DNA of 63,152 nucleotides, counting the filler, from Octopus bimaculoides (taxonomy: Eukaryota), in NCBI RefSeq assembly GCF_001194135.2. It is 10 parts of 9 records of this genome, joined end to end, with 100 filler letters (N's around TTAATTAATTAA, not from the genome) between each part and the next. Parts side by side here need not be neighbours in the genome. Positions count along the whole stretch, not along the records: positions 10,867 to 30,422 come from NW_026316741.1; 9 more parts are not named here. One strand, given 5' to 3'. The notes below the pieces were generated by a model that saw only the letters and a list, made by a program, of their open reading frames with translations, was not told the DNA's origin and searched no databases. A program made the translations under genes and the position numbers. Numbering within the stretch: position 1 is the stretch's first letter; each line of letters starts with the position of its first letter. Below are positions 1 through 63,152 of this stretch, piece by piece.

Positions 1-10866: not shown

Positions 10867-13800
10867 AACAAAAGAACGAATGAAAGGACGAACGAACGTA
10901 AGTACATACGAACGAAAGAACGAACGTACGAACGAATCAAACAAGGAACAAACGAACGCACGTACATACTTACGTACCTTATGCCCGTACGTACCTTATG
11001 CCCGTACCTTATGCCCGTACCTTATGCCCGTACCTTATGCCCGTACGTACAAACGAACGAACGAACAAACGAACGAAAGAACGAACAAACGTACGTACAA
11101 TCGAACGAACGAATGTACGTACGAACGAACGAACGAATGAACGAACGGACCAACGAAACAACGAAGGAACGAACGTACGTACGTAAGAACGAACGGACGA
11201 ACGAATGAACGATCGAACGAAAGAACGTACGTACAAACGAACGAACGTACGTAAGTACGTACGAAACAACGAACGAACGTACGTACGTACGAATGAACGA
11301 ACGAATGAACGTACGTACATAAGTACGTATGTAATAACGAACGAACCAACGAAAGGTCGAACGTACGTACGTACGAATGAACGAAAGNNNNNNNNNNNNN
11401 NNNNNNNNNNNNNNNNNNNNNNNNNNNNNNNNNNNNNNNNNNNNNNNNNNNNNNNNNNNNNNNNNNNNNNNNNNNNNNNNNNNNNNNNNNNNNNNNNNNN
11501 NNNNNNNNNNNNNNNNNNNNNNNNNNNNNNNNNNNNNNNNNNNNNNNNNNNNNNNNNNNNNNNNNNNNNNNNNNNNNNNNNNNNNNNNNNNNNNNNNNNN
11601 NNNNNNNNNNNNNNNNNNNNNNNNNNNNNNNNNNNNNNNNNNNNNNNNNNNNNNNNNNNNNNNNNNNNNNNNNNNNNNNNNNNNNNNNNNNNNNNNNNNN
11701 NNNNNNNNNNNNNNNNNNNNNNNNNNNNNNNNNNNNNNNNNNNNNNNNNNNNNNNNNNNNNNNNNNNNNNNNNNNNNNNNNNNNNNNNNNNNNNNNNNNN
11801 NNNNNNNNNNNNNNNNNNNNNNNNNNNNNNNNNNNNNNNNNNNNNNNNNNNNNNNNNNNNNNNNNNNNNNNNNNNNNNNNNNNNNNNNNNNNNNNNNNNN
11901 NNNNNNNNNNNNNNNNNNNNNNNNNNNNNNNNNNNNNNNNNNNNNNNNNNNNNNNNNNNNNNNNNNNNNNNNNNNNNNNNNNNNNNNNNNNNNNNNNNNN
12001 NNNNNNNNNNNNNNNNNNNNNNNNNNNNNNNNNNNNNNNNNNNNNNNNNNNNNNNNNNNNNNNNNNNNNNNNNNNNNNNNNNNNNNNNNNNNNNNNNNNN
12101 NNNNNNNNNNNNNNNNNNNNNNNNNNNNNNNNNNNNNNNNNNNNNNNNNNNNNNNNNNNNNNNNNNNNNNNNNNNNNNNNNNNNNNNNNNNNNNNNNNNN
12201 NNNNNNNNNNNNNNNNNNNNNNNNNNNNNNNNNNNNNNNNNNNNNNNNNNNNNNNNNNNNNNNNNNNNNNNNNNNNNNNNNCGAACACACGTACGTACGT
12301 ACGAACGAACAAAAGAACGAACGAACGGACAGAAGAACGTATGTACATACGAACGAAGGAACGAAAGAACAAACGTACTACGTACGAAAGAAGGAACGAA
12401 CGAACGAACGAACGAACGAACGAAAGAACGAACTAACGAATGAACGTACGTAAGTATAAATGAACGAAGATACGTACCTGCGTACGTGCGAACGAACGAG
12501 CGATCGAACGAACGAGCAATCGAACGAACGAGCGATCGAACGAACGAAAGAACGTACGTACATACGTACGTACGTACGTACGAACGAACGAACGAACGTA
12601 CGTACGAATGAACGAACCAACCAACTAAGGAACCAACGAACGAAAGAACGAACTACGTATGTAAGTAGACACGAAATATCGAACGAACGTACATACGTCC
12701 GAATGAACGAACGAACGAACTTACGAACGAACGAACGAATGATCAAACAAACGACTGAACGTTTGTACGTACGTACGTCTGGACGCACGAACGAACGTAG
12801 GTGCGTACGGACGAAATAACGAATGAAAGAACGAACGAACAAACGAACGAGCGTTCGAAGGTAAGAACGATCGAACGAACGAGAGTACGAACGTTCGTAC
12901 GTAAGAATGATCACACGAACGAACAAGCGATAGTCCGTACGTACGTACGAACGAACGTCCATACGTACGAACGAACGTACGTAAGGGTGGATGAAAGAAC
13001 GAACGAATGTACGTACATGAGTCATTAAGTACGAACGAACAAACAAACGTACGAACATACGAACGAACGAACTTACGTACGTACGAAGGAGCGAACGAAC
13101 AAGATGAACGAACGAAAGAACGAACGAACGTACGAACGTGCAAAAGAACGAACGAATGAATAAACGTACGTACTTACGTACGTATGTACGAACGAACGAA
13201 CGAACGAACGAACGGAAGAATGAACGTGCGTACGAACGTAAGTATGTACGTACGAACGAACGAACTAAAGAACGAACAAACGAACGACCGAACGAAAGGA
13301 CGAACGTACGTAGGAACATTGGAACGAACGATCTTTCGTACGTACGTACGAACGATGGAGCGAACGAACGAATGAAAGAACGAACTAACGAATGAACGGA
13401 CGTACTTACGTATGTACGACCGAACGAAAGAACGAGAGTACAAAATAACGAACGAACGAACGTACAGAGGAACGAGCTAACGAATGAACGAACGAACGTA
13501 AGTACGAACGTAAGTACGAACGTACGTACAAACGAATGAATGTACGTACGTACGTACGACCGAACGAACGAATGAAAGAAAGAACCAACGAAACAATGAA
13601 CGAACGTACCTGCGTACATACGTACGTACCTAAGAACGAACGGATGAACGAACGTACGTAAGTACGAAATTACGAACGAATGAACGATCGAACGAACGAA
13701 CACACGTACTTACGTACGTACGAACGACCAAAAGAACGAACGTAAGTACATACGAACGAAGGAACGAAAGAACGAACGTACGTACGTACGAACGAATGAA

Positions 13801-16800
13801 CGAACGAACGAAACAAGGAACAAACGAACGTACGTACGCACGTACATACTTACGTAAGTACGTACGTACGAACAATCGAACGAAGGAACGTACCTTATGC
13901 CCGTACGTACAAACGAACGAACGAACGTACAATCGAACGAACGAATGTACGTACGAACGAACGAACGAACGAAAGAACGAATGAATGAACGAACGGACCA
14001 ACGAAACAACGAAGGAACGAACGTACGTACGTAAGAACGAACGGACGAACGAATGAACGATCGAATGAACGAACTCATGTACAATCGAACGAACGAATGT
14101 ACGTACGAACGAACGATCGAAAGAACGAACGAATGAACGAACAGACCAACGAAGGAACGAACGAACTCATGTACGTACGTACGAACGAACAAACGAACGA
14201 ACGGACGAACGAACGTAAGTATATACGAACCAACGAACGAACGTACGAACAAACGAACGATCTAGCGTACAAAAGAACAAAAGAACGTACGTACAAACGA
14301 ACGAACGCACGTAAGTACGTACGAAACAACGAACGAACGTACGTACGTACGTACGAATGAACGAAGGAACGAATGAACGTACGTACGTACGAACAAATCA
14401 ACGAATGAAAGAACGAACGAACGAACGAACGAACGAACGAAGGTTCGTACGTAAGAACGATCGAACGAACGAAAGAAAAAACGTTCGTACGTAAGAACGA
14501 ACGAACGAGTGAAACGAACGACCGAACGAAAGTCCGTACGTACGTACGTCTATACGTACGTACGTACGTACGCACGCACGAACGAACGAAACAACGAATG
14601 AACGATCGAACGAAAGAACGTACCTTATGTCCATACGTACGAAAGAACGAACGAACGTACGTACGTATGTACGAACGACCGACCGAACGAACGTACGTAC
14701 GTACAAACGAACGAACGAATGAACGAACGTATGGACGATCGAATGAACGAACGTATGGACGATCGAACAAACGAACACACGTACGTACGTACGAACGAAC
14801 AAAGAACGAACGAACGGACGGACGAACGTAAGTACATACGAACGAAGGAACGAAAGAACAAACATACTACGTACGAAGGAAGGAAGGAACGAAGGAACGA
14901 ACGAACGAATGAACGAGCGTACAAAAGAACAAAAGAGCGAAAGAACGTACGTACAAACGAACGAACGAACGAACGAACGAACTAACGAATGAACGTACGT
15001 AAGTATAAACGAACGAAGATACGTACCTGCGTACGTACGAACGAACGAGCGATCGAACGAACGAAAGAACGTACGTACATACGTACGTACGAACGAACGA
15101 ACGAACGTAGGTTCGAATGATCGAACGAACGAACCAACCAACGAAAGGACGAACGTACGTACAAACGAACGAACGAACGAACGACCGAACTAACGAATGA
15201 ACGTACGTAAGTATAAACGAACGAAGATACGTACCTGCGTACGTACGAACGAGCCATCGAACGAACGAAAGAACGTACGTACATACGTACGTACGAATGA
15301 ACGAACGAACGTGCGTTCGAATGATCGAACGAACCAACCAACCAACCAACCAACCAACGAAAAGACGAACGTACGTATGTAAGTAGACACGAAATATCGA
15401 ACGAACGTACGTACGTCCGAATGATCGAACGAACGAACGAACTTACGAACGAATGAACGAACAAACGAATGAACGTTTGTACGTACGTACGTCTGGACGC
15501 ACAAACGAACGTAGGTGCGTACGGACGAAATAACGAATGAAAGAACGAACGAACGAGCGTTCGCAGGTAAGAACGATCGAATGAATGAAAGTACGAACGT
15601 TCGTACGTAAGAATGATCACACGAACGAACGAGCGATAGTCCGTACGTACGTACAAACGAACGAACGAACGCANNNNNNNNNNNNNNNNNNNNNNNNNNN
15701 NNNNNNNNNNNNNNNNNNNNNNNNNNNNNNNNNNNNNNNNNNNNNNNNNNNNNNNNNNNNNNNNNNNNNNNNNNNNNNGCACGATCGAACGTACGTAAGG
15801 GTGGATGAAAGAACGAACGAACGTACGTACATGAGTCATTAAGTACGAACGAACAAACGAACGTACGAACATACGAACGAACGTACGTATGTACGAAGGA
15901 GCGAACGAACAAGATGAACGAACGAACGTACGTACGTACGAACAAACGAACGTACGTATGTACGAACGAACGAACGAACGAACGAACGGAAGAACGAATG
16001 TGCGTACGAACGTAAGTATGTACGTACGAACGAACGAACGAAAGAACGAACGAACGAACGTACGTAGGAACATTGGAACGAACGATGGAGCGAACAAACG
16101 AACGAACGAACGTACGTAGGAACATTGGAACGAACGATGGAGCGAACGAACGAACTAACGAATGAACGGACGTACTTACGTATGTACGACCGAAAGAACG
16201 AAAGAACGTACGTACGTAAGTACAAACGAACGAAGATACGTACCTACGTACGTACGGACGAACGAGCGATCGAACGAACGAAAGAACGAACGAACGAACG
16301 TACATACGAACGAACGAACGTACCTCCATACGTACGTACGTACGAACGAATGAACGAACGAACGTAAGTACGTACGACCGAACGAACGAATGAACGAACC
16401 AACCAATGGAACAACGAACGAACGTACCTGCGTACGTACGTAAGAACGAACGTACGTAAGTACGAACGAACAAAAGAACGAATGAAAAGACGAACGAACG
16501 TAAGTACATACGAACGAAGGAACGAAAGAACGAACAAACGTACGTACGTATGTTGGAACGACCGAACGAACGAACCTGCGTACGTACGTACAAACGAACG
16601 AACGAATGTACGTACGTACGTACGAACGAATGAACGTATGTAAGGACGAACTTAGGAACGAATGAACGATCGAACGAACGAACTCAGATACGTACGTACG
16701 TAAGTACGAACGAACGAAAGAACGAACGAACGAAAGAACGAACGAACGAACGAATGAACGAACGTAAGTACTACGAACGATGACGAACGTACGTACATGC

Positions 16801-16841
16801 GAATGAATGATCGTACGTACGTAAAATCGAGAGAAAGAACG
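10867..16841 (+). repeat. ACGA/ACGT composite CpG-rich satellite, left block (ACGA orientation)
   Basis: Interleaved runs of GAAC and GTAC tetramers with single-base variants. Landmark motifs (AAGGGTGGATGAAAG, CATGAGTCATTAAGTAC, AAACAAGGAACAAACG) recur about 2.5-2.9 kb apart. Confidence 0.95.
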
Positions 16842-17769
16842 NNNNNNNNNNNNNNNNNNNNNNNNNNNNNNNNNNNNNNNNNNNNNNNNNNNNNNNNNNN
16901 NNNNNNNNNNNNNNNNNNNNNNNNNNNNNNNNNNNNNNNNNNNNNNNNNNNNNNNNNNNNNNNNNNNNNNNNNNNNNNNNNNNNNNNNNNNNNNNNNNNN
17001 NNNNNNNNNNNNNNNNNNNNNNNNNNNNNNNNNNNNNNNNNNNNNNNNNNNNNNNNNNNNNNNNNNNNNNNNNNNNNNNNNNNNNNNNNNNNNNNNNNNN
17101 NNNNNNNNNNNNNNNNNNNNNNNNNNNNNNNNNNNNNNNNNNNNNNNNNNNNNNNNNNNNNNNNNNNNNNNNNNNNNNNNNNNNNNNNNNNNNNNNNNNN
17201 NNNNNNNNNNNNNNNNNNNNNNNNNNNNNNNNNNNNNNNNNNNNNNNNNNNNNNNNNNNNNNNNNNNNNNNNNNNNNNNNNNNNNNNNNNNNNNNNNNNN
17301 NNNNNNNNNNNNNNNNNNNNNNNNNNNNNNNNNNNNNNNNNNNNNNNNNNNNNNNNNNNNNNNNNNNNNNNNNNNNNNNNNNNNNNNNNNNNNNNNNNNN
17401 NNNNNNNNNNNNNNNNNNNNNNNNNNNNNNNNNNNNNNNNNNNNNNNNNNNNNNNNNNNNNNNNNNNNNNNNNNNNNNNNNNNNNNNNNNNNNNNNNNNN
17501 NNNNNNNNNNNNNATATTCTTGTGTATGAAAAACTCATAACTTGTCATTGCATAATATATTTAACGAGTGAAGCAATTAAAAGACAATAAACATGAAATA
17601 TACTGTGATTACAGGATGCAATATTCAAGAAAGAATAATGTGTAGGGTTGTCAGGAACAGGAGATCTGGTATAGAGGTCCTTACATTATGGAAAGGAAAT
17701 TGAAAAGAGTGGGAGGTGAATATTGGAAAGAAACAAAACAAAAACAAATCTAAAATGTTTGGAAATATT

Positions 17770-18168
<399 letters not shown>

Positions 18169-18492
18169 NNNNNNNNNNNNNNNNNNNNNNNNNNNNNNNN
18201 NNNNNNNNNNNNNNNNNNNNNNNNNNNNNNNNNNNNNNNNNNNNNNNNNNNNNNNNNNNNNNNNNNNNTATGAGTTTTTCATACACAAGAATATTGTAAA
18301 GTTTACATAGACAATCACTTCAAGTAGAAAGACAGAGAGGACCACAAGGGAAGAATACGAGCCATAAGTGTAGTTTAGTGCCCCACACCAGACTGATTCC
18401 TTGTTAGTTTCTGAATAATGTTTTCTTTAAATTAAACTTTGCAGAGGTAAGTTTTCAAATGTCCAGATTAAGATTATTTTCATAAAATTGAG

Positions 18493-21400
18493 AACGTTCG
18501 TTCTTACGTGCATACTACGTACGTTCGTTCGATCGTTCTTTCTTTCGTTTGTACGTACGTACGTTCGTTCCTGCGTGCGGACGTACGTACAAACGTCCAT
18601 TCTTTTGTTCGTTCGTAAGTTCGTTCATTCGTTCGGACGTACGTACTTTCGTTCGATATTTCCCGATTACGTACGTTCGTCCTTTCGTTCGTTCTTTCTC
18701 TCGATTTTACGTACGTACGATCATTCATTCGTACGTACGTACGTTCGTTCATCGTTCGTAGTACTTACGTTCGTTCGTTTGTACGCTCGTTCGTTCGTTC
18801 TTTTGTGCTCTCGTTCGTTCGTACTTACGTACGTACGTATCTGAGTTCGATCGTTCCTAAGTTCGTACTTACGTACGTACGTACGTTTGTTCGTTTATAC
18901 GTACGGGCATAAGGTACGTTCCTTCGATCGTTCGTACGTACATACTTACGTAAGTACGTACGTTCGTTTGTTCCTTGTTTCGTTCGTCTGTACGCTCGTT
19001 CGTTCGTTCGTTTGTTCTTTCGTTCGTTCGTTCGTACGTATAGACGTTCGTTCGATCGCTCGTTCGTCCGTACGTACGTAGGTACGTATCTTCGTTCGTT
19101 TGTACTTACGTACGTACGTACCTACGTACGTTCTTTCGTTTGTTCGGTCGTACATATGTAAGTACGTCCGTTCATTCGTTAGTTCGTTCTTTCATTCGTT
19201 CGTTCGCTCTATCGTTCGTACGTACGTACGAAAGATCGTTCGTTCCAATGTTCCTACGTACGTTCGTTCGTACGTACATACTTACGTTCGTTCGTTCTTT
19301 CATCCACCCTTACGTACGTTCGATCGTGCGTTCGTACGTACGTACGGACTATCGCTCGTTCGTTCGTGTGATCATTCTTACGTACGAACGTTCGTACTTT
19401 CGTTCGTTCGATCGTTCTTACCTGCGAACGCTCGTTCGTTCGTTATTTCGTCCGTACGCACCTACGTTCGTTCGTGCGTCCAGACGTACGTACGTACAAN
19501 NNNNNNNNNTACGTACATACTTACGTTCGTTCGTTCTTTCATCCACCCTTACGTACGTTCGATCGTGCGTTCGTACGTACGTACGGACTATCGCTCGTTC
19601 GTTCGTGTGATCATTCTTACGTACGAACGTTCGTACTTTCGTTCGTTCGATCGTTCTTACCTGCGAACGCTCGTTCGTTCGTTATTTCGTCCGTACGCAC
19701 CTACGTTCGTTCGTGCGTCCAGACGTACGTACGTACAAACGTTCATTCGTTTGTTCGTTCATTCGTTCGTTCGATCATTCGGACGTACGTACGTTCGTTC
19801 GATATTTCGTGTCTACTTACGTACGTTCGTCCTTTCGTTCGTTGGTTGGTTTGTTCGTTCATTCGTTCGTTAGTTTGTTCGATCATTCGTACGTACGTTC
19901 GTTCGTTCGTACGTACGTTCTTTCGTTCGTTCGTTCGTACGCAGGTACGTATCTTTGTTCGTTTAGACTTACGTACGTTCATTCGTTAGTTCGTTCGTTT
20001 GTACGTACGTTCTTTCGTTCTTTTGTACGCTCCTCCGTTCGTTCGTTCGTTCCCTCCTTCCTTCGTACGTAGTACGTTTGTTCTTTCGTTCCTTCGTTCG
20101 TATGTACTTACGTTCGTCCGTCCGTTCGTTCGTTCGTACGTACGTACTTGTGTTCGTTTGTTCGATCGTCTATACGTTCGTAAGTTCGTACTTACGTACG
20201 TTCGTTCATTCGTTCGTCCTTTCGTTCTTACGTACATACGTTCGTTGTTTCGTTGGTTCGTTCATTCGTTCGTTCGTATGTACGTTCGTTCGTACGTACA
20301 TTCGTTCGTTCGTTTGTACGTACGTTCGTTCGTTCGGTCGTTCGTACGTACGTTCGTTCGTTCGTTCGTAAGTTCGTTCATTCGTTCGTTTGTTCGATCA
20401 TTCGCTCGTTCGGACGTACGTACGTTCGTTCGATATTTCGTGTCTACGTACGTACGTAAGTTCGTTCGTACTTTCGTTCATTCGTACGTACGTACGTTCG
20501 TCCTTTCGTTGGTTAGTTCGTTCGTTCTTACATACGTACTTACGTACGTACGTTCATTCGTTCGTACGTATGTACGTTCATTCGTTCGTACGTACGGACA
20601 TAAGGTACGTTCGTTCGTTCGATCGTTCTTAAGTACGTACTTACCTTAAAACGTACGTACGTTCATTCGTCCGATCGTTCGTTAGTTCGCACGTACGTTC
20701 GTTCATTCATTCATTCGTTCCTTCGTTCGTACGCACGTTCGTCCGTTAGTTCGTTCGTTCCTTTGTACGTACGTACGTTCGTTGTTTCATTCGTTCGATC
20801 ATTCGTTCTTTCGTTCGTACGTACGTACGTTCATTCCTTCGTTGGTTGGTTGGTTCGATCGTCCGTTCGTTTGTTCGTACGTACGTACATTCTTCGTTTG
20901 TTTGTACGTACGTTCGTTTGTTCGTTCCTTCGTCCGTTCGGTCGTTCCTACGTTCGTACGTACGTTCGTTCGTACGTACGTATTATGTACGTACGTTCGT
21001 TCGTTAATTCGTTCGTACGTACGTACATACCTATGTATGTTCGTTCTTTCATGCGTTCGTTCGTTCCCTTGTTCATTTGTTCGTACGTACATTCGTTCAT
21101 TCGATCGTTCGTTCGATCTTACGTACTTACGTTCGTTCGTCCGTTCGTTCGTTTGTACGTACGTTCGTTCTTTCGAAGGCTCGTACGTTCGTTCGTTAGT
21201 TCGTATGTACGTACGTTCGTTTATTCGTTCGTTCGTTCGTACGTACTTACGATCGTTCGTTCATTCGTTCGTTCGTTCGTACGTACGTACGTTCTTTTGT
21301 AGGCTCTTTCGTTCGTTCGATCCTTCGTTCGTTCGTACGTTCGTTCGTTCGTTCGTTCATACGTTCGTTCGTTCGTTCGTTCGTACGTACTTAGTTCGTT

Positions 21401-21638
21401 CTTTCGTTCGTTTGATCATTCGTTTGCTCGTTCGTTCGTTCGTCCGTTCGTTCGTGCGTACAGACATATGTTTCGTTCATTCGTTCGAACGTTCGTACGT
21501 ACGTACGCTCGTACGTTCGTTCTTTCGTACGTACGTAGGTTCGTTCATTCGTTCGTACGTACTTTCGTTCGTTAGTTCGTTCGTACGTACGTTCCTTCGT
21601 TGGTTGGTTGGTTCGTCCGTTCGTTTGTTCGTACGTAC
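18493..21638 (-). repeat. Same satellite in inverted (TTCG) orientation
   Basis: Reads as the reverse complement of the left block; for example 18690-18760 mirrors 16771-16841. Contiguous with the unique island at about 18490. Confidence 0.95.
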
Positions 21639-24600
21639 GTACGTACGAACAAACGAACGGACGAACGAACCAACCAACGAAGGAACGAACGTACATACGA
21701 ACGAACGAATGAAACAACGAACGTACGTAGGTACGAACGAACGAATGAACGTACGTACGTACGAACAAATGAACGAACGAACGCATGAAAGAACAAACGT
21801 ACATAGGTATGTACGTAAGTACGAACGATTTAACGAACGAACGTACGTACGAACGATCGAATGAACGAACGAACGTACGTACATTTTTACGTAAGTACGT
21901 ACGTACGAACGTTCGAACGAATGAACGAACCTTATGTCTACGTACGAACGAACGAAAGGACGAAGGAACGAACAAACGAACGTACGTACAAACGAACGAA
22001 GAATGTATGTACTACGTACGTACAAACGAACGAAGAATGTACGTACGAACGAACGGACGAACGAACCAACCAACGAAGGAATGAATGTACGTACGTACGT
22101 ACGTAAAAACGAACATGCGTACGAACGAATGAATGAACGACCTACGTACGTGCGAACTAATGAACGATCGGACGATCGAACGTACATATGTTTTTACGTA
22201 AGTACGTACGTACGAACGAACAATCGAACATACGAGCGTACGTACATATTTACGTAAGTACGAACGTTCGAACGAAAGAACGAACGAACAAGCGAACGAA
22301 TGATCAAATGAACGAAAGAACGAACTATGTACGTACGAACGAACGAACAAATAAACGAACGTACGTACGTACGTCCGAACAAACGAACGAACGAACGTAA
22401 GTACGTAAGATCGAACGAACGATCGAATGAACAAACGTACGTACGTACGTACGAATGAACGACCGAACAAACGAACGAATGAACGTACGTACGTATGAAC
22501 AAATGAACGATGGAACGAACGAACGCATGAAAGAACGAACATATATAGGTATGTACGTACGTACGAACGAATTAACGAACGAACGAACGTACGTACGTAG
22601 GAACGATCGATCGAACGAACGTTCGTACGTTTTTACGTAAGTACGTACGTACGAAATTTCGAACGAAAGAACTAACGGACGAAGGAACGAACAAACGAAC
22701 TACGTACGTACGTATAAACGAACGAAGAAAGTACGTACGTACGTACGTACGTACGTACGTACGAACGGAGGAACGAAGCAACCAACAAAGGAATGAACGT
22801 ACGAACGAAAGAGCGAATGATCGAACGAACGAAACAACGATCGTACGTACGTAAAAACGAACGAACGAACTAACGGACGAATGTGCGTACGAACGTAGGT
22901 ACGAAGGAAGGAAGGAACAAATGAATGAATGAACGTATGTACGTGCGAACTAACGAACGATCGAACGATCGGACGAACGAACGTACGTACTTTTTTACGT
23001 AAGTACGTACGTACGATCGAACGAAAGAACGAACGAACGAATGAACGAACGTACGAAAGAACGAATGAACAAACGTACGTACGAACGAACGAGCCTACAA
23101 AAGAACGAACGTACGTACAAACGAACGAATGAACGTAAGTACGTACGAACGATTGAACGAACGATCAAATGAACGTACGTATGTACGAACAAATTAACGA
23201 ACGAACGTACGTACGAANNNNNNNNNNAAGTACGTACGAACGATTGAACGAACGATCAAATGAACGTACGTATGTACGAACAAATTAACGAACGAACGTA
23301 CGTACGAACGAACGTACGTACGAACGAACGTACGTACGTACGAACGTACGTACGTACAAACAAACGAATGAACTAACGGACGAACGTACGTATGAAGGAA
23401 CGTACGAACGAACGAATGAATGAATGAACGTACGTACGTATGTACGAACGAACGCACGATCGAACGATCGGACCAACGAGCGTACGTACATATTTACGTA
23501 GGTACGTATTTACGTAAGTACGCACGTACGAACGATCGAACGAACGAATGTACGTTATGTCCGTACATACGAACGAAGGAACGAAAGAACGAACGGACGA
23601 ACGAACCAACGAACGTACGTGCGTACGGACGAACGAACGAATGATCGAACGAAAGAAACAACGAACGAACGAGCGTACGTACGAACGAACGTACGTACGA
23701 ACTTGCGTCCGATCAAACGAACGAACGAACGTTCGTACGTATTTACGTAAGTACGTATTTACGTAAGTACGTACATACGAACGATCACACGAACGAACGA
23801 TCGTACGTACGTATGTACGAATGACCGAACGAACGCACGTACGTATGTACGAATGACTGAACGAACGAACATACGTAGGTACGTACAAACGAAGGAACGG
23901 ATGATCGAACGAATGAAACAACGAACGTACGTGCGTACGAACGTACGTGCGTACGAACGTACGTACGAACGAACGGACGTACGAACGTACGTACGAACGA
24001 TCGAAGGAATGAACGAATGAACAAACGTACTTACGTACGAACGAACGAATGAACAATCGGACGAACGAGCGTGCATACGTATTTACGTAAGTACGTATTT
24101 AAGTATGTACGTACTTACGAACGATCGAACGAACGAACGAAAGAACGAAGGAACTCACGAACGAACGAACGTACGTATGTACGAACTTTCGAACGAATGA
24201 TCGATCGACCGAACGAACTCAATGACGTATGTACGAACGAACAAACGGACGAACAAAAGAACGAACGAACGGACGAACGAACAGACTAACGAACGAACGT
24301 AAGTAAGTATGTACGAACGAACGAACGAACGAAAGATCGAATGAGCGTACAAAAGAACGAACGTACGTACAAACGAACGAACGAATGAACGAACCAACAA
24401 ACGAATGAATGAACCTACGTACGTACGAACGAACGAAAGAACGAACGAACAAACGAAAGAACGAACAAACGAACGAACGAACGAAAGAACGAACATACGT
24501 ATGTACGAACGAACGAAAGAACGAACGAGCGTACAAAAGAACGAACGTACGTACAAACGAACGAACGAACGAATGAATGAACGAACGAACGAACGAATGA

Positions 24601-27600
24601 ACGAACGAACGTAAGTACGAACGAACGAACGTACGTACGTATGAACGAACGAACAAACGAACGAATGAACGTACGTACGTACATACGAACGAACGTACGA
24701 ACGTTTTTACGTAAGTACGTACGTACGAACGTTTTTACGTAAGTACGTACGTACGAACGTTCGAACGAATGAACGATCTTTATGTCTGTACGTAGGAACG
24801 AACGAAAGAACTAACTGACGAACGAAGGAACGACCGAACAAACGTACGTACGTACAAACGAACGAACGAATGTACGTACGTACGAACAAAAACGAACGGA
24901 CGAACCAACCAACCAACCAGCGAACAAACGTACGTACGAACGAACGAACGAAACAACGAACGTTCGTACGTACGAACGAACGAACGAACGAACGTACGAA
25001 CGAACGATCGAATGAATGAACGAACGTACGTTGGTACGTACGAACGAACGGACGAACGAACAGACTAACGAACGAACGTAAGTACGTACGTACGAACGAA
25101 CGAAAGAACGAACGAACGAAAGCACTAACGGACGAACGAAGGAACGAACGAACAAACGTACGTACGTACGTACAAACGAATGAACGTACGTACGAATAAA
25201 AACCAACGGACGAACGAACCAACCAGCGAACGAACGAACGTACGTACGAACGAACGAACGTACGTACGTACAAATGAACGAACGAACTAACGGACGAACG
25301 TACGAACGAACGAACGATCGAATGAATGAACGAACGTACGTTGGTACGTACGAACGAACGGACGATAGAACGATCAGACCAAAGAACGTACGTACGTATT
25401 TACGTAAATACGTATATACGTATGTACGTACGTACGAACGATCGAACGAACGAACGAACGAACAAACGAACGAACGAAGGAACGAACGTACGTACCTACG
25501 AACGAACGNNNNNNNNNNAACGATCAGACCAAAGAACGTACGTACGTATTTACGTAAATACGTATATACGTATGTACGTACGTACGAACGATCGAACGAA
25601 CGAACGAACGAACAAACGAACGAACGAAGGAACGAACGTACGTACCTACGAACGAACGAAAGAACGAACGAGCGTACAAAAAAACGAACGTACGTACAAA
25701 TGAACGAACGAACGAACGAATGAACGAACGAACGTAAGTACGAACGAACGATAGAACGAATGAACGATCCTTATGTCTGTACGTAGGAACGAACGAACGA
25801 ACGAACGAAAGAACTAACGGACGAACGAAGGAACGAACGAACAAACGTACGTACGTACGTACAAATGAATGAACGAATGTACGTACGTACGAACAAAAAC
25901 GAACGGACGAACCAACGAACCAACGTACGTACGAACGAACGAACGAAACAACGAACGTAAATACGAACGAACGAACTAACAGACCAACGTACGAACGAAC
26001 GAACGAACGATCGAATGAATCAACGAATGTACGTTGGTACGGACGAACGAACGGACGATCGAACGATCGGACCAACGAACGTACGTACGTATTTATGTAA
26101 GTACGTATTTACGTATGTATGTACGTACGAACGATCGAACGAACGAACGTAAGTTATGTCCGTACGTACGAACGAAGGAACGTTCCTTATGTCCGTACAT
26201 ACGAACGAAGGAAGGAACGAACGAACGATGGGACGAACGAGCGTACGTACGTATTTACGTAATTACGTACGCACGAACTATCGAAAGAACAAACGAACGA
26301 ACGAACGAATGATCGAACGAACGAAACAACGAACGTCCGTACGAACGAACGAACGTACGTACGAACATACGAACGAACGTATGAACGAACGAACGAACGT
26401 ACGTACGAACGAACGAGCCTACAAAAGAACGAACGTACGTACAAACGAACGAACGAACGTAAGTACGTACGAACAAACGAACGAACGAATGAACGTACTA
26501 TGTACGTATGTACGAATGAATTAACGAACGAACGTACGTACGAACGAATGAACGAACGAACGTACGTACGTACGAACGAACGAACGAAACAACGAACGTA
26601 CGTACGTACGAACAAACGAATAAACTAACGGATGAACGTACGTACGAAGGTACGTACGAACGAACGAACGAACGAACGAATGAATGAATGAACGTACGTA
26701 CGTATATACGAACGAATGCACGATCGAACGATCGGACCAACGAACGTTCGTACGTATTTACGTAAGTTCGTACGTACGAACGATCGAACGAACGAACGTA
26801 CGTACAAATGTAAGTACGCACGAACAAACGAACGGACGAACGAATAAACGAACGGCCGAACGAACGAACGTACGTGTGTACGAACGAAGGAACGAGTGAT
26901 CGAACGAACCAAACAACGAACGTACGTGCGAAAGTAAGATCGAACTTGCGTCCGAACAAACGAATGAACGAACGTACGTACGTACGTACGAACGAACGAT
27001 CGGACGAACGAGCGTACGTACGTATTTACGTAAGTACGTACATACGAACGATCAACCGAACGAACTAACGTACGTACGTATGTACGAATGACTGAACGAA
27101 CGAACGTACGTCGGTACGTACAAACGTAGGAACGTATGATCGAACGAACGAAACAACGAACATACGTACGTACGAACGAACGTACGTACGAACGAACGAA
27201 CGTACGTACGAACGAATGAACGTACGTACGAACGAACGTACGTACGAATGAACGAACGTACGGACGAAAGAAAGAACGAAGGAACTAACGAACGAACGTA
27301 CGTACGTATGTACGAAGGAGCGAACGAACGAACGTACGTAGGTACGTACAAACGAACGAACGAATGTACGTACGAAAGTTCGAACGAACCAACCAACCAA
27401 CGAAACAACGAAGGAACAAACGTACGTACGTAAGAACGGACGGACGAACAAATGAACGAACGTACGCAAGTACGAACTTTCGAACGAATGAACGATCGAA
27501 CGAAAGGACTCACTGAGGTAAGTACGAACGAACAAACGGACGAACAAAAGAACGAACAGACTACCGAACGAACGTAAGTACGTACGTACTAACGAACGAT

Positions 27601-30422
27601 CGAACGAACGAAAGAACGAACGAGCGTACAAAAGAACGTACGTACGTACAAACGAACGAACGAATGAACGAACGTACGTACGAATGAACGAACCAACAAA
27701 TGAATGAATGAACGTTCGTACGTACGAACGAATGAACGATCGAACGAACAAACGAAAGAACGAACGTACATTCTTGTGTATGTACGTAGGAACGTACTAT
27801 GTACGTACGAACGTACGTATGTACGTACGAACGTACGTACTTACGAACGAACGAACGAAGGAAAGATCGAACGAACGTACGTACGTACGTACGAACGTAC
27901 TTACGAACGAACGAACGAATGAGCGAACATACGAATGAACGTATGTACGTACTTACGTCCGGACGCAGGAACGAACGTACGTCCGTACGAACGAAATAAC
28001 GAACGAGCGTAACGAATGACCAAACGAACGAACGAACGAACGAATGTGCGTATGTACGTGCGAATGCGAACGAATGTACGAATTATCGAACGAACGAACG
28101 AACGTACGTACGTTTTTACGTAAGTACGAACGAACTAACGAACGAAAGAACGAACGAGCGTACAAAAGAACGAACGTACGAACAAACGAACGACGAACGA
28201 ATGAATGAACGAACGTAAGTACGAACGAACGAACGAACGTACGTACGTTTTTACGTAAGTACGTACGTACGAAAGTTCGAACGAATGAACGATCCTTATG
28301 TCTGTACGTAGGAACGAACGAACGAAAGAACGAACAAACGTACGTACGTACGTACAAACGAACGAACGAATGTACGTACGTACGTGCGTACCAACAAAAA
28401 CGAACGGACGAACAAACCAACAAACGAAGGAACGAACGTACGTACGAACGAACGAACGAACGTACGTACGTACGAACGAACGAACTAACGGGCGAACGTA
28501 CGTACGTACGTACGAACGAACGAACGATCGAATGATCGGACCAACGAGCGTACGTAAGTACGTACGTAGGAACGATCGTACCTTATGTCCGTACGTACGA
28601 ACGAAGGAACGTACCTTATGTCCGTACATACGAACGANNNNNNNNNNCCGTACGTACGAACGAAGGAACGTACCTTATGTCCGTACATACGAACGAAGGA
28701 ACGAACGATCGAACGAACGAACGAAAGAACAAACGAACGAACGAACGAGCGAACGAACGTACTTACGTACGAACGAACAAACGAACGAACGAACGAAAGA
28801 ACGAACGAGCGTACAAAAGAACGAACGTACGTATAAACGAACGAACGAATAAATGAACGAACGAACGTAAGTACGAACGAATGAACAAACGAACGACCGA
28901 ACGTACGTACATACGTACGAATGAACGATCGAACAAACGAACGAATGAACGTACGTATGTACGTACGAACGAATGAAGGATCCAACGAACGAAAGAACGA
29001 ACCTCCATACGTATGTACGTACGTACGAACGAACTAACGAACGAACGTAGTACGTTTATACGAAAGTACGTACACACGTTCAAAGAAACGAACGGACGAA
29101 CGAACGAATGACCGAACGTACGTACGTACGAAAGAACGAACCAACAAACGAATAAATGAACGTACGTACGTACGAACGAATGAACGATCGAAGGAGTGAA
29201 TGAAAGAACGAACGTACATACGTATGTACATACGTACGAACGGACGTATGTACTTACGTACGAACGTACGTACTTACGAACGAACGATCGAACGACCGAA
29301 TGAAGGAAAGAACGAACGAACGAACGAACGAACGAATGAACGAACAAACGAATGAACGTTTGTACGTACTTACGTCCCGACGCAGGAACGAACGTACGTA
29401 CCAACAAAATAACGAACGAGCGAAACCAATGACCGAACGAACGAACGAACGAATGTGTGTATGTACGTGCGAACGTACGTCCATACGTACGTGCTTACGA
29501 ACGAACGAACGAATGAACGTACGTACGTTCGAACGAATTAACGAACGAACGTACGAAAGAACGAACGAGCGTACAAAAGAACGAACGTACGTACAAACGA
29601 ACGAATGAACGTACGAACGAATGAACGATCGAACGACTGAAAGAACGAACGTACATACGTATGTACGTACACACGAACGAAATAACGATCGAACGTACGT
29701 ACGTTTATACGTAAGTACGTACGATTTTACGTAAGTACGTACGTACGAACGAACGAACGTACGTACAGACGAACGAACGAACGGACGAACTAACGAACGA
29801 ATGTACGTACGTACAAACGAACAGACGAACGAACCAACCAACGAACGTACGTACGTGCGAACGAACGAAACAACGAACGTACGTACGAACGAACAAACTA
29901 ACGAACGAACGTACGTATGTACGAACTTTCGAAAGAATGAACGAACGAACGAACGCATTATCGAACGAACGAAACAACGAACGTACGTACGAACTAACGA
30001 ACGAACGAACGTACATTCGAACGAACGAACGACGTACGTACGTACGAACGAGCCTACAAAAGAACGAACGTACGTACATAAATCCATACGTATGAAGGAA
30101 TGAACGAACGAACGAACAAACGAACGTACGTACGTACATACGAACGAACAACCGAACGAACGAACGTACGTACGTAGGAACATTCGAACGAACGATCTTT
30201 CGTACGTACGTCCGAACGATGGAACGAACGAACGACCGAAAGAACGAACTAACGAATGAACGGACGTACTTACGTACGTAGGTACGTACGAACGAACGAA
30301 CGAACGAATATGCGTACGAGCGAACGAACGTACGTACGTACAACGAAGGAACGATCGATCGAACGAGCGTATCTTTGTATTTATGTAAATACGTACGTAC
30401 GAACGATCTTACGAAGGAACCT
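21639..30422 (+). repeat. ACGA/ACGT satellite, right block (ACGA orientation)
   Basis: Tetramer mosaic with recurrent landmarks TTTTACGTAAGTACG, CCTTATGTC, GAGCGTACAAAAGAACG and AACCAACCAACG. Runs to the scaffold end. Confidence 0.95.
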
Positions 30423-30744
30423 NNNNNNNNNNNNNNNNNNNNNNNNNNNNNNNNNNNNNNNNNNNNTTAATTAATTAANNNNNNNNNNNNNNNNNNNNNN
30501 NNNNNNNNNNNNNNNNNNNNNNTATATATATAGTAAATTTAGATTCAAGTGGATATGGTACTTAAGCTGAGGCAACAGAATTTAGTACGGTATTATCCAT
30601 ACAATTTCAAAGTAAGTTGATTAAAATCGAAATAAGCAACAAGGGTATTCAGAGGTAATGCAGTACGATCGTTTCATGCAACTCCATTTAATTAAACAAT
30701 GTAATCATTACATCAATTTAAAATTATATATAGAAATATATGTA

Positions 30745-30851
30745 TATATATATATACATACATATATATATATATGTATACACACACACATATTTATATA
30801 TATATATATACCCATATATATTTACATATACATACATACACACACACACAC

Positions 30852-30933
<82 letters not shown>

Positions 30934-31369
30934 GCATATACATATCCCTGTGTGCGTTGGGACATGTGTCTGTGTGTGTGTGTGTCAGTATGTGTATGCA
31001 CGCGTGCGCATGTGTGTATGTGTATGCATGTCCATGTGTCAATGTGTGTGCACGCGCGCTGCACACTTTTGCTGAAGAGGTCAACTAAGACAGGAATATG
31101 TCGTTTTCTTTCAACATTTCAGTCACTAGATCCCGTTCCATTCTCGACTACATTTTATCTATTTTTTCCCGCCAAATTTCTAACTTTTACCTTGTAGTTT
31201 TAGAGTTATTCCCCCTACATGCTTTTTATTCCTAGAAGGTGATTTTTGTCTATTACCTCCTCTGATGATTTCAGTTGACCGAGGTTGTATAATTTCAGAG
31301 CTCACCATATATGCGACCTAACGCAATCGTGTTTGTGTACATACATACACTCACACATACATACCGACC

Positions 31370-31421
<52 letters not shown>

Positions 31422-31564
31422 GGGAGGGAGGCAGGCAGGCAGGCAGGCAGGCAGGGGAGGCAGGGGNNNNNNNNNNNNNNNNNNNNNNNNNNNNNNNNNN
31501 NNNNNNNNNNNNNNNNNNNNNNNNNNNNNNNNNNNNNNNNNNNNNNNNNNNNNNNNNNNNNNNN

Positions 31565-31633
<69 letters not shown>

Positions 31634-31665
31634 AACAGACAAGAAGACAGGCAAATAGATAGATA
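30745..31665. repeat. Compound microsatellites (TA)n/(CA)n/(GT)n, then (GACA)n/(GGCA)n/(GATA)n
   Basis: Direct inspection; includes a stretch of unique sequence between the tracts. Confidence 0.85.
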
Positions 31666-32005
31666 GATATCTTTTTATTATGGCCACGCAGGGCTAAATA
31701 CAGAAAGTGGACAAAATACAATGTAGAACTTTTCTTTTGTTGGGGCATTGAGAGCATTTGTAGAAATTAAATGGGTTCGCTGCGGGGTTAGATGCGTCGA
31801 CAAACAAGTCGGGTGGGGGTGCTATATTGACCTGGTGGCGTTTCCAATTGAACAGATGCGATCCGGGCCCCAGAATCAATCATAACTGTTGAGCAACACG
31901 CACACACATACACTCACACAATCGTAGAGTTTAGTCAAAAGTGAAAATAAAACCGAAATCAATAGAAAGCGTGTGATCGATGTTCGATCTTATCAGTTAA
32001 CTCAC

Positions 32006-32119
32006 CTCGTACAGACGCCGTCCTCGTGCAGTTATAGAGAATAGCAAGTTCTCCGAAAGCCCTACCAGCGCCCATCTTACCCAGTACATGTTTTCCTTTG
32101 AGGACATCAAACTCTCCCT
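32006..32119 (-). CDS. PRKG1: cGMP-dependent protein kinase exon (cyclic-nucleotide-binding domain A, phosphate-binding cassette)
   Basis: tttctgttttcag|AG...CGAG|GTGAGT; 114 nt, phase 1-1. Reads (E)GEFDVLKGKHVLGKMGAGRAFGELAILYNCTRTASVR, containing the FGELAILYNCTRTASV signature of PKG. The symbol denotes the family; the orthologue is not verified. Confidence 0.95.
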
Positions 32120-33119
32120 CTGAAAACAGAAATAATAAATGTTTTGGGTTTTATAAAACAACGATGGCGAAAATAACAGCAACAACAACAACAATTGCAG
32201 TAACAGCAGTTACAACAACAACAATTGTAGTAACAACAGTTACAACAACAACAGCAACGACTACAGCGGTAACAGTAAAAACAACTCCAGCAAGAATGTC
32301 TACATGTAAAAATCTTTGCTGAGGAAGATGTCTTGGTGAGACACGTCTAAGTGCTATTTCTGTTCCCTAATAGTATTTTAGTGAAAAAGTGGAATAGAGT
32401 TTGGAGGAAATAGAAATAGAATATGTTTGCTGTGAAGAATAAAATTAGCATTTTGAAAGGAAATGGAAAATAAAATTAAGCTGTAAGTTGCAAAGAGTAA
32501 AATAGCTGGAAAGAGTAAAATAGAATTCCGTTTTACAGAAACATCATTAGATGAAGAATGGAAAATGACAGTGAAATTAGTTTAAGAATAAATACTTCGT
32601 TTTTTTGTACTTGGCTTGCAGGATTCCCTAGACGCAACAAAATAAGAATAAAGAGAAATAGGGGCGTCGAACAAATAATCTTGCTCGGTTAGAATCCATA
32701 ATTTAAGCATCTGACTGGGCCATCTCGATGGATGTATAACATGTGATAGGACGTTCAGTGTTTAAATAGGTTGTCGCTGGTCGTCGGTGATTCGGTGACA
32801 GAATGTTGGCTTTCCTTACGACCGTAATCGGTAGTCGAGTCTTCACTGACTCAATGGGTTTTTCTCGATGTGTTGCTTTAACCAAATACGTAAGAGCACA
32901 ATACGTCAAGTAGTAGTAGTAGTAGTAGTATCCATGCTGTTCCGGCGATCTGAAGAGTTAACATTCATGATCTGCATAAATTTGTGAAATATGCAAATTG
33001 CATTTTTATAATGGCTGAGCATACATAGTGATGCAATCACGGGCGTGTTATTTCGTATGCTGAAATGAATAACACTGCATGATAAAGGTTATAAGCGTTT
33101 AGAGCGACTAAAAAAATCA

Positions 33120-33365
33120 ATGCGCCCTTTCAAAGCCTAGCCAGGCTCGTGGGCCCGGTTTCCCGGTTTCAATGGCGTATGTGTTCCCCAGCTGGACGGG
33201 ACGCCAGTCCATCGCAGCGTTACTCATTTTTACCAGCTGAGTGGACTGGAGCTACATGAAACGAAGTGTTTTGCTCAAGAACACAGCGCGTCGCCCGGTC
33301 CAGGAATCGAAACCACAATCTTACGATCATGATGCTGACACCCTAACCACTAAGCCACGCGCCTC
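33120..33365 (-). mobile_element. tRNA-derived SINE, family C (GGAGGCGCGTGGCTTAGTGGTTAGGGTGTC... head)
   Basis: Near-identical copy on the plus strand at 54723-54958 and an older copy at about 51745-52025. A-box-like TGGCTTAGTGG and B-box-like GTTTCGATTCC. Confidence 0.85.
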
Positions 33366-34441
33366 TACGTTTAGTAAAACGCCAGAAAAAAAGGAAGAAT
33401 TGAAAAACGAAATTGTGAATTCATGGTCCTTAACACCGTAACCAAACAATCCGTCAGCTTTCTTGCATAATTGAGATTAGTTGTGGAGTCTCCCGGGATA
33501 TCCTCACGGAANNNNNNNNNNNNNNNNNNNNNNNNNNNNNNNNNNNNNNNNNNNNNNNNNNNNNNNNNNNNNNNNNNNNNNNNNNNNNNNNNNNNNNNNN
33601 NNNNNNNNNNNNNNNNNNNNNNNNNNNNNNNNNNNNNNNNNNNNNNNNNNNNNNNNNNNNNNNNNNNNNNNNNNNNNNNNNNNNNNNNNNNNNNNNNNNN
33701 NNNNNNNNNNNNNNNNNNNNNNNNNNNNNNNNNNNNNNNNNNNNNNNNNNNNNNNNNNNNNNNNNNNNNNNNNNNNNNNNNNNNNNNNNNNNNNNNNNNN
33801 NNNNNNNNNNNNNNNNNNNNNNNNNNNNNNNNNNNNNNNNNNNNNNNNNNNNNNNNNNNNNNNNNNNNNNNNNNNNNNNNNNNNNNNNNNNNNNNNNNNN
33901 NNNNNNNNNNNNNNNNNNNNNNNNNNNNNNNNNNNNNNNNNNNNNNNNNNNNNNNNNNNNNNNNNNNNNNNNNNNNNNNNNNNNNNNNNNNNNNNNNNNN
34001 NNNNNNNNNNNNNNNNNNNNNNNNNNNNNNNNNNNNNNNNNNNNNNNNNNNNNNNNNNNNNNNNNNNNNNNNNNNNNNNNNNNNNNNNNNNNNNNNNNNN
34101 NNNNNNNNNNNNNNNNNNNNNNNNNNNNNNNNNNNNNNNNNNNNNNNNNNNNNNNNNNNNNNNNNNNNNNNNNNNNNNNNNNNNNNNNNNNNNNNNNNNN
34201 NNNNNNNNNNNNNNNNNNNNNNNNNNNNNNNNNNNNNNNNNNNNNNNNNNNNNNNNNNNNNNNNNNNNNNNNNNNNNNNNNNNNNNNNNNNNNNNNNNNN
34301 NNNNNNNNNNNNNNNNNNNNNNNNNNNNNNNNNNNNNNNNNNNNNNNNNNNNNNNNNNNNNNNNNNNNNNNNNNNNNNNNNNNNNNNNNNNNNNNNNNNN
34401 NNNNNNNNNNNNNNNNNNNNNNNNNNNNNNNNNNNNNNNNN

Positions 34442-35170
<729 letters not shown>

Positions 35171-35230
35171 TCTACCTCATCACTCCTACGCGTCCCCCAG
35201 ACATATATACCAGGGTAGCCAACGACTCAC

Positions 35231-35397
35231 CTGCTGACACGTAAAGATGTTGCCCGGATTCTCCTTCCTTGATGATGTAGTTGCCCATTTTGACCTTCTT
35301 CTCGTACATACAATCAACGATCTCTCGCACCTGGTTCTGGTCCAAGTTCTTGAGGAAGTCATTTTCGAGAATTGCGTCTTTGATTAATAGGCGTGAC
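35231..35397 (-). CDS. PRKG1: cGMP-dependent protein kinase exon (start of cNMP-binding domain A)
   Basis: ttgttgttgtgcag|G...GCAG|GTGAGT; 167 nt, phase 2 to 1. Reads SRLLIKDAILENDFLKNLDQNQVREIVDCMYEKKVKMGNYIIKEGESGQHLYVSA and splices in frame (G+AG = Glu) to the exon at 32006-32119. Confidence 0.95.
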
Positions 35398-35720
35398 CTG
35401 CACAACAACAAGAATAACAACAGAAACAATTGAGAGAAAAAAAAACAGGAGATTATTAGATGCAACAAAATGGCGGAGTAACTCCTGAGCGAGAAAGTAC
35501 GAGATTAGATACGATAACAACAGTGTGCACGAAACCACGGTCGGAATGACAAGGAGCCAAAGAGACAGCACCTGTGTAACCAGCCGACGTACTAGAAATA
35601 GCAGCTGAGTCCCATCCAAAACATTTTATTGTCTTAAAACTATAAAGGTAAAACACTCTGAATAATAAAGTTCTGAATATTGCAAATTCGTGAAAGGTTC
35701 CCTATTTTCTTGGAGGGAAC

Positions 35721-36100
35721 GTTGTTGTGTGGTAAGAAGCTTGCTTCCCGACCACATGGTTCCGGGTTCATTCNNNNNNNNNNNNNNNNNNNNNNNNNNN
35801 NNNNNNNNNNNNNNNNNNNNNNNNNNNNNNNNNNNNNNNNNNNNNNNNNNNNNNNNNNNNNNNNNNNNNNNNNTCCTATTACCGAACCGCTAGTTTACAG
35901 GGACGTAAACACACCAACGCCAGTTGTCAAGCTTGACAACCGATGCTGGTGTGTTTACGTCCCCGTAACTTAGCGGCTCGGCAAAAGAGACCGATAGAAA
36001 AAGTACTAGGCTTCCAAAGAATAAGTCCTTGGGTCGATTAGCTCGACTAAAGGCGGTGCTCTAGCATGGCCGCAGTCAAATGATTGAAGCAAATAAAAGA
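35721..36100 (+). mobile_element. tRNA-derived SINE, family B (GGCTGTGTGGTAAGAAGCTTGCTTCCCAACCACATGG head, internal microsatellite)
   Basis: Other copies: 44165-44545 (+), about 48690-49047 (-), about 49630-50043 (+), 62913-63152 (+), and 3' parts at about 39540-39725 (-) and 46590-46765 (-). Confidence 0.85.
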
Positions 36101-36639
36101 TTATATATCGATCAGCAAGGAGTACGTTACTTCAGAAAGCAGTTTATCTTCGCTGATACTCTCGGTTAAACATTTTATAGAGGGCAGCAGTGTGTACTAC
36201 TGCACTTGATACACTTGGCTAGACATTATATATAATCCTCCAAGGAGTACGTTCCTTCAGAGAGATGCTAATCAAGAAATTCATTCACAATTATGTCGCC
36301 CTTATATAATCAACAGCCATTTTTTTCTCCATAGCGCTAACCATAGGATATTTTCTAAACTGTTCAAAGAACCAACTGTCTTGGGTAAGGAAACCATAGA
36401 AACATATGGTGTTTGTTCAGTAAATAGAGCTTTGATTGTGTGAGAAGGGCGGACATATTGCAGTGCAGAGGGCATGTGTGATGTGTGGTTTGCGTGAAAC
36501 AAGGATCTGAGTTTTAAACCTAGGTAGAAGGGACACGCAATGGTACAACGGTATGGCGGCGTTTGAATGCGGTTCTGTCTGTCAACGTGAAGGAAAACAC
36601 TCACTCTCACACACACAACAAACGAATGCATGCATACAC

Positions 36640-36679
<40 letters not shown>

Positions 36680-36791
36680 NNNNNNNNNNNNNNNNNNNNN
36701 NNNNNNNNNNNNNNNNNNNNNNNTTAATTAATTAANNNNNNNNNNNNNNNNNNNNNNNNNNNNNNNNNNNNNNNNNNNNTGTGTGTGTGTG

Positions 36792-36840
<49 letters not shown>

Positions 36841-38003
36841 AAGAATGAATAGAGAGAGAACGAGAGAGAGGACGAAGGCAAAAAACGGAAAAAGAATAAA
36901 AATGAGACAAAGAAAGAAGAAAAGGAGAAAATGAGATAAGGAAACAAGAGAGAAAACGATGTGTGAGAGAGAATAAGGGAATGACGATGAAGAAGGAGAA
37001 AGGATGAACGAGTGGAAGGAAGAAAAGATGAAAGAATGAAGAAGGAAAGAAGAGGAAAAAAATGATGAGAAAATAAGAAACGATGAGAGGCAAAAAGAAA
37101 AAAAAATTACAGATTTAAAAAAAAAAGAAAAAAAGAATTTTAAAAAATAAGAAAAAAAAGCATAAAAAGGAGAGATAGAATCACGGAGGTGTCGGGTAGT
37201 GGCGATGTGGTGAGGGGTATAGCATCTATCAGTCGTTACAACAACAAAATGGTTAAAGAAAAGAAATAAAATATGGTGGTGGTGGGGTGGGGGATGTTTG
37301 CGGAAAATAAACAGAAAACGAAACGATAGGAAAAGAAGAACCGCAACAGAAAATAAAAACAAATGAAATCGATGCAATCTTAGAGGTGTGGTGGAGGTGG
37401 TAGNNNNNNNNNNNNNNNNNNNNNNNNNNNNNNNNNNNNNNNNNNNNNNNNNNNNNNNNNNNNNNNNNNNNNNNNNNNNNNNNNNNNNNNNNNNNNNNNN
37501 NNNNNNNNNNNNNNNNNNNNNNNNNNNNNNNNNNNNNNNNNNNNNNNNNNNNNNNNNNNNNNNNNNNNNNNNNNNNNNNNNNNNNNNNNNNNNNNNNNNN
37601 NNNNNNNNNNNNNNNNNNNNNNNNNNNNNNNNNNNNNNNNNNNNNNNNNNNNNNNNNNNNNNNNNNNNNNNNNNNNNNNNNNNNNNNNNNNNNNNNNNNN
37701 NNNNNNNNNNNNNNNNNNNNNNNNNNNNNNNNNNNNNNNNNNNNNNNNNNNNNNNNNNNNNNNNNNNNNNNNNNNNNNNNNNNNNNNNNNNNNNNNNNNN
37801 NNNNNNNNNNNNNNNNNNNNNNNNNNNNNNNNNNNNNNNNNNNNNNNNNNNNNNNNNNNNNNNNNNNNNNNNNNNNNNNNNNNNNNNNNNNNNNNNNNNN
37901 NNNNNNNNNNNNNNNNNNNNNNNNNNNNNNNNNNNNNNNNNNNNNNNNNNNNNNNNNNNNNNNNNNNNNNNNNNNNNNNNNNNNNNNNNNNNNNNNNNNN
38001 NNN

Positions 38004-38142
38004 AATAATAATAATATTAATAATAATAATAATAATAATAACAATTAAAAAAATAATAATAACAATATCAAACACAATAATAATAATACTGGGTGAGACT
38101 TGGATCCAACTTGTACAAATGCAAAACAAAAGTCAAACATAA

Positions 38143-38183
<41 letters not shown>

Positions 38184-38270
38184 TAATAATAATAATAATA
38201 ATGATAATAATAATAATAATAATAATAATGGTGATTGTGATAGTAATGATAATAGTAGTAATGATGATGG
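38004..38270. repeat. (AAT)n/(GAT)n microsatellite cluster
   Basis: Direct inspection. Confidence 0.85.
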
Positions 38271-38435
38271 TAATTTCTCACAGTGACAAACAAGGAAGTT
38301 AGAATTCCTCACGTTTCCAAAACACGCGTCGCGAGTCTTGCGATACGTTTATGCTGAGGTTTATCAGAACTGCTGTGTTTAGGTATTTATTTATTTACTT
38401 GTTTATTCCTTCATTTATTTTCTTTCACAACACAC

Positions 38436-38474
<39 letters not shown>

Positions 38475-40239
38475 TCTCTCTTTCTCTCTCTTTATATATA
38501 TACATACGCACACACACACACACACATACACACTCACACACACACACACACACATNNNNNNNNNNNNNNNNNNNNNNNNNNNNNNNNNNNNNNNNNNNNT
38601 TAATTAATTAANNNNNNNNNNNNNNNNNNNNNNNNNNNNNNNNNNNNNNNNNNNNTGGGGAAAGCGAAATGGAGAGCGCCGTATGATGAAATTTATATTA
38701 GAGCAACATTTAGTAGGTTAAACAAAATGTGATAAATATATGACATGTTTTAAAAGACGAAATGAAATAGACGCTTACAAAATAATGATGAAATAAATAA
38801 ATAAAAAAATACTGCTTGGCATTGAACTTCAACTATGTTCCTGATAGCTAGGAATGAAAACGTGTAGTTCTAACATTGAATGTTAACTAGGTATTTTGTT
38901 ATGTGCCAAAGATACTGATAACGTTAAATTCAATCTAGATCCTGAAATCGAAGAATTAGACGAGTTTTACGCACACAAATATTTAAGAGTGGATGAAACT
39001 AATAAGATACAACAGCCAGAAATAAAAGATTAAATTCGAAAATAAAATATTGCAGAAGGGACAGATTAACGTAAAAAAATAACTTGACACTATAAACAGT
39101 AAAATGTTGACCAAACTGCAGTTCGTGATCTGCATGCAGCTTTCAATGATACTGGGGGCTACTCCTAAAATTTAAAGTATTAACTGCGAAAATGAACACG
39201 ATAAAAAGCCTTCAAAATGTAGAGATCAATCTCTTTTAGTATTTTAGTGAGTAAAACCATAAAGCGGTGTATTTTATAATTTATAATGTTAAAGATATAT
39301 GTGTAGGCTCTTGAGCAAGAAAAACAAAAAAACTTCATAATTAGCTTTTATTATCAAACAACTTGTCCACCTTGGTATAAATACACTACTAATCTCAGTC
39401 AGAAACTATGTCCCGAACATACGTAATATACAGGAAGTTAAGTTTACTTGTAGTAGGACTTAGATTGTAAAACGGGGCGCGGGGAAGCGAACACTGCATT
39501 GTGAAATTAATACAGATAAGACATATCGATTATCTTTTATTTGTTTATGTCATTAGACTGCAGCTATGCAGGGACACTGCCTTCAAGTCGAACAAATCGA
39601 CTCCAGGACATATGTTATGCTTCCAAGTCTGATACTTATTCCATCGGTCTCTTTTGCCAAACTGCTAAATTACGGAGAAGTACACAAAATAACACCGTTT
39701 GCCAAGCGGTAGGGGCAACAAAACATACGTACACACGCACGCGCACTTATAGTTTCCACAGAGTGTCCCTCTACCAATTTCGCTCACAAGACATTGATTG
39801 GTCAGTCCGAGGTTATTTATAGTAGAAGACACTATCTCAAGATGCCGTGCAATGAGAGTGAACACGAAATGACTTGGCTGCAAAGCGAACCTCTTAACCA
39901 CGCAGCCATGCCTGTCTGCTCAGAGTACACAAGGTGTGCGTGGCACGACACAGATTTTGAGTTATTAGAAAGTAGGAATTGTGTGTTTAGAAAAATACTT
40001 AGAAACATGTAAAAGGAAACTGATTAGTACAAGGGGAAGCATGAATAAATAAATAAATAAATAAAATAAAAAAGTCGTACTTTTTAATATAAAGAAACAA
40101 GATATAAACAAGAAGCTAAGTACATCGGAGAAAAGGTCCAGATAAAGGGGGGAAAACAGTAAAGGAAAAAAAATAAAGAAATAAAATGGTATTCCATAAT
40201 ACACTAATAAAAAAAGATACAAGCCCCCCCCTCCCACTC

Positions 40240-40379
40240 CATGGCCAATATCCTGCAAGAATCAACAGAGAGGAAGTAAGTCAGCGTGAAATCCAACAAT
40301 GGCTCAACATTTCTGGACTAAAAGCAGAGAAGGAAGGAAGGTTTGATTTTAGTTGCACAGGATCAATGACTGGCCACAG

Positions 40380-40413
<34 letters not shown>

Positions 40414-40650
40414 AGAAAGACAGAAAGAAATATCCGACAAAAACAAAATAACAAGAAGCTAACATCAACTGCAGGCTATGCAATCAGTACAAAGGAACAA
40501 TTGATCACATGATTTCTAGTTGTTGAGTCTTTAGAAAGAAAGAATACTACATGGACATGCCTGGATATGTCCATTGGAAAATATGTCGACATTTCAACAT
40601 GAATACTGAGAGGAAGTGGCGTAAGCTTGTACCAAAACCGAATCCTGAAA
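40240..40650 (+). mobile_element. Degenerate R2-superfamily (R4/Dong-like, RLE-type) non-LTR retrotransposon fragment with CCHC knuckle
   Basis: LHGQYPARINREEVSQREIQQWLNISGLKAEKEG, then after a frameshift LILVAQDQ*LAT, a poly-A interruption at about 40380-40410, then CRLCNQYKGTIDHMISSC*VFRKKEY...YVHWKICRHF...KW. Confidence 0.8.
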
Positions 40651-41199
40651 TGGAAATATGAAAGTAAAAACGACACCAATAACAATGGGGTTACTAGATA
40701 CGACGAACAGCATCAACAAAAAACAGAAAAGCCATAACAGGGCTTGCAGTTTAATACACAGTCCTAACAATGGCTTGGCTAAATACAGCCTTCATTCTGG
40801 GTTACAGATATTCAATTCAGAAAGTCAGTAGATGGATGTATTCGATTTAATTGACCCTAAAGTTTCACAGATACTGTTTTTTGTCTCTTGAACCTGGTGG
40901 AAGCTGAACGTAATGGAGTGATATTGGCGATGACTGTGATGATGATGATGATGATGATGGTGACGATGACGACGACGCCGATACCGATGATGGTGATGGT
41001 GGAGGTAATAATGATGATGATGATGATGATGGTGATGATGACGACGATGTTGATGGTGGGGGTGATGATGATGATGATGATCATGATGATGATGACGACG
41101 ACTACATTGATGATTATGAATGGTGAGAATAATGATGGCATGACAATGATGAAACTTTCTAAATGAAAAATTTTCTCTGACCCATGAACACTCACAATC

Positions 41200-41278
<79 letters not shown>

Positions 41279-42815
41279 ATTGGCAAACCTCCTTCAATAG
41301 AAACCAGGAATAATAAGAGTAACAAGAAGAGTACAATGAAGAGGTAAATGTTAAACAGATATCTCCGCCATTTTAACAGCTCACATTTTAAAGGAATTTC
41401 AATTGAAACTGGCTTTTCACAGAAATAAGTGAATGTAAATTTGCTGCACGCATGCATACATGTGTGTGCGTATACATATACATATATATATACGCATATA
41501 TATTTATATATATGAATATATATACACACATTTATACGTTTATATGCATATATCAATATATAGTTATCTAATGACTCACTTCCTTTTAAGCGTGGTACCT
41601 AATAAAACCTTTCTTAAGACATGTCCCTCTCGTTTTGACTTTCCTGTTTCTGTCCATTACATTATATATATATGTGTGTGTGTGTGTATACATACACATA
41701 TATACGCATATGTATACACACATACACGTATATACATATGTATGCATACACTTGCTCACACAGATTCATACAAGAGCGCGCGCACACAAATTTACCACCA
41801 CGAATACCAGTGAAATGCCAATTCCAATTGAAATCCCTCTAAAATGTGCGTTGTTTATATGGCGGAGAGATCTGCTTAACATTTACTTATTCATTACCAT
41901 TCGCTTGTTATTCTCATTATCTCTGGTCAGTATTGAAGGAGGTTTGCCAACGTTTATCTCTCTCCCAGTCCCCTCCCCTCTCTCTCTCTCTCTCTCTTTC
42001 TATTAATCAAATTGATTTTAAATCTTCACGGCTCAGGGAAATATTTCATTCATTGGGAAGGTTTTCAGCATCGCCAATATCATCATCATCATGGATGTTG
42101 GCACTTCTCTCGCAGCTATATCCACGCTACCATCACCGCCATTACCACCATCATCACCACCACTACTACCACTGTAGTTATTGTCATTATAACCCACCTC
42201 ACAACATATTTGTCTCTTCTAATACATCAATGTTCACCAATCATTTCACTTAGTTTTTCAAATAATATTTTCAACAACACTCCGCTTCCTCTCTCTCTCT
42301 CTCTCTTTCTCTCCCCAATCCACAACTTGGCTGGTAGCTCTTATATAATAAAAATCACTTGTACACACCTCTCTCCCTAATTTCCCTCTCCTCCTCCCGT
42401 CCCTCTAATCCAGAACCCAACTAGCATCTCTTATATAATAAAGCGACATGCACAGATGTGTCTCCTATTCCCCCCACTCGTATTCTTTTCATGCCCTCCT
42501 ACTCCTTCTCGCCAATCCAGAACCTGGCTCACATCTCTTATATAACACAACAACCACTTGTGCAGACGCCTAGTCTTTATTATAGAAAAGCCAGTTACTA
42601 AAACATTGCTAAATATTGACACAGACGTGTTAACATGTTCAACTAGCAACCTGTTCCGGTGCAAGTGCAGCCAACCGCAAAAATACACATCGTTATTATA
42701 TAGACGACCTTCAGTTATGGTTTTCGGACCACGTCTTCTCAAATTGCAGCAAGCAAACATTAAACCCTGCAATTGCTGCAGCTACTGCTGGTGCTGGTGC
42801 TGGTGCTGATTATGA

Positions 42816-42857
<42 letters not shown>

Positions 42858-43289
42858 AACTACTACTACTGTTTTCTGTTCTTATTAATGTCGTTGTCAC
42901 TTTTGTTGTTGCTTCCCTTGTTTGTTGCTGCTGCTACTGCTGCTACGCCTCCTCTTACTACTACTACTACAACTACCATTACTAGTACACAATCGAATAC
43001 ACATACGGGCATATACTGGACAAAATATATTCACATATATACGCATGTAAACTGTGTACTTATTTTAGGCAACGTGTTTGTGTTTCTATTTAGAGTATAC
43101 GGTCTGATTCTCATACACACACACACACACACACATGTACACACACACATGTACACAAGAACAATCATACACAGGCATGTGTATTCCATATCTAAAATAA
43201 ACGCTTAGATATAAATAAGTGTATACATGCATATGTATACAAAAGTGCCGGCGCGATCCCTTTCATATAAATTCACGCGCGGGTGTGTA

Positions 43290-44135
43290 AATATTGGTTT
43301 CAAATTTTGACACAAAGCCAGCAAGTTTGGGGGAGGGGATAAGTCGATTATATCGACCCCAGCACTCAGGCGGTAGTTATTTTATCGACCCCGAAATGAT
43401 GCAGGCAAAGTCGGTCTCGGCTGATTTTGAACTCGGAATGGAAAGACGGACGAAATGCCGCTAAGCAATTTTGTCTTGTGTTGCTAACGATTCTGCTAGT
43501 TTAACTGGCGTGTAAATATTCTTTTCTATTCTAGGTACAAGGCTCGAAAGTTTTGAGGAGGAGGGGGGCAGTCGCTTAGATCGGCCTCAGTACATAACTG
43601 GTACTTAATTTATCGCCCCCAAAAGGATGAAAAGCAAAGTCGACCTCGGCGGAATTTGAACTCAGAACATAAAGACAGACGAAATACCTATTTCTTTACT
43701 GCCCACAAGGGGCTACACACAGAGGGGACAAACAAGGACAGACAAACGGATTAAGTCGATTATATCGACCCCAGTGCGTAACTGGTACTTAATTTATCGA
43801 CCCTGAAAGGATGAAAGGCAAAGTCGACCTCGGCGGAATTTGAACTCAGAACGCAGTGGCAGACGAAATACCGCTAAGCATTTCGCCCGGCGTGCTAACG
43901 TTTCTTATTTCTTTATTGCCCACAGGGGGCTAAACATAGAGGGGACAATAGGACAGACAAAGGGATTAAGTCGATTACAGCGACTCCAATGCGTAACTGG
44001 TACTTAATTTATCGACCTCGAAAGGATGAAAGGCAAAGTCGACCTCGGCGGATTTTGAACTCAGAACGTAACGGCAGACGAAATACCGCTAAGCATTTCG
44101 CTCGGCGTGCTAACGTTTCTGCTAGCTCGCCGCCT
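43290..44135 (-). mobile_element. Cluster of about four tRNA-derived SINE family A copies, three of them head-to-tail
   Basis: Repeated GGCGAGCTAGCAGAAACGTTAGCACGCCG...GAGTTCAAA.TCCGCCGAGGTCGACTTTGCC...GGTCGATAAATTAAGTACCAGTTACGCA units. Plus-strand copies lie at 45841-46340 and 56822-57010. Confidence 0.85.
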
Positions 44136-44164
44136 TCTGGTGTGTAAATACTACTTATACAAAG

Positions 44165-44545
44165 GGCGCAGGCGTGACTGTGTGGTAAGAAGCTTGCTTC
44201 CCAACCACAGTCCCTTGAGCAAGTCTACAATGGCTTCGGGTCAACCAAAGCCTTGTGAGTGGATTTGGTAGACAGAAACCCGTCGTGTATACATACACAC
44301 ACACGTGTGTGTGTGTGTGTGTGTGTGTGTGCCTTTGTGTCTATGTTTCTCCCCCCACTACCGCTTGTCAACCAGTGCTGGTGTGTTTACGCCCCTGTAA
44401 CTTAGCAGTTCTGCAAAAGACACCGATTAAATACATATTGGACTTTAAAAAAATCCTGGGGTGGCTTTGCTCAATTAAAATCCTTCTGGCGGTGTTCCAG
44501 CATCGCCGCAGTCAAATGACTGAAACAAGTGAAAGATAAAAGATA
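44165..44545 (+). mobile_element. SINE family B copy
   Basis: Head, internal (GT)n and GGTGTTCCAGCATCGCCGCAGTCAAATGACTGAAACAAG tail shared with the other family B copies. Confidence 0.85.
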
Positions 44546-45555
44546 GCTGGGATTCTCAGAGCCGGTTTACTCGATGAGGGTCATCCTATGGTTAAACAAC
44601 GACAACAACGATGACGACGAAAACACCATCAAGTTCTCGTCATTTCTTTGTAAAAGTATCTGAAAAATTTACTTTTAACTAGCATTTTGTTTTTTAACGA
44701 GTTCTTTCTGTTTGCTCATGTCACAAAGTGATCCGCTATTTTAGCTGTCAAACAGGCACAGAAAGACTGTTAATTAAGCTCATCTTGCACTAGACAGCAT
44801 AGTAAAGAGGCAAAGAAGAAGAAAAAAAAACGGTATTTACACATGTACACATGCTCTGTTGATACTTGGTAAGGTAAGGTGTAAGTTATAACAAGATAGC
44901 TCGATAGATGTACAGGTAGGTAGACAGATATATATGAAAAGAGAGAAAGAACTTCAATAGGAAATATATTGTTGCTCTTTACACGCACACAAACACATGC
45001 ATGCACACGCATCCACATGCACGTTCTATATATATATATATACATATATACTTATATGTTTATAAAATATCATAAATACATATACGTATATAAACATACT
45101 TATATATACACATAACATACATATCAATATATCCATATGAATACACACATCTATCCATCCATCCATCCATCCATTCATCCATACACAGACACATACATAC
45201 CTTATATGTATGTATTTATGTAAATGTGTGTTTGTTCTTATATAGTTATATTTATATAAACATATACCAATGCATATCTATCTATCTATCTATTTATCTA
45301 TCTATCTTTATAAATATACATATATATACGCGCGCGCACGCACACACACAGACGTATATATGCAAATATATCAACAAATACACATTTATTCCCCCACCAC
45401 ACACACACTTATGTATATGTATATACATATTTACATATGTGTATGTATGTACATCTTTTATGCATATACATCGTTACTCACCTTACGCACACAGACAGAC
45501 ACATACACACAGATATAAGTACACACACACACAAACATGTATATACATACATAAA

Positions 45556-45609
<54 letters not shown>

Positions 45610-45840
45610 ATACACCATACATACAGCCAAAACAATATATACAAAACAAGATAAACTGAAATGATTTGTGTTTTGTACTCACTCTAAAATATTTGTGAAT
45701 ATAAAAAAAATCAATAAAATTTTTAATGTTATAAATCAATATCTATAGCCATGTTTTCCATGAGTACGGAGTTATTAACCGCGTCCTTGAGTGCTTTATA
45801 GTATTTACGCTAGAGTACATTGCGTTATTTAGTTATTTAT

Positions 45841-46370
45841 AAGGCAGTGAGCGACTAGAATCGTTACAGCGTCGGACAAAAAAAAAAATCAGCGGCATTT
45901 TTCTTGGCTTCCTCTAAGTTCAAATTCCACCGAGGTCGACTTAACATTTTATCCTTTCGGAATCGATAAAATAAGTACCAGTTGAGCACTGGGGTGGATG
46001 TAGTCGACTAGTCGCTTGTCCTAAAATTTCAAGCTTTGTATCTGTAGGAGTGAGAATTAATTATTCATAAGGCGTCGAGCAGGCAAAATCGTCAGAGCGT
46101 CGGAGAAAAATGTTTAGTGACATTTCTTCTGGCTCCTTACGTTGTGAGCTCGAATGCTGTCGAAGTAAATTTTTGCCTTTCACCCTGGCAGAATCGTTAG
46201 CAACACAAGGCAAAATTGCTTAGCGGCATTTCGTCCGTCTTTCCATTCCGAGTTCAAAATCAGCCGAGACCGACTTTGCCTGCATCATTTCGGGGTCGAT
46301 AAAATAACTACCGCCTGAGTGCTGGGGTCGATATAATATACGGTGTCAATAGAAGCACTGAGGAGGATGA
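45841..46370 (+). mobile_element. SINE family A copies, including one fragment nested inside another
   Basis: Three heads at about 45841, 46070 and 46185, each with B-box-like GTTCAAAT or GCTCGAAT. Confidence 0.75.
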
Positions 46371-46776
46371 AATTGATTTAGCTTCTCTCTTCGAAACTGC
46401 TGGCGTTGTGCAAGAATTTAAAATCGTTATTTACAGTTTTATCGTTGTATTTGGGAATTTTTGAACATAGGCGTTGCTGGAAACATGTTTCCAATTGGCC
46501 TATTATTTGTTCATTGTATGGCGAAAAGGACAAGAATGTCTATCTTTCCTCGCTATCTTTTACCTCCTTCAGTCATTAGACTCCATCGATGCTGGTGTAC
46601 CATCTGGAAGGGTTTCAGTCGATTGAATTGACGCAGGACTTAATTTTAAGCTTGGTACCTATTCTGTCGGTCTCTTTTGCCAAACCACTAATTTACGGTG
46701 ACGTAAAAACAAGCCAACACCAGTTGTCAAGCAGTGTAGGGGACAAAAATGAATACAAAGACACAAATATATATAA

Positions 46777-46807
<31 letters not shown>

Positions 46808-47128
46808 TNNNNNNNNNNNNNNNNNNNNNNNNNNNNNNNNNNNNNNNNNNNNTTAATTAATTAANNNNNNNNNNNNNNNNNNNNNNNNNNNNNNNNNNNN
46901 NNNNNNNNCAAAAGATCACTTGTACCACCATTTCTCAACAGTTCTTATATTTCTTCAAAGAGAGAGTGAGAGATTTTGTCTTTATACACTCACAATGTTT
47001 GTGAATTTGTGTGTTTGCGTATTCACTATTGTAAATTCATAATTGTTTTTTCTATACATTATTTACAAATTTCAGATTGCAAACTCACCTATTTTTTTCT
47101 TATCTATTTTTCTCTTTCCTCTGAACAG

Positions 47129-47209
47129 TATTTGGAAGAAGAGAATTATAATACTTACAACGCTCTACAAACTGACCGACTGGAAAAATTACTTGTTGGA
47201 GTTCAGAAT
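47129..47209 (+). CDS. CFAP43: Cilia- and flagella-associated protein 43, third-from-last exon
   Basis: ttttctctttcctctgaacag|TAT...AAT|GTATGT; 81 nt, phase 0-0; YLEEENYNTYNALQTDRLEKLLVGVQN. Splices in frame to the exon at 50100. Confidence 0.75.
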
Positions 47210-48170
47210 GTATGTATAGATAAAATCTTTTCTATAATAATATTTAAGTTTGTGAATTTGTAGGGTTATTAAGGGCATTAGGTAGAATACTTTGCAGTAT
47301 TCATTCTGGCTCACTGTACCCCGAGTTCAAATCCCACCAACATCAATTTTGTCTTTTATTTTTCATCCTCAATATCATCATTGTCATTGTCATCATCATC
47401 ATCATCATCATTTTAACATCCAATTTTCCATGTTTGTATGGGACAGAGGGAATTTGTTGAGGTAAATTTTCTATGACCAGATGCTCTTCCTGTTGCCAAT
47501 CAATGTTTTCCTGCTGTCATTGGTCTGTTTTGACATTCTAGTATGATATAGATATTTATAGAAATATCATAATTAAGCAGTATTGTGGCCATATCCCTCA
47601 TTAAATATTCCTTCAGACCAGCTACTGCTTACCTGCCAAGCCTTCACTAAAGTAAAAAAGAGAGAGACAGAAAAAAAGAAAATGTCCCATGTATTTGAAA
47701 ACTGTGGAAATATTAAAAAGAAACATTTCATTTAATTTTTCCACAATTTAATTGTTTTCAATGCTTTACTCTAAGTTGAAAAAGTTACAAAGACTGAAAC
47801 TAGTGCTAAAATGTTCTTCATGATAACATTATTTTAGCATTTCCTACCTTGTCCTATTTTCCTTATNNNNNNNNNNNNNNNNNNNNNNNNNNNNNNNNNN
47901 NNNNNNNNNNNNNNNNNNNNNNNNNNNNNNNNNNNNNNNNNNNNNNNNNNNNNNNNNNNNNNNNNNNNNNNNNNNNNNNNNNNNNNNNNNNNNNNNNNNN
48001 NNNNNNNNNNNNNNNNNNNNNNNNNNNNNNNNNNNNNNNNNNNNNNNNNNNNNNNNNNNNNNNNNNNNNNNNNNNNNNNNNNNNNNNNNNNNNNNNNNNN
48101 NNNNNNNNNNNNNNNNNNNNNNNNNNNNNNNNNNNNNNNNNNNNNNNNNNNNNNNNNNNNNNNNNNNNNN

Positions 48171-48204
<34 letters not shown>

Positions 48205-48689
48205 CAGAAAATTTAGACAAAGCACCGGCATAGTTTAGGCTCCCTGTTGTCATCCGTAGTTGTGGTACACTTCTGTTGGATTCACTTCGTGAACTTTGCA
48301 GTGACACTTTGGGTAATAGTATTGATTAATAGTAGGAGATAGATTTCATATCAGACTTATATTAAGTATAACATATGTTTTGACCCATCAGTGTGAATTT
48401 CTTCGGGTACATTGATAAAGAAGTCTCACTAGAGATTTTATGTTGGCTGGCTTACATTTCAAAATATTTTGTGTCCTGTCACTTTCCCACAGACTCTCTA
48501 ATAAAAATGTCTAAACCTTGTGGCTTTTATCATTGCCTAGAATTTTGAGATATTTCATGGTGAAATCTATTCTTTGTAGAACAACTCCAATAAGACCAAA
48601 CATATTGCCATTTGCTCAAAGATCCAAAAAATATATTAATCAATGAATAATTTTGTTTGTTTTCTTCAATATTTCACTTGCCCCAGGCA

Positions 48690-49047
48690 TGAGATTGTGG
48701 CCATACTGGGGCACTGTCTTGAATTTTAGTCGAATGAATCAGCCCCAGTACTTTTTCTTTAAGCCTATCAATCAGTTTTGTCAAACCGCTAAGTTATGGG
48801 GATGTAAAAACATCAACAGTGGTTGTCAGGTGATAGTTGGGGACAAACACAGACACAAAGACACATACACATATTTTGTGTGTGTATATATATATATATA
48901 TAATGAGCTTCTTTCAGTTTCCACCTACCAAATCCACACACAAAGCTTTGGTTGGCCTGACACTTGCCCAAGGTTCCATGCAGGGGGGTTGAGCCTGGAA
49001 CCATGTGGTTGGGAAGCAAGCTTCTTACCATGCAGCCACACCTGTTA
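48690..49047 (-). mobile_element. SINE family B copy
   Basis: Reverse complement of the family B head and tail, with an internal (TA)/(GT) tract. Confidence 0.8.
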
Positions 49048-49384
49048 GTATTTTTTTCATGCTTCCTGAATTAAATATGCTAACACTTACTTTTAACTAT
49101 ACTTGGCAACATTGAGAAATATTTTGTCTATGATGAATTGTTGGTGCTATTTTATTGATTGCTGTAAATATCAAATGAAATGTAATTTATCAAGAGAACA
49201 CCTTCCCTACTAAGACCATTATTACCATCACCTCCACCACCACCACCACCACNNNNNNNNNNNNNNNNNNNNNNNNNNNNNNNNNNNNNNNNNNNNNNNN
49301 NNNNNNNNNNNNNNNNNNNNNNNNNNNNNNNNNNNNNNNNNNNNNNNNNNNNNNNNTTTAGAAACAACAATCTAACCTCCCCCC

Positions 49385-49423
<39 letters not shown>

Positions 49424-49629
49424 TACGCCCAACTATATTGAAAAGAAAGAAAGAACACATTGAACAGTGTAATCCTAGATATACACAAAATATGAGATGG
49501 CCATGCATGGAAAGCTTTTGATCATAAGTCTACTTGATCAGAGCTGACTTGGTGTTTAAACAACAACAATAGCAACAATCAATATATAGTTATTAGTATT
49601 ATTGTAAAATAATGCCAAAGAAATTCCAA

Positions 49630-50043
49630 GGTGTAAGCATGGCTGTGTGGTTAAGAAACTCACTTTGCAACCATGTGGTTTTGGGTTCAGTTCCACTGCA
49701 AGGTACCTTGGGCAAATGTTTTTTTTATAATATAATGTTTTTTTTTATAATATAACCCTGGATTGGTCAATGCTTTGTGAGTGAATTTGGTAAACAGAAA
49801 CTGTGTGGAAGCCCATCATATATATACGTGTGTGTGTGTGTGTATTTATGTATATGCGTGTTTGTCTCCCACCTAGCATTTGTTTACATCTCTGTAACTT
49901 AGCAGTTCAGTAAAAGACACTGACAGAATAAGTATCAGGCTTGAAGATAAGTACTGAGATTGATTTATTTGACAAAACCCTTCAAGGTGGTACCCCAGCA
50001 TGGCTGCAAAACCAATGACTGAAACAAGTAAATGATAAAAGAT
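49630..50043 (+). mobile_element. SINE family B copy (older)
   Basis: GGCTGTGTGGTTAAGAA...GGTACCTTGGGCAAATG...CCCCAGCATGGCTGCA...ATGACTGAAACAAG. Confidence 0.75.
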
Positions 50044-50099
50044 TCTTTCAGTGCTTTTTCACTTTTTCTATTCTTACTTTATTTTAATGCTTCTTCCAG

Positions 50100-50253
50100 A
50101 TACATGAAAAAAAACAGGCGAAAATCGAAGATGACATCAACAAGCTAAGAATGAACATAAAGGCAAAGAAGAAGGAAAATGAGAAATTAGCTAAACAGAT
50201 CAAAATCATTAATGTCCAAGTAAATGATCGGAGACATATTGCTAATGTCTGTC
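50100..50253 (+). CDS. CFAP43: CFAP43 penultimate exon (coiled coil)
   Basis: ttcttccag|ATA...TGT C|GTGAGT; 154 nt, phase 0 to 1; IHEKKQAKIEDDINKLRMNIKAKKKENEKLAKQIKIINVQVNDRRHIANVC. Confidence 0.85.
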
Positions 50254-50552
50254 GTGAGTTGGTATCATTCATTATTTTATTATTTTTGTTCAAACGGCAA
50301 ATTGTTCAGGATACATGTGAGAAGAATAATACTGTAAAGTAATAAAAAAACAGACAATGAGCAGCAATGACAGCCTGAAACTTGTTGCAATTATAATCAA
50401 AGTACTTCTCTTGTAGTTGTTGCTTTAGGCAGGCATCAATGGAACCTTTTCCTGGCACAAAGTAGAACTGCATCTCATCAAGGCTTATCCTGTTCCTAAA
50501 ACTCTGATCTTCACGAGACAATCTAATAGTTCAGTTTGATACCTCTGTAGAA

Positions 50553-50810
50553 CAGTGGTCCTCAACCAGGGTTCATATAGCCCTTGGGGGTCCATATAAG
50601 ATTTTGTAGTTAAAATTTATGTGCAATAAATTGGTTATACTCCTACAACACACAAAATATTTTAACAAATTTTTTTATACAATTCCTAATAAAATATAAT
50701 TATAAAAATTAAATTGTATTTTTTTAAACATCATGTAGCTATGAAGGGCCACCCAAATAAAATAGTAATCAAAGGGATCCGTAGGTAAAAAAAATGGTTG
50801 AGGACCACTA
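50553..50810. mobile_element. hAT (Charlie-like) MITE, 258 bp
   Basis: Terminal inverted repeats CAGTGGTCCTCAACC (50553-50567) and GGTTGAGGACCACTA (50796-50810), matching at 14 of 15. Flanking 8-mers CTGTAGAA and CTCTAGAT match at 6 of 8 and resemble the NTCTAGAN target of hAT-Charlie elements. Confidence 0.85.
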
Positions 50811-51084
50811 CTCTAGATGGTCTTCTTTTGCCCTTGTAGCAGTTTATAATGATATTGTAACACCAGGTGCAGACATGGCTGTGTGGTAAGAAGCTTGCTT
50901 CCCAACCACATGGTGTCTGTTAGATAACTTAACAATAAAGGTGGGCGTTTTGAAAGCATAGTAACTTATGTAAGAACAAGATGGAAAATGCTTAGGGAGC
51001 TATTGCCTCTGCTAGCAACAAAGAAATTTTTCCAGATAATGACTAGATTATACGACATATATATATATATATATATATATAGTG

Positions 51085-51350
51085 ATGTATTGCTTTTATG
51101 TGTAGATGCTTACATGTGTAAAGTGCTTACATTTGTAGATGCTTGTGTGTTTAGATGCTTTTGTGTTGATGAATATGTGTACAATACTTATGTGTATAGA
51201 TGCTTATATGCATAGATGCTTATGTGTATAGATGCATGTACATAGTGCTTATATGTGTAGATGCTTACATATGTGGATGCTTTTGTGTGTTGATGCATGT
51301 GTGTAATGCTTATGTATTTAGATACATAGTGTATAGTGCATATGTGTGTA
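51085..51350. repeat. Degenerate ~16-18-bp minisatellite (ATGTGTAGATGCTTAC-like)
   Basis: More than ten imperfect units containing TAGATGCTT or TAGTGCTT. Confidence 0.75.
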
Positions 51351-52202
51351 GTGCTATGTTACATGATTGCAAACCATGGGAACTAAAAACTAGAAAGAAA
51401 TAATGACAATGTACTCCATTGGATGTGTAATGTTGTACCCAGAAATAATGACTCTGATCTTCAAAGAACTCTGTTCTTGTTGAGACAATGGACAAGTCTT
51501 GTCTTTTGATTTAACAATTATGACAAGAGTTTGCTAAAGCTTGTTGAGTCCAAATAACTGAATATTACAAGAAACTATGGTAAATAAGTAGTCACACACA
51601 CAACCATACACACACACACACACAGTCCCCACCCACCAGTCAAACACATACACAGTCAAAGACACACATACACACACTTGCGCACTAGTCCCTACAAGGT
51701 TCTGCATGTGCTTATTGAGCATTTAGGTATATATACGTATGTAGGCAGAGGGCACATGGCCTAGTGGTAAGGGTGTTGCACTGATGATTACAAGACTGTG
51801 GTTTCAATTCCTGGGCCAGGCAGTGCACTGTGTTTGTGAGCAAAACACTTCATTTTACGTTGCTCTGTGATTACTTCAACACCTGATGTGTGGAACACGA
51901 AGCACTTGTACAGACAATGTCAATTTGATGTAGGGAGCGACCTCGGGTACAGCATCAACATTTGATAACCGTAAACAAATCATCTGTGCAGGTTGTTTGA
52001 GAATATGCAGGACTGCCATCTGTAGTCTACAACAGGAGGGATCACATATAAGTATGTCTGTGCATGTACATTCACATACACAGCATACATACACACCCAC
52101 ATATATTTAATAGCTAGATATTCCATCTCGACATTGTAGGTATTAGTTTCATCATAATATATATATGTTTGATATATTTATTATATATTTATTTTATTAC
52201 AG

Positions 52203-52357
52203 AGGAAACTCCGGGAACATACGAGAGAGTGAAATACTTCAACATATGTCACCGCAAGAAGCTGATCAGCAGAGCCAAGAAACAAGCAGCGGAACTGACC
52301 ACGTTGCGCCAAGAAGTTGAACGTTTGCGAAGAAGAACATTCCCAGCTTTGATTTGA
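52203..52357 (+). CDS. CFAP43: CFAP43 terminal coding exon
   Basis: ttttattacag|AG GAA...ATT TGA; phase 1 matches the previous exon. Reads ETPGTYERVKYFNICHRKKLISRAKKQAAELTTLRQEVERLRRRTFPALI*. The C-terminal ..L.EVERLR.RTFPAL motif is, from recall, characteristic of CFAP43/WDR96. Confidence 0.88.
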
Positions 52358-52454
52358 GATTGTGGAAAACAAAAAACATCCTTCAATGAAAATTACCATA
52401 AAAATACAATTAGCTGGTGGAACTTGTGTTGACAATTTGATTATTTATCTATAC

Positions 52455-52460
52455 AATAAA
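52455..52460 (+). promoter_or_regulatory. Candidate polyadenylation signal (AATAAA) of CFAP43
   Basis: First AATAAA, about 100 nt after the stop codon. Not verified by transcript data. Confidence 0.5.
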
Positions 52461-52648
52461 AGCTTATATAAAAATGATGTTGATATATAATGCTTTGGTT
52501 GAGTTTCTTCTAGTGAGTTTGTAGTATATTTAATTAACCAATCCTTCCAGCCAAGCATACTGTGTGAAGACTGTTTGCTACAGTATAGTGCTATTCTAAT
52601 GCCCTAGGGTGGATATTTCTTTACATATATATAAATATATATATACAT

Positions 52649-52697
<49 letters not shown>

Positions 52698-52711
52698 TGT
52701 ATGAATATGTT

Positions 52712-52782
<71 letters not shown>

Positions 52783-63152: not shown

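Follow-up and report, generated by a model that had tools for sequence, protein, structure and literature searches.

Positions 10867-30422 of the window (the whole stretch of Octopus bimaculoides DNA that was analysed, 63,152 nucleotides with filler) hold a period-4 tandem array with the unit CGWA, amounting to 16,864 read bases. We read this array, with a probability of about 0.7, as non-coding, microsatellite-derived, satellite-like DNA, a degenerate CGWA tandem repeat to which we assign no sequence-specific function. It would thus be an unusually large, CpG-rich case of ordinary simple-repeat DNA, a by-product of repeat dynamics near a zinc-finger gene.

The array is built from two words separated by a single A/T transversion: CGAA (37%; 1,540 of 4,183 parsed words) and CGTA (22%; 921), which together make up 59% of the units. 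While 41% of the parsed words are imperfect, 91% lie at most one substitution from CGAA or CGTA. By autocorrelation, identity is 0.72 at lag 4 as against 0.10-0.21 at lags 1-3, and TRF calls period 4 at 12289-16764, 18518-21644 and 21633-30366, with the consensus CGTT in the inverted block. The same word tends to follow itself (P(A|A)=0.82 where the marginal is 0.64, P(T|T)=0.69 where it is 0.36; chi-square 963), the longest perfect single-word runs have 7-8 units, and word-level autocorrelation finds a weak quasi-periodicity in word order at about 8-9 words. The CGAA:CGTA proportion is stable, about 60:40, across the entire array; CGAACGAACGTACGTACGAACGAA is an example array k-mer. The array has a G+C content of 44%, a CpG observed/expected ratio (o/e) of 3.26 and about 16 CpG per 100 bp.

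The non-redundant array comes to about 16.4 kb, in three blocks of alternating strand. The stretches that hold it, and the only unique DNA visible, are the following:

10867..11387, plus strand: array block in the GAAC orientation (contig 1), running off the left end (TRF, orientation counts)
12282..16841, plus strand: array block in the GAAC orientation, two contigs around a 105-N gap (TRF, orientation counts)
17514..18494, no strand: unique non-repeat DNA interrupting the array, 881 read bases and a 100-N gap (G+C 32%, CpG o/e 0.35)
18495..21638, minus strand: array block in the inverted (GTTC) orientation (GAAC/GTTC counts per 300 bp, TRF consensus)
21639..30422, plus strand: array block in the GAAC orientation, running off the right end, with irregular direct duplications at offsets of 0.3-4.3 kb

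Both ends of the 10867-30422 piece fall within the array, which bears out the claim of the first-pass annotation that it reaches past both scaffold ends. The mosaic of two tetramer words described there is real in its pattern, its period of 4 and its CpG density, but it is not one 19.5-kb array: the piece includes 1,811 N positions, 499 redundant bases, 881 unique bases and two changes of array strand. The register had also been called mostly kept; period 4 is indeed dominant, yet a 4-base register lasts for a mean of 65 words (about 260 bp) and a median of 42 words.

The scaffold is gapped, with contig breaks at repeat boundaries, and its large-scale order is therefore uncertain. The features that bear on this order are:

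11388..12281, no strand: 894-N gap, with the same array orientation on both sides
15674-15778: 105-N gap holding little or no sequence (two paralogues are continuous across the join; the flanks overlap by GCA)
17514..17539, no strand: opening 26 nt of a contig, which match in reverse complement, without a mismatch, the opening 26 nt of the contig that follows (18269-18294)
19510..19738, plus strand: redundant copy of 19271-19499 across a 10-N gap (229 nt, 0 mismatches)
23228-23308: redundant copy of 23137-23217 across a 10-N gap (81 nt, exact)
25519-25658: redundant copy of 25369-25508 across a 10-N gap (140 nt, exact)
28648-28696: redundant copy of 28589-28637 across a 10-N gap (49 nt, exact)

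All four 10-N gaps (two of them at 25509-25518 and 28638-28647) hide exact suffix/prefix overlaps, 499 bases in total, and the repeats around them are unmerged contig overlaps. Across the 894-N gap there runs a collinear inverted chain (11297-11387 with 20565-20471, and 12315-12414 with 20135-20036), and this spacing in the inverted paralogue suggests that the gap really lacks only about 300 bases. The opposed 26-nt contig starts point either to a misplaced or flipped contig or to a collapsed inverted duplication around the zinc-finger DNA. It is conceivable, though unlikely, that the locus is largely a product of assembly: short dispersed or allelic arrays would have been mis-chained, the true array would be much shorter, and the first inversion would stem from mis-oriented or haplotype-duplicate contigs. 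Consistent with this are the exact overlaps behind all four 10-N gaps, the matches of contig ends to copies elsewhere in the scaffold, the opposed 26-mer start shared by neighbouring contigs, the disagreement of gap sizes with the paralogues, and the stretches 14711-16841 and 18690-20217, which form collinear inverted arms around unique DNA like a backwards second haplotype. Against it, unbroken array runs for up to 3.7 kb within single contigs; joined through their exact overlaps, the contigs of 18269-30422 give about 11.6 kb of continuous sequence, of which the array occupies about 11.4 kb; the arms diverge by 9-20%, a high figure for alleles; and the second strand switch is internal to a contig, its two arms not being identical. 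An assembly-graph artefact at that switch is disfavoured because it falls within one contig, its arms are 92% matched rather than identical, and its (GTAC)4 core of 16 nt is shorter than the usual assembly k-mers. If the microsatellite-derived reading is correct, the scaffold needs mending: four of its gaps are spurious, two are overstated, and one set of contigs is either flipped or collapsed.

Beyond the four-base unit, the array contains internal copies of blocks of 0.1-2 kb, direct as well as inverted, at 80-98% identity. There are 32 self-BLAST alignments above the maximum (176 bits) of 30 Markov-simulated arrays; the top one scores 484 bits and 11.3 kb are covered. There are 14 occurrences of the landmark word GTACCTTATGYCCGTAC, as against 0 in shuffles. 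These two results support the earlier statement that the order of runs and landmark words is itself copied. The principal copies are:

10990..11046, plus strand: 4.4 perfect tandem copies of the 13-bp unit CGTACCTTATGCC, in which the landmark word has been amplified locally (TRF, 100% matches)
11297..13425, plus strand: copy 1 of a ~2-kb repeated segment, a block duplication (above-null alignments)
14711..16841, plus strand: copy 2 of the ~2-kb segment (above-null alignments)
18690..20565, minus strand: copy 3 of the ~2-kb segment, inverted (collinear with copies 1 and 2)

The ~2-kb segment is thus present in three collinear copies, two direct and one inverted. Copy 1 is 85-95% identical to 14772-16194 and 85-98% identical to 19142-20565 in inverted orientation, and copy 2 has an internal tandem duplication of ~208 bp (14943-15142 and 15151-15346, 95% identity). 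The duplicated blocks are irregularly spaced, at offsets of 0.3-4.3 kb, the sole tandem pair, at ~2.5-2.8 kb, being on the left side. Neither the autocorrelation to lag 400, which has no peak beyond lag 4, nor the word-level autocorrelation reveals a fixed higher-order period. The local 13-33-bp periods called by TRF were considered as a fixed higher-order repeat and rejected; they are small sub-arrays.

The closest known counterparts are compound or interrupted microsatellites with tetranucleotide units of (AACG)n/(ACGT)n type (masker label Simple_repeat), which have the same unit length, motif and slippage-type runs. The octopus array differs from these in being 30-50 times longer, in its 59% of perfect words, and in its kilobase duplications, inverted blocks and palindromic strand switch. 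A metagenome scan matched five contigs, none of them a long two-word array: the same GAAC/GTAC mosaic occurs as 0.3-0.45-kb microsatellites (L003 and L005, one locus in two metagenomes), and a further contig (L004) carries a 5-kb array of AACG (GTTC) alone. The octopus array has the head-to-tail unit of 1-6 bp of a microsatellite and is not a short, fairly pure tract; like a satellite it is a kilobase array with homogenised copies, and it has no defined monomer or regular higher-order repeat. Since the array is long and tandem and its blocks are homogenised, ‘satellite-like’ is a fair label for it.

We propose that such an array would have originated from an (AACG)n-type microsatellite, in which an A>T change may have produced the palindromic word. 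Each word would have spread locally by replication slippage, larger blocks may have been copied through unequal exchange or template switching, and fold-back (inverted) duplication may have taken place at palindromic GTAC runs. Amplification would have run faster than CpG loss, aided by the reported sparse methylation of intergenic DNA and repeats in the octopus. If this is right, the locus is a clear example of the growth and decay of a two-word four-base repeat. Its size of >16 kb and its stable ~60:40 mix surpass the usual microsatellite, and constraint could be the cause.

The second strand switch is the sole strong palindrome site:

21563..21714, no strand: strand-switch palindrome, 152 nt, 92% self-complementary, with a perfect 56-nt core at 21611-21666
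22731..22763, no strand: longest pure (GTAC)n run, 8 units, which is also the longest alternating purine-pyrimidine tract

The palindrome is centred on (GTAC)4 at 21631-21646, with collinear inverted matches to about 1 kb on either side, and the predicted DNA fold of 21563-21714 has -81.6 kcal/mol and a z of -16. An ordinary 300-nt stretch of the array, by comparison, folds no better than shuffles (z -1.8). A large perfect palindrome at this switch was considered and rejected, the arms dropping in a forced global alignment to the array background of ~75% beyond ~120 nt; the outer collinear local matches are just moderately above null. The (GTAC)n/(ACGT)n runs are mostly of 1-3 units with a maximum of 8, and alternating purine-pyrimidine tracts of at least 12 nt cover 3,071 bases, only 11 of them reaching at least 20 nt (maximum 33). 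Since the GTAC runs are so short, any potential for Z-DNA or cruciforms would be minor. The first-pass annotation had ascribed hairpin, cruciform or Z-DNA potential to (ACGT)n; a strong fold is predicted at the one palindrome, and the ordinary stretch folds like its shuffles.

The array loses mainly CpGs, most departures from CGAA and CGTA abolishing this dinucleotide. Among the 1,361 one-substitution words the CpG is struck in 1,002, and 504 of these 1,002 now read TG or CA; this spectrum is confounded, because block copies are not independent events. C>A and G>T are asymmetric, at 228 against 85, for which the microsatellite-derived reading has no account, and this counts against it. A CpG island in the sense of Gardiner-Garden and Frommer has a G+C of at least 50% and a CpG o/e of at least 0.6 over at least 200 bp. 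The array resembles such islands in its strong local CpG excess within CpG-poor surroundings, which is a property of the repeat unit itself, and differs in its G+C below their threshold and its decaying CpGs. In the octopus, methylation affects fewer than 10% of CpGs, few of those in repeats, and satellites are the one repeat class of O. bimaculoides with somewhat higher methylation (PMC9476566). If the array is microsatellite-derived, a very CpG-dense repeat persists in a sparsely methylated invertebrate genome with its CpGs still lost fastest.

The unique DNA that interrupts the array contains a gene remnant:

17860..18168, minus strand: fragment of a C2H2 zinc-finger gene, repeating every 84 bp (TRF period 84, translation, Pfam zf-C2H2 and zf-H2C2_2)

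The fragment consists of three intact fingers, one cut by the gap and a last one split by an apparent 1-nt frameshift, and its reading frame continues to a stop codon at 17770. The protein search gave no exact match to it; among named proteins those of Octopus come nearest, at 56-74% identity, and it may be a pseudogene. Only about 0.6 kb separate it from the edge of the array, and the region is thus not gene-free DNA. The motif density (~16 CpG per 100 bp) and the neighbouring C2H2 zinc-finger gene, and nothing else, speak for a protein-binding or regulatory array in which dense ACGT or CGAA cores would recruit a DNA-binding protein, for example the neighbouring zinc-finger protein. We consider this very improbable: the cores decay fastest at CpG, the opposite of constraint on a binding core, and the zinc-finger fragment may itself be a pseudogene.

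That the array is a structural satellite, a single locus belonging to an abundant family that forms centromeric, pericentromeric, subtelomeric or other heterochromatin, appears rather improbable. Its length up to both scaffold ends, its block homogenisation and its strand switches resemble large satellite arrays, and the somewhat greater methylation of satellites in O. bimaculoides (PMC9476566) fits as well; set against these are the zinc-finger fragment ~0.6 kb away, the strong decay to 41% imperfect words in the absence of a regular higher-order repeat, and the lack of any report of such a satellite in the open-access papers searched. Structural and binding roles alike gain no support from the short GTAC runs, from the shuffle-like folding of an ordinary stretch, or from unrelated metagenome contigs, where similar mosaics are ordinary microsatellites of 0.3-0.45 kb. 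Quite improbable, in our estimate, is a more specific version in which the array is a locus of an abundant, octopod-specific, CpG-rich satellite marking zinc-finger clusters or (peri)centromeric heterochromatin, with GTAC runs driving hairpin-mediated fold-back growth. Were it true, the array would show, in nature, a palindromic microsatellite word serving as a hotspot of inversion. The locus would gain in importance if the motif proved abundant and position-specific, since the literature searched says very little about the centromeres and satellites of cephalopods.

Two known repeats offer structural parallels to the microsatellite-derived array that we favour. Diverged (CATTC)n arrays make up human satellites 2 and 3, which reach megabase scale and are located pericentromerically in a heavily methylated vertebrate genome. 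They share with the octopus array an origin in a simple repeat, heavy divergence, the lack of a regular monomer, strand inversions and block duplications, and are distinguished by their five-base unit, megabase size, pericentromeric site and heavy genome methylation. Bkm is made of GATA and GACA tetramers, with neither CpG nor a self-complementary word, and is enriched on sex chromosomes and widely conserved. The likeness here is of architecture only, namely two four-base words one position apart, in alternating runs with no fixed long monomer; the words themselves differ, GATA/GACA there and GAAC/GTAC in the octopus. The Bkm (banded krait minor) satellite is named in PMC8303610. Octopus genomes abound in simple repeats, which make up 8.7% of that of O. 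bimaculoides and 14.7% of that of O. minor (PMC6279123). The ten simple repeats listed as most frequent in O. minor all lack CpG, which makes the CGWA motif untypical among those of octopus. No description of this array was found in the open-access papers searched, in agreement with the earlier remark that it matched no described family.

Open reading frames are plentiful in the array: 78 of at least 80 aa are listed, the longest of 441 codons. That they are protein-coding low-complexity genes we consider next to impossible. They occur simultaneously in several frames and on both strands, as is expected of a repeat poor in stop codons; the two ORFs scanned have no Pfam match; and the 441-aa ORF has no close relative among 5.8 billion proteins. 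Its best matches, which cover a third of the query at 39-56% identity, are low-complexity peptides of repeat origin that lack the ‘TYVR’ words derived from GTAC; the search with this ORF is no guide to the taxonomic spread of the array. No RNA genes were found in the array with Rfam at the gathering threshold or, for tRNA, with ARAGORN. If the array is indeed non-coding, gene finders will predict false ORFs of several hundred codons in it.

The array at positions 10867-30422 (NW_026316741.1) is real and far from chance. It is built on a four-base unit, CGWA, which appears as an A-word (CGAA, in GAAC phase) or as a self-complementary T-word (CGTA, in GTAC phase). Base identity is 0.72 at lag 4 as against 0.10-0.21 at lags 1-3, and perfect ten-unit CGWA runs number 21, compared with none in 100 shuffles. 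A dynamic-programming parse yielded 4,183 four-base words, with 36.8% CGAA, 22.0% CGTA, 32.5% one-substitution neighbours and 132 slipped bases; the register is held for a mean of 65, a median of 42 and a maximum of 324 words. G+C content is 44% and CpG observed/expected 3.26 in the array; the values are 32% and 0.35 in the 881 unique bases within it. The first-pass annotation had described a two-word satellite of at least 19.5 kb: the two-word array stands, but its size and continuity were overstated, given 1,811 N, 499 doubled bases and the 881 unique bases. The features are as follows:

10867-16841 and 21639-30422, plus strand: array in the GAAC orientation
18495-21638, minus strand: array inverted (GTTC)
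11297-13425 (plus), 14711-16841 (plus) and 18690-20565 (minus): three copies of a ~2-kb segment, each pair collinear
12378-13703, minus strand: longest repeat-derived ORF, 441 codons, its peptide containing …FVRSFVRTYVRS…
17514-18494: unique DNA between the array blocks 10867-16841 and 18495-21638
17514-18168: unique 655-bp contig, bounded by 672-N and 100-N gaps
17770-18168, minus strand: C2H2 zinc-finger gene fragment with an 84-bp period (translation, TRF, Pfam)
21563-21714: palindrome at the second strand switch (152 nt, 92%); its perfect core, with (GTAC)4 at the centre, is 56 nt long
25509-25518 and 28638-28647: 10-N gaps additional to six already listed

The two words are clustered: an A-word follows an A-word with probability 0.82 and a T-word a T-word with 0.69 (chi-square 963). 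Run lengths, usually 1-5 units for the A-word and 1-3 for the T-word, have a flat then truncated rather than geometric distribution, and the longest pure single-word runs reach 7-8 units. Base autocorrelation falls smoothly to 0.36 with no secondary peak up to lag 400, and that of the word states dips below zero at lags 4-6, with a weak positive value around lag 9: there is a loose alternation of ~32-36 bp in word states and no monomer.

Above this scale, the array has been copied in blocks. We compared it with itself, masking the unique DNA and overlap artefacts, against a null of 30 simulated arrays of Markov orders 6, 8 and 10, whose maximum was 176 bits. Thirty-two self-alignments exceed this value (top 484 bits; 78-98% identity; 120-750 bp), together covering 11.3 kb. 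With these, the three ~2-kb copies and 14 occurrences of the landmark GTACCTTATGYCCGTAC, whose strand follows the orientation of its block, the earlier claim that run order and landmark words are copied holds. In the right half, duplication offsets are irregular (0.3-4.3 kb), and hence the array has no regular higher-order repeat. The non-canonical landmark word (CCTTATGYCC) is itself locally amplified: at 10990-11046 it forms a perfect 13-bp tandem (4.4 copies), and at 26111-26219 and 28558-28637 it forms 33-bp tandems (2.4-3.1 copies).

Nine contigs, with 17,745 read bases and 1,811 N, compose the piece. At each of the four 10-N gaps, the end of one contig recurs without mismatch as the start of the next, over 229, 81, 140 and 49 nt in turn, the last two at 25509-25518 and 28638-28647; therefore the adjoining contigs are continuous, the gaps spurious and 499 bases doubled. 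Merging the overlaps leaves ~11.6 kb of unbroken sequence from 18269-30422. A 239-bp tandem repeat called by TRF at 19256-19768 is an artefact of a doubled contig overlap. Two paralogues, one direct (12920-13010) and the other inverted (19290-19380), continue without a break across the join at the 105-N gap (15674-15778), which, with GCA common to both flanks, indicates that little or nothing is missing; at the 894-N gap, a collinear inverted paralogue implies that only ~300 bases are absent.

The first strand switch lies around the unique DNA. Here two adjoining contigs open with exactly reverse-complementary 26-mers (17514-17539 and 18269-18294), and the flanking array arms are collinear inverted copies. 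Together these point either to contigs that were flipped or duplicated as a set or to a true palindrome that was collapsed. On the former reading, the right-hand contig set would be an inverted duplicate of the content of the 672-N gap, and the inverted match between the left contig end (16841) and 18690 predicts ~395 missing bases. On the latter, these 26-mers and arms would mark a true inverted duplication around the zinc-finger DNA, collapsed during assembly. The zinc-finger fragment (Pfam zf-H2C2_2, 2e-31; zf-C2H2, 4e-25) has three intact fingers and one cut by the gap, and the last finger is interrupted by what looks like a 1-nt frameshift, which may denote a pseudogene or a read error. 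Its nearest named relatives are Octopus proteins (56-74% identity), which makes an octopod source likely; the protein search gave no exact match.

The second switch is more likely genuine than an assembly artefact, since it lies inside one contig, its arms are non-identical and its self-complementary core is only 16 nt. Inverted collinear matches reach ~1 kb either side, one exceeding the null maximum and the rest falling below it. As single-stranded DNA, 21563-21714 folds at -81.6 kcal/mol versus -33.5 for shuffles (z -16). The Z-DNA and cruciform chemistry proposed earlier is correct in principle, but few sites here qualify: only 11 alternating purine-pyrimidine tracts of at least 20 nt are present (longest 33 nt, at 22731), and the folding of a typical 300-nt stretch is no stronger than that of shuffled sequence (z -1.8).

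A coding reading was rejected: the 78 ORFs of at least 80 aa are spread over both strands and several frames, the two array ORFs scanned have no Pfam domains, and a protein search with the 441-aa ORF matched only other repeat-derived peptides. Rfam and tRNA scans gave no match. Such ORFs could be called proteins by automatic gene finders, and peptides of a similar kind form part of some database proteins, e.g. a sea-anemone entry (P0122).

The unit decays mainly at its CpG. Of 1,361 one-substitution words, 1,002 have the C or G altered, 504 of these being the transition products TG or CA, in counts that include block copies and hence non-independent events; within the unit it is thus the CpG that mutates most readily, and it is no protected core. 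At word position 1, C>A (228) outnumbers the matching change on the complementary strand, G>T at position 2 (85), an asymmetry probably due to copied variant words rather than mutational bias. Methylation in O. bimaculoides affects <10% of CpGs and falls mostly within gene bodies, with little in repeats and somewhat more in satellites (PMC9476566); the persistence of a CpG-dense repeat is thus unsurprising.

The structural or protein-binding function suggested earlier finds no support in the analyses run, and the best explanation, judged from sequence, appears to be a microsatellite-derived, satellite-like array: slippage, the duplication of blocks and fold-back inversion would have enlarged it, and its CpGs would be decaying. 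The simple-repeat share is 8.7% in the O. bimaculoides assembly and 14.7% in that of O. minor, for which the ten most frequent motifs are AT- or CA-rich and lack CpG (PMC6279123). The searchable open-access literature yielded neither the mosaic as a literal string nor a description of a cephalopod satellite of the CGWA two-word type. An exact 24-mer spanning both words matched five metagenome contigs. Two of them, L003 (344-1378) and L005 (1-1042), represent one locus from two samples (88% identical across 1 kb), and in both contigs a GTTC/GTAC mosaic of 0.3-0.45 kb lies between unique flanks; the two-word mosaic thus arises independently as an ordinary microsatellite, relative to which the octopus array is unusual in scale, not kind. 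A third, L004, holds 5 kb of GTTC-rich array in which GTAC words are few and which terminates in another short tandem repeat (…ATTCATTCATTGAAATTCATTCGTTC…).
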